Notes: a model not told the origin generated them from the sequence alone. 64,000 nt of DNA from Clostridia bacterium (GCA_045648985.1 JAZROZ010000027.1:80326-144325), one strand, 5' to 3'. Positions 1 to 64,000 are shown, counted from the stretch's first letter. Numbers and translations are program-made.

Positions 1-1535
1 ATATTGACATCATTGGTCAATTTGGTGTAGGCTTTTATTCTGCGTTTATGATTGCAGATAAAGTCACCGTTTTAACTAAAAAGTTTGGCACAGAAGATGC
101 TTTTATATGGGAATCATCGGGAGCTGACGGATATACTGTTAATAAGGCAGAAAAGGAAAAGGCAGGAACTGTCATCACTCTTTATTTAAAGGAGAACCTG
201 GAAGACGAAAACTATGACGAATTCTTAGAGGAGTATCGCCTGCAGGGTTTAGTTAAGAAATATTCTGACTATATCAGATATCCCATTAAAATGATGGTTT
301 CAAAAACGCGTCCTAAAGCCGACAACGAAAAGGAATATGAAACATATCAAGAAGAAGAAACCTTAAATTCAATGGTTCCTATCTGGAGGAAGAATAAATC
401 TGAGTTAAAAGACAGCGATTATGCTGATTTTTATAAAGAAAAGTTTTATGATTATGAAGACCCTGTTAAAACAATTCACACATCAGCTGACGGTGCGGTA
501 AGCTACAGAGCACTTTTGTTCATTCCCGCTCATGCTCCGTTTGATTATTTCACAAAGGAATATGAAAAGGGACTCTCACTTTATGCAAGTGGTGTTATGA
601 TAATGGACAAATGCGAGGAACTGCTTCCTGACTGCTTCGGATTTGTGAAAGGCTTGGTTGACTCTCAGGATTTATCTCTTAACATTTCAAGAGAAATTCT
701 GCAGCATGACAGACAGCTTAAGCTTATTGCAAGTCACTTAAAGAAGAAAATTAAAGCTGAGCTTTTATCAATGCAGAAAAATGACAGGGAATCTTATGAA
801 AAATTCTACAAGGCTTTTTCAAGACAGCTTAAGTTCGGTGTATATAACGAATTTGGCAGAGAAAAAGACTTTTTGTCTGACCTTTTGATGTTTGTATCTT
901 CAAAAGAGAAAAAGCTTGTGACTTTAACAGAATATGTTGAAAGAATGAAAGAAGAGCAGAAATATATCTACTATGCAAGCGGAACAGACGCAGAAAAAAT
1001 AGAAAGATTACCGCAGACGGAAATGGTTTTGGATAAAGGCTTTGAAATTCTTTATTTAACAGAAGATGTTGATGAATTTGCAGTGCAGATGCTTTCAAAA
1101 TTTATGGATAAAGAGTTTAAGTCGGTTTCTTCGGGAGATTTAGGCATAGAAGATGAAAAAACTGAAGAACCCGAGGGAAATAAAGAATTATTTGCATTTA
1201 TGAAAGAGACCCTTGGCGATAGAGTAAAAGAAGTAAGGGTATCGAAAATATTAAAAACACATTCAGTTTGCATAACAACAGACGGAGCACTTTCTTTGGA
1301 AATGGAAAAGCTCTTAAACTCCATGCCGACAGATAATAAAGTAAAGGCAGAAAGAGTGCTTGAAATAAATGCATCAAGCAGGGTTTATGATAAGCTTTTA
1401 GGGCTTTTGGCTGAAGATAAAGAAAAACTAAAAAAAGTGACAGAGCTTTTATATGGTGCTGCAATAATCGCACAAGGCATAATGCCTGACGATACTGTCT
1501 CCTTTGCAGACGGAATTTGTGATTTAATAGACTAA
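1..1535 (+). CDS. htpG: Molecular chaperone HtpG (Hsp90 family), 5' end cut by window edge
   Basis: Frame is open from position 3. It starts inside the conserved [12 protein letters not shown] motif, and the length and C-terminal dimerisation region match HtpG. Confidence 0.9.
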
Positions 1536-1571
1536 TAGCAAGGGATTATTAAAGATTAGGGGGAGCGTTTT

Positions 1572-4160
1572 ATGACGCCGATGATGAAGCAATATCTTGC
1601 CGTTAAGGAAGAATATAAAGATACAATACTGTTTTTCAGGCTGGGCGATTTTTATGAAATGTTTTTAGATGATGCCATTATTGCATCAAGAGAACTTGGA
1701 ATTACGCTTACAAGTCGCTCAAAGGGTGCCGAAAGAGATAAAAATCCAATGTGTGGTGTTCCGTATCATGCTGCTGATTCATATGTTTCAAAGCTTGTTG
1801 CTAAAGGATACAAAGTAGCAATCTGCGAGCAGATGGAAGATCCTGCATCAGTTAAAGGAATCGTAAGACGTGATGTTGTAAAGATTGTAACACCAGGAAC
1901 ACTTCAGGACACAAAGGCTTTAGATGATAAATCAAATAACTATCTTTGTGCAATATACAGAAGCGATGTTAAATACGGAGTTGCTTTTGCAGATATTACA
2001 ACGGGTGATGTTTTAGTAACGGAGTCTGAAAACACTCAAAAGCTGATAAACGAAATTGCAAGACATATGCCATCAGAGATAATTTTAAATGCCGTTGCTT
2101 TTTCAAATATTGCACTTATATCGGAAATAAAAAATCGTTTTTCGTGCCTTTGTGAGCAGACCAAGTTTGAGCCGCAATGGGAACATTCCGTGCAACTCAT
2201 TCTATCGAGAATGGAAAAAGAAAGGCTTTCCGATTTGGCTATGCCTGAAGACCTCCATATTGTAAATGCAACAGGTGAGCTTTTGACATATCTTGAAAGC
2301 ACACAAAAAGCCGTGCTTTCAAATTTAAAGCCCATTAATTATTATAGCGGCGACGAGTATATGGATATTGATATATTCACAAGACGCAACCTAGAGCTTA
2401 CTGAAACTATGCGTACTGCATCTAAAAAAGGTACACTTTTATCTGTTCTTGACAAAACAAAGACATCAATGGGTGCAAGGAAGTTAAAAGGCTTTATAGA
2501 AAAGCCACTTGTTAATTGTAATCACATACAAAAAAGGTTATATGCCGTTGATGAGTTAAGGGCAGGAGGAGAAATCCGCGAGGATTTAACAGAAACTTTA
2601 AAATCGGTAAGTGATATTGAACGTCTGACAGGAAAGGTTGCAACAAAAGCTGCGAAGAAAACAGACCTTATTTCACTTAAGCAGTCTATCCACTGCCTTC
2701 CTGTTGTTTTAGAAAAAATCGGCGGTCTTATGTCAGGATTATTTACAGAAATGTATAAAAATACGGACCCGCTTGAGGATATATATTCCCTTATTGATAA
2801 AGCGATTTATGAAGATAAAGAAGGCGAAGATTCAGACCGTATCATAAAAGAGGGATATTCCCCAGAGCTTGATGAATACTATAACCTTTTGACAAACGGT
2901 AAAGCTGCCGTTTTGGCTATGGAAGCAAGCGAAAAGGAAAAGACAGGAATCAAAACTTTAAAAGTAGCATACAACAAGGTGTTTGGCTACTATATTGAAG
3001 TTTCAAAATCATATAAGGATATGCTTCCTGAGGGATATATCAGAAAGCAGACAATAGCTAACGGAGAAAGATATATAACTCAGGAGCTAAAGGAACTGGA
3101 AGAAAAAATATTAGGTGCTGCGGATAATATAAAAACTTTAGAGAGCAGATTATTTGGAGAAGTTCGTGATAAAATAGCACAAAGCGCCACAAGGATTTTG
3201 AAAGCGGCAGATACTCTTGCTATGGTTGACGTTTTATGCTCTTTAGCAGACGTCGCAGTAAAGAATAATTACGTGATGCCGTGTGTTGATACGTCAGACA
3301 AGCTCATAATAAAAGACGGCAGGCATCCTGTTGTTGAAAAAATGCTGCAAGATGAGTTGTTTGTGCCAAATGACACATATTTGGACTGCGAAGATGACCG
3401 CCTGCTTATTATTACAGGACCTAATATGGCAGGTAAATCTACATATATGCGTCAAGTTGCGCTAATTGCTATTATGGCGCAAATTGGCAGCTTTGTGCCG
3501 GCATCTCAGTGTCATATCGGTATATGCGACAAGGTGTTTACCCGCGTTGGTGCATCGGATGACTTATCTGCAGGACAAAGTACATTTATGGTAGAAATGA
3601 CAGAGGTTTCAAATATTTTAAAAAATGCTACCAAGCGAAGCCTTTTAATTCTTGATGAAATAGGTAGAGGTACGAGCACGTATGATGGCCTTTCTATTGC
3701 GTGGTCTGTTTGCGAATATGTGGCAGACAAAAAGAAAATCGGTGCTAAAACACTTTTTGCAACTCATTATCACGAGCTTACAGAGCTTGAAGATAAGCTT
3801 TCAGGTGTTAAGAATTATTGTATTGCCTGCAAAAAACGTGGTGATGAAATTACATTTTTACGCCGTATCATAAAAGGCGGCGCTGATGAAAGCTACGGAA
3901 TAGAAGTTGCAGCCTTAGCAGGACTTCCGCCTAAGGTTATAAAACGTGCAAAAGAGATTTTAGAGGCTATTGACAGCGGTGAAAAAAATGAGATTAAAAT
4001 AAGCAATGCAACGATTAAAACGAAGGATATGCAGCTTGATTTTGGCGATATGCGAGAAAGCGAAATAGTAGCAGAGCTTGAAAAACTTGACCTTTCCACT
4101 TTAACTCCGATTGAAGCTTTAAACAAGCTTTATGAATTTCAGAAAATAGCAAAAAAATAG
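1572..4160 (+). CDS. mutS: DNA mismatch repair protein MutS
   Basis: N-terminal TPMMKQY..FFRLGDFYEMF mismatch-binding motif, Walker A GPNMAGKST, ILDEIGRGTSTYDG. SD GGGGGAG lies upstream of the ATG. Confidence 0.95.
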   Translation: MTPMMKQYLAVKEEYKDTILFFRLGDFYEMFLDDAIIASRELGITLTSRSKGAERDKNPMCGVPYHAADSYVSKLVAKGYKVAICEQMEDPASVKGIVRRDVVKIVTPGTLQDTKALDDKSNNYLCAIYRSDVKYGVAFADITTGDVLVTESENTQKLINEIARHMPSEIILNAVAFSNIALISEIKNRFSCLCEQTKFEPQWEHSVQLILSRMEKERLSDLAMPEDLHIVNATGELLTYLESTQKAVLSNLKPINYYSGDEYMDIDIFTRRNLELTETMRTASKKGTLLSVLDKTKTSMGARKLKGFIEKPLVNCNHIQKRLYAVDELRAGGEIREDLTETLKSVSDIERLTGKVATKAAKKTDLISLKQSIHCLPVVLEKIGGLMSGLFTEMYKNTDPLEDIYSLIDKAIYEDKEGEDSDRIIKEGYSPELDEYYNLLTNGKAAVLAMEASEKEKTGIKTLKVAYNKVFGYYIEVSKSYKDMLPEGYIRKQTIANGERYITQELKELEEKILGAADNIKTLESRLFGEVRDKIAQSATRILKAADTLAMVDVLCSLADVAVKNNYVMPCVDTSDKLIIKDGRHPVVEKMLQDELFVPNDTYLDCEDDRLLIITGPNMAGKSTYMRQVALIAIMAQIGSFVPASQCHIGICDKVFTRVGASDDLSAGQSTFMVEMTEVSNILKNATKRSLLILDEIGRGTSTYDGLSIAWSVCEYVADKKKIGAKTLFATHYHELTELEDKLSGVKNYCIACKKRGDEITFLRRIIKGGADESYGIEVAALAGLPPKVIKRAKEILEAIDSGEKNEIKISNATIKTKDMQLDFGDMRESEIVAELEKLDLSTLTPIEALNKLYEFQKIAKK

Positions 4161-4243
4161 TGTTCTAATTATCCCATAGCTTAAATAAAATATATCGTAG
4201 AGAAGATTATGAAAATAAGAATCCTGAAGGGAGAATTTACGAT

Positions 4244-4861
4244 ATGTTAAGCTGTTTAGAAGATAATGAAGCAAGGCTTTCGGGCACGGTAATATCTGAG
4301 CCTGAATTAAGCCATGAGGTACACGGGGAAAGGTTTTATAAATTTTTAATTTGTTCAAAGAGGTTAAGTGAAAATGAGGATATTTTGATTATAACGTTGC
4401 CTTTTAGCCTTTTAGAAAAAACAAATATAGAAAAAGGTGACAATTTGATTGTCTGCGGACAGTTCCGCTCATATAACAATTACAGCGGAATCGGAAACAA
4501 GCTTGTACTTACACTTTTTGCGCGCAGTATTGAAAAAGCAGACGAGGATGATGCGCCATTTAATGAGGTTTATTTAAATGGATATGTTTGTAAAGACATC
4601 ATTTTAAGGGTGACTCCCTTTGGAAGAGAGATTGCAGATGTCTTACTTGCGGTTAATCGTGCGTACAATAAATCTGATTACATACCATGCATAGCGTGGG
4701 GCAAAAATGCCAGACGATTAAAAGATGTCAAGGTTGGATGCAACTTAAAAATTTGGGGAAGAATGCAGTCAAGAGATTATGAAAAAAAGATAAGCGAGAC
4801 AGAAACAGAAACAAAAACTGCATATGAAATATCTATTAGCAGAGTGGAAATAGCTGAATAA
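4244..4861 (+). CDS. SSB-like protein with two tandem OB-fold halves (internal duplication)
   Basis: Residues ~10-95 and ~110-200 align to each other (LSGTV..GERF..GDNLIVCGQFRS versus LNGYV..GREI..GCNLKIWGRMQS). The pattern resembles SSB/PriB OB folds. Confidence 0.45.
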   Translation: MLSCLEDNEARLSGTVISEPELSHEVHGERFYKFLICSKRLSENEDILIITLPFSLLEKTNIEKGDNLIVCGQFRSYNNYSGIGNKLVLTLFARSIEKADEDDAPFNEVYLNGYVCKDIILRVTPFGREIADVLLAVNRAYNKSDYIPCIAWGKNARRLKDVKVGCNLKIWGRMQSRDYEKKISETETETKTAYEISISRVEIAE

Positions 4862-4862
4862 T

Positions 4863-4909
4863 AAAAGGAGCTGTAGCAAAATGAATTTCATTTTGCTACA
4901 GCTCCTTTT
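4863..4909. repeat. Long perfect hairpin, copy 1 of a 3-copy family; probable bidirectional terminator
   Basis: AAAAGGAGCTGTAGCAAAATGAA / TTCATTTTGCTACAGCTCCTTTT arms, A-run before and T-run after. Lies between convergent genes. Near-identical copies at 17010-17055 and 23162-23208. Confidence 0.75.
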
Positions 4910-4913
4910 TGTA

Positions 4914-5507
4914 TTAGTTATCAAATTTTTTCAAAACAAGTTCTTTTATGATTCTAACTGTTTCGTCTATTCCAATTCTGGATGTATTTATTGTGATGTC
5001 GTAGTTTGACAAATCATTCCAGGATTTTTCTGTAAAATATTTGTAGTAGGATGAACGTTGCTTATCAATCTTCTTTATATAATCTTCAGGCTTATCAGAA
5101 GCTAAGCCATATTGGTCTTTTGCTCTTTTGATGCGGTCATCCATATCGGCGCACAAAAAGACTTTAAGACAAGATGGATTATCAGCCAAAACGTTATCTG
5201 CGCACCTGCCTATAATGATACAGGGCTCATTCTGAGCAAGCTTTTTAATAATTCTTGACTGAGTCATAAAAATCTGGTCAGACAGCGGAAGCACCTGACT
5301 TGTCATATAGATGCTATAGAGAAAACTGTTGGTTTTCTTCTGTTCTGTTTCGGCAACGATTGCTTCTGCGAGGCCGCTTTCTTTTGCTGCTAAGGAAATC
5401 ATTTCCTTGTCATATACTTTAATTCCAAGTTCTATAGACAGCTTTTTTGCTATCTCTCCTGCTCCTGATGCATATTCTCTTGCGATAGTTATTACGTAGT
5501 TTTTCAT
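4914..5507 (-). CDS. Cytidylate kinase-like family P-loop protein
   Basis: N-terminal ITIAREYASGAGEIAKKLS..LGIKVYDKE pattern and ~200 aa length are typical of the cytidylate-kinase-like family. Called from recalled family features. Confidence 0.55.
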   Translation of the reverse strand: MKNYVITIAREYASGAGEIAKKLSIELGIKVYDKEMISLAAKESGLAEAIVAETEQKKTNSFLYSIYMTSQVLPLSDQIFMTQSRIIKKLAQNEPCIIIGRCADNVLADNPSCLKVFLCADMDDRIKRAKDQYGLASDKPEDYIKKIDKQRSSYYKYFTEKSWNDLSNYDITINTSRIGIDETVRIIKELVLKKFDN

Positions 5508-5580
5508 AAGCGTACCCCTTTCGTTTTTTTATGGTTTATACTTATATTTTATTATGAAAAGGGCAATTTGTCAATTATAA

Positions 5581-7506
5581 TTATTGTTTTGTAGTTTCTT
5601 CTAATTTTGTCTGCGTTTCTTCCCAAAGCTCATAAAGGGCGGAGAGTTGGTTGTTATTTTTCTCAATTTCTTCAGAAATTTCCGATATTTTAACGTAGTT
5701 GGTTGTGTTTTCGGGAAGCGAAAGCTTTTCTTCAAGCTCTCTAATTTGTTTTTCTGTTTCCGTTATCTTTTCTTCGGTTTTAGAAAGTGTATTTGTGAGT
5801 TTGCGAATGAGAGCCTCGTGCTCTTTTTTTTCCTTATAGCTTTGTGCAGACAGGCTTTTTTGCGGTGATTTATATGTTTCAAAAGAAGCATCTTTTACCG
5901 ATAGCTCTGCCTTTTTTTCTATATAATAATCATAGTTTCCGTGATAAGATGATACGTTTTGAGCCTCCATAGCAAGTATTCGGCTTGATAGCTTATTCAT
6001 AAAATATCTGTCGTGCGATACTGCTAAAATCGTGCCCCGATATGACATGAGAGCATCTTCAAGCATCTCTCTTGAGGCGATGTCCAGATGGTTTGTCGGC
6101 TCGTCTAAAAGTAAAAAGTTTGTGCCTGACATCATAAGCTTTAACAAAAGTATACGGGCGCGCTCTCCGCCTGATAAAGTATTTATAAGTTTAAAGACAT
6201 CGTCACCAAAAAAGAGGAAAGAGGCTAAGGCGTTTCTAATTTCGGTTTGTGTTTTTTTAGGAAATGAGTCTGCGATTTCTTCAAATATGGTCTTATCCTG
6301 AGATAAGCTGCCTTGCGTCTGGTCGTAGTAACCGATATCCACGCCCGTGCCAAGCTTTTTGGAGCCGCCTGTTTGCTCATATGTTCCATTTATAATTTTA
6401 AAAAGGGTGGTTTTACCGCATCCATTTGCACCCGTTAAGAAAATCTTTTCTCCTTTGCGAATGTGGATATTAACATTTGAAAAAAGAGGCTTTCCGGGAA
6501 AGGACATAGAAAGATTTTCACAAATGAAGACGTCATTTCCGCTCTCTGATTTTACAGAAAAGCCAAAACGAATAGTTTTTTCTTCGTCAGGTGGTTTTAT
6601 TAAGCCCTCTTTTAGCTTATCAACGGCTTTTTGCTTGCTTTCGGCACGCTTGACACTTTTTTCTTTATTCCAGCGCCTTTGTTCTGCAATTACAGCTTCT
6701 AAGCGCTCGATTTCTTTTTGCGTATTTTCGTATGTGCGCTCGAGTGCTTTTTCCCGCTCTTTTTTTATTTCCAAATGTCTTGTATAGTTGCCATCGAAAG
6801 CTGTAAGCGTCTGGTTTGATATTTCAAACGTTCTGGTTGTGACCTTATCTAAAAAATATCTGTCATGCGATATTATAATAACGGCACATTTTTGTTCCTT
6901 TAAAAAGTTTTCAAGCCATGTCGCTGATTCTAAATCAAGGTGATTTGTTGGCTCGTCAAGCATCAAAAGGTCTGCGCCATCTAGCAAAACTTTAGAAAGA
7001 CAGACTCTTGTTTTCTGTCCGCCCGATAAATCATTAAATTTCATTTCAAAATCGGATTCTAAAAAGCCCAGTCCCATTAAAGCTGCACGAACGCGGCTTT
7101 TATACGTGTAACCGCCCGCGTTTTCGTAATATTCTGAAAGGATGTGCTGCTTTTTTATCAGTTCTTCTGCGTTTTGGGGATTTTTCTCCAAAAGTGCGGA
7201 AATTGCAGCAAGCTCATCTTCTGTCTTTTTCAAATGACTGAACACAGACAGGACTTCTTCAAAAACTGTTTTATCAGATTTTAAGTTTGTTTGCTGCGCC
7301 AGGTAGGCAATACGTATATCCTTGTTTTTGAAAATATCACCTTTGGAGTCTATTTCATCAAGAAGAATTTTAAAAAGGGTGGTTTTACCGCATCCGTTTG
7401 AGCCAACTAAGCCTATTTTATCATTTTCTGCAACAGAAAAAGACACGTCCTTAAATAAAACGCGCTCCCCAAATGATTTTGATATTTTTGATACTGATAT
7501 AAGCAT
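5581..7506 (-). CDS. ABC-F family ATPase (two NBDs, no TM, C-terminal coiled coil)
   Basis: Walker A GSNGCGKTT and GANGCGKTT, signatures LSGGQ and LSGGE, LLLDEPTNHLD twice, and a lysine/glutamate-rich coiled-coil tail. Confidence 0.85.
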   Translation of the reverse strand: MLISVSKISKSFGERVLFKDVSFSVAENDKIGLVGSNGCGKTTLFKILLDEIDSKGDIFKNKDIRIAYLAQQTNLKSDKTVFEEVLSVFSHLKKTEDELAAISALLEKNPQNAEELIKKQHILSEYYENAGGYTYKSRVRAALMGLGFLESDFEMKFNDLSGGQKTRVCLSKVLLDGADLLMLDEPTNHLDLESATWLENFLKEQKCAVIIISHDRYFLDKVTTRTFEISNQTLTAFDGNYTRHLEIKKEREKALERTYENTQKEIERLEAVIAEQRRWNKEKSVKRAESKQKAVDKLKEGLIKPPDEEKTIRFGFSVKSESGNDVFICENLSMSFPGKPLFSNVNIHIRKGEKIFLTGANGCGKTTLFKIINGTYEQTGGSKKLGTGVDIGYYDQTQGSLSQDKTIFEEIADSFPKKTQTEIRNALASFLFFGDDVFKLINTLSGGERARILLLKLMMSGTNFLLLDEPTNHLDIASREMLEDALMSYRGTILAVSHDRYFMNKLSSRILAMEAQNVSSYHGNYDYYIEKKAELSVKDASFETYKSPQKSLSAQSYKEKKEHEALIRKLTNTLSKTEEKITETEKQIRELEEKLSLPENTTNYVKISEISEEIEKNNNQLSALYELWEETQTKLEETTKQ

Positions 7507-7530
7507 TTTCTCACCCTGAAAGATTGTTTT

Positions 7531-8148
7531 TTATTTGTCCATTTTTCGTTTTTTTATAAGTGACCAAAGAAGTATAATCACTTGACCAATAGTACCTAAA
7601 AGGTATATTAAAGAAACATTTATTTTAAAATATAAGCAAGTGATATGTATGGTTGCTAAGCTCGCCCACATTAGTGCTGAGATAATAAAGTAATTATGTC
7701 TTGGGTTAAACCATATTGTATTAAATATTAGTTTTACAATTAGAAATACAGGGCAGGCATATATAAAATACAACCATGCAAAATTGGATTGTTTTGTGAT
7801 TAATGTGGTAATAATAAATGCAAATAGTGCAAGAAAGAAAACAAAAGCTTCGCATATATATGAAACAGCCTTTCGGTTGTAATCAGGCTTCTTTTGCTTT
7901 TTTTCTTTAGAAGCTTCAATTATTTTTTCATTTATATTCTCGTCACGCACAAGTGCATCTAAAGATACACCAAAAAAATCTGCTATACGGCAGAGTACAG
8001 AAATATCAGGCAGTGATTCTCCGCGTTCCCATTTTGACACAGTTTTGTCAGAATAGTTTAGTTTTTCTGCAAGCTCTGATTGTGTCATATTATTTAGCTG
8101 TCTTAACTTTGTTATATTTTTTGATGCTGTTATCTTAATATCGTTCAT
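7531..8148 (-). CDS. Membrane-anchored XRE-family HTH transcriptional regulator
   Basis: N-terminal HTH_3 pattern (LRQLNNMTQSELAEKLNYSDKTVSKWERGESLPD) followed by about 4 hydrophobic helices. Confidence 0.7.
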   Translation of the reverse strand: MNDIKITASKNITKLRQLNNMTQSELAEKLNYSDKTVSKWERGESLPDISVLCRIADFFGVSLDALVRDENINEKIIEASKEKKQKKPDYNRKAVSYICEAFVFFLALFAFIITTLITKQSNFAWLYFIYACPVFLIVKLIFNTIWFNPRHNYFIISALMWASLATIHITCLYFKINVSLIYLLGTIGQVIILLWSLIKKRKMDK

Positions 8149-8389
8149 TTATATTCCTCCGTTATATAAACATTATACTTTAAAATCGTAAAAAATTCAA
8201 GTGCGGTAAAGGAGCGTTTTCAATATATTCTATGCACGGTAGAGTGGCACTCTACTAACAGGAGAGTGGAAAATTCGGGCAAGGGGTGGACTTTTTGTGC
8301 TAAGGCGTGGTATGTTTTACATAAAGAAACGAAAAAGGAAAGAAAAAATAAAATAAGAGAAGAAACGTAAAAGAAAGGAAACAAATAAG

Positions 8390-9226
8390 ATGAGAAAAAT
8401 AAAAATTGTTGCAGATTCATCTGCAAATATATCAGAACTTAAAGAGATTGAATTTGCATCTGCTCCACTTAAAATAGTTACAGATGAAAGAGAATTTATT
8501 GATAATAAAGAGCTTGACGTAGAAGAAATGGTAGATTTTTTTGATAGTTTCAAAGGGAAATCTCAAACGTCTTGCCCTAATGTTTCAGACTGGCTCGTAG
8601 CTTTTGGAGATAGCGATGATATATTCTGTGTCACAATAACAAGCGGTCTTTCAGGAAGCTTCAGCTCAGCTTGTGCTGCTAAACAAGTTTATGAGGCTGA
8701 TAATCCAGGAAAACGTGTTTTTGTGATAGACTCGCTTTCGGCAGGGCCTGAACTTGTCTTAATCATTGAAAAGCTTGAAGAATTTATTGGTGCGAATTTG
8801 CCTTACGAAATAATTTGTGAGAAAATTCAGGAATATACACAAAAAACAGGACTTTTGTTTGTGCTCCAATCGCTTAAAAACTTTGCTGCAAACGGGAGAG
8901 TTTCTCCCGCTATAGCAAAAATCACAGGACTTTTGGATATACGCATAGTCGGAAAAGCAAGCGATAAAGGGGATTTAGAGCCGTTAAACAAATGTAGAGG
9001 AGAAAGCGGTTCTCTAAAAGCTATTATATCGCATCTTAAAGAGTTTGGCTTATCCTGCGGAAAAGTGAAAATAACCCACTGCAGAAACAAGGCAGGTGCA
9101 GAGCGCTTAAAGAGAATGATACAAGCAAAAATAGTTAATGCCAAGGTAGAAATATCCGTGTGCAGAGGTCTTTGCAGTTATTACGCAGAAAAAGGCGGAA
9201 TGCTTGTTGCCTTTGAAAAAAAATAA
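8390..9226 (+). CDS. DegV family (fatty-acid-binding EDD fold) protein
   Basis: KIKIVADSSANI start, TSCPNVSDW and ITSGLSGSFSSA motifs, ~280 aa. Confidence 0.7.
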   Translation: MRKIKIVADSSANISELKEIEFASAPLKIVTDEREFIDNKELDVEEMVDFFDSFKGKSQTSCPNVSDWLVAFGDSDDIFCVTITSGLSGSFSSACAAKQVYEADNPGKRVFVIDSLSAGPELVLIIEKLEEFIGANLPYEIICEKIQEYTQKTGLLFVLQSLKNFAANGRVSPAIAKITGLLDIRIVGKASDKGDLEPLNKCRGESGSLKAIISHLKEFGLSCGKVKITHCRNKAGAERLKRMIQAKIVNAKVEISVCRGLCSYYAEKGGMLVAFEKK

Positions 9227-9239
9227 TGCAATATTAGAA

Positions 9240-9273
9240 AAAATGCCGTAATGCTGACGCATTTCGGCATTTT
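9240..9273. terminator. Hairpin terminator between convergent degV-like and RhaM-like genes
   Basis: AAAATGCCGTAATGC tgac GCATTTCGGCATTTT, a 15-bp stem with one T.T mismatch. Confidence 0.6.
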
Positions 9274-9279
9274 GGTGTT

Positions 9280-9918
9280 TTATAGTGAGAAAAAGATTTG
9301 TCTGAATTCTGTGTAGCCAGCTTCCGACATACAAAATTCTGTTTTTAGCTTAATAATAAAATCATCATTTAGAAGACTACCGACGTCTTCATTATACTGA
9401 CCGCCGTAATATTCATAATAAACGTATATATCATTATCAATTTGCGAGACAGTCAGCTTTCCTATATTGTGAGATATCAAAAGTTCAGAAAGTTTAGCCG
9501 GAAACTTTTTTATTGTGCTGCTGAATAAATCAATTTTATCTTGCCCTAAAGAAAAGCGATATACCTTTCTTTCTATGGCATTACGTTTGTTTCCCTCACC
9601 TTCAATATGAAGAATTTCGGTAAGTTCATCTTCGTATATTCCCTGCTCATGATAAAGGAAACAAGGTCTGACATTTTTTATCCATTCGTTATTTGCCTGC
9701 TTTAAATCCTCTTCTGCAAAGTTGCTTTCATCTGTACCGCTGTTTAAAATCTCTTCCATATAGTTATACAGTTCATTCTTATATATCCATATGGAATAGT
9801 TTCTTTTATCGGCACGACGCAGGATATCCATAATCTCGGGATATGGATTTAAGTGCAGATCAACATACTTATCTGTTTTTTCCGGTTTTAAATATGAGCG
9901 TGAAAGGTCTCTTGCCAT
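9280..9918 (-). CDS. L-rhamnose mutarotase (RhaM/DUF718)-like domain protein, possibly duplicated
   Basis: DLHLNPYPEIMDILRRADKRNYSIWIY resembles the RhaM HNPIWPE..NYAIY core. The C-terminal half has a similar beta-alpha-beta pattern. Confidence 0.4.
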   Translation of the reverse strand: MARDLSRSYLKPEKTDKYVDLHLNPYPEIMDILRRADKRNYSIWIYKNELYNYMEEILNSGTDESNFAEEDLKQANNEWIKNVRPCFLYHEQGIYEDELTEILHIEGEGNKRNAIERKVYRFSLGQDKIDLFSSTIKKFPAKLSELLISHNIGKLTVSQIDNDIYVYYEYYGGQYNEDVGSLLNDDFIIKLKTEFCMSEAGYTEFRQIFFSL

Positions 9919-9988
9919 TTTCTTTACTCCTGTTTAAGTTTTTTAAATTATTATATCATATTTTTGATATTTTGCAAGGGATAATATA

Positions 9989-11548
9989 TTACATCAGTGG
10001 CGCAAAAAGTCTTAAAAGTCTTTGAGCCGTTCTTACAAAAATATTTTCTTTTAAGTCTTTAGCCGTTATTTCGGTGCAGTGTTTTAATGTGCATAAAAAG
10101 TCGTTTTTGATATTTTCTAAAGCGCTTGATGCGTGTATCAGAAGACCACATTCAAAGTGAAGATAAAGGCTTCTGTAGTCTGCATTTATTGTGCCGACGG
10201 TTGCTATTTTGTCATCTGACAGGAATGTTTTTGAATGAATAAAGCCGTTAGTATATTCATAAATCTTAACACCTGCATCTATCAGCTCGGGATAGTATGA
10301 GCGAGTTGTCATATGGACATATGCTTTATCGGGAATATGGGGTGTGATAATTTTGACATCAACACCGCTTTTTGCCGCTTCACAAAGTGCATATGACATA
10401 GAGTTTTCCAAAATGAGATATGGTGTGGTGATGTAGAGATAATCACAAGCTCTGTTGATTATGGACATATACACGTGTTCACCTACGGTGTCACTATCAC
10501 GTGGCCTGTCACAATACGGCTGAACAAAACCGTCAGAGGCTTCGCTAAAATCTGATTTATACTTTAAAAAGTCAGTATCCTCAGGTCTTAACACGTTCCA
10601 CATTTGTAAAAACATTAAGGTGAAGCTCCATACGGCCTGGCCTTTTATCATTACAGCGGTATCTTTCCAATGTCCCAGTCTTTTTTGCACGTTGATGTAC
10701 TCGTCACCGATGTTGATGCCGCCTGTATAAGCCGTTTTTCCGTCTATTACCGCAATCTTTCTGTGGTCGCGGTTGTTTTGTATTGTAGAAAGAATTGGCG
10801 AAAAGGGATTAAAAATTACGCATTTTATGCCCTTTTGCTCGAGTGTTTTGTGATAGTTTTTAGGAAGCAGCATAAAACAGCCGATGTCGTCAAAGATTAC
10901 TCTTACTTCGACACCTTCTTTTACTTTTTTTTCAAGAACGCGCAGGATAGTATCCCACATTATTCCTTTTGCTATTATAAAGTATTCTAAAAATATAAAT
11001 TTTTCAGCATTTTCAAGCTCATAAATCAGGCTTTCAAACTTCTTTTCTCCAGCTTCAAAATACTTAATGCTTGTGTTTTCATATACAGGAAAGCCCTTAT
11101 ATGAAGAAAGATATTTTGCTGTTTGATAGTTATTTATGTCGAAAGCTTTTAGTTTTTCTTCAGTTTTTATATCTTTGGCAAGCAGCGGCATTGTTTTTTC
11201 TTCTATGTCCGAAAAAGCCTTTTCAGTTTTATTGGCTTTCCCCTGAAACTGCATTGCAAGATACAGTACACCGCCGAAAAATGGAAAGGCAAGTATAAGC
11301 ACCATCCACGTCAGCTTATAAGCAGGTTTATCTTCTATTCCCAAGATATATATAGCTACAATATAACTGATTATTGACATTATAGGGGCAAAAAGCGAAA
11401 AGCTTGTTCCTGCCCTTAAAAACATCAGTGCGATTAAGAAAAGCTGCAATAAAAGAAGAGCGATGACAAATACACGTCGCCTTAAAACCATACGCATCCA
11501 TTTAGGTTTTTGATTAGAACTGATTTTCTTGTTATCATTAGTTTTCAT
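9989..11548 (-). CDS. cls: Cardiolipin synthase (PLD superfamily)
   Basis: Two N-terminal TM helices and two HKD motifs (HRKIAVIDGKTAYTGGINIGDEY; HSKTFLSDDKIATVGTINADYRS). Confidence 0.85.
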   Translation of the reverse strand: MKTNDNKKISSNQKPKWMRMVLRRRVFVIALLLLQLFLIALMFLRAGTSFSLFAPIMSIISYIVAIYILGIEDKPAYKLTWMVLILAFPFFGGVLYLAMQFQGKANKTEKAFSDIEEKTMPLLAKDIKTEEKLKAFDINNYQTAKYLSSYKGFPVYENTSIKYFEAGEKKFESLIYELENAEKFIFLEYFIIAKGIMWDTILRVLEKKVKEGVEVRVIFDDIGCFMLLPKNYHKTLEQKGIKCVIFNPFSPILSTIQNNRDHRKIAVIDGKTAYTGGINIGDEYINVQKRLGHWKDTAVMIKGQAVWSFTLMFLQMWNVLRPEDTDFLKYKSDFSEASDGFVQPYCDRPRDSDTVGEHVYMSIINRACDYLYITTPYLILENSMSYALCEAAKSGVDVKIITPHIPDKAYVHMTTRSYYPELIDAGVKIYEYTNGFIHSKTFLSDDKIATVGTINADYRSLYLHFECGLLIHASSALENIKNDFLCTLKHCTEITAKDLKENIFVRTAQRLLRLFAPLM

Positions 11549-11590
11549 AGATGATTTACCTCCTCTTTTATTTTTATAAAATTTTAAATT

Positions 11591-11622
11591 AAAATGGTGC
11601 AGAGATTATTCTGCACCATTTT
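11591..11622 (-). terminator. groEL terminator hairpin
   Basis: AAAATGGTGCAGA gattat TCTGCACCATTTT, about 20 nt past the groEL stop. Confidence 0.65.
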
Positions 11623-11641
11623 AATATTTTTAAATCATCGA

Positions 11642-13624
<1,983 letters not shown>

Positions 13625-13636
13625 TTACCTCTTTTG

Positions 13637-13663
13637 TTAGCACTCGTACCAAGGGAGTGCTAA
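13637..13663 (-). promoter_or_regulatory. CIRCE operator (HrcA binding site)
   Basis: TTAGCACTC-N9-GAGTGCTAA is a perfect match to the CIRCE consensus, 64 nt upstream of the groES start. Confidence 0.92.
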
Positions 13664-13673
13664 TTCATTTATT

Positions 13674-13702
13674 ATATTACTAGTTATTGGTTTTTTTAGC
13701 AA
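13674..13702 (-). promoter_or_regulatory. Putative sigma-A promoter of groES-groEL
   Basis: On the - strand: TTGCTA, 17 nt, TAATAT, directly upstream of CIRCE. Confidence 0.5.
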
Positions 13703-13899
13703 ATATTATGACATAGTAAAAATCAAAAATAAGTCGCTAGTTCTTTGATTTTCGCCACATATCTTTTAATTACTCGGATTTTCATCTATTAAAAGTTTGT
13801 ACATAAATAGGAAATAAAACATATTGCATTATTATTTTCTTTATGATAATATGAATAAAAATATACATAATATGTTAAGTATTTAAAAGGAACAATAAA

Positions 13900-15126
13900 A
13901 TGAAAAAATATGATGCCATAGTAATCGGCGGTGGCGCGGCAGGAATGATAGCTGCAGGCAAAGCTGCAGAATCAGGAAAAAGCGTTCTGCTGGTTGAAAA
14001 GAATGAAAAGCTTGGAAAAAAGGTATATATAACAGGAAAAGGCAGGTGTAATGTAACAAATTCGGCTGACCTTACTGATATGATAAAAAATATACCAATA
14101 AATGGCAGGTTTATGTATAGCGCTCTTTCCGTTTTTTCAAATTGGGACCTCGTGGGACTTTTATATGAAAACGGAACACCGATTAAAGAAGAACGCGGGG
14201 GAAGAATGTTTCCCGAAAGTGATAAGTCATCGGATATCATAAAAGCTCTTTCTAAATATGCCTTAAAGGAAAATGTCACATTGGTTTGCGATGAGGCAGA
14301 TGCCCTTATTATTAATGATAAAAAAGCAGAGGGTGTGGTTTTAAAGAAAGGCGGAAGAGTATTTGCAGACAGAGTAATTGTTGCAACGGGCGGAAAAAGC
14401 TATCCACAAACAGGCTCAACAGGTGACGGATACAGATTTGCTCGTTTAGCAGGGCATACTGTAATTCCTCCGCTCGCAGCCCTGGTGCCTCTTGTGACAA
14501 GAGAAAAATGGGTTAAAGAGCTTCAGGGGTTGTCGCTTAAAAACGTTGGAATTAAGCTGACTGATTCAAATGATAAATTAATATATGAAGATTTTGGCGA
14601 AATGCTATTTACTCATTTTGGTCTGTCGGGCCCTGTGATACTTTCATCAAGTATTCATGTAAATGAAGAAAAAGGGAAAGAGTATAAGATAAAAATAGAT
14701 TTAAAGCCGGCACTCGATTTTGATATGCTTGACAAACGTCTTTTAAGGGATTTTGAGGAGTCAAAAAACAAAGACTTTGCAAACAGCTTAGATGGACTTC
14801 TTCCTAAAAAACTGATACCTGTAATTATTAAAGAGTCGGGGATAAATCCTAAAAAGAAGATTAACGAAATTACAAGAAAAGAGCGCACAGAACTTTGTAC
14901 GCTCCTTAAAAATTTTGAGTTTAGTATTGTGGGTTTAAGACCGATAGCAGAAGCCATAGTGACAAAAGGTGGTGTATCGGTTGATGAGATTAACCCGAAA
15001 ACTATGGAATCAAAGTTAATAGATGGTCTTTACTTTGCAGGCGAAGTGCTAGATGTATGTGCCTATACAGGCGGCTTTAATCTGCAGATTGCCTTTTCAA
15101 CGGGATATAGTGCAGGTACTCTGTGA
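13900..15126 (+). CDS. NAD(P)/FAD-dependent oxidoreductase, HI0933/BaiN-like flavoprotein
   Basis: N-terminal YDAIVIGGGAAGMIAAGKAAESG dinucleotide-binding motif, GRCNVTN, and C-terminal GLYFAGEVLDV..GGFNLQ. Confidence 0.8.
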   Translation: MKKYDAIVIGGGAAGMIAAGKAAESGKSVLLVEKNEKLGKKVYITGKGRCNVTNSADLTDMIKNIPINGRFMYSALSVFSNWDLVGLLYENGTPIKEERGGRMFPESDKSSDIIKALSKYALKENVTLVCDEADALIINDKKAEGVVLKKGGRVFADRVIVATGGKSYPQTGSTGDGYRFARLAGHTVIPPLAALVPLVTREKWVKELQGLSLKNVGIKLTDSNDKLIYEDFGEMLFTHFGLSGPVILSSSIHVNEEKGKEYKIKIDLKPALDFDMLDKRLLRDFEESKNKDFANSLDGLLPKKLIPVIIKESGINPKKKINEITRKERTELCTLLKNFEFSIVGLRPIAEAIVTKGGVSVDEINPKTMESKLIDGLYFAGEVLDVCAYTGGFNLQIAFSTGYSAGTL

Positions 15127-15138
15127 GAATAAGAATTT

Positions 15139-15795
15139 TCATTTCCCTTTAGGACACACCTTCATACAGATTCCGCAAACTGCACCTCTTCCGATGTGCT
15201 GAAACTTCTCTTTCATAAATTTACTGCAAGCTAAAGCATCAATAATAGGTTCATCAGGTTTTTCGGGATTAAATTCCTTTCCCGAAAGAGCCATCGCAGG
15301 ACATGCCTTTATGCACAAATCACAACACGCGCAAAGGCTTTCTTTGATTGGTTCTTTAAAGCCTTCTGATAAATCACAATCTGTGATGATAGTGCCAAGC
15401 CTGACTCTTGGGCCGTATTTTTCGGATATAAACATTGCATTTTTGCCGATTGTGCCAATTCCTGCATTTACTGCCATTTGCTTATGCGACAAAAGTCCCT
15501 TTTTTCCCTCTATTGACTGAGATGCAGGAATACATACATAGCGATATCCGTTTTGCTCTAAGATGATTCCTATTCTTAATAAAATGTGGTCAATGAGAGC
15601 ATTTACAGTCCTGTAATGGTGAAAATATGTATGAGTAGGGCTATCTCCGATTGCATCAACTACGGCGGAGGATAATTTTATTAAAATAGTTACAGCATAG
15701 TTAAGTCCATCGTATTCTTGGGGTGGCGTTACTTGCGAAAAACCAACATCGCCTGCCCCCAGAAAAAAAGCTAAATCTTTTATTTTGTTAATCAT
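15139..15795 (-). CDS. QueG/reductive-dehalogenase-related 4Fe-4S protein
   Basis: HKQMAVNAGIGTIGKNAMFISEKYGPRVRLGTIITD motif plus two Cys clusters (CACCDLCIKACP; CGICMKVCP). Confidence 0.55.
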   Translation of the reverse strand: MINKIKDLAFFLGAGDVGFSQVTPPQEYDGLNYAVTILIKLSSAVVDAIGDSPTHTYFHHYRTVNALIDHILLRIGIILEQNGYRYVCIPASQSIEGKKGLLSHKQMAVNAGIGTIGKNAMFISEKYGPRVRLGTIITDCDLSEGFKEPIKESLCACCDLCIKACPAMALSGKEFNPEKPDEPIIDALACSKFMKEKFQHIGRGAVCGICMKVCPKGK

Positions 15796-15951
15796 GTTTT
15801 CACTTCCTTTGCAGTAGTAATTTTATCATATTTACAGTGAAGGTACAATTCTTTTTGCTAAAAAACTAAAAAATATTAAATAGTACTTGCTTTTTTTAGT
15901 ATTTTAATTTAAAATATATATAGAGAAAAAAGAAAATTTTGGAGGTATTTT

Positions 15952-16509
15952 ATGATTTCAGCTGGTGAATTTAGAAACGGCATAACATTTGAATTTGAAG
16001 GAAACGTATATCAGATTGTGGAGTTCCAACATGTAAAACCGGGTAAAGGTGCTGCGTTTGTAAGAACAAAGCTTAAAAACGTTATAACAGGCGGCATTGT
16101 TGAAAAAACTTTCCGTCCTACAGAAAAAATGCCAAAAGCTCACATTGACAGAAAGAGTATGTCATATTCATATAGTGATGGAGATTTATATTATTTCATG
16201 GATAATGAAACATTTGATATGATGCCACTTGGCACAGATGCTTTAGGTGATGCACTTAAGTATGTTACAGAAAATATGAATGTTACTGTTCTTTCATACA
16301 AAGGCAATGTATTCGGTGTAGAACCGCCTACATTTGTAGAGCTTGAAATTGCAGAAACAGAGCCTGGTGTTAAGGGTGATACTGCAACAGGTGCAACAAA
16401 ACCGGCTACACTTGAAACAGGTGCTACAATCAACATCCCGCTCTTTGTTAACCAGGGCGACAGAATCAGAGTTGACACAAGAACAGGCGAATACATGGAA
16501 AGAGTATAA
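15952..16509 (+). CDS. efp: Translation elongation factor P
   Basis: [31 protein letters not shown], 185 aa. Confidence 0.95.
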
Positions 16510-16544
16510 GATTTATTAATTTTGAAAGGAGAGGCAAAGCTTTT

Positions 16545-17000
16545 TTGCCGACAAATATAATGGGATATCTGACAGAACAGGTTGCCTACTTAAAAGGACT
16601 TGCTGAAGGAATGAAAATTGACGAGTCAACAAACGAGGGAAAGCTTCTTATAAGCATAATAGGAGTTTTAGACGAAATCGCTTCAAATATGGAAGATTTA
16701 AATGAAGAAATGATTGAAAGTGAAGCAAGAATTGATGAACTTGAAGATCTTTCAGCAGATATTTTAGAAGAGCTTGACGGTTGTGATTGTGATGACTGCG
16801 ACTGCGATTGTGATGATTGTGATTGCGACTGTGAGTATGATGAAGACGAAGAAGATCTTGATTTTTACGAAGTAGAATGTCCTAACTGCAAAGAAAAGGT
16901 TTACTTTGATGAAGATATGATTGCTGAAGACGAGCTCTTTTGTCCTAATTGCGAAGAAAAAATTGAAATTGAATTCGATGAAGAGTTTGATGAAGAATAA
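16545..17000 (+). CDS. Acidic protein with (Cys-Asp)n run and C-terminal CPNC..CPNC zinc ribbon (CD1247-like family, from memory)
   Basis: TTG start 10 nt after AAAGGAGAGG (alternative ATG at 16560). CDCDDCDCDCDDCDCDC is encoded at 16782-16832. Two CPNC pairs. Confidence 0.6.
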   Translation: MPTNIMGYLTEQVAYLKGLAEGMKIDESTNEGKLLISIIGVLDEIASNMEDLNEEMIESEARIDELEDLSADILEELDGCDCDDCDCDCDDCDCDCEYDEDEEDLDFYEVECPNCKEKVYFDEDMIAEDELFCPNCEEKIEIEFDEEFDEE

Positions 17001-17009
17001 CAATTAAGT

Positions 17010-17055
17010 AAAAGGAGCTGTATCAAAATGAAATTCATTTTGATACAGCTCCTTC
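17010..17055. repeat. Long hairpin family, copy 2; probable bidirectional terminator
   Basis: AAGGAGCTGTATCAAAATGAA / TTCATTTTGATACAGCTCCTT. Differs from copy 1 by one compensated base pair (G:C to T:A). Confidence 0.75.
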
Positions 17056-17094
17056 GTTTTGCTATTTTGATATGTAAATCGTTAAATTAATAAA

Positions 17095-18492
17095 TTAAAG
17101 CCCTAATGCTTTTACCCAGATGTTTGTAACAGCTTTTGCTGATTCCATATCGCTCATTTCACAGAAAATTCTAAGGAGCGGTTCAGTACCGGAAAAACGT
17201 GCAATAATCCAGCCGCCGTTTTTAAATGTAACCTTGCAGCCGTCTTCATAGCTTACGCGCTCGATTTCATATCCGAAATCAGGCAAAATCTTTTTGTTAA
17301 AGAGAATATCTGTAAGCTCGTCTTTTTTTGCCTGAGAGAATTTTGTATCAAATTCGCTCATTTCCGTTTCGCCGTATTTTTCGTGTATCTCAGCTAATAT
17401 TTCAGAAATCTTTTTGCCGCAAACACAAATCATTTCAACCAAGAGTGCCGAAGCAAAAATTCCATCTTTTCCTTTGATGTGTCCTCTTATTGAAAGTCCA
17501 CCTGATGATTCACCGCCGATGAGGGCATCAACTTCTTCCATTTTACCCGAAATATGCTTAAATCCAACAGGAACTTCGTGACATTTTTGTCCGAAATCTT
17601 CTGCAATTCTGTCAAGGAGTGATGTTGTTGCAACGTTTCTTACAATATCGCCTCTCCAGCCTTTATATTTTAAGAGGTAATATGAAAGAAGAGCAAGAAT
17701 CTTGTTAGGATGAATAAATGTTCCCTCGTCATCAATAACACCAACACGGTCAGCATCTCCGTCTGTACCTATACCGATGTCATAACCTTTATCTACAACA
17801 AGCTCACGAAGACGTGTAAGTGTTGCAGCAGAGGGTGACGGGAGCTTGCCGCCAAATAGTGTGTCGTGTCTGTCGTTTATTATATCAACTTCACCTCTTG
17901 CTGTCATAAGTACTGTCTGAAGACACGTTCTTGAAACGCCATACATCGGGTCGAGTAAAATTCTAAGATGTGACTTTTTGATGGCATCCATATTAATCAT
18001 ATCAATGATTCCGTCTAAGAACTCGTTTGTTGTGTCGATTAATTTGATTTTGCCCTGAGCAACGCCATCTTCAAAGCTCATAGATTTTACATCTACACCT
18101 TTTTCAATTCTTTCTTCAAATGTTTTTGTAATCGAAATATCAGCATCTCTGCCGCCTCTTACAAATACTTTGATGCCGTTATATTCAGCAGGGTTGTGGC
18201 TTGCTGTAACAGCCATTCCGTATTTTGTATCAAGCATTTTAACTGTAAACATAACAAGTGGTGTTGGTGCAATTTTGTTTATAAAATGTACTGTAATACC
18301 ATTTGCTGCAAAAACTTCAGCTGCCCACTTTGCGCCGATGTCTGACAAAAATCTTCTGTCGTAACCAATAACGATACCTTTGTTGTCATCTTTCATATCG
18401 TCTGCTATAGCCTGAGCAAGAGTTACAATGTTAGATTTTATGAACTCATCGCCGATTATTGCTCTCCAGCCACCTGTACCGAATTTTATCAT
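17095..18492 (-). CDS. Phosphoglucomutase/phosphomannomutase family (alpha-D-phosphohexomutase)
   Basis: Active-site TASHNPAEYNGIKV, metal loop GTDGDADR, sugar loop GGESSGG. Confidence 0.85.
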   Translation of the reverse strand: MIKFGTGGWRAIIGDEFIKSNIVTLAQAIADDMKDDNKGIVIGYDRRFLSDIGAKWAAEVFAANGITVHFINKIAPTPLVMFTVKMLDTKYGMAVTASHNPAEYNGIKVFVRGGRDADISITKTFEERIEKGVDVKSMSFEDGVAQGKIKLIDTTNEFLDGIIDMINMDAIKKSHLRILLDPMYGVSRTCLQTVLMTARGEVDIINDRHDTLFGGKLPSPSAATLTRLRELVVDKGYDIGIGTDGDADRVGVIDDEGTFIHPNKILALLSYYLLKYKGWRGDIVRNVATTSLLDRIAEDFGQKCHEVPVGFKHISGKMEEVDALIGGESSGGLSIRGHIKGKDGIFASALLVEMICVCGKKISEILAEIHEKYGETEMSEFDTKFSQAKKDELTDILFNKKILPDFGYEIERVSYEDGCKVTFKNGGWIIARFSGTEPLLRIFCEMSDMESAKAVTNIWVKALGL

Positions 18493-18656
18493 TTTTTATC
18501 CCCTTTTCTATTTGTGCTTTATATTTTTTTAACATTATATAACACTTTGGAAAACGTGTCTTTATAAAATTCTTAACTTTTTTTACAATTTTCTTTACAT
18601 TATAACCAAAAACAGTTATAATGGGTATATAGCTATAATTTAAAGGAGAATAAAAT

Positions 18657-19829
18657 GTGCTTGAAAATATTACACCGCTGAGCTTTTCTCCATACGGAAA
18701 AGTAGTGAGAACATCCTTTGCAGCAAGCGCTCAAAGTCTTGGCTATTCAATAATCAAAACACGTGAAGTTACACATAGTCGTTTTAACAAGCTTTTTTAT
18801 GACCCTGAAAATAAAACTGTTCTTGATATTTATGACGGGACGGCTATTTTATTTGTCGGAAATTCACAGTTTGAACTTAAAATGTTTTTGCTTGACAAGA
18901 TTGTTGAAATAAACGAGGGAGTCTACTATTATGTTGTTCCGCTTGTGAGCCGTGCCACTATTATGATTGCCTCTTCTGATGACACGCAAAAAGTTGCAGT
19001 CAGCGCGCAGACAAGACCACCTAATATTCTCCCTGTAATAGAGCCAAGAGAGATATATACATTTTTCTATCACGAAAAGGAAAGAGGATTTGTTTTCAGG
19101 GGCGAAAAACATGAGTTCTGGGAGCTTACATACGTAGATACAGGTGAGATGCATAATGTTGTTGACGGAGTAGACTATAAACTCAGTCAGGGCGAAATTA
19201 TGCTGTTTGCACCCGGTCAGTTCCACAACCAGTATGCTGACGAAAATGTAAATGTGTGTTATGTCACTATTGCATTTAGAATGGATAACATTGATGAGAG
19301 GTTATTAAAGGATATTGTCTTTTGTGCAGATGGTGAGATTAAGTCTTTAATAAAAAAGATGCTCTCTGAAAGAGAGGGGAAAAAGACTTTTTCACAAGAT
19401 TTGATGCTTTGCTACCTGAAAGAGACTGTAATATATTTGGTTCGTACCAAGCAACTTGAAAAAGCAACAGAAACAGCATTTAAGCCTTTCAAACAAAATA
19501 TAGAAACAGATATCGTTGAGTCTGCCAAAGCACATATAAGAGAAAATATATCAAAAAGGTTCAATATTTCTGATATAGCTGAGAGTATCCCTATATCCGA
19601 CAGTTATTTATCTGTTTTATTTAAAAAAAATACGGGGCAAACTCTTAATTCATATATAACAAGCAGAAAAATGGAAATTGCTAAAGCTTATATAAGAGAG
19701 AACAGGTATACATTTACTCAGATTTCAAATATGGTAGGGTATAATAATGTGCATTATTTTTCCGCAAGCTTTAAGAAGCATTTTGGGATGACCCCAACGG
19801 AATATGCAAATTCAATAAATCAAAAGTGA
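18657..19829 (+). CDS. AraC family transcriptional regulator with cupin sensor and an extra N-terminal beta-barrel-like region
   Basis: GTG start after AAAGGAG. C-terminal AraC HTH (..VGYNNVHYFSASFKKHFGMTPTEY), central cupin (GEIMLFAPGQFH), and ~130 additional N-terminal residues. Confidence 0.8.
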   Translation: MLENITPLSFSPYGKVVRTSFAASAQSLGYSIIKTREVTHSRFNKLFYDPENKTVLDIYDGTAILFVGNSQFELKMFLLDKIVEINEGVYYYVVPLVSRATIMIASSDDTQKVAVSAQTRPPNILPVIEPREIYTFFYHEKERGFVFRGEKHEFWELTYVDTGEMHNVVDGVDYKLSQGEIMLFAPGQFHNQYADENVNVCYVTIAFRMDNIDERLLKDIVFCADGEIKSLIKKMLSEREGKKTFSQDLMLCYLKETVIYLVRTKQLEKATETAFKPFKQNIETDIVESAKAHIRENISKRFNISDIAESIPISDSYLSVLFKKNTGQTLNSYITSRKMEIAKAYIRENRYTFTQISNMVGYNNVHYFSASFKKHFGMTPTEYANSINQK

Positions 19830-19879
19830 GGAATGAATTATGAAAACTTATTATGTAAAAAAAAACAAACATTGACAAT

Positions 19880-20443
19880 GTGCCGATTTCTTCTCCTGAG
19901 TGGGAAAAAGCAGAAGCTATACTCATTGATACTCCTGCACCGGGAAGCGTCTACTCTCCTGAAACAAAAGCATGGCTCCTGCATTCAGAAAAAGGCTTGA
20001 CACTTAAAATGGAGACAGAAGAAAAACCCTTAGTAACAGAAATCAAAGAACGTAATGGGATGGTATGTGAGGACAGTTGTATGGAATTTTTTATCCGTCC
20101 CGAAAATGATAAGAGATATCTTAATTTTGAAATCAATCCGATTAAGACACTGCATCTCGGCTTGGGAGCGGGAAGATATGACAGAACATTTCCCGAAATT
20201 CCTGACGAAGCTTTCGATATGGAATGTACGTTTGAAAATGATAAATGGCAGCTTAAAGTATTTATATCATATGAAGTGATTGACAAAATATTTGGCCCAC
20301 ATACGGATGTCTTCTACGGCAACTTCTATAAATGCGGTGATAAAACTCCAAAGATTCATTATCTTATGTGGAATCCGGTGGAAACTCCGGAAGCTGACTT
20401 CCATCTTTCTGAATTTTTCGGCAAGATAATACTTGTAAAATAA
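19880..20443 (+). CDS. Carbohydrate-binding family 9-like protein; 5' end apparently frameshifted at an A9 tract (SD and ATG at 19840)
   Basis: SPEWEKAE..EDSCMEFFI..YLNFEINP..YGNFYKCGD pattern. GTG 19880 has no SD. GAGG plus ATG at 19840 is one nucleotide out of frame across A9 (19857-19865). Confidence 0.6.
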   Translation: MPISSPEWEKAEAILIDTPAPGSVYSPETKAWLLHSEKGLTLKMETEEKPLVTEIKERNGMVCEDSCMEFFIRPENDKRYLNFEINPIKTLHLGLGAGRYDRTFPEIPDEAFDMECTFENDKWQLKVFISYEVIDKIFGPHTDVFYGNFYKCGDKTPKIHYLMWNPVETPEADFHLSEFFGKIILVK

Positions 20444-20455
20444 ACAACATAAAAT

Positions 20456-20496
20456 AAAAAAATGGTATGCAAAAATTTTTTGCATACCATTTTTTT
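20456..20496 (+). terminator. Rho-independent terminator after the CBM9-like gene
   Basis: AAAAATGGTATGCAAAAA / TTTTTGCATACCATTTTTTT. Confidence 0.75.
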
Positions 20497-20589
20497 AACT
20501 TATTATAATATTTTTGAAAAACAGTCAATAATATATTATATGAAAAATAAACGGGGGAGAATGGAATAGTAAAAAACAGGAGGAAGAAA

Positions 20590-21783
20590 ATGTTAAGGCG
20601 AAAAAAGTGTATTGCGATGCTGCTTGCCGGCGGTCAGGGCAGCAGACTCGGAGTTCTTACAAAAAAAGTTGCTAAACCTGCCGTATCTTTTGGTGGTAAA
20701 TACAGAATTATAGATTTTACCCTCTCAAACTGTGTAAATTCAGGAATTGACACAGTGGGCATACTTACGCAGTATAAGCCGATGGAGCTTAATGAATATA
20801 TCGGTAACGGTCAGCCGTGGGGTCTTGATAGAAACTCGGGCGGTGTCCATATCTTAGCACCGTATGCAAGGACAAAATCACGCGAATGGTATAAAGGAAC
20901 GGCAAACGCAATTTATCAAAATATCAATTTTGCTGACCGTTTTGAGGCGAAAAATGTTGTAATACTTTCAGGCGACCATATATATAAAATGGACTACTCA
21001 AAAATGGTTTCAGAGCACGAAAAACAAAAAGCAGATTGCACAATAGCCGTGATAGATGTACCGCTTTGTGAGGCAAGCCGTTTTGGAATTATGAATACAA
21101 AAGAAGACGGAACTATCTATGAATTTGAAGAAAAACCGAAAAAGCCTAAAAGCACGAAGGCTTCAATGGGCGTCTATGTTTTTCGTTGGGATGTTTTGAG
21201 GGAGTATCTTTTAGAAGATGAAGAAGACGCGAAATCTGCGCACGATTTTGGGAAAAATATCATCCCTAAAATGCTTGTCGGTGGCAAAAAGCTTTTAGCA
21301 TATTCTTTAGACGGTTACTGGAAAGATGTCGGCACAATAGAAAGCTTATGGGAAGCGAATATGGACTTGATAAAAGAGAATAGTCCCTTAAAGCTTGATG
21401 ATGATAAACTGAGAATTTATGCAAGAAACTACAACAGTCCGCCAACATTTATAGCTGATGGCGCAGAATGTATCGATTCGATGATAACAAAAGGCTGCGA
21501 AATAGAGGGAAGAGTGGAAAGCTCCGTTATTTCGAGTGGATGTGTGATTAAAAAAGGCGCCAAGGTCATTAAGTCTGTTATTCTGCCCGGGAGTGTAATA
21601 GAAGAGGGGGCAGAGGTCTGCTATGCGATAGTGGGAGAAAACTGTAAAATTGAAAAGGGCGCTAAAATCGGGAAAGTTTTTGAAAATGCTGACAAAAAAG
21701 AGATAACGGTTATAGGTGAGAATGTTTGCATATGCGAAAATGAAACTGTAGGTGCAGGAGAAGTAAGGGAGGAAAACACATGA
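20590..21783 (+). CDS. glgC: Glucose-1-phosphate adenylyltransferase
   Basis: [28 protein letters not shown], and a C-terminal left-handed beta-helix. Confidence 0.9.
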
Positions 21784-22892
21784 AAATGATGGGAATTATT
21801 TTTTCTAACATATATGATGAGCATTTGGGGGAAATTACAAAGGAAAGAACTTCTGCATCGCTCCCCTTTGGCGGACGCTATCGTATGATAGATTTTGTAC
21901 TTTCAAACATGGTTAATTCAGGCATAACAAACGTCGGTGTTATCACTAAATCCAACTATCAGTCATTAATGGACCATTTAGGAAACGGAAAAGAGTGGGA
22001 TTTAGACAGAAAAATAGATGGTCTTTTCATATTGCCGCCGTTTGGTACAGGTCAAAAAACGGTGTACAGAGATAAACTAGAAGCGCTACTTGGCACTATG
22101 AAATATCTTATGCGCTCCGATGAGGAGTATGTTTTGCTTTCCGACTCAAACATAATTTGTAATATAGATTTTAAGGAGATACTTGATTTCCACATCGAAA
22201 AGGGTGCTGACATAACAGTTATTGCAAAAAAGGAAACGATAGAAGACAGAACAGACATAAAGCCGCTATGTATAAAAACTGATGATGAAAGCAGAGTCAT
22301 TGATGTTTTGGTTAATTTTGATATTCCGGGCGTAGTTAAAAGCGGAATCGGGATGTATATCTTAAAAAGGGAGATGCTTTTATCTCTGCTTCGTGAGGCG
22401 GCATCATATAATCTTCAGGATTTTGACAGGGATATCATTCAGGCAAAGCATAAGCATATGAACATAATGGCATATGAGTTTTCAGGCAGGATACTCCGCG
22501 TTGACAAAACTATAAAATATTTTGAAGCGAACATGGCACTTTTAGATGGTGATGTAAGACGTGAATTGTTTGAAAAGCATGGAAATATTTACACAAAAGT
22601 CCGCGACGAAGTGCCGACCAGTTATAAAAGAGGGTCTAAGGTTAAAAATTCTTTAATAGCCGACGGCTGCACGATTTTGGGAAGTGTGGAAAACTGTATT
22701 ATATCAAGGGGTGTGACTGTGGGCAGAGGTGCCAAAATCAAAAACTCAATTTTGATGCAGGATACTTCTGTCGGCGAGGGCGTTGAGCTCGATTATGTGA
22801 TTTGCGATAAGGAAGTCACCATAACTGACGGACGTATTATGATGGGGGCTAAAAGGCATCAGCTTGTAATAACAAAGGGAAAAACTGTATAA
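21780..22892 (+). CDS. glgD: Glucose-1-phosphate adenylyltransferase regulatory subunit GlgD
   Basis: Overlaps the glgC stop (ATGA). GlgC paralogue lacking the GGxGxRL loop ([18 protein letters not shown]). Confidence 0.8.
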
Positions 22893-23050
22893 ATCATCTG
22901 CAGAGGGTGTAGAAAAATGCGCACACCACACAAGGCAGAATAAACGCCCAGCAAAGCCTTTTGCTTGTAACAAAAGATTAGAATAAAGAAAAAATTAAGG
23001 AAGAAATTTGTCGTTTAACAAATTTCTGTTATATAAAAGCCTTGTGTTTT

Positions 23051-23160
23051 GAACAAACTTCGCCTCTCGACGTACCAACGTACGCCTTCGGGTAACCAAA
23101 AGTAAGGCTATGCCTTACTTTCGCTCAGTTTGTCCAATCTGCGCTATTTTTCGTCCACCC
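23051..23160. repeat. Structured intergenic repeat, family B copy 1
   Basis: AACAAACTTCGCCTCTCGACGTAC..GTACG.CTTCGGGTAACC...GCTCAGTTTGT.CA.TCTG..CTATTTTT is shared with 37364-37455. This copy carries an extra internal hairpin (AAGTAAGGC tat GCCTTACTT). Confidence 0.7.
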
Positions 23161-23161
23161 C

Positions 23162-23208
23162 AAAGGAGCTATAGCAAAATGAAATCCATTTTGCTACAGC
23201 TCTATTTT
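23162..23208. repeat. Long hairpin family, copy 3 (degenerate)
   Basis: AAAGGAGCTATAGCAAAATGAAATCCATTTTGCTACAGCTCT, with two mismatches in the stem. Abuts the family B repeat. Confidence 0.65.
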
Positions 23209-23308
23209 GTTAAAGTGTTTTGAGTAAAATTTAACGATTTAGTAAAATATAACTAAATAGAAAAGTAAAATAATTTATGAATTTGATGAAATTTCAAGTA
23301 ATTTATAC

Positions 23309-23337
23309 TTGAAACTTTTGCCAAAATCTAATATAAT
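23309..23337 (+). promoter_or_regulatory. Putative sigma-A promoter of pgk-tpiA-gpmI-eno
   Basis: TTGAAA, 17 nt, TATAAT, about 50 nt upstream of the pgk ATG. Confidence 0.55.
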
Positions 23338-23389
23338 ATATAGTTGGTGATATATTAATTTATAAATAATTTTAAGAGGTGAATAGAAT

Positions 23390-24592
23390 ATGGCAAAGAA
23401 AACTGTTGACGATATTTGCGTTAAGGGTAAAAAAGTTTTGGTAAGATGCGATTTTAACGTGCCGATTAAGGACGGAAAAATCACAGACGAAACAAGAATT
23501 TTAGGTGCACTTCCTACAATCAAAAAATTAGTTGCTGACGGAGGAAAGGTAATCCTTTGTTCACATATGGGAAAACCGAAGGGCGAAGTTGTTCCGACTT
23601 TAAGCTTAGCGCCTGTTGCTAAAAGACTTTCAGAGCATCTCGGCAAAGAAGTTGTTTTTGCTGCTGATGATTGTGTAGTAGGTGAAAATGCTAAAGCTGC
23701 AGTAGAAAAGATGGCAGACGGTGATGTTGTTTTACTTGAAAACACAAGATACAGAAAAGAAGAAACAAAAAATATTGAAACATTCTCAAAAGAACTTGCA
23801 TCACTCGCTGAAGTTTATGTTAACGATGCTTTCGGCAGCGCTCACAGAGCTCACTGCTCAACAGCAGGTGTAACAGACTATATTGACACATGCGTTTCAG
23901 GATATCTTATGGGAAAAGAGCTTAAGTTCTTAGGCGAAGCTGTTGAAAGCCCCGAAAGACCTTTCGTTGCTATCTTAGGCGGTGCTAAGGTTGCAGACAA
24001 GCTTAACGTTATTTCAAACTTAATTGAAAAATGTGATACGCTCATCATTGGCGGCGGTATGGCTTATACTTTTGCTAAGGCTAAGGGTTTAGAGATTGGT
24101 AAGTCACTCGTTGATGATGAAAAGATTAACTACTGCAAAGAGATGATGGAAAAAGCAGAAAAGATGGGCAAGAAATTACTTCTCCCTGTTGATGCTACCA
24201 TTTCTAAAGTATTCCCTGACCCGATTGATGCAGAAATTGAAGTTTCTAATGTTGATATTGACAAAATTCCTGCTGATATGATGGGACTTGATATTGGTGA
24301 AAAGACAAGAGAGCTTTTTGCTTCAGAAGTAAGAAATGCTAAGACTGTTGTATGGAACGGACCTATGGGTGTGTTTGAAAACCCGATTTTAGCAAAAGGA
24401 ACTATTGCAGTTGCTAAGGCTTTAGCTGAAACTGATGCTACAACAATCATCGGTGGCGGCGACAGTGCTGCAGCTGTTAATCAGCTTGGTTTTGCTAAAG
24501 AAATGTCACACATTTCAACAGGCGGCGGAGCAAGCCTTGAATTCTTGGAAGGTAAAGAGCTTCCAGGTGTAGCTTGCCTTAACGACAAATAA
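23390..24592 (+). CDS. pgk: Phosphoglycerate kinase
   Basis: [35 protein letters not shown]. Confidence 0.96.
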
Positions 24593-24612
24593 TTTTTGAA
24601 AGGGATTTTGAC

Positions 24613-25362
24613 ATGAGAAAAAAAGTAATTGCAGGAAACTGGAAAATGAATAAAACTCCGTCTGAAACAAAAGCTTTAATAGCCGAGCTTATTCCGCTTG
24701 TTAAAGATACAGACGATACAGTTATAGTTTGCCCCACAGCAGTATGTTTAGCTGCTGCAACGGAAGCAGTAAAAGGCTCAAACATCAAAGTTGGTGCACA
24801 GAATATGTACTATGAGGAAAGTGGTGCTTATACAGGCGAAATCAGTGCAGATATGCTCCTTGATTTAGGTGTGGAGTACGTTATTTTAGGACACAGCGAG
24901 AGACGTCAGTATTTTGCTGAAACTGATGAAACTGTAAACTTAAAAACTTTAAAAGCATTTGAAAAAGGTCTTCTTCCCATCATCTGTGTTGGTGAAAGCT
25001 TAGAGCAGCGTGAACAGGGTATCACAAATGACTTAGTCAGAATGCAGACAAAGATTGCTTTAAAGGATGTTAAGAAAGAAGATGCTAAAAAAGCTATCAT
25101 CGCATATGAGCCTATCTGGGCAATCGGCACAGGCAAAACTGCTACAACGGAGCAGGCACAGGAAGTTTGCAAAGCTATCCGTGATTGCGTAGAAGAAATC
25201 TACGGAAAAGAAGTAGCTGACGTTATCACAATTCAGTACGGCGGAAGCGTTAAAGCAGCAAACTCAAAAGAGCTTTTTGAAGCGGGCGATATTGACGGCG
25301 GCTTAGTTGGCGGCGCAAGCTTAAAAGCTGCTGATTTTGAAGGTATTGTAAACTACAAATAA
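24613..25362 (+). CDS. tpiA: Triosephosphate isomerase
   Basis: [32 protein letters not shown]. Confidence 0.96.
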
Positions 25363-25400
25363 TACCAAATTATAATATCAGATTAATTGGAGAGTTTTTA

Positions 25401-26921
25401 ATGAAAAAACCACTTTTATTATGTATAATGGACGGATTCGGTATTAACAGTGCCGAATCCGGAAATGCCGTTAAAGCGGCTAAAACACCGAATCTTGATT
25501 TGCTTTTTGAAACTTGCTCTAACACTACTTTAGATGCAAGCGGTATGGCTGTAGGTCTTCCTGACGGACAGATGGGAAACTCTGAAGTAGGTCACACAAA
25601 CATCGGTGCGGGAAGAATTGTTTATCAGGAACTCACAAGGATAACAAAGTCTATCAAAGATGGTGACTTTTTTGAAAATCCTGAGTTTTTAGCAGCAGTT
25701 GAAAACTGCAAAAAGAATGATTCTGCACTTCACATTATGGGTCTTTTATCTGACGGTGGTGTACACAGTCATAACACACATATGTATGCACTTTTTGAGC
25801 TTTGCAAACGTGCAGGACTTTCTAAGGTATATCTTCACTGCATCTTAGACGGAAGAGACGTTCCTCCGTCATCAGGCAAGGATTTTGTTAAAGAAGCAGA
25901 CGAAGAGCTCAAGAAAATTGGTGTTGGTAAAATTGCTACAGTTATGGGCAGATTCTATGCTATGGACAGAGATAATCGCTGGGATCGTGTAGAAAAGGCT
26001 TATGAGGCATTAGCACTGGGCAGAGGCGTAATTGCAGACGATGCAGTAGCAAGTGTTGAGCAGTCGTACTTAGGTGATGTTACAGATGAGTTTGTTGTTC
26101 CTGTTGTAGTTTTTGAAAACGGTGTACCCGTTGGCAAAATCGAAAAGGGAGACAGTGTTATATTTGCAAACTTCAGACCTGACAGAGCAAGAGAAATCAC
26201 AAGGGTTTTTGTTGACCCTGATTTTAACGGCTTTGAAAGAGAATATAAAGAAGTTTTCTATGTTTGTATGACACAGTACGACAAAACAATGCCAAACGTA
26301 AAGGTTGCATTTAAGCCACAATCACTTACAAACACTTTAGGAGAATATTTAAGCAAAAAGGGTATGACTCAGCTCCGAATTGCAGAAACTGAAAAATATG
26401 CCCACGTGACATTCTTCTTTAACGGTGGTGTTGAAGCAATCTCAGAGGGTGAAGACAGAGTACTTATTGATTCGCCTAAGGTTGCGACATATGACTTAAA
26501 GCCTGAAATGAGTGCGTATGAAGTTACAGATGCAATCCTGCCAAGAATTAAATCAGGTGAGTATGATGTTATCATACTAAACTTTGCAAACTGCGATATG
26601 GTAGGACACACCGGATTTATGGATTGTGCAATAAAAGCAGTTGAAACTGTTGACTCTTGCGTCGGCAAGGTGTATGAAGCTGTGAAAGAAATGGACGGCA
26701 TAATGCTTATTACTGCCGACCACGGAAACGCGGACCAGATGCTTGACCCTGAAACAAACGAAACATTTACGGCACACTCTACAAACCCTGTTCCGTTTAT
26801 CGTAGCAGGAAAAGATGTCGCACTTTCCGAGGGCGGATGTTTAGCAGATATTGCACCGACTATGCTCAAAATCTTAGGCTTAGAGCAGCCAGAGGAAATG
26901 ACAGGTAAATCTCTGTTTTAA
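25401..26921 (+). CDS. gpmI: 2,3-bisphosphoglycerate-independent phosphoglycerate mutase
   Basis: ILCIMDGFG, NSEVGHTNIGAGR, ADHGNA. 506 aa. Confidence 0.94.
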   Translation: MKKPLLLCIMDGFGINSAESGNAVKAAKTPNLDLLFETCSNTTLDASGMAVGLPDGQMGNSEVGHTNIGAGRIVYQELTRITKSIKDGDFFENPEFLAAVENCKKNDSALHIMGLLSDGGVHSHNTHMYALFELCKRAGLSKVYLHCILDGRDVPPSSGKDFVKEADEELKKIGVGKIATVMGRFYAMDRDNRWDRVEKAYEALALGRGVIADDAVASVEQSYLGDVTDEFVVPVVVFENGVPVGKIEKGDSVIFANFRPDRAREITRVFVDPDFNGFEREYKEVFYVCMTQYDKTMPNVKVAFKPQSLTNTLGEYLSKKGMTQLRIAETEKYAHVTFFFNGGVEAISEGEDRVLIDSPKVATYDLKPEMSAYEVTDAILPRIKSGEYDVIILNFANCDMVGHTGFMDCAIKAVETVDSCVGKVYEAVKEMDGIMLITADHGNADQMLDPETNETFTAHSTNPVPFIVAGKDVALSEGGCLADIAPTMLKILGLEQPEEMTGKSLF

Positions 26922-26956
26922 TAAAACAGTTTTAAAAAATAATTAATATATTTTAG

Positions 26957-28285
<1,329 letters not shown>

Positions 28286-28298
28286 GATTTAGATAGTT

Positions 28299-28329
28299 AT
28301 TCGCGTGCACAAATTTTGTGCACGCGAAT
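28299..28329 (+). terminator. eno terminator hairpin
   Basis: ATTCGCGTGCACAAA t TTTGTGCACGCGAAT, 13 nt past the eno stop. Confidence 0.7.
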
Positions 28330-28393
28330 GTCTTTTAATCATATAAGGGTTAAAATTTTTAGCATTTATATGATTAAAAGAAAGGAGCTTTTT

Positions 28394-29107
28394 ATGATAT
28401 CTCTTATAATTCCCGCATACAACGAAGAAAAAAGAATAGAAAAAACATTAATTCATTTTTATAAGTATATGAAAAGTACCTTTTCGTCTTTTGAGATTAT
28501 AGTAGTAGATGACGGAAGTGTTGATAACACATTAAGCATTTTGGAAAGCTTTAAAAAGGATATGCCAGAGCTCAGGCCTTTAACATATGAAAAAAATCGC
28601 GGGAAAGGCGGAGCGGTAAAGTATGGTGTAGAAAATGCGCTTGGCGATTATGTATTCTTTACTGATGCCGATATGCCATATCCGATAGAAAGCGTTGGCT
28701 TAGCAGTTGACATATTCGAGAAAACAGGGACAGATGCCGTGCTTGGTAAAAGGCTTCATGTAGATAACGATGCTAAATACCCATGGTACAGAACATTGGT
28801 TTCTAAGGCTTTTTCGCTTTTGGTCCGTATGGTTTTAAGAATACATACGACAGACACTCAATGCGGATTTAAAGGATTTAAGAAAGAAGCTGCTAAAACT
28901 ATCTTTTCAAAGAATACCTTGTCAGGTTGGGGGTTTGATGTTGAGATTTTTTATATTGCCCATAAATATAATTTGAAGGTGCAGCGTATTGAAGTTGAGC
29001 TTTCCCATAATGATGATTCAAGACTTAACGTAGTAAGAGATAGTATAAATATTTTCAAGGACTTGATGAAAGTCAGAAAGAATAATAAAAACGGAATTTA
29101 TGACTAA
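28394..29107 (+). CDS. Family 2 glycosyltransferase (polyprenol/dolichyl-phosphate glucosyltransferase-like, soluble)
   Basis: ATG at 28394 follows AAAGGAG. SLIIPAYNEEKRI, VVDDGSVDNT, FTDADM, TDTQCGFKGF. The longer track ORF (28316) would run through the eno terminator. Confidence 0.75.
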   Translation: MISLIIPAYNEEKRIEKTLIHFYKYMKSTFSSFEIIVVDDGSVDNTLSILESFKKDMPELRPLTYEKNRGKGGAVKYGVENALGDYVFFTDADMPYPIESVGLAVDIFEKTGTDAVLGKRLHVDNDAKYPWYRTLVSKAFSLLVRMVLRIHTTDTQCGFKGFKKEAAKTIFSKNTLSGWGFDVEIFYIAHKYNLKVQRIEVELSHNDDSRLNVVRDSINIFKDLMKVRKNNKNGIYD

Positions 29108-29152
29108 GCATATAGAAAGTGCAGTGGCTTTGCCACTGCACTTTCTATATGC
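29108..29152. terminator. 21-bp perfect palindrome between convergent GT2 and amidohydrolase genes
   Basis: GCATATAGAAAGTGCAGTGGC ttt GCCACTGCACTTTCTATATGC. It contains the amidohydrolase stop codon. Confidence 0.7.
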
Positions 29153-29936
29153 TTAAGAGTTTTTTTGCATTTTTATAAAAAATCATTTCTTTAGCTTCAT
29201 TATCAATATCAAGCAAATTTATATTTTCTACTGCTTTATCCATAGCATTCCACGGTGTGTCGGTTGCGAAAAGGATTTTGTCAGGTTTGTGAGCATTTAT
29301 CTCTTTTTTGAAAATATCCATACCTTCGAATTCCGCAATACATGAGGTATCGATATATACATCTCTTCCTAAAACGTTTTCGATAAGTCTTTCGCCCATT
29401 GCATGTCCGCCCATATGTGCAAAACAAACCTTTTCGCCCTCAAACAACCCTAAAGTATTTGCGATGCGCTCGGGAGTAGCGTGTACAGGTTCGGGAAGAC
29501 CTACATCAAGCCCTGCATGAAAGAGAAGAATAAAACCTTTCTTTAAAATATATTCATAGATAGGCTGCATTCTTTTTTCATCAATAAAGAAGTCCTGATA
29601 ATCAGGATGCAATTTGATTCCCTTTATATCACTATCTTTCAAGCGGTCAAGCTCCGATTTATAGTCAGGGTCATCAGGATGTATACTACCAAATGCCACG
29701 ATATGCTCATTTTTATCGATTTCTAAGGCAAAGTTATTAACATTTTTAGTCTGTTTGGGGTTTGTCGCTATGTTTTGAACGACCGCTATATCTATCCCCG
29801 CTTTTTCCATATTATTTAAAGTATTTTCTAAAGTTCCGCAAGTATATGCAGGTATTTTGGCTCGTGTCGAGAGTGTATTAACAGCATTTTCTGCAATCTT
29901 GTCAGGAAATATATGAATGTGAAAATCTATTATCAT
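29145..29936 (-). CDS. Amidohydrolase-family (TIM-barrel metal-dependent hydrolase) protein
   Basis: MIIDFHIHIFP start (HxH metal motif), later ..FAHMGG.. and ..FATDTPW. Confidence 0.7.
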   Translation of the reverse strand: MIIDFHIHIFPDKIAENAVNTLSTRAKIPAYTCGTLENTLNNMEKAGIDIAVVQNIATNPKQTKNVNNFALEIDKNEHIVAFGSIHPDDPDYKSELDRLKDSDIKGIKLHPDYQDFFIDEKRMQPIYEYILKKGFILLFHAGLDVGLPEPVHATPERIANTLGLFEGEKVCFAHMGGHAMGERLIENVLGRDVYIDTSCIAEFEGMDIFKKEINAHKPDKILFATDTPWNAMDKAVENINLLDIDNEAKEMIFYKNAKKLLSI

Positions 29937-29949
29937 GTTACTTTAACCT

Positions 29950-32058
29950 CTATACGCTGTAGATTAAGTCGCTATAAGTCGGAATTGGCCAGTATTTCTT
30001 ATCAACAATCGACTCAAGCTTGTCTGCATATGTTCTTACAGAAAGCATAGCACTTGCAATATTATCACGCACAAATTCAGCCTGAGAAACAAAATCTTCT
30101 GTCGCAATCTCTGCTTTTTCAACTGCAAGTTCAAGCTTTTCAATGGTTTCTGCAAGGGACTGGAGATTTCCGCTGACCTCCACCAATAGATTTTTAGTAA
30201 CAGGAGATTTAACACCTGCTTTTTCAATATTCATATAGGCTTCAGCTAATCGGTTTGAATATTTAATGCAAGCAGGAATAATTTGTCTGTTACACATATC
30301 TAAGAGCGTCTTTGCCTCAATAGTTACAATTTTAATGTATTTTTCAAGCTTGATTTCATATCTTGAAGTAAGCTCTGCGCGGGTATAAACCTGATGTCTT
30401 TCAAACATTTCAATAGATTTTTCAAATATGAAAGCCTTATATGAATCGACAGAGTTATTAATGTTTGGAAGTCCTCTCATTTCAGCTTCTTTTACCCATT
30501 CATCACTATATCCGTTGCCGTTGAAGATAACACGTTTATGCTTTTTAACGGTTTCCTTTAAAAGAAGCTTAAGTTCAGCCTTAAAATCATCAGCTTTTTC
30601 GAGTCTGTCTGCCATTTCCATTAAGGAATCTGCAACTATTGTATTTAAAACGGTGTTTGGTCCTGCGATTGATGCAGAAGACGGCACCATTCTGAACTCA
30701 AACTTATTTCCCGTAAACGCAAAAGGGGATGTTCTGTTTCTGTCTGTTGTGTCTAAAGAGAAATGCGGAAGTGTCGTAACACCAATATCAAGCACACCAC
30801 CTGTGCGGTGGTCAGGCTTTTTGCCTGTTTCAATCTCTTCTAAAATATCTGTAAGCTCATCGCCTAAAAAGATTGAAACAATAGCAGGCGGAGCTTCTAA
30901 TGCCCCGAGTCTATGGTCATTTCCTGCATTTGCAGCAGATGCACGGATGAGCTCTGCATTTTCATCAATAGCCTTTATAACTGCACATAAGAATAACAAA
31001 AACTGTGCATTCTCGCTTGGCGTTTTTCCGGGATTAAAGAGGTTAACACCTTCTGATGTCGTCAGTGACCAGTTATCATGCTTACCTGAGCCATTCATGC
31101 CGTTAAAGGGTTTTTCATGAAGCAAACATGAAAGGCCATGGCGGTCTGCAATCTTTTTCATAAATTCCATGGTAATCTGGTTGTGGTCAGCTGCTATATT
31201 TACTGTATTGTAAATAGGTGCAAGCTCATGCTGAGCAGGTGCGGCTTCGTTGTGTTCTGTTTTGGCAGATACGCCAACTTTCCAGAGTGCGTAGTCGAGC
31301 TCTTTCATAAATGCAGAAACTCTTTCCTTGATTGCACCAAAATAGTGGTCATCCATCTCCTGAGTTTTAGGCGGTTTTGCACCAATTAAGGTTCTACCTG
31401 TGAACACCAAATCGGCACGTTTTTTAAACATTTCCTTATCTACTAAGAAATATTCCTGCTCTGCACCGCAGGAAACAGAAACGTTAGTCGATTTATTATC
31501 ACCAAACAGACGCAAAATCCTCAGTGCCTGTTTTGAAATTGCCTGAACAGAACGAAGAAGCGGAGTTTTTTTATCAAGTGCCTCACCGTTATACGAACAA
31601 AATGCAGTAGGGATACAAAGTGTTTTTCCTGACAAATCTTCTTTTAAGAATGCAGGGGACGTACAATCCCACGCAGTATAGCCACGTGCTTCAAATGTTG
31701 CACGAAGTCCTCCTGATGGAAAGCTTGACGCATCAGGTTCGCCCTTAACAAGTTCTTTTCCTGAAAATTCTGCGATTGCCGCCTCGCCTGTTTTATCTAT
31801 ACTTAAAAAAGAATCGTGCTTTTCGGCGGTGAAACCATTTAGGGGCTGAAACCAGTGTGTATAATGAGTAGCACCGTTTTCTATTGCCCAGTTTTTCATT
31901 GCGTCTGCAACAACCTCTGCAATATGCGTATCAAGGGGAGTCCCGTTTGAGATGGTCTCCTTTAATGTTTTATATATATCCTTAGGCAGTCTGTTTTTCA
32001 TAACTTTGTCATTAAAAACATAGCTGCCGAAGCAATCTGTGAATTTTTTGTGTTCCAT
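29950..32058 (-). CDS. glnN: Glutamine synthetase type III
   Basis: About 700 aa with [10 protein letters not shown] and other GSIII-type motifs. ATG at 32058 is preceded by AGGAAAGAGG; the track start at 32130 lacks an SD. Confidence 0.85.
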
Positions 32059-32247
32059 ATCTGTACCTCTTTCCTGTAAAATTTCGAAAGGCTTTAGGGA
32101 TTTTATAACATAAAATCCTATACGTGTCAATTATAACACAAAGCATGGCTAATTACAATTTTAAATTAAAAATATTTTACATATTTACGCAAATTTGTTC
32201 TAAAGACGGACGTGCCTTAATATTATAAATAAAAAGGAGAGCAGCAT

Positions 32248-33120
32248 ATGACAAATACGGAAGATAAAATAAAAAAAGAGATTTTAAAAAATATGCCGAA
32301 GAAAATAGCAAGGCTTTTGGAAATACAGGAGTTTAAAGACCTGCGTGAAGTGAGATTCCGCACAGGACAAAAAACAATGCTATATTACGGAAACGCCATA
32401 TTATCAATCGGAAACCGTTTGACTATGCAGGAAGTTATGGAAATCTTTGAGAGCTTTTGCAAAAGCTCTGTCTACGCTTATTTAAACGAGATTAAAAGCG
32501 GATTTATAACTCTTCGTGGCGGTCATCGCGTTGGAATATGCGGAGAGTGTACTGTAGAAAATGGTGAGATAACTAATATACATAACATTTCAGGACTAAA
32601 CATCAGGATCGCCAAAGAATATGTGGGGTGTGCTACGGGGCTTATTTCGCACATAAAGGGCAAAAATGCAATAATAATTGCTCCGCCTGCCTGTGGCAAA
32701 ACAACAATGCTTCGTGATATTGCAAGGTGCTTTTCCCACACAATGAAAGTAACGGTGATTGACGAAAGGGATGAGATTTGCTCTCTGTGTGATGGAGTCC
32801 CGCAATTTAACGTCGGCAGGCAGACTGATGTTTTGTCAAAAGCACCAAAAGTACTTGGAATGACTATAGCACTTCGCTCTCTTTCGCCTGATTTGATAAT
32901 AACAGATGAAGTCGGCACAAAAGAAGATATATCTGCCATAGAACAGGTGCTTGGTGCAGGGTGTAAAATCATAACAAGCATACATGGATATAACGTAAAA
33001 ACAATAAAAGAATCAAAGGGAAGACTTTTGTCACTTTTTGATGTTGCGATAGAGTTAAAAAAAGAAAACGGAAGACCACAGATATCAAATATTATAGAAA
33101 TGGGGAAAACATATGATTAA
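32248..33120 (+). CDS. spoIIIAA: Stage III sporulation protein AA (ATPase)
   Basis: Walker A PPACGKTTMLRDIAR, Walker B LIITDEVG, first gene of an AA-AH array. Confidence 0.85.
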   Translation: MTNTEDKIKKEILKNMPKKIARLLEIQEFKDLREVRFRTGQKTMLYYGNAILSIGNRLTMQEVMEIFESFCKSSVYAYLNEIKSGFITLRGGHRVGICGECTVENGEITNIHNISGLNIRIAKEYVGCATGLISHIKGKNAIIIAPPACGKTTMLRDIARCFSHTMKVTVIDERDEICSLCDGVPQFNVGRQTDVLSKAPKVLGMTIALRSLSPDLIITDEVGTKEDISAIEQVLGAGCKIITSIHGYNVKTIKESKGRLLSLFDVAIELKKENGRPQISNIIEMGKTYD

Positions 33121-33616
33121 GATTTTGGGGATAATACTTGTATTTATAGCGTGCTTTGGACTTTCGCAAAAAAGAATTATAAAACAAAAAAAGTCAAGCG
33201 TAGAGATTCGTTCTTTAATATCAGGGCTAAAGGAGATTGCTGATAATATTTCTTTTTTTAATAAGCCGCTTCCTGAAATAATCAGCTCTGTAACAGAGCA
33301 CAATGGCAATGTTTTCTTTTCGAAAATTTGTGATATTCTTTCCCATGATGAAAAAATCAGAGTGGAAAAGGCATGGGAAAAAGCGCTGCTGGGTGACGAA
33401 CTTGACATATGCAAAAGTGCTAAGGAACCCTTGCTGACACTCGGCAAGACGATAGGCAAGCAAACGGCACAAAAAGAAGAAGAAAATATCGGCATATGCA
33501 TAGGAAAGCTTACTGATATTTTAGAAGAGGAAGAGAGACTTTCTGCGAAAAATACAAAAATGATTCAGAGTCTTGGAGTTTTGTCAGGCCTTATGATTGT
33601 TATTCTGTTTATATAA
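33113..33616 (+). CDS. spoIIIAB: Stage III sporulation protein AB
   Basis: Overlaps the spoIIIAA stop. 167 aa with N- and C-terminal TM helices. Called by position in the operon. Confidence 0.7.
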   Translation: MIKILGIILVFIACFGLSQKRIIKQKKSSVEIRSLISGLKEIADNISFFNKPLPEIISSVTEHNGNVFFSKICDILSHDEKIRVEKAWEKALLGDELDICKSAKEPLLTLGKTIGKQTAQKEEENIGICIGKLTDILEEEERLSAKNTKMIQSLGVLSGLMIVILFI

Positions 33617-33889
33617 CCGAAAGAGAGTAATTCGAACCCGCCTAAAACGGCGAAATTTTGGCATCTTTCGGGTTATCATCTTCGCAAGGCACGAAGCATT
33701 GCTTCATCTTCTGCACCAAAATCTGATCAAAATTTCGTTTGTTTTAGATCGATAGAATTTTTAAAGTGCAGATTTTTGATTGCGAAAGGCAAAAACGCAG
33801 GTAATCCTGACGGATTACCGGGTATTTTAACACATCGAAAGCGAAAATCTGCCTCTAAAAATCGGAGTTCGGATTATTCTCTTTCGGTT
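33615..33889. mobile_element. MITE-like 275-nt element with 23-nt terminal inverted repeats and no ORF
   Basis: AACCGAAAGAGAGTAATTCGAAC (33615-33637) versus the reverse complement of 33867-33889, AACCGAAAGAGAATAATCCGAAC (21/23). The interior forms two long hairpins. It fills the only large gap in the spoIIIA operon. Confidence 0.6.
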
Positions 33890-33906
33890 AGGCATGGAGG
33901 AACGAA

Positions 33907-34101
33907 ATGGGAGTAGAACTTATTTTTAAAATAGCGGCGATAGGAATTGTAGTGAGTGTGTTAAATCAGGTTTTGGTGCGTGCGGGCAGAGAAGAACAGG
34001 CGATGCTCACAACCTTAGCAGGCCTCATTGTCGTATTACTTATAATCGTCAACGAGATAAGCTATCTCTTTGAAACAATCAAAAATGTGTTTGGTTTGTA
34101 G
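33907..34101 (+). CDS. spoIIIAC: Stage III sporulation protein AC
   Basis: 64 aa, two TM helices, FKIAAIGIVVSVLNQVL..GREEQA typical of SpoIIIAC. Confidence 0.85.
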   Translation: MGVELIFKIAAIGIVVSVLNQVLVRAGREEQAMLTTLAGLIVVLLIIVNEISYLFETIKNVFGL

Positions 34102-34128
34102 TATTCATCGGAAAGGATTACAGAAGAT

Positions 34129-34512
34129 ATGGACATTTTTAAAATTACAGCGGTAGCGGTGGTTGGAGCAGTATTTTCACTCATTTTAAAGGAGTACAAG
34201 CCGTCTTTTGCCATTTGTATCGGGATAATCTGTGCCTTGATTATTTTTGTGGAGATACTGCAGAGAATAAATTACATTTTTACAACACTTTCCTTGATAG
34301 CGGGGAAGTTAAGCTTTAGTAACGAATATATGGAAACTATCATAAAAATCACAGGTGTATCCTATATAGCGCGCTTTGGCACGGAGATTTGCCGTGATGC
34401 AGGAAGCGGCGCAGTTGCAACTAATGTGGAAATTGCGGGAAAGATTATCATAGTAATACTGAGTTTGCCTGTGCTCGTATCGGTTGTTAATCTTCTTTTG
34501 GGATTATTATGA
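34129..34512 (+). CDS. spoIIIAD: Stage III sporulation protein AD
   Basis: 127 aa polytopic protein, MDIFKI..VVGAVFSLILKEYKP.., called by position. Confidence 0.85.
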   Translation: MDIFKITAVAVVGAVFSLILKEYKPSFAICIGIICALIIFVEILQRINYIFTTLSLIAGKLSFSNEYMETIIKITGVSYIARFGTEICRDAGSGAVATNVEIAGKIIIVILSLPVLVSVVNLLLGLL

Positions 34513-35630
34513 AAACGCGGTGGGCAGCGCCCATCAGAATTTGTCTTTTTGTTATAGTTATCTTTATTACAAGTTCCTTTTCGGCTACCGCTCAGTCAAT
34601 AAATGAGGACATTTTAAAAGGTGTAGCCGATACGATAGATTTATCGGGAACAAACTTTGATTTTTATGATGAAGCACACAAAATCGTGACAGGAAAAAGC
34701 TCTTTTGATGCAAACAATATTTTCTCGGAGATAATTAATCTGCTTTTTTCTGAGATAAAAGAAAATCTACATTTACTAACAAAGGTAGCGGCGCTTTGCA
34801 TCATATCGGGTATGCTTGGTGTTATCGTGGGCGAAGATGCATCACAGGTGTGTTTTCTTGCGTGTCTTATACTGATTACAACAATGTCCGTTACTGTTTT
34901 GAAAAACGTCATTGGTACGGCTGAGGTGGCAATAGACAATCTTATGATTTTCGTGCAATCACTTCTGCCTGCAATAAGTGCTCTTGGGTTGGGCTCAAAT
35001 ATGACGTCTGCTATCAGCTTTCATCCGTCGCTTTTTATATCAATACAGATTATAATATTTGCCTGCAGACAGTGGTTTTTGCCTATGACACTTTTTATTT
35101 CGGTGCTGTCTGTAATAAACAGTATGACATCGCATTTTCATATTACGAAGCTTTTAGAAACCTGCCGTCTTTTCATAAAATGGGGGCTTGGCATTTTAAT
35201 GACCATTTATATCGCATTTTTGGGAATTTGCGGTTTTGGTCAGGCAGTGCAGGCAGGAGCAGTTTCAAAAACTGTAAAATATGCAATATGTAATTTCATA
35301 CCAATGGTTGGCGGTGTGCTTTCAGAGTCGGCAGAGTCCGTTCTCTCGGGACTTTATCTTATAAAAAACGCAGTGGGAATAGCAGGGATTTTAGCGATTT
35401 TAGCAATAGTCATAGGACCGCTTTTTAACGTTTTGGCAACGTCAATTATTTTCAGGCTTGCCGCAAGCATTTGTGAGCCGGCAGCAGACAAGAGGGTTAC
35501 AAAGGTAATATCAGACTTAGCAGGAAACGTATCGCTTGTTTTTTCAATTTTATTAATGATTTGCGTGATGTTTATAATAAGTATAGCGATGCTTTTGACA
35601 CTTTCAAGCATACCAATTATGATGAGGTAA
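34509..35630 (+). CDS. spoIIIAE: Stage III sporulation protein AE
   Basis: Signal peptide plus about 7 TM helices, 373 aa, overlaps the AD stop. Confidence 0.8.
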   Translation: MKTRWAAPIRICLFVIVIFITSSFSATAQSINEDILKGVADTIDLSGTNFDFYDEAHKIVTGKSSFDANNIFSEIINLLFSEIKENLHLLTKVAALCIISGMLGVIVGEDASQVCFLACLILITTMSVTVLKNVIGTAEVAIDNLMIFVQSLLPAISALGLGSNMTSAISFHPSLFISIQIIIFACRQWFLPMTLFISVLSVINSMTSHFHITKLLETCRLFIKWGLGILMTIYIAFLGICGFGQAVQAGAVSKTVKYAICNFIPMVGGVLSESAESVLSGLYLIKNAVGIAGILAILAIVIGPLFNVLATSIIFRLAASICEPAADKRVTKVISDLAGNVSLVFSILLMICVMFIISIAMLLTLSSIPIMMR

Positions 35631-35633
35631 ATT

Positions 35634-36098
35634 ATGGATTATTTAAAAGAATATGCAGGGAATATTATTATAATATCGGTGCTTAGCACAGTTTTTCAGA
35701 TTATAATACCTGATGGCAAACAGAAAAAGTATGTCACAGTTGTTATAGGGCTTATAGTGATGCTTGTTGTGATGGAGCCGCTTGGGATGATAGCTGCTAT
35801 AAAGGATAATTTTTTTGAAGTTCCGCGTTTTGAATTTGAAACATCAAATGAATCTTTAGAAAAAAGTCTTGTAGCAGATAGGTTTGAGATAAATCTGGCA
35901 GATAAAATTATAGAAAAGGTCAGGCTTGATACGGGAGCGGAAATAAGCTGTCAAATCAAAACTGAAAGAAATGAAAAAGGGGAAATAATGAACTTTGAAA
36001 AAGTGGAAATAAGTCCATACAAAAAGGAAACGGCAAAATATATAGGGGATGAGTTTGGCATAGATGAAAGTGTTATAGAAGGGGAAGAAAATGATTAA
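35634..36098 (+). CDS. spoIIIAF: Stage III sporulation protein AF
   Basis: Two N-terminal TM helices plus a soluble domain. Called by position in the operon. Confidence 0.65.
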   Translation: MDYLKEYAGNIIIISVLSTVFQIIIPDGKQKKYVTVVIGLIVMLVVMEPLGMIAAIKDNFFEVPRFEFETSNESLEKSLVADRFEINLADKIIEKVRLDTGAEISCQIKTERNEKGEIMNFEKVEISPYKKETAKYIGDEFGIDESVIEGEEND

Positions 36099-36600
36099 GA
36101 TAAAAGAGCTTTACGAAAAAATTATGAATACTAAGAGCCTTGCTATCATATTAATTATAGGGGTAGCTTTCCTTATGCTTCCCACTTTTTCGGGTGGAGA
36201 TAATCAAAATAAAGCAAAAAATGAGATTTTAGAATTTGATATTAAAAGGTATGAGTCAGATTTGGAAAAAAAGCTTTCCGATATGCTCTCGCAAATCAGC
36301 GGAGTAGAAAAGACAAGCGTAATGATAACCTTTAAAGACTGTGGCAGAAATGTTTATTCTCAGGATGAGCAACTGGAAAAAAGCGAAACAAATCTAAAGG
36401 GGACATCAAAGCCTGTACTTAAGAACTCATCATCAGGCACGGAAGAGCCGATTCTGATAAAGACAGAGCTTCCCAAAATCGCAGGAGTATTGGTAGTTGC
36501 CCAAGGGGCAGAAGAGGCAAAAGTGAGAGAAAACATTAAAGAGTCGATAAAAGCTGTATTAAATTTGAGCGCAAACAATATAAGTGTTGTCGCAAAATAA
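36091..36600 (+). CDS. spoIIIAG: Stage III sporulation protein AG
   Basis: N-terminal TM helix and C-terminal ..PKIAGVLVVAQGA.. ring-building-motif-like segment. Called by position. Confidence 0.7.
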   Translation: MIKIKELYEKIMNTKSLAIILIIGVAFLMLPTFSGGDNQNKAKNEILEFDIKRYESDLEKKLSDMLSQISGVEKTSVMITFKDCGRNVYSQDEQLEKSETNLKGTSKPVLKNSSSGTEEPILIKTELPKIAGVLVVAQGAEEAKVRENIKESIKAVLNLSANNISVVAK

Positions 36601-36622
36601 CCGAAAGAGAGGAAATATAAAA

Positions 36623-37225
36623 ATGAATTTACTTAACAAAATCAAAGAAAAGAAAAACCCTAAAAAGAACAGAATGATTGTACTGAGGAAAAAACAACTT
36701 GCGGCAATTGCCCTGATGATGCTCGTTGCTGCAGCGGGATATCTGAATCATACATTTAAAAATGATATAGCAGACCCCGATGCCGTAGAGGTATATAATG
36801 AAGCGGCAAAAAAACTGGGTGAAGCGCAGATGGTCAGCACAAACGATGTAGATGAGGCGCAGACAAAATCTGCAAACGGGTATTTTGCAGAAGCTCGTAT
36901 GGAAAAGGAAACAAAAAGAGAAGAGTCTATTGATACTCTTTTGCAGCTTATAGAAAGTGATAGTGCAGACAAAGCTGCAAAGGAAGTCGCGGGAGAGCAG
37001 ATAGAAGAGCTTACTTCATACACTGAAAAAGAAGTGATGATGGAAAATATGATACGAGCTAAAGGTTATAGCGATACAGTTGTGTTTATGGGAGAGAATT
37101 TAGTCAGCATAGCAGTATTCAGCGAAGGACTTAATGATGTTGACGGGGCTATAATTTCAGATATTGCAACAAGTGTGACAGGATATGGTGCGGATAAGAT
37201 TAATATAGTGGAAATCGGCGAGTAG
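36623..37225 (+). CDS. spoIIIAH: Stage III sporulation protein AH
   Basis: ATG at 36623 follows GAGAGGAAA. One TM helix followed by a charged linker and a YscJ-like C-terminal region. Last gene of the operon. Confidence 0.65.
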   Translation: MNLLNKIKEKKNPKKNRMIVLRKKQLAAIALMMLVAAAGYLNHTFKNDIADPDAVEVYNEAAKKLGEAQMVSTNDVDEAQTKSANGYFAEARMEKETKREESIDTLLQLIESDSADKAAKEVAGEQIEELTSYTEKEVMMENMIRAKGYSDTVVFMGENLVSIAVFSEGLNDVDGAIISDIATSVTGYGADKINIVEIGE

Positions 37226-37314
37226 GAGATGTAAAAAATGTACAGACCGCAAAAGGAAAGAGCAATACTTGAAAAAGGCATGTGCAAAATCAGAAGTATT
37301 ATATAGTAAAAGAA

Positions 37315-37339
37315 GAAAAATCGTAAAAATCGATTTTTC
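37315..37339 (+). terminator. Weak AT-rich hairpin after spoIIIAH
   Basis: GAAAAATCG taaaaat CGATTTTTC followed by TTATAAT. Confidence 0.35.
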
Positions 37340-37363
37340 TTATAATATACTTTCTTTTGCTAT

Positions 37364-37455
37364 AAACAAACTTCGCCTCTCGACGTACAAAAGTACGTCT
37401 TCGGGTAACCCCTGCGGGCTCAGTTTGTTCATTCTGAACTATTTTTTCCTATCTC
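37364..37455. repeat. Structured intergenic repeat, family B copy 2
   Basis: The first 46 nt differ at 3 positions from 23052-23097. Outer stem AACAAACT/AGTTTGTT, inner hairpin GACGTAC aaaa GTACGTC. Confidence 0.7.
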
Positions 37456-37486
37456 CTAAAAGCGTGAGGTGTAAAAAATGTCCCTC

Positions 37487-38971
37487 CTATTTAACCTTTC
37501 TTAAATCAACAACATAGCAATCGGAATAATTGAAATTTGTATCAGGATAGACAGGTGTAACCTTTTTTATCCTGATATTTCTTGTGTAGGCACGAGCTGC
37601 TCCCGTCAGCGACCAATCGTGGTGGAAAACAGTTTTTACGTGGTCTTTATACAGACTGACCTGATTTACCTGCGGTGCATCATCTAAAAGCACAGCCACT
37701 TCCTTTTCTCCTGACATAACTTCTTCGGGGAGAGTTTTGCATATCTCACCTAAAAGTAAAGTGTCAAGTGCGTTGGTGCGCTTGTATGTGTCATATTCGT
37801 TTATTGAGGATATTGTAAAAATAAACAGTAGCACCATCAAAAGAACTGTTTGCACAGATTTTTGTGGAATAAGCAGGAATAATATGTCAAGGATAAGGTA
37901 TATTCCAATCATAGCGACAAACATAGTTCTGTATGTTATCCAGACAGGCTCTGTTATAAGGTTTGGCGCAAACACTGCAAAAAACAGAACTATGCCGCAA
38001 AAAGCAAGTGATTTGATATTGCTTTTTGCAAGGAGTTTTCGCTGAGACATAGAAAAAATCTTTCCAATTAAAACGCATACCGCAAAAACAATAAGCAAAT
38101 ATAGTATTCCTGTTATTCTTTTGCTAAGGAGCACATATAGTCCGCCTGCGAAGCCGTCTATGGTCAGTTTGAAAATACCATTTGTCATTATCTCAAAAAG
38201 CTGAGCAAAGAAATCTCCCGCCTGAGAGAAAACCAAAAACATTGAACTGTCCAGAGCGCGCGTTCCCATATGACCTATATTTTGACCGAGCTTCATATAC
38301 AAAAGCAAGGCAAGGAGCATAACAAAAAGACTGACAAACGGAAGCATAAATCGTCTTTGTTGTCTGTTTTTAATCAAAACAAAAAGTGAAGCTAAAAAAC
38401 AGAAAACGGCACACGATTCATATAATGTAAAAGAACAAATCGCACATATTAAAAACACGATATAAAATCTTTTTTTTGCTTCCTTTTCGTATTGTGTAAT
38501 ACTAAGGATTGCAAGGGAGGAAAAGAAAAGTCCCAAAACTATGCGGGAAGATGCCGATATCCACATAGACCCCTCTGAGCCGAGCGGAAAAAAGAGATAA
38601 AATACGGCAAAAATCGGAGAAAGGAAAATATTGTTTTCCTTAGCCGCTTTATAGAATATAACGCACGATAAAAAGTGAAATGCCGCAGATATCATAAACA
38701 TCACACGCGGAAAATCCCATAGCTTTCCCCAGAATACTATATCCAAAAAAGATGCAAGCGGTCTTGTAGCAATTGTTCCTATATCAAAAAGCACATACGC
38801 AGTATCGTTATACATCGGATATCCGCCATATTGGATATAGTCGTCAAGCACATAAAAACAATTAAAGCCATATATCATATATTTTAGAAGAAAAGCAATA
38901 AAAAGAGCACAGAAAAAATAAAACTCATTCTTTTCTGTGTCGTTTATCTTATCTTTTATTTTCTTTAGCAT
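37487..38971 (-). CDS. Polytopic membrane protein, possibly a GT-C-type (GtrII/YfhO-like) glycosyltransferase
   Basis: About 12 predicted TM helices and a DD motif (YVLDDYIQYG) after the first helix. Start moved to ATG 38971, which follows AGAGGTGA; the track start at 39004 overlaps comFC. Confidence 0.45.
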   Translation of the reverse strand: MLKKIKDKINDTEKNEFYFFCALFIAFLLKYMIYGFNCFYVLDDYIQYGGYPMYNDTAYVLFDIGTIATRPLASFLDIVFWGKLWDFPRVMFMISAAFHFLSCVIFYKAAKENNIFLSPIFAVFYLFFPLGSEGSMWISASSRIVLGLFFSSLAILSITQYEKEAKKRFYIVFLICAICSFTLYESCAVFCFLASLFVLIKNRQQRRFMLPFVSLFVMLLALLLYMKLGQNIGHMGTRALDSSMFLVFSQAGDFFAQLFEIMTNGIFKLTIDGFAGGLYVLLSKRITGILYLLIVFAVCVLIGKIFSMSQRKLLAKSNIKSLAFCGIVLFFAVFAPNLITEPVWITYRTMFVAMIGIYLILDILFLLIPQKSVQTVLLMVLLFIFTISSINEYDTYKRTNALDTLLLGEICKTLPEEVMSGEKEVAVLLDDAPQVNQVSLYKDHVKTVFHHDWSLTGAARAYTRNIRIKKVTPVYPDTNFNYSDCYVVDLRKVK

Positions 38972-38976
38972 AGCAA

Positions 38977-39744
38977 TCACCTCTGGATGTTCGGTGTAAT
39001 ACATAATGTTAAAACGGCGACAAATTTAGCGCCGCTTCTTTTTAACAAGCCTGAAATTTCACTTACAGTAGCACCTGTAGTATAAATATCATCAATCAGC
39101 AAAATGGATTTACCCTTGAAACTTATATCTTTATCTATCTTAAAAGCTCCTTTAACAGATAAAAATCGCTCGTTAAAGGAGAGCCTGCTTTGTGGCGGTG
39201 TGTCCTTGATTTTAATGAGCGCACCGCTTTTGTATGGGACATCTAATGCTTTTGAAATATATTTTGCGATAGGTTTAACGTGGTCAAAGCCTCTAGATTT
39301 CTTTCGCTTTTTACTTACAGGCACAGATACTATAACATCAAGATTGGGAATGTACGGGAAGTTTTTGAGATTGGAAACCATTATCTTAGCAAAGGTCCTG
39401 TATTTATAGCGCTGCTCTGAAAATTTATAAGAAAGCAAAGAAGCTCTCATGCTCTTTTCGTAGATTACGCAAGACAAAGCGATGTCGTATTTATAGCGGA
39501 TAACCTGACACGCGGGGCATATGATACTTTCCGAAGCTATGGACCTTGAGCATTTCTTGCAGTTGTTTGAAAAGTTTTTGACAAAACGAAGCTTCTTTCG
39601 GCACCTATCACACACATACTCTTCTTCAAAAAAGCTCTTCTTTACATATAATTCATCGCATATCACACATCTTGGCGGAAAAACAAGCTCAATCAGGAAG
39701 TTATATATAAAGGAAAGAAATTTAAAAAGGAGTCTGATAATCAT
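38977..39744 (-). CDS. comFC: ComF family protein (ComFC-like phosphoribosyltransferase with N-terminal zinc fingers)
   Basis: CxxC pairs (CVIC..CDRC; CKKC..CPAC) and PRTase motif ILLIDDIYTTGATVSE. Confidence 0.8.
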   Translation of the reverse strand: MIIRLLFKFLSFIYNFLIELVFPPRCVICDELYVKKSFFEEEYVCDRCRKKLRFVKNFSNNCKKCSRSIASESIICPACQVIRYKYDIALSCVIYEKSMRASLLSYKFSEQRYKYRTFAKIMVSNLKNFPYIPNLDVIVSVPVSKKRKKSRGFDHVKPIAKYISKALDVPYKSGALIKIKDTPPQSRLSFNERFLSVKGAFKIDKDISFKGKSILLIDDIYTTGATVSEISGLLKRSGAKFVAVLTLCITPNIQR

Positions 39745-39746
39745 AA

Positions 39747-40190
39747 TTAATTATTCTTAAGATGCTCCAACAGTGAGTCGATAGCCATAATGTATCCGTC
39801 TTTTCCGTAACCTGCAATCTGTTTTATGGAGACAGGCGAGACAACACTGATTTTTCTGAAATCTTCGCGGTTATGTATATCGGATAGGTGTACTTCAACT
39901 GTTGGTATTTTAACAGATTCCAAAGCATCACGTATTGCGTAGCTGTAATGAGTAAATGCACCCGGGTTGATTATTATTCCGTCAATTTTTCCGTATGCCT
40001 TATGAATTTTGTCGATTATACATCCCTCGTGGTTTGACTGAAAGCAAAAAAGCCTGCTGTTTTTTGTTTTGGCATAGCTTAAGACTTCCTTTTCTATATC
40101 CTTTAAAGTTGTACTGCCGTAAACTGCGGGATTTCGCACACCAAGCATATTCAGATTAGGACCGTTTATAAGCAGAATTTTCGTTTTCAT
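39747..40190 (-). CDS. aroQ: Type II 3-dehydroquinate dehydratase
   Basis: LINGPNLNMLGVRNPAVYG, NPGAFTHYS, VEVHLSDIHNREDFR. Confidence 0.92.
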   Translation of the reverse strand: MKTKILLINGPNLNMLGVRNPAVYGSTTLKDIEKEVLSYAKTKNSRLFCFQSNHEGCIIDKIHKAYGKIDGIIINPGAFTHYSYAIRDALESVKIPTVEVHLSDIHNREDFRKISVVSPVSIKQIAGYGKDGYIMAIDSLLEHLKNN

Positions 40191-40325
40191 AATGAATTCC
40201 TACCTTAATAATATTATATAGGCTATATCTTACCACATCTTTAATTAAATATCAACATCTTTAAAGGCAGATGGCATAATTTTTTTGGAAGCTTTCAAAA
40301 TTTACATAAAAGTACAAAATTTTAC

Positions 40326-40354
40326 TTGACAACTTGACAAAATAATATTAAAAT
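40326..40354 (+). promoter_or_regulatory. Putative distal sigma-A promoter upstream of the S-layer gene
   Basis: TTGACA, 17 nt, TAAAAT. A second TTGACA lies 8 nt downstream. Confidence 0.45.
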
Positions 40355-40578
40355 AATAGAGTAAGTTTATGTGTTAAATGTATGATGACGTATTTAATGC
40401 ACATTAACGTACTTAAAAGCTCTTGTTTTTCATGTTTTTGCGCTGGAAATAGTCCCAAGAATCGTGAAAACGTCTAAAATAGCGAAAGTGTTTTTGGCAA
40501 TAATGCACAATTTGTGCGTTTACATATAGATTTGAATGGCAGTTGTTTTACATTTTTATTACAACTGCAAATTTAGCA

Positions 40579-40607
40579 TTGACTATCTGGAAAACACGTG
40601 ATATAAT
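40579..40607 (+). promoter_or_regulatory. Proximal consensus sigma-A promoter of the S-layer gene
   Basis: TTGACT, 17 nt, TATAAT. Predicts a leader of about 127 nt before the ATG at 40741. Confidence 0.65.
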
Positions 40608-40740
40608 CAATGCATAATCAAGATGGGTGTTTTCCATCACAAGTGTGTTTCTCGTTTTTGAAAGAGGAACGACTAACACGCAACTACATAACTCTTTCGT
40701 TAAAAAATAAAAATTATTATAAGGGAGGATTTGAGAAACT

Positions 40741-43704
40741 ATGAAAAATCTCAAAAAACTTATCTCGGTAGTTTTAAGCGTAGTTATGATTGCTAGCTTT
40801 TTAACAGTTGGCGTAAGCGCAGTAAGCTATCCGGACGTGGAAGAAACAGCAAAATACAGTGCAGCTGTTGAATTACTTTCAGCTCTTGACATCTTAAAAG
40901 GTGACGAGAACGGTAACTTCAACCCAGATGCAGAAATCAAAAGATCAGAATTTGCTGCAGTTATCTGCAGAGCTCTTGGTCAGGAAAATGCAGCTACAAG
41001 CACAGTAAGCTCATTTACAGACGTTGCTGCAGAGCACTGGGCAGTAGGTTACATCGGCTGGGCTGCTGGTAAAGGTATCGTTAACGGCTATGGCGACGGA
41101 ACATTTGGTCCTGACAAAGCTGTATCATACCAGGAAGCAGTTAAGATGGTTATGGCAGCTTTAGGTTACACAAAGCTTGCTGAAAAACAGGGTGGATATC
41201 CTTACGGTTATCTCTCACTCGCTGGTACATACGGTGTAACAGCTGGTTTATCAGCTAACCCGACAGATGCTGCTCCAAGATCACTTGTTGCACAGCTCGT
41301 TTACAATGCTTTAGAAGCTCCAATCGTTGAATTAGCTTACACAGCATATGGAGAACAGTATATTGTTTATAACGGTTCAAAAGCAGCTGATGGTGAAGAA
41401 AAAACAATCTTAAGCCAGTACTTAGACATCATCAAAGTTAGAGCTAAAGTTAAGAACAACTACATGACAGATACAAATCTTTGGAAGAAAAACGGCAGAC
41501 CTATGGTTGAGCTTGACCTCTTAAAGGTTTACAACGATTCTGATGCTGAGTATTATGAAGATGATCTCTATAGTGCACCAAATACACTTGCAGACATCAA
41601 AGTATACGAAGGCGAAACAAAGGCTGCTGACTATTTAGCACAGACAGTAGAAGCATACCTCTTCTTCAATGAAGACGAAAATCTTGAATTAAAAGCTGTT
41701 GTTTCAAGCGGCAAAGTAATGGATACATTAGAAGTATCAAAAGATATTGCTAAAGCTGAAGCTACTGCTTCACCTGCAGCAGTTGAATTTGAATATTGGG
41801 TAGACTTCGAAAACGATTCTGAACCTGAAGAAGTTGAAATTGCAACAGATGCTACAGTATATGTAAACGGCGAAAGCAAAGGTGTAATTATCAGTGGAGC
41901 AGGTAAAACAGCTTTTGAAGAATTAGAGGACACAGATTTCCCAGGAAAAGTTGAATTTGTTGGTACTAAAGGCGATGCTTTCTCAGATGTATTCATTACA
42001 AAATATGATTACGCACAGGTTGAAAGAGTTGACCTTGAGGACGAATATATCGTATTTGGTATAGGCGGCGGTATCGAACTCAGCAAAGAAGCAAGAAATG
42101 ATGATAACTTCGTTTATACAATCTACAAAAACGGCGAAGAAATTGCTCTTGAAGACATTGCTGAAGGCGACGTTCTTTCAATCGCAGAATCAACTAAATC
42201 AGTTGAAATCCTTGTTTCATCAGAAAAACTTACAGGTACAGTTACAGGCGCTAAATCAAATGCTGCTTCTAACCGTACATTCTACATTGACAAGGTTGAA
42301 TATGTTGCATGTGGAGCTAACATCTTAAGTGTTGGTGATGCTGGTACATTCTACCTCACAGCTGACGGCAAGGTTTACTCTGCAGAAGCTACATCAACTA
42401 TTTCTGACAACTATGGTTTCGTATTAAAGGTTGGTTCTACAGAAAGCTTTAATGAAAAAACATGGCAGATCAGACTCTTCACAAAAGAAGGAACAACAGA
42501 AACATACACAGTTGCTGACACAGTTAAGGTTTCAACATGGGCAACAGCAGCTCCAACTGGTGCACCTGCAAAATATATTGAAACATCATATAAGAGAGCA
42601 GATGGTTCTCAGGATACATTATTCACAAGCGGAGATTTAGCATTTACATATGCTGATGCATCTGAAACTAATGTATATAATAGTGTTGAAAAGAGACTTA
42701 TCACATATACTCTTGATGGAACAAACATCACAAAGATTACAATAGCTTCTAATGCATCAATTGCCACAGCTAACAAAGGCAAAGTATATGATGTTAAGGC
42801 ATTTGCTTCAGAAGAACCGAAGCCTGCAACAGATAAGTTCGCTGGTTATATTTACACAGATGCAACAAAACTCTTCTATGCTCCTATCGCAGCTGCAACA
42901 ATTGTTCCGACTGAAGGTACTGCATATCCGGGTTACACAATTGATGAAGACAAAGTTGCTCTCTTAAGCACATCTTCACTTGATGAAGAACAGGGTTATA
43001 ACGGTTACACATATGCTATGAATGCTGACAAAGAATTTGGCGCAGCTGTTATCACATCTAACCTTGGATTCGCTGGCAAAGGCTCAGCTCTTGCAGTTGT
43101 AATCAGCACAGCTGAAGGCTTAGATGCTAATGGCGAAAAAGCTACAACAATTACAGTATTAAGAGGCGGCAAAGTTGAAAGCTATGTAGTTAACGAAGAT
43201 GCTGATGAAGCAGGATTGCTTCTTCCAACTCCGTCTGTTAACGCAGGTGACATCATCCAGATTACACTTAATGGTGTAGATGAAGTTTCAGGCGCTAGAT
43301 TAGTATTTACAGCTAACAACGGTTATGATGGTACACTTGATGCTTATGCTTCAGGTAGCACAGGTGAAGTTCAGTTCGTATTCGGTATCGTTAAAGAGAT
43401 TGCTTCTAAGTACATCACTCTTGGTACAAATTCATCAACAGAAGACTTTGTTGTGAAATATGAAGAAGGCTGCACATTTGCTAAGGTTGATATGGCTAAG
43501 ATTTCAAGACCTGACAGTGCTATCACAAAGGCATCTTCAGTATCAAGCTTCAGAGCAACAAAAGATACATACACAGATGAGTATGTAATGGTTGCAAGAG
43601 TTGTTGACGAAGAAATCGTTGATATCGTTTCTTACGAAATCGTAGACGACAACAATGATGGTGTATTACTCAATGGTGGTTCATACGACATCACATTAGC
43701 ATAA
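40741..43704 (+). CDS. S-layer / cell-wall-anchored protein with signal peptide and three N-terminal SLH domains
   Basis: Signal peptide ..TVGVSA, then three SLH repeats (YPDV..IKRSEFAAVICRALG; FTDV..VSYQEAVKMVMAALGY; ..RSLVAQLVYNAL). Strong SD AAGGGAGGA, a consensus promoter and a strong terminator. Confidence 0.85.
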   Translation: MKNLKKLISVVLSVVMIASFLTVGVSAVSYPDVEETAKYSAAVELLSALDILKGDENGNFNPDAEIKRSEFAAVICRALGQENAATSTVSSFTDVAAEHWAVGYIGWAAGKGIVNGYGDGTFGPDKAVSYQEAVKMVMAALGYTKLAEKQGGYPYGYLSLAGTYGVTAGLSANPTDAAPRSLVAQLVYNALEAPIVELAYTAYGEQYIVYNGSKAADGEEKTILSQYLDIIKVRAKVKNNYMTDTNLWKKNGRPMVELDLLKVYNDSDAEYYEDDLYSAPNTLADIKVYEGETKAADYLAQTVEAYLFFNEDENLELKAVVSSGKVMDTLEVSKDIAKAEATASPAAVEFEYWVDFENDSEPEEVEIATDATVYVNGESKGVIISGAGKTAFEELEDTDFPGKVEFVGTKGDAFSDVFITKYDYAQVERVDLEDEYIVFGIGGGIELSKEARNDDNFVYTIYKNGEEIALEDIAEGDVLSIAESTKSVEILVSSEKLTGTVTGAKSNAASNRTFYIDKVEYVACGANILSVGDAGTFYLTADGKVYSAEATSTISDNYGFVLKVGSTESFNEKTWQIRLFTKEGTTETYTVADTVKVSTWATAAPTGAPAKYIETSYKRADGSQDTLFTSGDLAFTYADASETNVYNSVEKRLITYTLDGTNITKITIASNASIATANKGKVYDVKAFASEEPKPATDKFAGYIYTDATKLFYAPIAAATIVPTEGTAYPGYTIDEDKVALLSTSSLDEEQGYNGYTYAMNADKEFGAAVITSNLGFAGKGSALAVVISTAEGLDANGEKATTITVLRGGKVESYVVNEDADEAGLLLPTPSVNAGDIIQITLNGVDEVSGARLVFTANNGYDGTLDAYASGSTGEVQFVFGIVKEIASKYITLGTNSSTEDFVVKYEEGCTFAKVDMAKISRPDSAITKASSVSSFRATKDTYTDEYVMVARVVDEEIVDIVSYEIVDDNNDGVLLNGGSYDITLA

Positions 43705-43737
43705 TTTAATTTAAATTAAATAATTTGCTGAAACTAT

Positions 43738-43768
43738 GCGGCATGCCCAAAGCGGCATGCCGCTTTTT
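43738..43768 (+). terminator. Strong rho-independent terminator of the S-layer gene
   Basis: GCGGCATGCC caaagc GGCATGCCGC followed by TTTTT. Confidence 0.85.
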
Positions 43769-43925
43769 CAGTAATAGAGTAGTGGGCTAAATTATGGTTT
43801 ATCGGGGATGATTATATAACATATTTTGTAGGGCACGACCTATGTGTCGTGCCGAAAACGGAATAGTTACACGGAACGACACGCAGGTCGTTCCCTACGT
43901 TAAATCATAATTTAACTCATTACTG
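43769..43925. repeat. Nested inverted-repeat (MITE-like) element
   Basis: Outer IR CAGTAAT(A)GAGT..TAAATTATGRTTTA at both ends. Inner 27-nt arms 43828-43854 and 43872-43898 (23/27 complementary), and each arm is itself an 8-bp hairpin. Confidence 0.55.
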
Positions 43926-43947
43926 TAAATTTTCAGGGGGAGAAAAA

Positions 43948-44727
43948 TTGATTAAATTTCAATCTTTTCTAAGCGGCTCATCGGGAAATTCAACGTTTGT
44001 AACTGATGGCGAAAGTAAAATACTTGTTGATTGTGGTGCAAACGGCAAATATATTGAAGAGTGTCTTGAGCGGATTGATGTAGAGGCAAATGATATTAAC
44101 GCGATACTCATTTCCCATGCGCATCGTGACCACGTTTTTGGTGTTGGTGTTTTATCGCGCAGATTTGATATACCGATATATGCAAGTGAAGATACTTGGG
44201 ATGAAATGCTTTCAATTATAGGAAATATAAAAGAGAAGAATATTAAAATAATAAAATCTGATGAACAGTTGAAGCTTGGCAATATGACAATTAAGCCATT
44301 TTCTATTCCACATGATGCAAAAGGGGCATTAGCATATCGAATAGAGGGGATAGACTCAAAAATGGCTATAGCGACAGATATAGGGCATATTTCGGATGAG
44401 CTTTTTGAAAATCTATCGGGATGTGACTTTATTATAATTGAAGCCAATCACGATTTGGAAATGCTGAGAAACGGAAGATATCCATATTATCTGAAAAAAA
44501 GAATTATGTCAGATAAAGGGCATCTTTCAAATGAAGATAGTGCTAAATTATGTACAATGCTTGCTAAAGCCGGCACAAAATCGTTCTGGCTCGGGCATTT
44601 ATCAAATGAAAATAATACCCCACATATAGCATATAATGCAGTAAAAGATGCATTTGAAAGAGCAGGCATCAGCGTCGGCACAGACGTGTGCTTAAATGTA
44701 CTTCCGAGATTCTGGATTGAGAGCTGA
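43948..44727 (+). CDS. MBL-fold metallo-hydrolase (YycJ/WalJ-like)
   Basis: TTG start after GGGGGAG. SSGNSTFV..ILVDCG, HAHRDH motif, and located upstream of rlmH as in Bacillus yycJ. Confidence 0.8.
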   Translation: MIKFQSFLSGSSGNSTFVTDGESKILVDCGANGKYIEECLERIDVEANDINAILISHAHRDHVFGVGVLSRRFDIPIYASEDTWDEMLSIIGNIKEKNIKIIKSDEQLKLGNMTIKPFSIPHDAKGALAYRIEGIDSKMAIATDIGHISDELFENLSGCDFIIIEANHDLEMLRNGRYPYYLKKRIMSDKGHLSNEDSAKLCTMLAKAGTKSFWLGHLSNENNTPHIAYNAVKDAFERAGISVGTDVCLNVLPRFWIES

Positions 44728-44744
44728 CTATATAGTGTAAAAAG

Positions 44745-44782
44745 CCTTCTCCTAGAGGAGAAGGTGGGTTTGCAAAGCAAAC
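44745..44782 (+). terminator. Twin small hairpins after the MBL hydrolase gene (possible terminator or repeat remnant)
   Basis: CCTTCTCC taga GGAGAAGG then GTTTGC aaa GCAAAC. Confidence 0.4.
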
Positions 44783-44823
44783 TCAGATGAGGTGTAAATG
44801 AATAAAACAACAGAAGGTCAGAT

Positions 44824-45303
44824 ATGAATATAAACATAATTTGTATTGGGAAGTTAAAAGAAAAATATTTAAAAGATGCTGTAGCGGAATATTCAAAAAG
44901 GCTTTCAAGGTTTTGTAAGCTCAAGATTACAGAGCTTTCAGAAGCACCACTCTCTGAAAATTACTCAGACGGGGAAAAGGAAGTTGCTCTTTTTAAAGAG
45001 GCAGAAAGTATCCATCAGGCATTAAAAGGTGCTGATTGTATCATCAGTCTTTGCGTTGAGGGAAAGCAAAAATCGTCTGAGGATTTTGCAGATTTCATAG
45101 AAAATAATATGACAGGCGGAAAAAGTAATTTTGCCTTTATAATCGGCGGGTCAGTGGGTCTTGCTGAAAGCATTAAAAAAGCATCTCATTTAAGGCTTTC
45201 ATTTTCCGAAATGACCTTTCCGCATCAGCTTATGCGCGTGATTTTGCTTGAACAGATTTACAGAGCATTTAAGATAATATCAAATGAGAAATATCATAAA
45301 TAG
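44824..45303 (+). CDS. rlmH: 23S rRNA (pseudouridine1915-N3)-methyltransferase RlmH
   Basis: MNINIICIGKLKEKYL.., FIIGGSVGL.., HQLMRVILLEQIYRAF. 159 aa. Confidence 0.92.
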   Translation: MNINIICIGKLKEKYLKDAVAEYSKRLSRFCKLKITELSEAPLSENYSDGEKEVALFKEAESIHQALKGADCIISLCVEGKQKSSEDFADFIENNMTGGKSNFAFIIGGSVGLAESIKKASHLRLSFSEMTFPHQLMRVILLEQIYRAFKIISNEKYHK

Positions 45304-45349
45304 TTTTTTATAAAATAATATATATAAGAAAAGAAAGGAACGTGAAAAA

Positions 45350-46486
45350 GTGGAAGTCTTTTTAACAAACGTAAACACATTATTCGGTAACGTGCTCGGG
45401 ATTACATGGCAGAGTGTCGTAATGTGGATTATCGGAGGTGTGCTTATTTATCTTGCTATTAAAAAAGATATGGAGCCTACACTTCTTCTGCCAATGGGAT
45501 TTGGCGCAATTTTAGTAAACATACCTCTTTCGGGTGCTGTAACACAGGGTGCAGAAGAGGGTGTAATTGACATTTTATTTAATGCAGGTATTGCAAATGA
45601 GCTGTTCCCGCTCCTGCTTTTTATTGGAATAGGTGCTATGATTGATTTTGAACCGCTCCTTTCCAATCCTAAGATGCTCCTTTTCGGTGCAGCGGCACAG
45701 TTTGGTATCTTCTTTACATTCAGCATAGCTGCTTTGTTTGGATTTGATATAAAAGATGCTGCATCTATTGCAATCATTGGTGCAGCAGACGGCCCGACTT
45801 CAATCTTCGTGGCTAACTACTTAAAATCAAACTACATTGGCGCTATTGTTGTTGCGGCATATTCATATATGGCTCTTGTGCCGATTGTTCAGCCTGCGGT
45901 AATCAAGCTTATCACAACTAAAAAGGAACGTATGATAAGAATGGATTATACACCCGGAAAAGTTTCTAAAACAACAAAAATTCTGTTCCCGATTATAATA
46001 ACTGTTGTTGCAGGTGTTGTATCACCTAAGAGTGTTGCTTTAATCGGATTTTTGATGTTTGGTAATTTAATTCGTGAATGCGGAGTTTTAAATCTCCTTT
46101 CAGAAACTGCTCAAAAAGAGCTTGCAAACCTTGTAACAATACTTTTAGGTATCACTATTTCTACAAAAATGCAGGCAGCGTCATTCTTGCAGCTTGAAAC
46201 ATTGCTTATCATGGGACTAGGACTTGTTGCTTTCGTATTTGACACAGTCGGTGGTGTGTTCTTTGCAAAGTTTATAAATCTTTTCTCAAAGAAAAAAATC
46301 AATCCTATGGTTGGTGCGGCAGGTATTTCTGCATTCCCGATGTCTGCAAGAGTTATTCATAAAATGGGACAAAAAGAAGACAATCAGAACTTCCTTTTGA
46401 TGCATGCCGTTGGTGCAAACGTTTCAGGTCAAATTGCATCTGTTATTGCCGGCGGTCTTATCTTAAGCTTAGTTGCCGGAATGTAA
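45350..46486 (+). CDS. Sodium ion-translocating decarboxylase beta subunit (OadB/GcdB/MmdB family)
   Basis: GTG start. GGVLIYLAIKKDMEPTLLLPMGFGAILVN.., about 9 TM helices, 378 aa. Confidence 0.85.
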   Translation: MEVFLTNVNTLFGNVLGITWQSVVMWIIGGVLIYLAIKKDMEPTLLLPMGFGAILVNIPLSGAVTQGAEEGVIDILFNAGIANELFPLLLFIGIGAMIDFEPLLSNPKMLLFGAAAQFGIFFTFSIAALFGFDIKDAASIAIIGAADGPTSIFVANYLKSNYIGAIVVAAYSYMALVPIVQPAVIKLITTKKERMIRMDYTPGKVSKTTKILFPIIITVVAGVVSPKSVALIGFLMFGNLIRECGVLNLLSETAQKELANLVTILLGITISTKMQAASFLQLETLLIMGLGLVAFVFDTVGGVFFAKFINLFSKKKINPMVGAAGISAFPMSARVIHKMGQKEDNQNFLLMHAVGANVSGQIASVIAGGLILSLVAGM

Positions 46487-46501
46487 TAGGAGGTAAATTT
46501 T

Positions 46502-46624
46502 ATGATTAATATAAATGCTTTTTTAGAGACGCTTCCCGTAATGGCTTACGGAATGGGTGGTATATTTGTAGTAATCTTGGTAATTTTCTTAGTTATTAAG
46601 GGATTATGTAAATTCTGTAAATAG
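46502..46624 (+). CDS. OadG-like small membrane subunit (40 aa; below the ORF-track cutoff)
   Basis: ATG 7 nt after AGGAGG. MININAFLETLPVMAYGMGGIFVVILVIFLVIKGLCKFCK has the GMG.(V/I)F motif of OadG-type gamma subunits. Confidence 0.5.
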   Translation: MININAFLETLPVMAYGMGGIFVVILVIFLVIKGLCKFCK

Positions 46625-46630
46625 AAAAAA

Positions 46631-46672
46631 TAATTTAAAGGGCTTCACGAAATCGTGAAGCCCTTTAAATTA
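46631..46672. terminator. 20-bp perfect palindrome between convergent oadG-like and pth genes
   Basis: TAATTTAAAGGGCTTCACGA aa TCGTGAAGCCCTTTAAATTA. Confidence 0.75.
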
Positions 46673-46675
46673 TTT

Positions 46676-47251
46676 TTATGCTTTTCCACCGCCTGAATTA
46701 AACTTATTCATAGCGCTGTCTAAACCGTTTTTTATTATTTCAGGGACTGCCTTAGCTGCTGCTTCAACCGTTTTTGACATCACTTTAATATCGGCATCTG
46801 TAAACTTTGCCAAAACCCAGTCAGCAAGGTCGTAGTGTGGTGGTTTTGCACCTACACCGAGCTTAATACGCGGGAATGTATCGCTCTGCAGCTGATATAT
46901 AATAGATTTTATTCCGTTATGCCCGCCGTCAGAGCCTTTTTTTCTTATTCTCAGGCTTCCGGGCTCTAAGCTCACGTCATCATAGATTACAATCACGTTT
47001 TCGGGCGGTATTTTATAAAAGCTTGTGATTTCTCTTATGCTTTCACCTGACAGATTCACATATGTCTGCGGTTTAACCAAAATAACTCTTTCGCCCTCAA
47101 TGACACCCTCGCCGATTAAAGCCTTATACTTTATTTTATTAACATTTATTTTATACAGGCTGGACATATAATCAATCGTAATAAAGCCGATATTATGTCT
47201 TGTGTTCTCGTATTTTTTTCCGGGATTACCAATTCCCACAATTACATACAT
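46676..47251 (-). CDS. pth: Peptidyl-tRNA hydrolase
   Basis: VGIGNPGKKYENTRHNIGF, GGHNGIKS. Confidence 0.95.
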   Translation of the reverse strand: MYVIVGIGNPGKKYENTRHNIGFITIDYMSSLYKINVNKIKYKALIGEGVIEGERVILVKPQTYVNLSGESIREITSFYKIPPENVIVIYDDVSLEPGSLRIRKKGSDGGHNGIKSIIYQLQSDTFPRIKLGVGAKPPHYDLADWVLAKFTDADIKVMSKTVEAAAKAVPEIIKNGLDSAMNKFNSGGGKA

Positions 47252-47261
47252 TTACTTTTAC

Positions 47262-47912
47262 CTATCCTTTCACACGTGTCAGAGCCATACCGTCACCTAT
47301 AGGGATAATGGCTGTATCTAAGTTTTCAGTGTTTGAGAGCATTTTAAGAAAATCACGCATTTTATGCGTTATTGTTCTATGTTTTTTTGATGAAAGCTCA
47401 TCACTTGCAATCATTCCGCCATAAAGCACATTATCAGTTATGATAAGTCCGCCTTTTTTTATCTTAGAAAGGCATTTATCGAAGAAAACACCACTTTGGC
47501 CTTTAGCGGCATCTATAAAAATCATATCAAAAGTGCCTGAAATTTTATCAAGCTCTTCTTCTGCATCACCAAAAACAGTTTTAATATTTTCTTTAGCGCC
47601 ATATTTTTTTATATTGATACGCGCGTTTAAAAACATTTCTTCATCACGTTCTATTGTCGTGATGTGAGCCTTTTTGTCCGATGCATCATACATAAGCATA
47701 GCAGAGTAGCCGATTGCCGTGCCGATTTCCAAAATGCGTTCTGCGCCTATAGTAGCTACCATAAAGCCGAGAAACCGTCCTGCTTCTTTTTGAATGACGG
47801 GAATGTGGTTTTCCCTTGCGTATATGTAAAGCTCTTCTAAATACTCGGATTCTGCTTTTACAGTATTTTTTAAATATTCAGATATATAGTCATAAGTTAT
47901 ATAATTATCCAT
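47262..47912 (-). CDS. Class I SAM-dependent O-methyltransferase (family 3; YrrM/TrmR-like)
   Basis: ATG 47912 follows AAGGAGAT, one nt after the recD2 stop. ILEIGTAIGYS SAM motif and FIDAAK. Confidence 0.8.
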   Translation of the reverse strand: MDNYITYDYISEYLKNTVKAESEYLEELYIYARENHIPVIQKEAGRFLGFMVATIGAERILEIGTAIGYSAMLMYDASDKKAHITTIERDEEMFLNARINIKKYGAKENIKTVFGDAEEELDKISGTFDMIFIDAAKGQSGVFFDKCLSKIKKGGLIITDNVLYGGMIASDELSSKKHRTITHKMRDFLKMLSNTENLDTAIIPIGDGMALTRVKG

Positions 47913-47913
47913 A

Positions 47914-50133
47914 TTATATCTCCTTGGAAGCGCCGTTTCTAAGCCACGTGCAAAGTGAAGAATATCTGTATTCTTCAAAGTCATTATCAACCATTTTCTG
48001 TGCGGCAGTTCTGTTTCCAACAAGCACTACGCATTTAGTAGCACGTGTGATTGCAGTATAGAAAAGGTTTCTGCTCATAAGCCTGGGTGCACCTGAAAAC
48101 ACAGGCATTACAATAACGGGGAATTCGCTGCCCTGACTTTTATGTACGGTTATGGCATAGGCAAGCTCAAGCTCGTCTAACATATTATTGGGATAATAAA
48201 CGTCCTTATCATCGTCAAACGTGACGGATATTCCGTCATCATCAATGGATTTTATAAAGCCAAGGTCGCCGTTAAAGACTCCGCTTCCCTCTAAAATTCC
48301 GTCTGTTTTTTTCCACAAAAGGTCATAGTTATTTTTAATCTGCATAACCTTGTCGCCCTCACGTAAAATTCGCGTCGGGAACTGCTTTTCGCTCTTTTTG
48401 CCATTTGGTGCATTTAAGGCATATTGCAGAATTTTGTTAAGGTTAATAACACCTGCAACCGTTTTTTTCATCGGCGACAAGACCTGAATATCTGTAAGCG
48501 GATTATAGCTATACGCTTTGGGAAGACGGATCGCCACAAGCTCTTTTACTTTTTCTGCAATATTTTCTCCGCCTTGTGCATCAATAAAAAAGAAATCCTT
48601 GTCCTTTAGGTTATATTCAGGATATTCACCATTATTTATTTTATGGGCATTAACAACTATCATACTTTGTTCAGCCTGACGAAAGACTGTGCTGAGCTTA
48701 ATAACGTTTACAGTTTCCGACTCAATTATATCTTTTAAAACATTACCTGCGCCAACTGACGGCAACTGGTCACAGTCGCCTACTAAAATCAGTTTTGTGC
48801 CCGGTTTTAGAGCATCAACTAAGGCTGACATCAAAAGAGTATCTATCATACTGACTTCGTCTGCTATGACAACGTCATAATCAATCGGAAAATCGCTTCC
48901 GCGCACAAATTCGCGGATTAAATCGTCATCTGAGTAGCCGATTTCTAAAAGTCTGTGTATAGTTTTTGCTTCCATTCCCGTGACGGCAGACATTCGTTTA
49001 GCAGCACGTCCTGTCGGTGCGGTGAGCGCAATTTTTTTGCCCATTTCCTTAAATATTTCAATTATAAAGTGTATTGTTGTGGTTTTTCCTGTTCCGGGTC
49101 CGCCTGTAATTACAGTAACACCTGATGAAACTGCTGCTAAGACGGCATTTTTTTGAGCCTCTGCAAGCTTTATGCCCATTTCCTGCTCAATTTTTTTGAT
49201 GTCTTTTTTAGCTTTTTCAAAGCTATGTTCGGGCATCTTTGAAAGAAAAAGCAGTTTTTGAGCTAAGAGTCGCTCACTATTATAGAATTCCTGCAGGAAG
49301 ATTCCTTCTTCTCCCTGAATATCCTCAGAAAAAAGCTCGTGGTCAATCAAAAGAGAAACAAGTGCATTTTCTGCCGCTAAATCGCTTATACCAAGCATTT
49401 TAACGGTGAGCTTAATCAAAAGCTCACGGGGGAGATATGTATGTCCACCTGAAAAAGCAGAGTAGAGCAGGACGTATTTTATGCCCGATTTTACTCTGTG
49501 CTCGTTTTCGCTCGATATTCCCATACTTTCTGCTACTGAATCAGCAGTTTTAAAGCTTATTCCGCGAACATAGTCACACAATAGGTATGGGTTTTCCTTT
49601 ATCATTTCCAAGGCGTCATCGCCGAATCTGTCATATATTTTAACGGCAAAGCTTGAAGAAATGCCGAACTTGTGCAAAAATAAAATAAGACCCTCTTTTG
49701 AGCGGATATCGTTATAAGCCTCGCCAATCTGCAATGCTTTTTTAAGACTTATTCCGCTGATTTCAGCTAAACGTTCGGGACACTCGGCTATTATCAAAAG
49801 AGTTTCATCTCCAAAATAATTAACGATTTTTCTTGCTGTTACCTCACGTATGCCACGCACTATGCCTGATGAAAGGTATGTGAGGATTTCGCCCGTTGTA
49901 GAAGGTTTTAATTTTTCAAAGGAACTGACTTTAAACTGCTCTCCGTAATCGTGGTGAGTTGTCCACACACCCTCGATACGCAAAAATTCGCCTGCTTTGA
50001 TATAGGGAACATTTCCCGTGCACGTGAAAAGACCGTCAGAATCACTGTAGAACTCGAATACGGCATAGGCATTTGATTCATTAAAAAAAATCACATCACT
50101 GACCGAGCCTTCATATGTGCGTATTTCGTTCAA
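47914..50133 (-). CDS. recD2: ATP-dependent RecD-like DNA helicase (RecD2)
   Basis: Walker A GGPGTGKTT, ADEVSMID, LVGDCDQLPSVGAGNV, C-terminal AITVHKSQGSEFP. 739 aa. Confidence 0.87.
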   Translation of the reverse strand: MNEIRTYEGSVSDVIFFNESNAYAVFEFYSDSDGLFTCTGNVPYIKAGEFLRIEGVWTTHHDYGEQFKVSSFEKLKPSTTGEILTYLSSGIVRGIREVTARKIVNYFGDETLLIIAECPERLAEISGISLKKALQIGEAYNDIRSKEGLILFLHKFGISSSFAVKIYDRFGDDALEMIKENPYLLCDYVRGISFKTADSVAESMGISSENEHRVKSGIKYVLLYSAFSGGHTYLPRELLIKLTVKMLGISDLAAENALVSLLIDHELFSEDIQGEEGIFLQEFYNSERLLAQKLLFLSKMPEHSFEKAKKDIKKIEQEMGIKLAEAQKNAVLAAVSSGVTVITGGPGTGKTTTIHFIIEIFKEMGKKIALTAPTGRAAKRMSAVTGMEAKTIHRLLEIGYSDDDLIREFVRGSDFPIDYDVVIADEVSMIDTLLMSALVDALKPGTKLILVGDCDQLPSVGAGNVLKDIIESETVNVIKLSTVFRQAEQSMIVVNAHKINNGEYPEYNLKDKDFFFIDAQGGENIAEKVKELVAIRLPKAYSYNPLTDIQVLSPMKKTVAGVINLNKILQYALNAPNGKKSEKQFPTRILREGDKVMQIKNNYDLLWKKTDGILEGSGVFNGDLGFIKSIDDDGISVTFDDDKDVYYPNNMLDELELAYAITVHKSQGSEFPVIVMPVFSGAPRLMSRNLFYTAITRATKCVVLVGNRTAAQKMVDNDFEEYRYSSLCTWLRNGASKEI

Positions 50134-50178
50134 GATTCTGCCCTCCTGTAAAGAATTAAAATAAAAATCTGCTTTATG

Positions 50179-51087
50179 TTATATTAGTTTTGAAATATCA
50201 ATTTCATCGTTTATGTCAAGCCATTTATAGCGCTCATCACGTTTAAACCACGTCAGCTGACGTTTAGCGTAGTGACGGCTGTTTTGCTTGACAGCATCTA
50301 TCGCTTCTTCCTTTGTGCAAAAGCCATCAAAATATGAAACGATTTCTTTATAGCCGATAGCCTGCATAGATTGCATATCCTTTGTTATTCCGCTTTTAAG
50401 CAGTGATGAAACTTCATCGAAAAGTCCGTCATTTACCATAAAGTCCACGCGCTTATTTATTCTTTCGTAGATAAGCTCTCTTGAAGATGTAAGAGCATAC
50501 ATTTTCGCATCATACGGGCTTGGGATAGTTTTAGATGCCGCATTATGCTCCGTCATGGTTTTTCCTGTTAAATAGTATATTTCAAGCGCCCTGATTACTC
50601 TTTTTATATTGTTTGGATGAATTGAAAGAGCGGCTGTGGGGTCAATGCTTTTTAATTCGTCATATAAAGCCTCTGTGCCCATTTTTTCGGCTTTTTTGTT
50701 TAGCTCATCACGAAGTGCATAGTCTGTTTCCGCTTCAGAAAAAGTGACATTATCAACTAAAGATGAGATATAAAGTCCTGTTCCGCCAACGACTATTGGA
50801 AGTTTTTTTCGAGCGGTGATGTCATCTATAACTGTTTTAGCACGCGCTACGTAATCTGCTACTGAAAAGTTTTCATATGGCTCTAAAATATCAATCAAAT
50901 GGTGGGGGATGCCGTCCATTTCTTCTTTTGTCGGCTTAGCAGAGCCTATATCAAGCCGTTTATAAATCTGCACAGAATCGCCGGAGACAATCTCACCGTC
51001 AAACTCTTTTGCAAGCCTGATAGAAAGATTTGTCTTTCCCGTTGCGGTAGGACCGCCTATTACCACTATTTTTGTTTTGTTTTCCAT
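50179..51087 (-). CDS. miaA: tRNA dimethylallyltransferase
   Basis: IGGPTATGKT, GDSVQIYK.LDIGSAKP, GGTGLY. Confidence 0.93.
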   Translation of the reverse strand: MENKTKIVVIGGPTATGKTNLSIRLAKEFDGEIVSGDSVQIYKRLDIGSAKPTKEEMDGIPHHLIDILEPYENFSVADYVARAKTVIDDITARKKLPIVVGGTGLYISSLVDNVTFSEAETDYALRDELNKKAEKMGTEALYDELKSIDPTAALSIHPNNIKRVIRALEIYYLTGKTMTEHNAASKTIPSPYDAKMYALTSSRELIYERINKRVDFMVNDGLFDEVSSLLKSGITKDMQSMQAIGYKEIVSYFDGFCTKEEAIDAVKQNSRHYAKRQLTWFKRDERYKWLDINDEIDISKLI

Positions 51088-51089
51088 TA

Positions 51090-52985
51090 TTACACAATCC
51101 TTTTAAACTGCTTTTCAATGAAATCCTTTGTAAAAGCAATCGTAATAGGACGACCATGTGGGCAGGTATTAATTTCAGAAAGTACAAAAATACTGTCTAA
51201 AAGCTTTTTCATTTCAGCCTCATAAAGTCGTCTGTTTGCCTTAACAGCACCCCTGCAGGCGATACTGTATAGCATTTTTTCAACTAATTGCTGGTCTATA
51301 TTTTTTCTGTAAGCAGAATGAAGACTTATGATTTCAACTATTGTTTCCTTGATTTGAGCATCTGTAAGCTCAAGCGGTACACCACGAACTATTATTTCAT
51401 TATCGCCGAATTCCTCTGCTTCAAAACCAAGCTTGTTAATCTCTTCGCAGTTTTCAGAAAAAACTGCCATTTCAGTTGGTGTGAGCTTAACAATAGCAGG
51501 TGTCAGCAGTGTTTGTGATGCAATGCGTCTGTTTTTATAGCTCTCTTTTAAAGTTTCAAAACGCAGTCTCTCGTGTGCTGCGTGCTGGTCAACCATCATC
51601 ATTTTGCCATCTTTTTCAATTATGATATATGTATCAAAAACCTGACCGCAGATTTTATATGAAGTGTCAGGCATAGGTTTTTTTACTTCTTCTGCAGAAA
51701 CAGTCACAGTTTTTTGCTCAGGCTCAATTGCAATATCAATCTTTGCCTGTGATGGAGCAGGAGTGGGCGGAATTACCATTTGGGTTACGTGTGTTGTTTC
51801 CTTTGTCTCCGTCTGTGGTATTACTGTTTTTATAACAGTCGGTTCTTCTTTTTTTACAGGTCGTGACGATTCGCTAAAGGAAAGAACATTTCTTTTCTGA
51901 GTTGATAATCCCTCAAAAAGCTTTTGAGCTATTGTTTCCTGCTTGACTGCAGGCTGTGGCGCAATGGGAATATTTTTCCCTACAACAGGGATTGATTTTT
52001 TCTGGTAGAGTGCGTTTTTTGCCGCCCAATACACTACGTGATAAACTGCCTTTTCATCGGAGAATTTTGCTTCAAGCTTAGTGGGGTGTACATTAATATC
52101 CACACAATGAGGGTCAATTTCTATATTGATTACACAAGACGGGAATTTACCTGTCATAAGCTCTTGCTTATATGCTTCTTCAACTGCGTGCGAAATTAAA
52201 GGGCTTTTTATGTATCTTCCGTTTAAAAAGATGTTTTGCAAATTTCTGTTTGGTCTTGCGGCTTCGGATTTTCCGAAATATCCCGAAAGTGAGATGCCAA
52301 ACTCAGAATAATTACCCTCTGCCATTGCATTTTTAATATCTCTTCCGTAGATTGAGTAAATTGTATTTATCAGCTCGCCGTCACCCGTTGTGAAAATCTG
52401 CTCTTTATCGTTATTTATAAATTTAAAGGAAATATCGGGCCTCGCTAAGCTTAAACGTGTGATGATATCTGCTATATAGCCTGCTTCTGTGTGGTCCTTT
52501 TTTAAGAACTTCATTCTTGCAGGCGTATTGATAAACAAATCACGGACAATTACAGTAGTGCCGTCAGGACAGCCTGCATCGAGTGTATCGGTAATTTCAC
52601 CGCAGGTGCTTTTGATTAGCGTTCCCTCTTTTTCGTCTTTTGATTTAGTGTAGATTTCCATATTGCTGACAGCTGCAATACTTGCTAAAGCCTCGCCCCT
52701 GAAGCCAAGTGTGAGGATTGCATCTAAATCCTCTGCAGCAGAAATCTTACTTGTAGCATGGCGCAAAAGTGACATTTGTGCGTCCTCTTTTGTCATACCA
52801 ACACCGTCATCTGCCACTCTTATATACTTTATACCGCCGTTTTTAATCTCGACTGTAATGTGTTCGGCTTTTGCATCTATTGAATTTTCCAAAAGCTCCT
52901 TTATGACAGATGCAGGACGTTCTACAACTTCGCCTGCTGCAATCATATTGGATACTGTTTTATCAAGTAGTTTGATTTTTCCCAT
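51090..52985 (-). CDS. mutL: DNA mismatch repair protein MutL
   Basis: IAAGEVVERPASVIKELLENSIDA, GFRGEAL, C-terminal DQHAAHER endonuclease motif. Confidence 0.94.
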   Translation of the reverse strand: MGKIKLLDKTVSNMIAAGEVVERPASVIKELLENSIDAKAEHITVEIKNGGIKYIRVADDGVGMTKEDAQMSLLRHATSKISAAEDLDAILTLGFRGEALASIAAVSNMEIYTKSKDEKEGTLIKSTCGEITDTLDAGCPDGTTVIVRDLFINTPARMKFLKKDHTEAGYIADIITRLSLARPDISFKFINNDKEQIFTTGDGELINTIYSIYGRDIKNAMAEGNYSEFGISLSGYFGKSEAARPNRNLQNIFLNGRYIKSPLISHAVEEAYKQELMTGKFPSCVINIEIDPHCVDINVHPTKLEAKFSDEKAVYHVVYWAAKNALYQKKSIPVVGKNIPIAPQPAVKQETIAQKLFEGLSTQKRNVLSFSESSRPVKKEEPTVIKTVIPQTETKETTHVTQMVIPPTPAPSQAKIDIAIEPEQKTVTVSAEEVKKPMPDTSYKICGQVFDTYIIIEKDGKMMMVDQHAAHERLRFETLKESYKNRRIASQTLLTPAIVKLTPTEMAVFSENCEEINKLGFEAEEFGDNEIIVRGVPLELTDAQIKETIVEIISLHSAYRKNIDQQLVEKMLYSIACRGAVKANRRLYEAEMKKLLDSIFVLSEINTCPHGRPITIAFTKDFIEKQFKRIV

Positions 52986-52996
52986 TTATATCACCT

Positions 52997-54028
52997 TTAA
53001 AAGAATTTTAATATGTCTTTATATGCGATAAAGACAGAGAATAAAAGAAGTGCTAAAAGTCCTATCATATGGACTAATCCTTCTTTTTCAGGCGGGATTG
53101 GTTTTCTTCTTATCATTTCAATTAAAACAAACAGTATTCTTCCACCGTCTAAGGCAGGTATGGGAAGAAGATTAAATACACCTAAATTAACGGTTAATAA
53201 AACGGCAAGAAACAGAAGGTCTAAAATGCCCTCCATTCCCGTCTTAGCAGCAGATTCTACCGCGCCGCCGATTTCGGAAACTATACCAATCGGCCCTGAC
53301 ATCTGGTCGATACCGAGCTTTCCGCGAAGTAAATCTAAAAATGTTTCGATTATAACCTTAGAATAAAAAACCGTCTGGTGAAATGACTCTTTTATAGTTA
53401 GAAAAAAGTTGTTTTCTACCGCATTAAAAGACATACCGAAAAGATATCTGCCATCTTTAATTTCAGGAGTGATATTAAGAGTCAGCTTTTCGCCATTTCT
53501 TTTGATTGTGAATTCTTTTTCGCTGCCGTCAAGGTCAGATAACTCCCAACGCAGCGTAGAATTATTTGGAGTACGTGTTTTATCTACCTTTACGATTTCA
53601 TCACCCGGAAGGATTCCTGCTAAAGCTGCAGGACTTTCTTCTTCTACTTGCGCAACTTGTGTTGTTATAATGGCATCCTGCGTGCCGATAGCTATATTTA
53701 AAAGCGCAAAGCCGAGAAGAATATTCATAATGGCGCCTGCTGCCAAAACTATAAGTCTGACATATGGCGGCTTATTAATAAGGGCGCGTGCATCATTAGA
53801 TGCTGTGTCCTCTCCCTCTAATTTACAGTATCCGCCAATGGGGAAAAGTCTTATTGAATATTGTGTTTCACCTTTTGTAAAGCCGCAAAGTCTTGGCCCC
53901 ATTCCAAGCGCAAATTCGTGGACCTTGATTTTTGCTATTTTTGCTGTTATGAAGTGTCCGAATTCGTGTACAAAGATTAAAACGGCAAAAATAATTATTG
54001 CCGCTAAAACTGTAAGTAATGTATTCAT
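52997..54028 (-). CDS. rseP: RIP site-2 metalloprotease RseP
   Basis: HEFGHF zinc motif, central PDZ (GILPGDEIV), NLLPIPALDGG. Confidence 0.87.
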   Translation of the reverse strand: MNTLLTVLAAIIIFAVLIFVHEFGHFITAKIAKIKVHEFALGMGPRLCGFTKGETQYSIRLFPIGGYCKLEGEDTASNDARALINKPPYVRLIVLAAGAIMNILLGFALLNIAIGTQDAIITTQVAQVEEESPAALAGILPGDEIVKVDKTRTPNNSTLRWELSDLDGSEKEFTIKRNGEKLTLNITPEIKDGRYLFGMSFNAVENNFFLTIKESFHQTVFYSKVIIETFLDLLRGKLGIDQMSGPIGIVSEIGGAVESAAKTGMEGILDLLFLAVLLTVNLGVFNLLPIPALDGGRILFVLIEMIRRKPIPPEKEGLVHMIGLLALLLFSVFIAYKDILKFF

Positions 54029-54108
54029 ATAATTGTCACTCCTTGTGGCTTAACCCTTTTGGGAATCGAGACAAACAGGTCTTAAAACAGTATATGATTT
54101 TTGCCTGT

Positions 54109-55257
54109 TTATATTCTGCCGAGAACAAATTCTCTTGCCCACTTGTCGCAGGCTAAAATATCTGAAAGTGTAGGATTTTCAATAATTTTGTGTGCGTCCA
54201 TTGTAGCTTCATTAAATCTTGCAATATCTAAAAAGCCGATTTTTCCTGAAAGGAAAAGTCCTACAGAAATTTCATTTGCAGCATTTAACACACAAGGCAT
54301 AGTATGCCCGATTTTTCCTGCATTATAAGCAAGGCCTAAGCAACGGAATGTTTTTATATCAGGTTTTGCAAAAGAAAGCTCGCCGCAAGATATAAGGTCA
54401 AGCTCGTTTCCATGCATCAAAAGGCGCGCAGGATATGTTATAGCATATTGTATCGGCAGCTTCATATCGGGAGAACCGAGCTGTGCTAAAACTGCATTAT
54501 CACAAAATTCTACCATAGAATGAACTATGCTTTGTCTATGTATTAAAACATCAATATTTTGATATGGTACATCAAAAAGATGAAAAGCTTCAATTATTTC
54601 AAAGCCTTTATTCATAAGTGTTGCTGAATCGATAGTGATTTTTGCACCCATATCCCAGTTGGGATGATTCAGGGCATCAGCTATGGTAACAGAGCTTAAT
54701 TCTTCTTTTGATTTGCCAAAAAAAGGACCGCCTGAGCATGTGAGCAAAATTCTTTTGATATTATTTGATTTGTCAGGATAATTGTGTAAACATTGAAAAA
54801 TAGCACTATGCTCACTATCTACAGGTATAAGCTGCGCACCTGATTTTTTACACTCGTTTTTGACTAGTGCACCGGCGGCAACTAACGTTTCTTTGTTCGC
54901 AAGAGCTATTCTTTTTTTTGCCTGTATAGCAGATAAGGTAGGTTTTAGCGCTGCTATTCCGACAATTCCCGTTATAACCGTATCACTTTTGGGAAGTGCG
55001 GCAATATGACATAACCCTTCCTCTCCGCATAAAACTTTTATGCTTGTATCGGAAAGTCTTGTTTTAATATCATTATATTTTGACTCATCCGTTACGCATA
55101 CATATTCAGGAGAGAATTTTCTCGCCTGCTTTTCAAGCAGTGCCGTATTTGAATTAGCACTCAGTGCCTCAACACAAAGGTCGGGGTTAGAGTCAATAAC
55201 ACTTAAAGTCTGGGTTCCAATCGATCCTGTAGAGCCTAAAACTGTAATATTTCTCAT
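54109..55257 (-). CDS. dxr: 1-deoxy-D-xylulose 5-phosphate reductoisomerase
   Basis: ITVLGSTGSIGTQTL, LANKETLV, PVDSEHSAIFQC, HPNWDMG. Confidence 0.95.
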   Translation of the reverse strand: MRNITVLGSTGSIGTQTLSVIDSNPDLCVEALSANSNTALLEKQARKFSPEYVCVTDESKYNDIKTRLSDTSIKVLCGEEGLCHIAALPKSDTVITGIVGIAALKPTLSAIQAKKRIALANKETLVAAGALVKNECKKSGAQLIPVDSEHSAIFQCLHNYPDKSNNIKRILLTCSGGPFFGKSKEELSSVTIADALNHPNWDMGAKITIDSATLMNKGFEIIEAFHLFDVPYQNIDVLIHRQSIVHSMVEFCDNAVLAQLGSPDMKLPIQYAITYPARLLMHGNELDLISCGELSFAKPDIKTFRCLGLAYNAGKIGHTMPCVLNAANEISVGLFLSGKIGFLDIARFNEATMDAHKIIENPTLSDILACDKWAREFVLGRI

Positions 55258-56093
55258 TTGTAAATAACCTCAAAAATTTTTAAAAAATAGTAACACATAG
55301 GTGTTATGAAAATAAGGCTGTCGATTCTGTCAAGTATTCCGCCGTGACCGGGAATAAGATTTCCAAAATCCTTAACGCCGCAGCTGCGCTTTATCAGGGA
55401 AGCCGTCAGGTCGCCAAACTGCGACAAAACGGAACACATCAGCGCAAGCAGACACATTAGTCCTATGTTTGCCTTGTATCCTAAAAAGGAAATAATCAAG
55501 GCATATATTAAAGAGCATAAAACACACCCTATAACACCTGAAACCGCACCCTCAACCGTCTTTTTCGGGCTGATTTTGGGAATTAGCTTATGTTTTCCTA
55601 AAGCGATTCCGCCAAAATAAGCAAAAGTGTCTGTTATCCATGCGCAAATGAGCGGAATGAAAATCAAAACAACACCATGCTCCATAGCTCGAATGAGCGA
55701 AAGATGATATACAAAAACAACTGAATATACCAGTACGAAAAAAGATATCAGCACATCGTTCATCGATATGGTGTCACTGAAAATCACAGCGCAAATAGAA
55801 AGCAGCATAAGATAAAGCACTATACACGAGGAAAAGTTTGCCGACTGATATAATGTCTGTTTTATGAAAAGTGTGGAAAGTATCACAGCAGCAAAGCAAA
55901 AATATAAAACTATGAGAGGCCACTTCTTCTGCTGTGAAAATGTTGTATATAGCTCATATAAAGCTATAAGGCTTACTCCGCAGATGGCAATATTAAAAAT
56001 CAGTTGATTTGAAAAAATCAAAAGTAAAACCAATACTATTCCAACTCCGGCGCTAATGAGCCTCACACCAAGTTTAGACCACATATTATTCAT
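55254..56093 (-). CDS. cdsA: Phosphatidate cytidylyltransferase
   Basis: Polytopic protein with signature SLIKRSCGVKDFGNLIPGHGGILDRIDS. Its stop overlaps the dxr start (ATGA). Confidence 0.87.
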   Translation of the reverse strand: MNNMWSKLGVRLISAGVGIVLVLLLIFSNQLIFNIAICGVSLIALYELYTTFSQQKKWPLIVLYFCFAAVILSTLFIKQTLYQSANFSSCIVLYLMLLSICAVIFSDTISMNDVLISFFVLVYSVVFVYHLSLIRAMEHGVVLIFIPLICAWITDTFAYFGGIALGKHKLIPKISPKKTVEGAVSGVIGCVLCSLIYALIISFLGYKANIGLMCLLALMCSVLSQFGDLTASLIKRSCGVKDFGNLIPGHGGILDRIDSLIFITPMCYYFLKIFEVIYK

Positions 56094-56109
56094 CGCCTTT
56101 CAGTTATTC

Positions 56110-56868
56110 TTATACTCCGCCAAAACGTCGGTTTCTGTTCTGATAATCAAGTATAGCACGGGCAAAATCCGATGGTTTAAAATCAGGCCAGTTAATATCT
56201 GAAAACCAGAATTCACTGTATGCAGATTGCCACAGAAGAAAATTGCTGAGGCGCTTTTCACCGCTTGGGCGAATGATAAGGTCAACATCGGGGACATCAG
56301 GTGTGTATATGTAAGATGAAATTATATCTTCTGTGATGTCTTTTATCGCTATTTTGCCTTTTTCTATCTTTTCCATAATTTCTTTTACCGATTTGACAAC
56401 TTCTTGTCTTCCGCCATAGTTTATGGCAAGGTATAATATCATACCTGTATTGTTTTTAGTATATTCTTCGATAACATCAATTTCGGTATTTATCTCGTCA
56501 GACAAGCGCGAGCGGTCACCTATTACCTTAATGACTACATCTTTTCCTGCAAGTTGATTTTTATCTCTTAAATAGTTCAAAAGAAGGTCCATAAGCGCAT
56601 CAACTTCTTCTTTTGGACGTTTCCAGTTTTCCGTGGAAAAGGCATAAGCAGTGATATATTTAATCCCCATATTGCCTGCAAACTCAGTGATTGTCTTAAG
56701 ATTCTGTGCTCCTGCACGGTGTCCTGCGCTTCGTGGAAGACCGCGTTTTTTTGCCCATCGACCGTTGCCGTCCATTATGATGCCGACGTGTTTTGGAAGA
56801 TTATCTTTGTCAATCTGACTAAGTAATTTTTCATCTTTTTTAAATAAATTGCCGAAAATGGTTATCAT
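56110..56868 (-). CDS. uppS: Isoprenyl transferase (undecaprenyl diphosphate synthase)
   Basis: HVGIIMDGNGRWAKKRGLPR, SGEKRLSNFLLWQSAYSEF. Confidence 0.94.
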   Translation of the reverse strand: MITIFGNLFKKDEKLLSQIDKDNLPKHVGIIMDGNGRWAKKRGLPRSAGHRAGAQNLKTITEFAGNMGIKYITAYAFSTENWKRPKEEVDALMDLLLNYLRDKNQLAGKDVVIKVIGDRSRLSDEINTEIDVIEEYTKNNTGMILYLAINYGGRQEVVKSVKEIMEKIEKGKIAIKDITEDIISSYIYTPDVPDVDLIIRPSGEKRLSNFLLWQSAYSEFWFSDINWPDFKPSDFARAILDYQNRNRRFGGV

Positions 56869-56901
56869 CCTTTCCTGTGACTGATTAGCGGGAAAGAAGT
56901 C

Positions 56902-57447
56902 TTAAACTTCCATGATTTCCTTTTCTTTTTTTGCCGCGATAGCATCAATGTCTTTAATGAAGCCATCTGTGATATTCTGGATATCCTTTTCAGCATTCTT
57001 TACATCGTCTTCTGTAATTTCGCCTGCTTTTTTCTGTGCTTTAACATCTTCAAGACCATCACGTCTTATACCTCTGATTGAAACCTTAGCTTCTTCTGCA
57101 CGCTTTGAAATGCCCTTAACAAGCTCTTTTCTTCTCTCTTCTGTAAGGGGCGGGAAAGTAAGACGAATAACTTTACCATCGTTATTTGGTGTGATGCCGA
57201 TATCAGATTTTAAGATAGCTTTTTCAAGCTCACGTAAAATTGTAGCATCCCATGGTTGAATAACAAGTGTTCTTGCTTCAGGAACAGAAACTGTACCAAC
57301 CTGAGCTACGGGAGTCTGAGCACCGTAATAATCAACTGTTACTTTGTCAAGTATAGCAGGGTTTGCACGTCCTGCACGGATTGCGCCAAAGTCGTGCTCT
57401 AGGGCAGCTATTGTTTTGTTCATTTTATTTTTTAATTCTGTAAACAT
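56902..57447 (-). CDS. frr: Ribosome recycling factor
   Basis: 181 aa, ..IRAGRANPAILD.., LTEERRKELVK. Confidence 0.95.
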   Translation of the reverse strand: MFTELKNKMNKTIAALEHDFGAIRAGRANPAILDKVTVDYYGAQTPVAQVGTVSVPEARTLVIQPWDATILRELEKAILKSDIGITPNNDGKVIRLTFPPLTEERRKELVKGISKRAEEAKVSIRGIRRDGLEDVKAQKKAGEITEDDVKNAEKDIQNITDGFIKDIDAIAAKKEKEIMEV

Positions 57448-57471
57448 AAATTTATCCTCCTATAATTTATC

Positions 57472-58176
57472 TTAATTAGAAACTACTGTTCCTATTTGTT
57501 CTCCATCTAAAACCTTCAAAATATTTTCAGGATTGTCAAGACCGAATACTAAAATCGGGATGTCATTGTCCATACAAAGTGATGTTGCAGTAGAGTCCAT
57601 AACACCTAAGCCACGTTTTAGCACTTCGATATAAGTAAGACTGTCAAAACGCTTGGCATCGGGGTTGACGTTTGGATCACTGTCATATACGCCATCAACA
57701 TTTTTTGCAAGAAGTATTGCATCTGCATCAATTTCTGCAGCTCTTAAGGCTGCTGCTGTATCTGTTGAGAAGAAAGGATTACCTGTTCCGCAACCGAATA
57801 TAACAACACGGTCTTTAGATAAGTGACTGACAGACTTTCCTCTGATATAAGGCTCTGCAATTTGTCGCATTTCGATAGCCGTCTGCACTCTTGCAGGAAC
57901 ACCTATTGCTTCTAGCGAGCTTTGAAGCGCTAAAGAATTTATAACAGTTGCAAGCATACCCATATGGTCAGCTCTTGTTCTGTCCATATTTTTGCCTCTG
58001 CCGCGCCAGAAATTACCACCGCCTACAACGATGGCAATCTGCACTCCGCCTTCGCGCGCTTTTTTTATAACTTCTGATATTTTTGTGAGCTTATCAAAAT
58101 CAATTCCTGTTCCGTTTTCGCAGGACAAAGCTTCACCGCTTAATTTAAGTAAGACACGTTTGTATTTTGCCGCCAT
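57472..58176 (-). CDS. pyrH: UMP kinase
   Basis: [42 protein letters not shown]. Confidence 0.95.
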
Positions 58177-58254
58177 AATATCCTCCTAATGCTATTTTAT
58201 TCAATTTTTTAACAAAAATATATTTTTTTAAAAATATACATATTTTTTCGGGTA

Positions 58255-58342
58255 GTTATTAACATTATCAACAGAGTTGTTAACATTTTTAATGCGATTT
58301 TAAGCCAAAAACTTAGGTTATTAACAAAAAACTGTTGATAAC
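58255..58342. promoter_or_regulatory. Cluster of five TT(A/G)T(T/C)AACA 9-mers (DnaA-box-like or unknown operator) upstream of pyrH
   Basis: TTATTAACA 58256, TTATCAACA 58265, TTGTTAACA 58277, TTATTAACA 58318, and TTATCAACA on the opposite strand at 58333-58341. The last two form a 10-6-10 inverted repeat. Confidence 0.35.
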
Positions 58343-58447
58343 TTTTGAAAAAATTGTGTATATAAGCGCTAATTTTTTTCCTAATTTCTGCCAAAATATA
58401 CATTTTGGAAAAGCCCTGCAAAAATGCTGAATTTTAGCAAAAAAATC

Positions 58448-58924
58448 TCAGTTCTTTTTAGATTTATCACCAAATACCCACAGTCTGTTACCAAGAAAAT
58501 TAACTGCTAATGAAAAGGGTGTAGCAAGCAGCTTGCAAAAGATAACAGCCACATCTCCTTCTATCACAAAAGGTATAGAAAATGCTCTGAGTACATAATT
58601 TGCAATATTTTCAAGGTGCAACAAATCATAAAAAACATTTAAAAGCAGGATTGTAACACCCATAGAAACTAAATTTACAATGATAAACTTCCACATTTCG
58701 TCTAATTTAACCGCGCCTTTTTGCTCGAAAGTGAAATATCTGTTTAAAATATAGCTGTTTGTCATTGCTATGGCTGTTGCTAAAACCTGCGAAATACTTT
58801 TATCGAAATTACACAGGCTGAAAAACATTATAAAAAGACCGTAGTCAATGACGGTGTTCATAACACCGAACACACAGAATTTCATAACCTGCACAAAATT
58901 CTTTTTTGAGTTATTATTTGTCAT
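58448..58924 (-). CDS. GtrA-family small membrane protein
   Basis: ATG 58924 overlaps the upstream GT2 stop by 11 nt. FVQVMKFCVFGVMNTVIDYGLF.. and four TM helices, typical of GtrA. Confidence 0.75.
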   Translation of the reverse strand: MTNNNSKKNFVQVMKFCVFGVMNTVIDYGLFIMFFSLCNFDKSISQVLATAIAMTNSYILNRYFTFEQKGAVKLDEMWKFIIVNLVSMGVTILLLNVFYDLLHLENIANYVLRAFSIPFVIEGDVAVIFCKLLATPFSLAVNFLGNRLWVFGDKSKKN

Positions 58925-59855
58925 CTTCAAAACCTTTTTTCTCTCTGATAATATATAGCGGACGATTTTTTGATTCATCATAAATTCTGCCGACATATTC
59001 GCCCATAATGCCAAGCATAATGAGTATTATTCCGTTGAAGAAAAGTGTAACAGAAAGCGTAGATGCCCAGCCTGATACTGCCATATCGGTAAATAGCTTT
59101 ATCGCTATAACAACAAGCAGGTAGATAAAGCTACCCAGCGAAAGCAAAAAGCCGAGATATGTTGAAAGCTTAAGCGGTTTGTATGAAAAAGCCGTAATAC
59201 CATCTAAGGCAAATTTTATCATTTTCTTTAAAGGATATTTTGTTTCGCCTGCAAATCTTTCCTCGCGCACATATGTCACATCTGTCTGACGAAAGCCAAC
59301 CCAGCTGACGAGGCCTCTTACGTATCTGTTTTTTTCTGAAAGTGATGAAAGAGCATCGCAGACTTTTCTGTCGATAAGACGAAAGTCACCTGTATCAACG
59401 GGAATATCCACGGTTGTCATACTCTTTAAGAAGCGGTAAAATACCTTAGCAGTAAAGAGCTTAAAGAAAGTTTCGCCCTTTCTTTTGCCGCGCTTTCCGT
59501 AAACTACATCGTAGCCTTCTTTCCATTTTGCAATCATATCCAAAATAACTTCAGGCGGGTCCTGGAGGTCTGCATCAATAACAACAACGGCCTGACCTGA
59601 TGAATTATCCATACCTGCAGTTATTGCAGTCTGGTGACCGAAGTTACGCGAAAAATCAATCATTTTAACATTTTTATCTTTATCACATATTTCTGAAAGG
59701 AGAGCACCGGTTTTGTCCCTGCTGCCGTCATTTACAAAAATAAGCTCATATGCTTCATTTGTAGTATCCATGACTGCCTTTAATCTTTTGTAGCTTTCGT
59801 TGATTACCAGTTCTTCATTATATGCGGGAATTACGATAGAATACCTTACAGACAT
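58914..59855 (-). CDS. Family 2 glycosyltransferase, GtrB/CsbB-like polyprenol-phosphate glycosyltransferase with C-terminal TM helices
   Basis: ATG 59855 follows GGAGG. YSIVIPAYNEE, FVNDGSRDKT, VIDADLQDPPE, and two C-terminal TM helices. Confidence 0.85.
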   Translation of the reverse strand: MSVRYSIVIPAYNEELVINESYKRLKAVMDTTNEAYELIFVNDGSRDKTGALLSEICDKDKNVKMIDFSRNFGHQTAITAGMDNSSGQAVVVIDADLQDPPEVILDMIAKWKEGYDVVYGKRGKRKGETFFKLFTAKVFYRFLKSMTTVDIPVDTGDFRLIDRKVCDALSSLSEKNRYVRGLVSWVGFRQTDVTYVREERFAGETKYPLKKMIKFALDGITAFSYKPLKLSTYLGFLLSLGSFIYLLVVIAIKLFTDMAVSGWASTLSVTLFFNGIILIMLGIMGEYVGRIYDESKNRPLYIIREKKGFEDDK

Positions 59856-59950
59856 AATAACCTCCAATTATAATATTTATATATAATTAGTATATCTTTT
59901 AGTGTAAAATTTGTCAAGGTTTATAGATGAAATTGATTATATTTTACGAC

Positions 59951-60003
59951 AAAAAAAGACAGGACTATAACAAGCGGTTTTAAAAAGGCTTATTATAGTC
60001 CTG
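59951..60003 (-). terminator. Terminator after the riboflavin S-component gene
   Basis: CAGGACTATAA ... TTATAGTCCTG stem (with inner AAGC/GCTT pairs), followed on the - strand by a T-run. Confidence 0.6.
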
Positions 60004-60007
60004 ATAT

Positions 60008-60655
60008 TTACCATATAAGCATTACAATCATTGCAATACAGATGATTATAAATATTGAACATAAGGCAGTGCCAAGATTTACAAATTTGTGCTTAGCAGT
60101 CTGCGAGCTTTCAGATTGCGGGATGAGATTTGCCTTTCTAAGTGCTCTTACGACAGGCTTATATATTAAAAGAGTGAGTGCTGCATTAAGTGTTCCTTTG
60201 ATGAGGTTAAACGGCAAAAATATCGGAATCAGCATTTGTGCTACCGCTTCTTTTGTCGTTTCAAGGTAAAGCGGAGTTATATAGTAATTCCACAAAAGCA
60301 TAACAGCAGTCATAAAAATGCATCCTGTCACCAAGGCTATAATTGCACCTGAAAGTGTGCGCTTTTTTCTGTAAATCAAAGAAGCGGTGCAGACAAAAGC
60401 ACAAGTAGAAACGACATTCATAATAAGACCGTAAAAGCCTGTTCCGCTTGCAGTAAACATTTCAACAAGGGAAACAACGGCGGAAATAATTACACTTGAT
60501 AACGGTCCGTAAATAAATCCGCCGATTGTGATAATGACGTCTTTAGGGTCATATTTTAAAAACATTACCATAGGGATTCTTCCAACGTACATCACAACGT
60601 ACGAAAGTGCGCAAAGCATCGCGATAGCAGTTAGTTTTTTTGTTTTTGAATTCAT
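60008..60655 (-). CDS. ribU: ECF transporter S component, riboflavin-specific (RibU-type) by riboswitch association
   Basis: ATG 60655 is 9 nt after GGAGG. Six-TM protein of ~215 aa, immediately downstream of an FMN riboswitch. Confidence 0.8.
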   Translation of the reverse strand: MNSKTKKLTAIAMLCALSYVVMYVGRIPMVMFLKYDPKDVIITIGGFIYGPLSSVIISAVVSLVEMFTASGTGFYGLIMNVVSTCAFVCTASLIYRKKRTLSGAIIALVTGCIFMTAVMLLWNYYITPLYLETTKEAVAQMLIPIFLPFNLIKGTLNAALTLLIYKPVVRALRKANLIPQSESSQTAKHKFVNLGTALCSIFIIICIAMIVMLIW

Positions 60656-60679
60656 AATATTTACCTCCAAAATTCCACT

Positions 60680-60710
60680 AAAAAAGCACCGAAGAAAATT
60701 CTCCGGTGCT
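60680..60710 (-). terminator. Riboswitch expression-platform terminator (attenuator)
   Basis: On the - strand: AGCACCGGAGAATTTTCTTCGGTGCT followed by TTTTTT, between the aptamer and the ribU SD. Confidence 0.8.
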
Positions 60711-60737
60711 AAAAAAGCTCAAAAAGCTAAAAATAGT

Positions 60738-60856
60738 TTTTCTTCTTTCATCCAGACTTTACTGTCGGTATTGGAATTTAACCAATTCGTGCACCGTAGT
60801 GCTTGCGGACTTTACCGCCGATCGGGAATTTCACCCTGCCCCGAAGATTTCGATAT
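60738..60856 (-). promoter_or_regulatory. FMN riboswitch (RFN element) aptamer
   Basis: The - strand reads CTTCGGGGCAGGGTGAAATTCCCGATCGGCGGTAAAGTCCGCAAGC...CCGACAGTAAAGTCTGGATGAAAGAAG, a near-exact match to the conserved RFN core. Confidence 0.93.
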
Positions 60857-60869
60857 TCTGTTTTATTAT

Positions 60870-60898
60870 ATTATATGTGATTGATTTTATAATGTCAA
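60870..60898 (-). promoter_or_regulatory. Consensus sigma-A promoter driving the FMN riboswitch and ribU
   Basis: On the - strand: TTGACA, 17 nt, TATAAT. Confidence 0.7.
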
Positions 60899-60900
60899 TA

Positions 60901-62727
60901 TTAATTATTTAAAAGGTTAGCAAAAAAGCCGCCCTCTATAGCTGCAAGCTCGTCATATGTGCCCTCTTCTATGATTATGCCCTGGTCAAACACCATAATT
61001 CTGTCAACGTTTTTGATTGTGGAAAGACGATGCGCAACAATTAAAACGGTGTGAGTTTTCATTAAAGTTTCCATAGCTTCCTGAATATGACGTTCTGAGA
61101 TGTTATCTAAAGCTGAAGTAGCTTCGTCAAAGATTAAAATATCCGGCTTGCCCAGCACCGCACGTGCAATAGCTATACGTTGTTTCTGACCGCCTGAAAG
61201 ATTTAATCCGCCGTCACCAATTACGGTATTCCAGCCTTTTGGCAGCTCATTTACAAACTCGTGAACGTGGGCGATTTCCATAGCGTTTATAATATCTATG
61301 TTTTCGCAGTCGGGACGTGCAATCCTGATATTATCCATAATTGTTCCCTGAAAAATAAACGGTTGCTGCGGAACGACACCAAATGTCATACGCAGGTCGC
61401 GAAGAGAATAATCCTTTACATTTCTGCCGTGTATTTTAACTTCGCCATTCTGGACATCATAAAGACGCATTATGAGCTTTGTAAATGTGGATTTGCCGCT
61501 TCCTGACGAGCCTACAAGTCCAATACTTTCGTTATATCCAATAGAGCATGAAAGGTCTTTATAGACAGGTGTATCTGCATAGGCAAATTCTACATTATTG
61601 AATTCTATACAAGGCTTATTTTTTCTTTGTGTTGCATTTTTTTCAACAGTTGTATCTCTCTTCTTTTCCTCTGCAACCTCAGGAGTAGAAGATTCAACAT
61701 TTAAGACATCCATAACTTTCCTGAGTCCTGAATCTGCACTTTGCTTTACCAAGCTGAGATTAAGCCATGCAGTAAGTGTTGAAAGAATGATTGACATACT
61801 CGATATAAATGCAAAGAGTGTACCTGTTGAAACATCTCTGTATATACAGGAAAGTGCACCGATAAAGTATATAAGTGCCGTTCCTACAAAGTTTGTAATT
61901 TCGGGCATTACACCCTCTTTATACTGTGAAAAAGCAAGGCGCACACCTTCTGTTTTTATAGTATGAACATAGTCTTTAAAGGTATGATATACGTTATCTT
62001 CTATGGCATAGAGCTTAACTGCGTCCATTCCGTGAAGGATATTTGTTATGTATTTACTTGCTTTGGCTTCTGTTTTGATATATTCACGCGAAATTCTGCG
62101 CATCTTTTTACGTGACAGCCAGTTAAATACAACCATAACTATAGCGGTAAGCAGCAATACAAGTGTTAAAAGCCAGTCATACGAAAATAAAGCGACGAGT
62201 GATATGGCAAATGAAACACTGTGATAGGGAACATTTAAAATCATTTGCGAAAGATACGTTCTTATGTTTGCTATCGGAGAGCCCATCAAAGAGTTATAAA
62301 GCTCGCCTGCCGAGATGTTTTCATAAAAACGCATACACAGATGCTCAACGTGATAAAAAAAGCTTGAGCGGATTTTGAAAATTACACCCTCAAGTATTTT
62401 CAAAGAAAGGTTATATCCCAAAGCCCAGAAGCCTACACGAAGCAGTGAAAGAATAACATAGATTATACAAAAGCTTCCGACGATGCTTAGGCGTACGTCA
62501 TTTGTCTTGTCAAAAGCAGAGATTCCTTCATCGACGATATATCTGATTACAAGCGGCTGAAAAGCACAGACAACACCTGTTAAAGCGGCAGCAATAACTG
62601 CTATAACGACACGTTTGTATTCACCCGTTGCAAAGCCTGAAATTATCTTCCAGAAGGCAATCTTTTTTTCTTCTTCATTTACAAATTCTCGGGGGTTTGT
62701 CTTAATGCAGGATTTGTTTTTCTTCAT
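60901..62727 (-). CDS. ABC transporter, fused permease/ATP-binding half-transporter (exporter type)
   Basis: Six N-terminal TM helices, Walker A GSSGSGKST, signature LSGGQKQR, ILIFDEATSALD. Confidence 0.85.
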   Translation of the reverse strand: MKKNKSCIKTNPREFVNEEEKKIAFWKIISGFATGEYKRVVIAVIAAALTGVVCAFQPLVIRYIVDEGISAFDKTNDVRLSIVGSFCIIYVILSLLRVGFWALGYNLSLKILEGVIFKIRSSFFYHVEHLCMRFYENISAGELYNSLMGSPIANIRTYLSQMILNVPYHSVSFAISLVALFSYDWLLTLVLLLTAIVMVVFNWLSRKKMRRISREYIKTEAKASKYITNILHGMDAVKLYAIEDNVYHTFKDYVHTIKTEGVRLAFSQYKEGVMPEITNFVGTALIYFIGALSCIYRDVSTGTLFAFISSMSIILSTLTAWLNLSLVKQSADSGLRKVMDVLNVESSTPEVAEEKKRDTTVEKNATQRKNKPCIEFNNVEFAYADTPVYKDLSCSIGYNESIGLVGSSGSGKSTFTKLIMRLYDVQNGEVKIHGRNVKDYSLRDLRMTFGVVPQQPFIFQGTIMDNIRIARPDCENIDIINAMEIAHVHEFVNELPKGWNTVIGDGGLNLSGGQKQRIAIARAVLGKPDILIFDEATSALDNISERHIQEAMETLMKTHTVLIVAHRLSTIKNVDRIMVFDQGIIIEEGTYDELAAIEGGFFANLLNN

Positions 62728-62942
62728 AACGCAAACGTCCTTCCTTAAAATTCTAGAAGACCTGTTTTGTCTGTATTATATTATCTTTTAAAATTGTTGT
62801 CAACACTATTTGGAAGAAAGAATATTAAAAGTTTATTACATATAAAAATTGAATTTTTTTGAAAATTTTAGAAAAAAACACTTTACAAGCGGCAAATTTT
62901 GTAGTAGTGTAATATAGGTAGGAAAAAATGAGGGGTGTCGTA

Positions 62943-64000
62943 ATGACGGACATAAAACTGTGGCTATGGCTCACACTCGCAAAAGGGATATCAAGCAGAA
63001 AAATATCAGCATTATTTGAAAAGTTTGATTCTGTAGGTGAGATATATAAAGCAGAAAAAGAAGACTTTGCGGGAATTTTCGGTATATCAAAAAGGGATGC
63101 ACAAACACTTACTGATAAAAGCCTTAATAAAGCAGAAGCAGTTATAGAAGTGTGTAAAGCAAAGGGAATACGTATTTTAACATTTGACAGCCCGCTTTAT
63201 CCGCAAAATCTTGCTCATATTTATGACCCGCCCTACGTATTATATGTAAGAAGTAAGGAAAGATTAGATTTAAATAAACACCTGTGTATGTCTGTTATTG
63301 GTAACAGAGAAATAACGGACTACGGCAGAGCAGTAACAAGGAAAATATCAGGAGATTTAGCAAAAGAAGGTGTAACTGTTGTCAGCGGTATGGCTCGTGG
63401 TGCTGACGGAGAGGCACACGCAGCGGCTTTAAGAGCAGGTGCTAAGACTATTGCCGTTTTAGGCTGTGGCGCAGATATCTGCTATCCTTTTGAGCATAAA
63501 AGCTTGATGAATGAAATTATAAATAACGGAATGGTTATTTCCGAATTTTCGCCCGGAACTCCTCCTTTGCCGGGAAATTTCCCTAAACGAAACAGAATCA
63601 TAAGCGGACTTTCTGTTGCTACCATAGTGACAGAAGCGGCAAACCCGAGCGGAACTCTAATTACAGCCTCGATTGCCTTAGAGCAGAACAGAGAGGTTTT
63701 TGCAGTTCCAGGCAATATTACAAGTAAGCACTCTGAAGCCTGCAATAAGCTGATAGGAAGTGACGGAGCTAAAGCCGTTATGAGTGCTGAGGATATATTG
63801 AAAAATTTTAGAGAATGTTATGCTGAATTGCTCAAAACCAATAAGCCGCAAATGAAAGAAGAAACGGAAGAAAGAAGTAAGCAAGAGATTCTTCCATTAA
63901 ATGATATGTATAAAGAATTGCCCGAAACTGATAGGCTCATAATTAAAAATATGTCAGTCGTTCCAATTCATATTGATGAACTTGCTAAAAAAACAAAAAT
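62943..64000 (+). CDS. dprA: DNA-processing protein DprA (Smf), 3' end beyond the window; not in the ORF track
   Basis: ATG 62943 follows GAGGGG. The frame is open to the window end. ..VVSGMARGADGEAHAAAL.., LGCGADICYP, NFPKRNRIISGLS, FAVPGNI. Confidence 0.9.
   Translation, partial: MTDIKLWLWLTLAKGISSRKISALFEKFDSVGEIYKAEKEDFAGIFGISKRDAQTLTDKSLNKAEAVIEVCKAKGIRILTFDSPLYPQNLAHIYDPPYVLYVRSKERLDLNKHLCMSVIGNREITDYGRAVTRKISGDLAKEGVTVVSGMARGADGEAHAAALRAGAKTIAVLGCGADICYPFEHKSLMNEIINNGMVISEFSPGTPPLPGNFPKRNRIISGLSVATIVTEAANPSGTLITASIALEQNREVFAVPGNITSKHSEACNKLIGSDGAKAVMSAEDILKNFRECYAELLKTNKPQMKEETEERSKQEILPLNDMYKELPETDRLIIKNMSVVPIHIDELAKKTK

Follow-up and report, generated by a model that had tools for sequence, protein, structure and literature searches.

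Here, we analyzed a stretch of 64,000 nucleotides from a Clostridia bacterium (the window), in which the spoIIIA sporulation operon carries a structured insert between spoIIIAB and spoIIIAC. This insert is very probably a copy of a previously undescribed family of MITEs from gut Clostridia, sitting in the TA of the spoIIIAB stop codon. A first-pass annotation of the window had offered a MITE as one of two readings of the insert, and it is this reading that is favored by the dispersed copies of the element, the empty orthologous junctions and the lack of an Rfam match. In the literature we found neither a description of this MITE family nor of any insertion in spoIIIA.

The operon is tightly packed. 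The stop codon of spoIIIAB (33614-33616) and the ATG of spoIIIAC (33907) are 290 nt apart, while the remaining spoIIIA junctions overlap or measure at most 27 nt, so that the ORF coordinates bear out the earlier remark that this is the one long gap in the operon. All eight spoIIIA genes are intact and have a normal length (Table 1), and the insert is therefore probably tolerated rather than useful. In B. subtilis, sigma-G activity requires all eight SpoIIIA proteins (PMC2703783).

Table 1. Coordinates of the spoIIIA operon, the insert and its parts in the window
Feature	Position	Strand	Remarks
spoIIIAA	32248-33120	+	Pfam SpoIIIAA
spoIIIAB	33113-33616	+	Pfam Spore_III_AB, 5.8e-29; stop codon is the putative insertion target
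Left copy of duplicated TA	33614-33615	.	with A33616 of the element forms the present spoIIIAB TAA (33614-33616)
Element proper, 273 nt, ACCGAAAG...CTTTCGGT	33616-33888	+	same orientation as operon; very probably a non-coding MITE copy
Left terminal inverted repeat	33616-33640	+	5' strand of basal stem; helix 1 of family consensus
Internal hairpin A	33641-33748	+	columns 28-135 of alignment A1; consensus fold and compensatory changes
Internal hairpin B	33757-33862	+	columns 144-250 of alignment A1; capped by 8-bp hairpin 33800-33819
Right terminal inverted repeat	33864-33888	+	3' strand of basal stem
Right copy of duplicated TA	33889-33890	.	junction alignment, flanks of copies
spoIIIAC Shine-Dalgarno GGAGG	33896-33900	+	6 nt past right end of insert; same as in relatives' CGGAGGAAC
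spoIIIAC	33907-34101	+	Pfam; ORF intact
spoIIIAD (AC family)	34129-34512		Pfam
spoIIIAE	34509-35630		Pfam
spoIIIAF	35634-36098		Pfam
Seventh ORF, AG position (spoIIIAG)	36091-36600		no Pfam match
Solo 14-mer TAACCGAAAGAGAG	36598-36611	+	starts on spoIIIAG stop codon; identical to left terminus of insert
spoIIIAH	36623-37225		Pfam

With 273 nt and terminal inverted repeats, the element falls within the size range of MITEs (below about 500 bp). The repeats had been proposed to bound the gap, and indeed the arms at 33614-33637 and 33867-33890 are 24 nt long and 92% complementary. With up to 3 mismatches allowed, the 23-mer terminal repeat matches the 64-kb window at these two places only, where none is expected by chance. 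In the family consensus, these ends form helix 1 with 25 pairs and 98.5% of the cells paired. The predicted architecture of the insert is a basal stem of about 27 bp that carries two long internal hairpins. All pairings named in the first-pass annotation were found, including the hairpin at 33800-33819; positions 33651-60 and 33728-37 pair at 10 of 10 positions, and the helix 33759-85/33835-61 contains the pairing 33768-76/33844-52. Folding the insert as RNA, a check suggested earlier, gives -104.9 kcal/mol compared to -62 +/- 5 kcal/mol for dinucleotide shuffles (z = -8.67), making it far more stable than the shuffled sequences. The C-GAAA-G repeats described before are present, but they lie inside helices of the consensus fold and do not form tetraloops. 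The 8-bp hairpin at 33800-33819 scores terminator-like on both strands, and in the spoIIIA mRNA it would be a weak terminator-like hairpin. When a wider region is folded, the 3' end of spoIIIAB (33588-33612) is predicted to pair weakly, with many G-U pairs, with the Shine-Dalgarno and ATG region of spoIIIAC (33894-33914), stacking on the basal stem of the element. Such a pairing might lower translation initiation of spoIIIAC.

The element has no conserved coding capacity and no transposase gene. The interior had been described as free of ORFs, which holds for conserved ORFs but not in the strict sense, as the window insert contains two TTG-started ORFs of 52 and 46 amino acids. In the six-frame translations of other copies stop codons occur in every frame, and translated searches returned spurious short ORFs only. 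Read in phase with spoIIIAB, the window copy contains no stop across the entire element (33617-33913), and the rebuilt TAA alone blocks an extension of SpoIIIAB by about 99 codons. This open frame looks accidental, because other copies have stop codons in the same frame. A scan for sigma-70 promoters on the sense strand found none inside the element.

The insert is not confined to this operon. In other Clostridia MAGs and in gut metagenomes, homologous copies of 274-278 nt occupy about 20 unrelated junctions of housekeeping genes. A scan with the exact right terminus retrieved 10 loci in 5 Clostridia MAGs, and a scan with a degenerate terminus 20 metagenome contigs; none of the 10 genome loci tested contained spoIIIA genes. 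Twelve copies are full-length (274-277 nt) and 82-88% identical to the window copy, with homology over the full length. The counting of copies recommended by the first-pass annotation thus yields about 20 distinct sites in unrelated contexts, that is, multiple dispersed copies as in a MITE family, while the 64-kb window itself contains a single full copy. The genes that flank the copies from the terminus scans encode HutP/Cmk, HtrA-like/MBL-fold proteins, PurF, a Gate-domain protein (SpmB-like), LysA/ScpA, a DUF1015 protein and an M14 peptidase. Further sites were located by searching the translated element in a protein database, where spurious ORFs had been called across it; these lie at YlmH/DivIVA, UvrC/PALP-enzyme, an unnamed gene/EutP, an ACT-domain gene and peptide deformylase. 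No transposase was detected among the flanking genes tested against Pfam, all of which are housekeeping genes. The hosts are gut-associated Clostridia, represented by MAGs of the Ruminococcaceae/Oscillospirales type.

Several copies carry traces of mobility and decay. In MAG UMGS1494, sequence-identical 276-nt copies lie after purF (locus L001) and after the Gate-domain gene (L006), and two more contigs of this MAG break inside copies with other flanks. Identical copies at different sites point to recent movement. Two derivatives of 97 nt and 86 nt (L005, L009) have lost the interior and keep both terminal inverted repeats, and two other loci (L007, L047) hold 5'-truncated relics. Numerous contigs end inside a copy, as expected, because the repeat breaks assemblies. 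In L023, inverted copies (2730-3004 on the minus strand and 4949-5104 on the plus strand) bracket the gene for an HtrA-like protease; the arrangement is composite-transposon-like, and the contig end cuts the second copy. Three copies (L027:1178-1452, L022:3464-3738 and L031:901-1175) have a common right flank with the DUF1015 gene, the proteins being 99% identical. The left flank of L027 is unrelated to that of L022 and L031, and the left termini differ slightly. Either these copies have recombined or the assemblies are chimeric at the repeat. In L036 the left flank of L006 is joined to a right flank that resembles the one in L001.

The insertion point can be read from the orthologous operons. 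The nearest homologues of SpoIIIAA show 72%, 64% and 59% identity, and their loci share the synteny of the window, where GS-III and an amidohydrolase, both encoded on the opposite strand, precede spoIIIAA-AH. In these three relatives the gap between spoIIIAB and spoIIIAC is 12, 21 and 25 nt long. A SpoIIIAC with the same sequence as in the window is encoded by ten further contigs, and here the junction measures 12 nt in nine cases and 30 nt in one. The comparison set thus comprised 13 orthologous spoIIIA loci, which represent at least four related lineages. The empty junction that the earlier reading called for was found in every relative: all 13 loci have a junction of 12-30 nt, and an nhmmer search with the element profile detected the element in none of them. 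As a separate observation, the gene calls in two of the relatives (L049:3596-4705 and L052:3596-4705) split spoIIIAE into two ORFs (245 + 114 amino acids and 245 + 104 amino acids) in place of one ORF of 369 amino acids. A frameshift, a pseudogene or faulty assembly could account for this.

The junction of the relatives reads ...TTTGTA TAG CGGAGGAAC..ATG, where the part behind the stop begins with CGGAGG, or has TAA/TAG and a short spacer. In the window the corresponding sequence is ...TTTATA TA(ACCGAAAG...CTTTCGGT)TA GGCATGGAGGAAC..ATG, and in the alignment with the empty sites the right TA is followed by GGCATGGAGG... Removal of the element together with one TA leaves ...TTTATA TAG GCATGGAGGAAC, which aligns with ...TTTGTA TAG CGGAGGAAC of the relatives and restores a normal junction as well as the F-(I/V)-stop ending that is conserved in SpoIIIAB. 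Filled and empty sites hence differ by a duplication of a single TA, the TA of the stop codon, as read from one empty-site comparison across species. We regard this TA as a duplicated target, because SpoIIIAB would have lacked a stop at this position if both TAs were part of the element. As far as aligned sequences can tell, the comparison shows the element to have entered the TA of a spoIIIAB TAG/TAA stop codon and to have duplicated it. For the other copies, no empty sites were present among the fetched loci. Most likely, a transposase acting in trans moved the element of about 273 nt, with its terminal inverted repeats of 24-27 bp and no conserved ORF, into the stop-codon TA. Since the element begins with A, its first base rebuilds the stop codon as TAA. 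On the other side, spoIIIAC keeps its Shine-Dalgarno sequence, 6 nt past the right end, and its start codon untouched. The element can reasonably be taken to be co-transcribed with the operon, because spoIIIAC-spoIIIAF have no obvious other promoter. In the spoIIIA mRNA it would form a three-way junction on the basal stem of about 27 bp.

The placement of the other copies follows the same pattern. At five independent sites, namely in the window and after the HutP, Gate-domain, PurF and M14-peptidase genes, the upstream stop codon is a TAA made of TA and the first A of the element. At seven or more sites, 0-7 nt separate the right end from the Shine-Dalgarno sequence of the next gene. This placement, on a stop codon and upstream of a ribosome-binding site, is best read as the residue of purifying selection on TA-targeted insertions in compact operons; insertions in coding sequence or between Shine-Dalgarno sequence and start codon would be lost. 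At co-directional gene junctions (the window and loci L001-L048) the element is always in the orientation of the genes. The count is at least eight sites from orientation-blind scans plus five from the translated-ORF search, the latter being possibly slightly biased with respect to orientation. An antisense gene reads into the element at one site only, between convergent genes (L020). Candidates to explain the orientation bias are polarity of the antisense orientation, a function of the sense RNA and a link to the direction of replication.

The foldback itself is under some constraint. The consensus fold of eight copies contains 96 pairs with 98.3% of the cells paired. Testing for covariation, as had been proposed, revealed compensatory changes in 7 pairs among these 8 copies, a number reached by 0 of 500 shuffles and compared to 0-1 in slid controls, and in 16 pairs when 11 copies were used. 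Examples are columns 32/133 and 36/129 of alignment A3 in hairpin A, and columns 150/247, 159/239 and 172/227 in hairpin B. Because the compensatory changes exceed those of all 500 shuffles, the alignments indicate that the foldback is conserved and not accidental. We dropped the idea of a fold specific to the sense-strand RNA, in which conserved G-U pairs would mark the sense strand, as the minus strand folds equally well or better (-99 kcal/mol for the minus versus -83 kcal/mol for the plus strand consensus, with 7 versus 4 majority G-U columns). The constraint could act on DNA hairpins or on either RNA, or it could arise from repair within the palindrome.

If the MITE were passive filler only, compensatory changes in its interior would be unneeded. 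A rival possibility is that the MITE has been co-opted at the RNA level, with the three-way foldback serving in polycistronic mRNAs as an RNase III processing or stability element, or as a partial terminator that uncouples spoIIIAA-AB from spoIIIAC-AH. Such a co-option is compatible with a MITE origin, and selection would account for the fixed orientation and the covariation; we nevertheless consider it rather unlikely. In its favor are the co-orientation with the flanking genes at all operon-type junctions, the compensatory changes, a basal duplex of about 27 bp that is long enough for RNase III, and the terminator-like hairpin at 33800-33819. A subfamily of two copies (L045:978-1254 and L046:539-815) fits as well, as it keeps the interior (about 80% identity) despite different outer termini. 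However, the relatives manage without the element at this junction, the short derivatives persist without the interior, and the orientation bias is equally explicable by counter-selection of a polar antisense orientation or by gene-strand bias. Since the minus strand folds as well or better, the sense RNA is also not marked as the selected molecule. An incidental effect of the inserted element on spoIIIA at the RNA level is possible.

The subfamily differs from the other copies in the outer 13-14 nt of both termini, which read GGGTGACAG... (GGGTGACAGMAGYTAT...) compared to the usual AACCGAAAGAGAG... (AACCGAAAGAGAGTAAT...). TA flanks are found on both sides in L046 and on the right side only in L045. 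This suggests that the termini were exchanged, perhaps for the use of a different transposase. A near-consensus promoter (TTGACA, 17 nt, TAAAAT) lies just upstream of the copy in L045, which places this element in a 5' UTR.

Similar RNA-level roles have been discussed for other bacterial repeats. Correia elements are flanked by TA, have terminal inverted repeats of about 26 bp and are often co-transcribed with their neighbors. We know of no autonomous partner for them. The terminal inverted repeats of Correia/NEMIS elements pair in the co-transcribed mRNA, and the transcripts are proposed RNase III targets (PMC2229807); by this analogy RNase III may cleave the present element. The likeness is one in kind, taken from the description, since Correia elements are 107-155 bp long and proteobacterial in contrast to the element of about 273 nt from Clostridia. 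Furthermore, they carry an IHF site and putative promoters, and nothing comparable was detected in the present element. ERIC/IRU elements likewise are imperfect palindromes that are co-transcribed with the flanking genes, and they reportedly alter the relative stability of the mRNA segments on their upstream and downstream sides (PMC2229807). Here, too, the likeness is in kind and from description; ERIC elements, about 127 bp long, come from another phylum, and a TA duplication is not established for them.

A second trace of the family may exist in the same operon. The outermost 14 nt of the insert had been reported to recur at the spoIIIAG/AH junction, and we find the match at 36598-36611 to be exact, with a chance expectation of 0.04 matches at up to one mismatch. 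In the window and loci L001-L048 this is the sole occurrence of the 14-mer outside true element ends. It runs into the purine-rich ribosome-binding region of spoIIIAH and is absent from the AG-AH junction of the relatives. Possibly, it is what remains of a second copy after nearly complete deletion. One may go further and imagine an operon-junction MITE with a selected three-way foldback on interchangeable outer termini, which is sense-only since the fold acts on the polycistronic mRNA, and which sets the ratio of SpoIIIAA/AB to SpoIIIAC-AH, the erased second copy at 36598-36611 supplying the ribosome-binding region of spoIIIAH. We think this extended version unlikely. If true, the spoIIIA insert would mark a boundary of mRNA processing or stability, or a point of partial termination.

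Returning to the MITE and the enzyme that moves it, distinct flanks, about 13 on the left and about 13 on the right, could be compared. Nearly all have a T in front of AACCG... at the left end and an A behind ...CGGTT at the right end, and the positions beside this T and A are mostly Y and R, which gives a YTAR-like target. Exceptions are the left flank of L045 (TT) and the right end of L039 (extra TC), and these two deviate from the TA insertion with a 2-bp TA duplication that is otherwise seen, as in IS630/Tc1-mariner elements. The transposase is thus most likely a TA-duplicating DDE enzyme of the cut-and-paste type, similar to IS630/Tc1-mariner. Since no autonomous partner with matching termini was found in 58 loci, in Pfam scans of flanking genes or in a six-frame protein search, we infer this IS630-type assignment solely from the TA duplication together with the palindromic YTAR-like target. 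A search of 5.8 billion proteins with the concatenated six-frame translation gave a single hit, an unrelated beta-helix protein that extends into a copy, and collections of plasmids, phages and viral contigs contained no match to the element. The orientation bias counts against a simple DDE reading, because cut-and-paste DDE transposition should insert either way.

A close known counterpart in kind is RUP, a 107-bp MITE of Streptococcus pneumoniae that is thought to be mobilised by IS630-Spn1 (PMC2229807). As described there, RUP is an intergenic non-coding repeat of a Firmicute with terminal inverted repeats, TA insertion, stop codons in all frames and a stem-loop (PMC2229807). The TA duplication and the YTAR-like flanks of the present element match the IS630/Tc1-mariner transposition proposed for RUP (PMC2229807). 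The differences are in size (107 bp versus about 273 nt, the likeness being drawn from description), in the partner, an IS with matching terminal inverted repeats that is known for RUP and was not found for the present element, and in the sites, as RUP tends to land in IS elements whereas the present copies sit in housekeeping operon junctions.

Alternatively, the hairpin element could be moved as single-stranded DNA by an HUH enzyme (REPIN/RAYT or IS200/IS605-like) in a strand-specific manner relative to replication. Over its full length the element forms a conserved foldback, and compensatory changes are seen on both strands. The bias in gene orientation could mirror replication-fork orientation, and the strand that bears the window copy shows a positive GC skew in the surrounding region. 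REPINs are also long hairpin-forming repeats. Their pairing is kept through compensatory changes. HUH-type single-strand elements have a conserved left target of 4-5 nt and make no target duplication. In contrast, the ends of the present element are long terminal inverted repeats that pair mutually over 24-27 bp and not separate subterminal hairpins, the flanks share only the left T and right A (YTAR-like) and no conserved 4-5-nt left target, and the empty-site comparison gives a TA duplication. REPINs have neither a target duplication nor long terminal inverted repeats of the present type, so that the TA duplication and YTAR-like flanks do not fit. Moreover, no REP-like GTAG motif is visible at the copy ends inspected. 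We consider mobilization by an HUH enzyme quite improbable.

The second reading of the first-pass annotation was a cis-acting RNA of spoIIIA (a processing site, an attenuator or a stoichiometry control). A regulatory RNA dedicated to spoIIIA that arose within the operon, be it one of these or a riboswitch, would agree with the high degree of structure (z = -8.7) and with the position between the ATPase/AB genes and the channel genes. It is contradicted by the absence of the element from 13 of 13 orthologous operons and by its presence at about 20 unrelated junctions, and is very improbable. The Rfam search that had been advised speaks against it as well: no relevant family was found at gathering or permissive score. 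At the gathering score, the window gave nothing but an unrelated FMN riboswitch (RF00050, 60736-60852 on the minus strand, 102 bits, E = 1.3e-22), and at E <= 10 the region 33500-34000 gave only a 14-bit miRNA noise match. A long spacer of ancestral origin, or a palindrome formed by chance, for which nothing speaks beyond the presence of the insert in the window, has next to no probability: the spacer is ruled out by the empty junctions in the 13 orthologous loci, and for a palindrome arising by chance no match of the terminal repeat is expected and no shuffle folds as well.

The MITE reading explains the odd 290-nt gap in a tightly packed, essential sporulation operon, and it adds a MITE family to the uncultured gut Clostridia. 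The insertion is an ordinary kind of event and a tidy example of it, for which no new mechanism is required. Less ordinary are the compensatory changes in the foldback, the uniform co-orientation and the subfamily with different outer termini. For annotation, the family flags a repeat that breaks MAG assemblies and generates spurious 'hypothetical proteins'. For the organism, the insert illustrates how a TA-duplicating element can occupy a stop codon harmlessly, as its first base rebuilds the stop and the next ribosome-binding site is spared.
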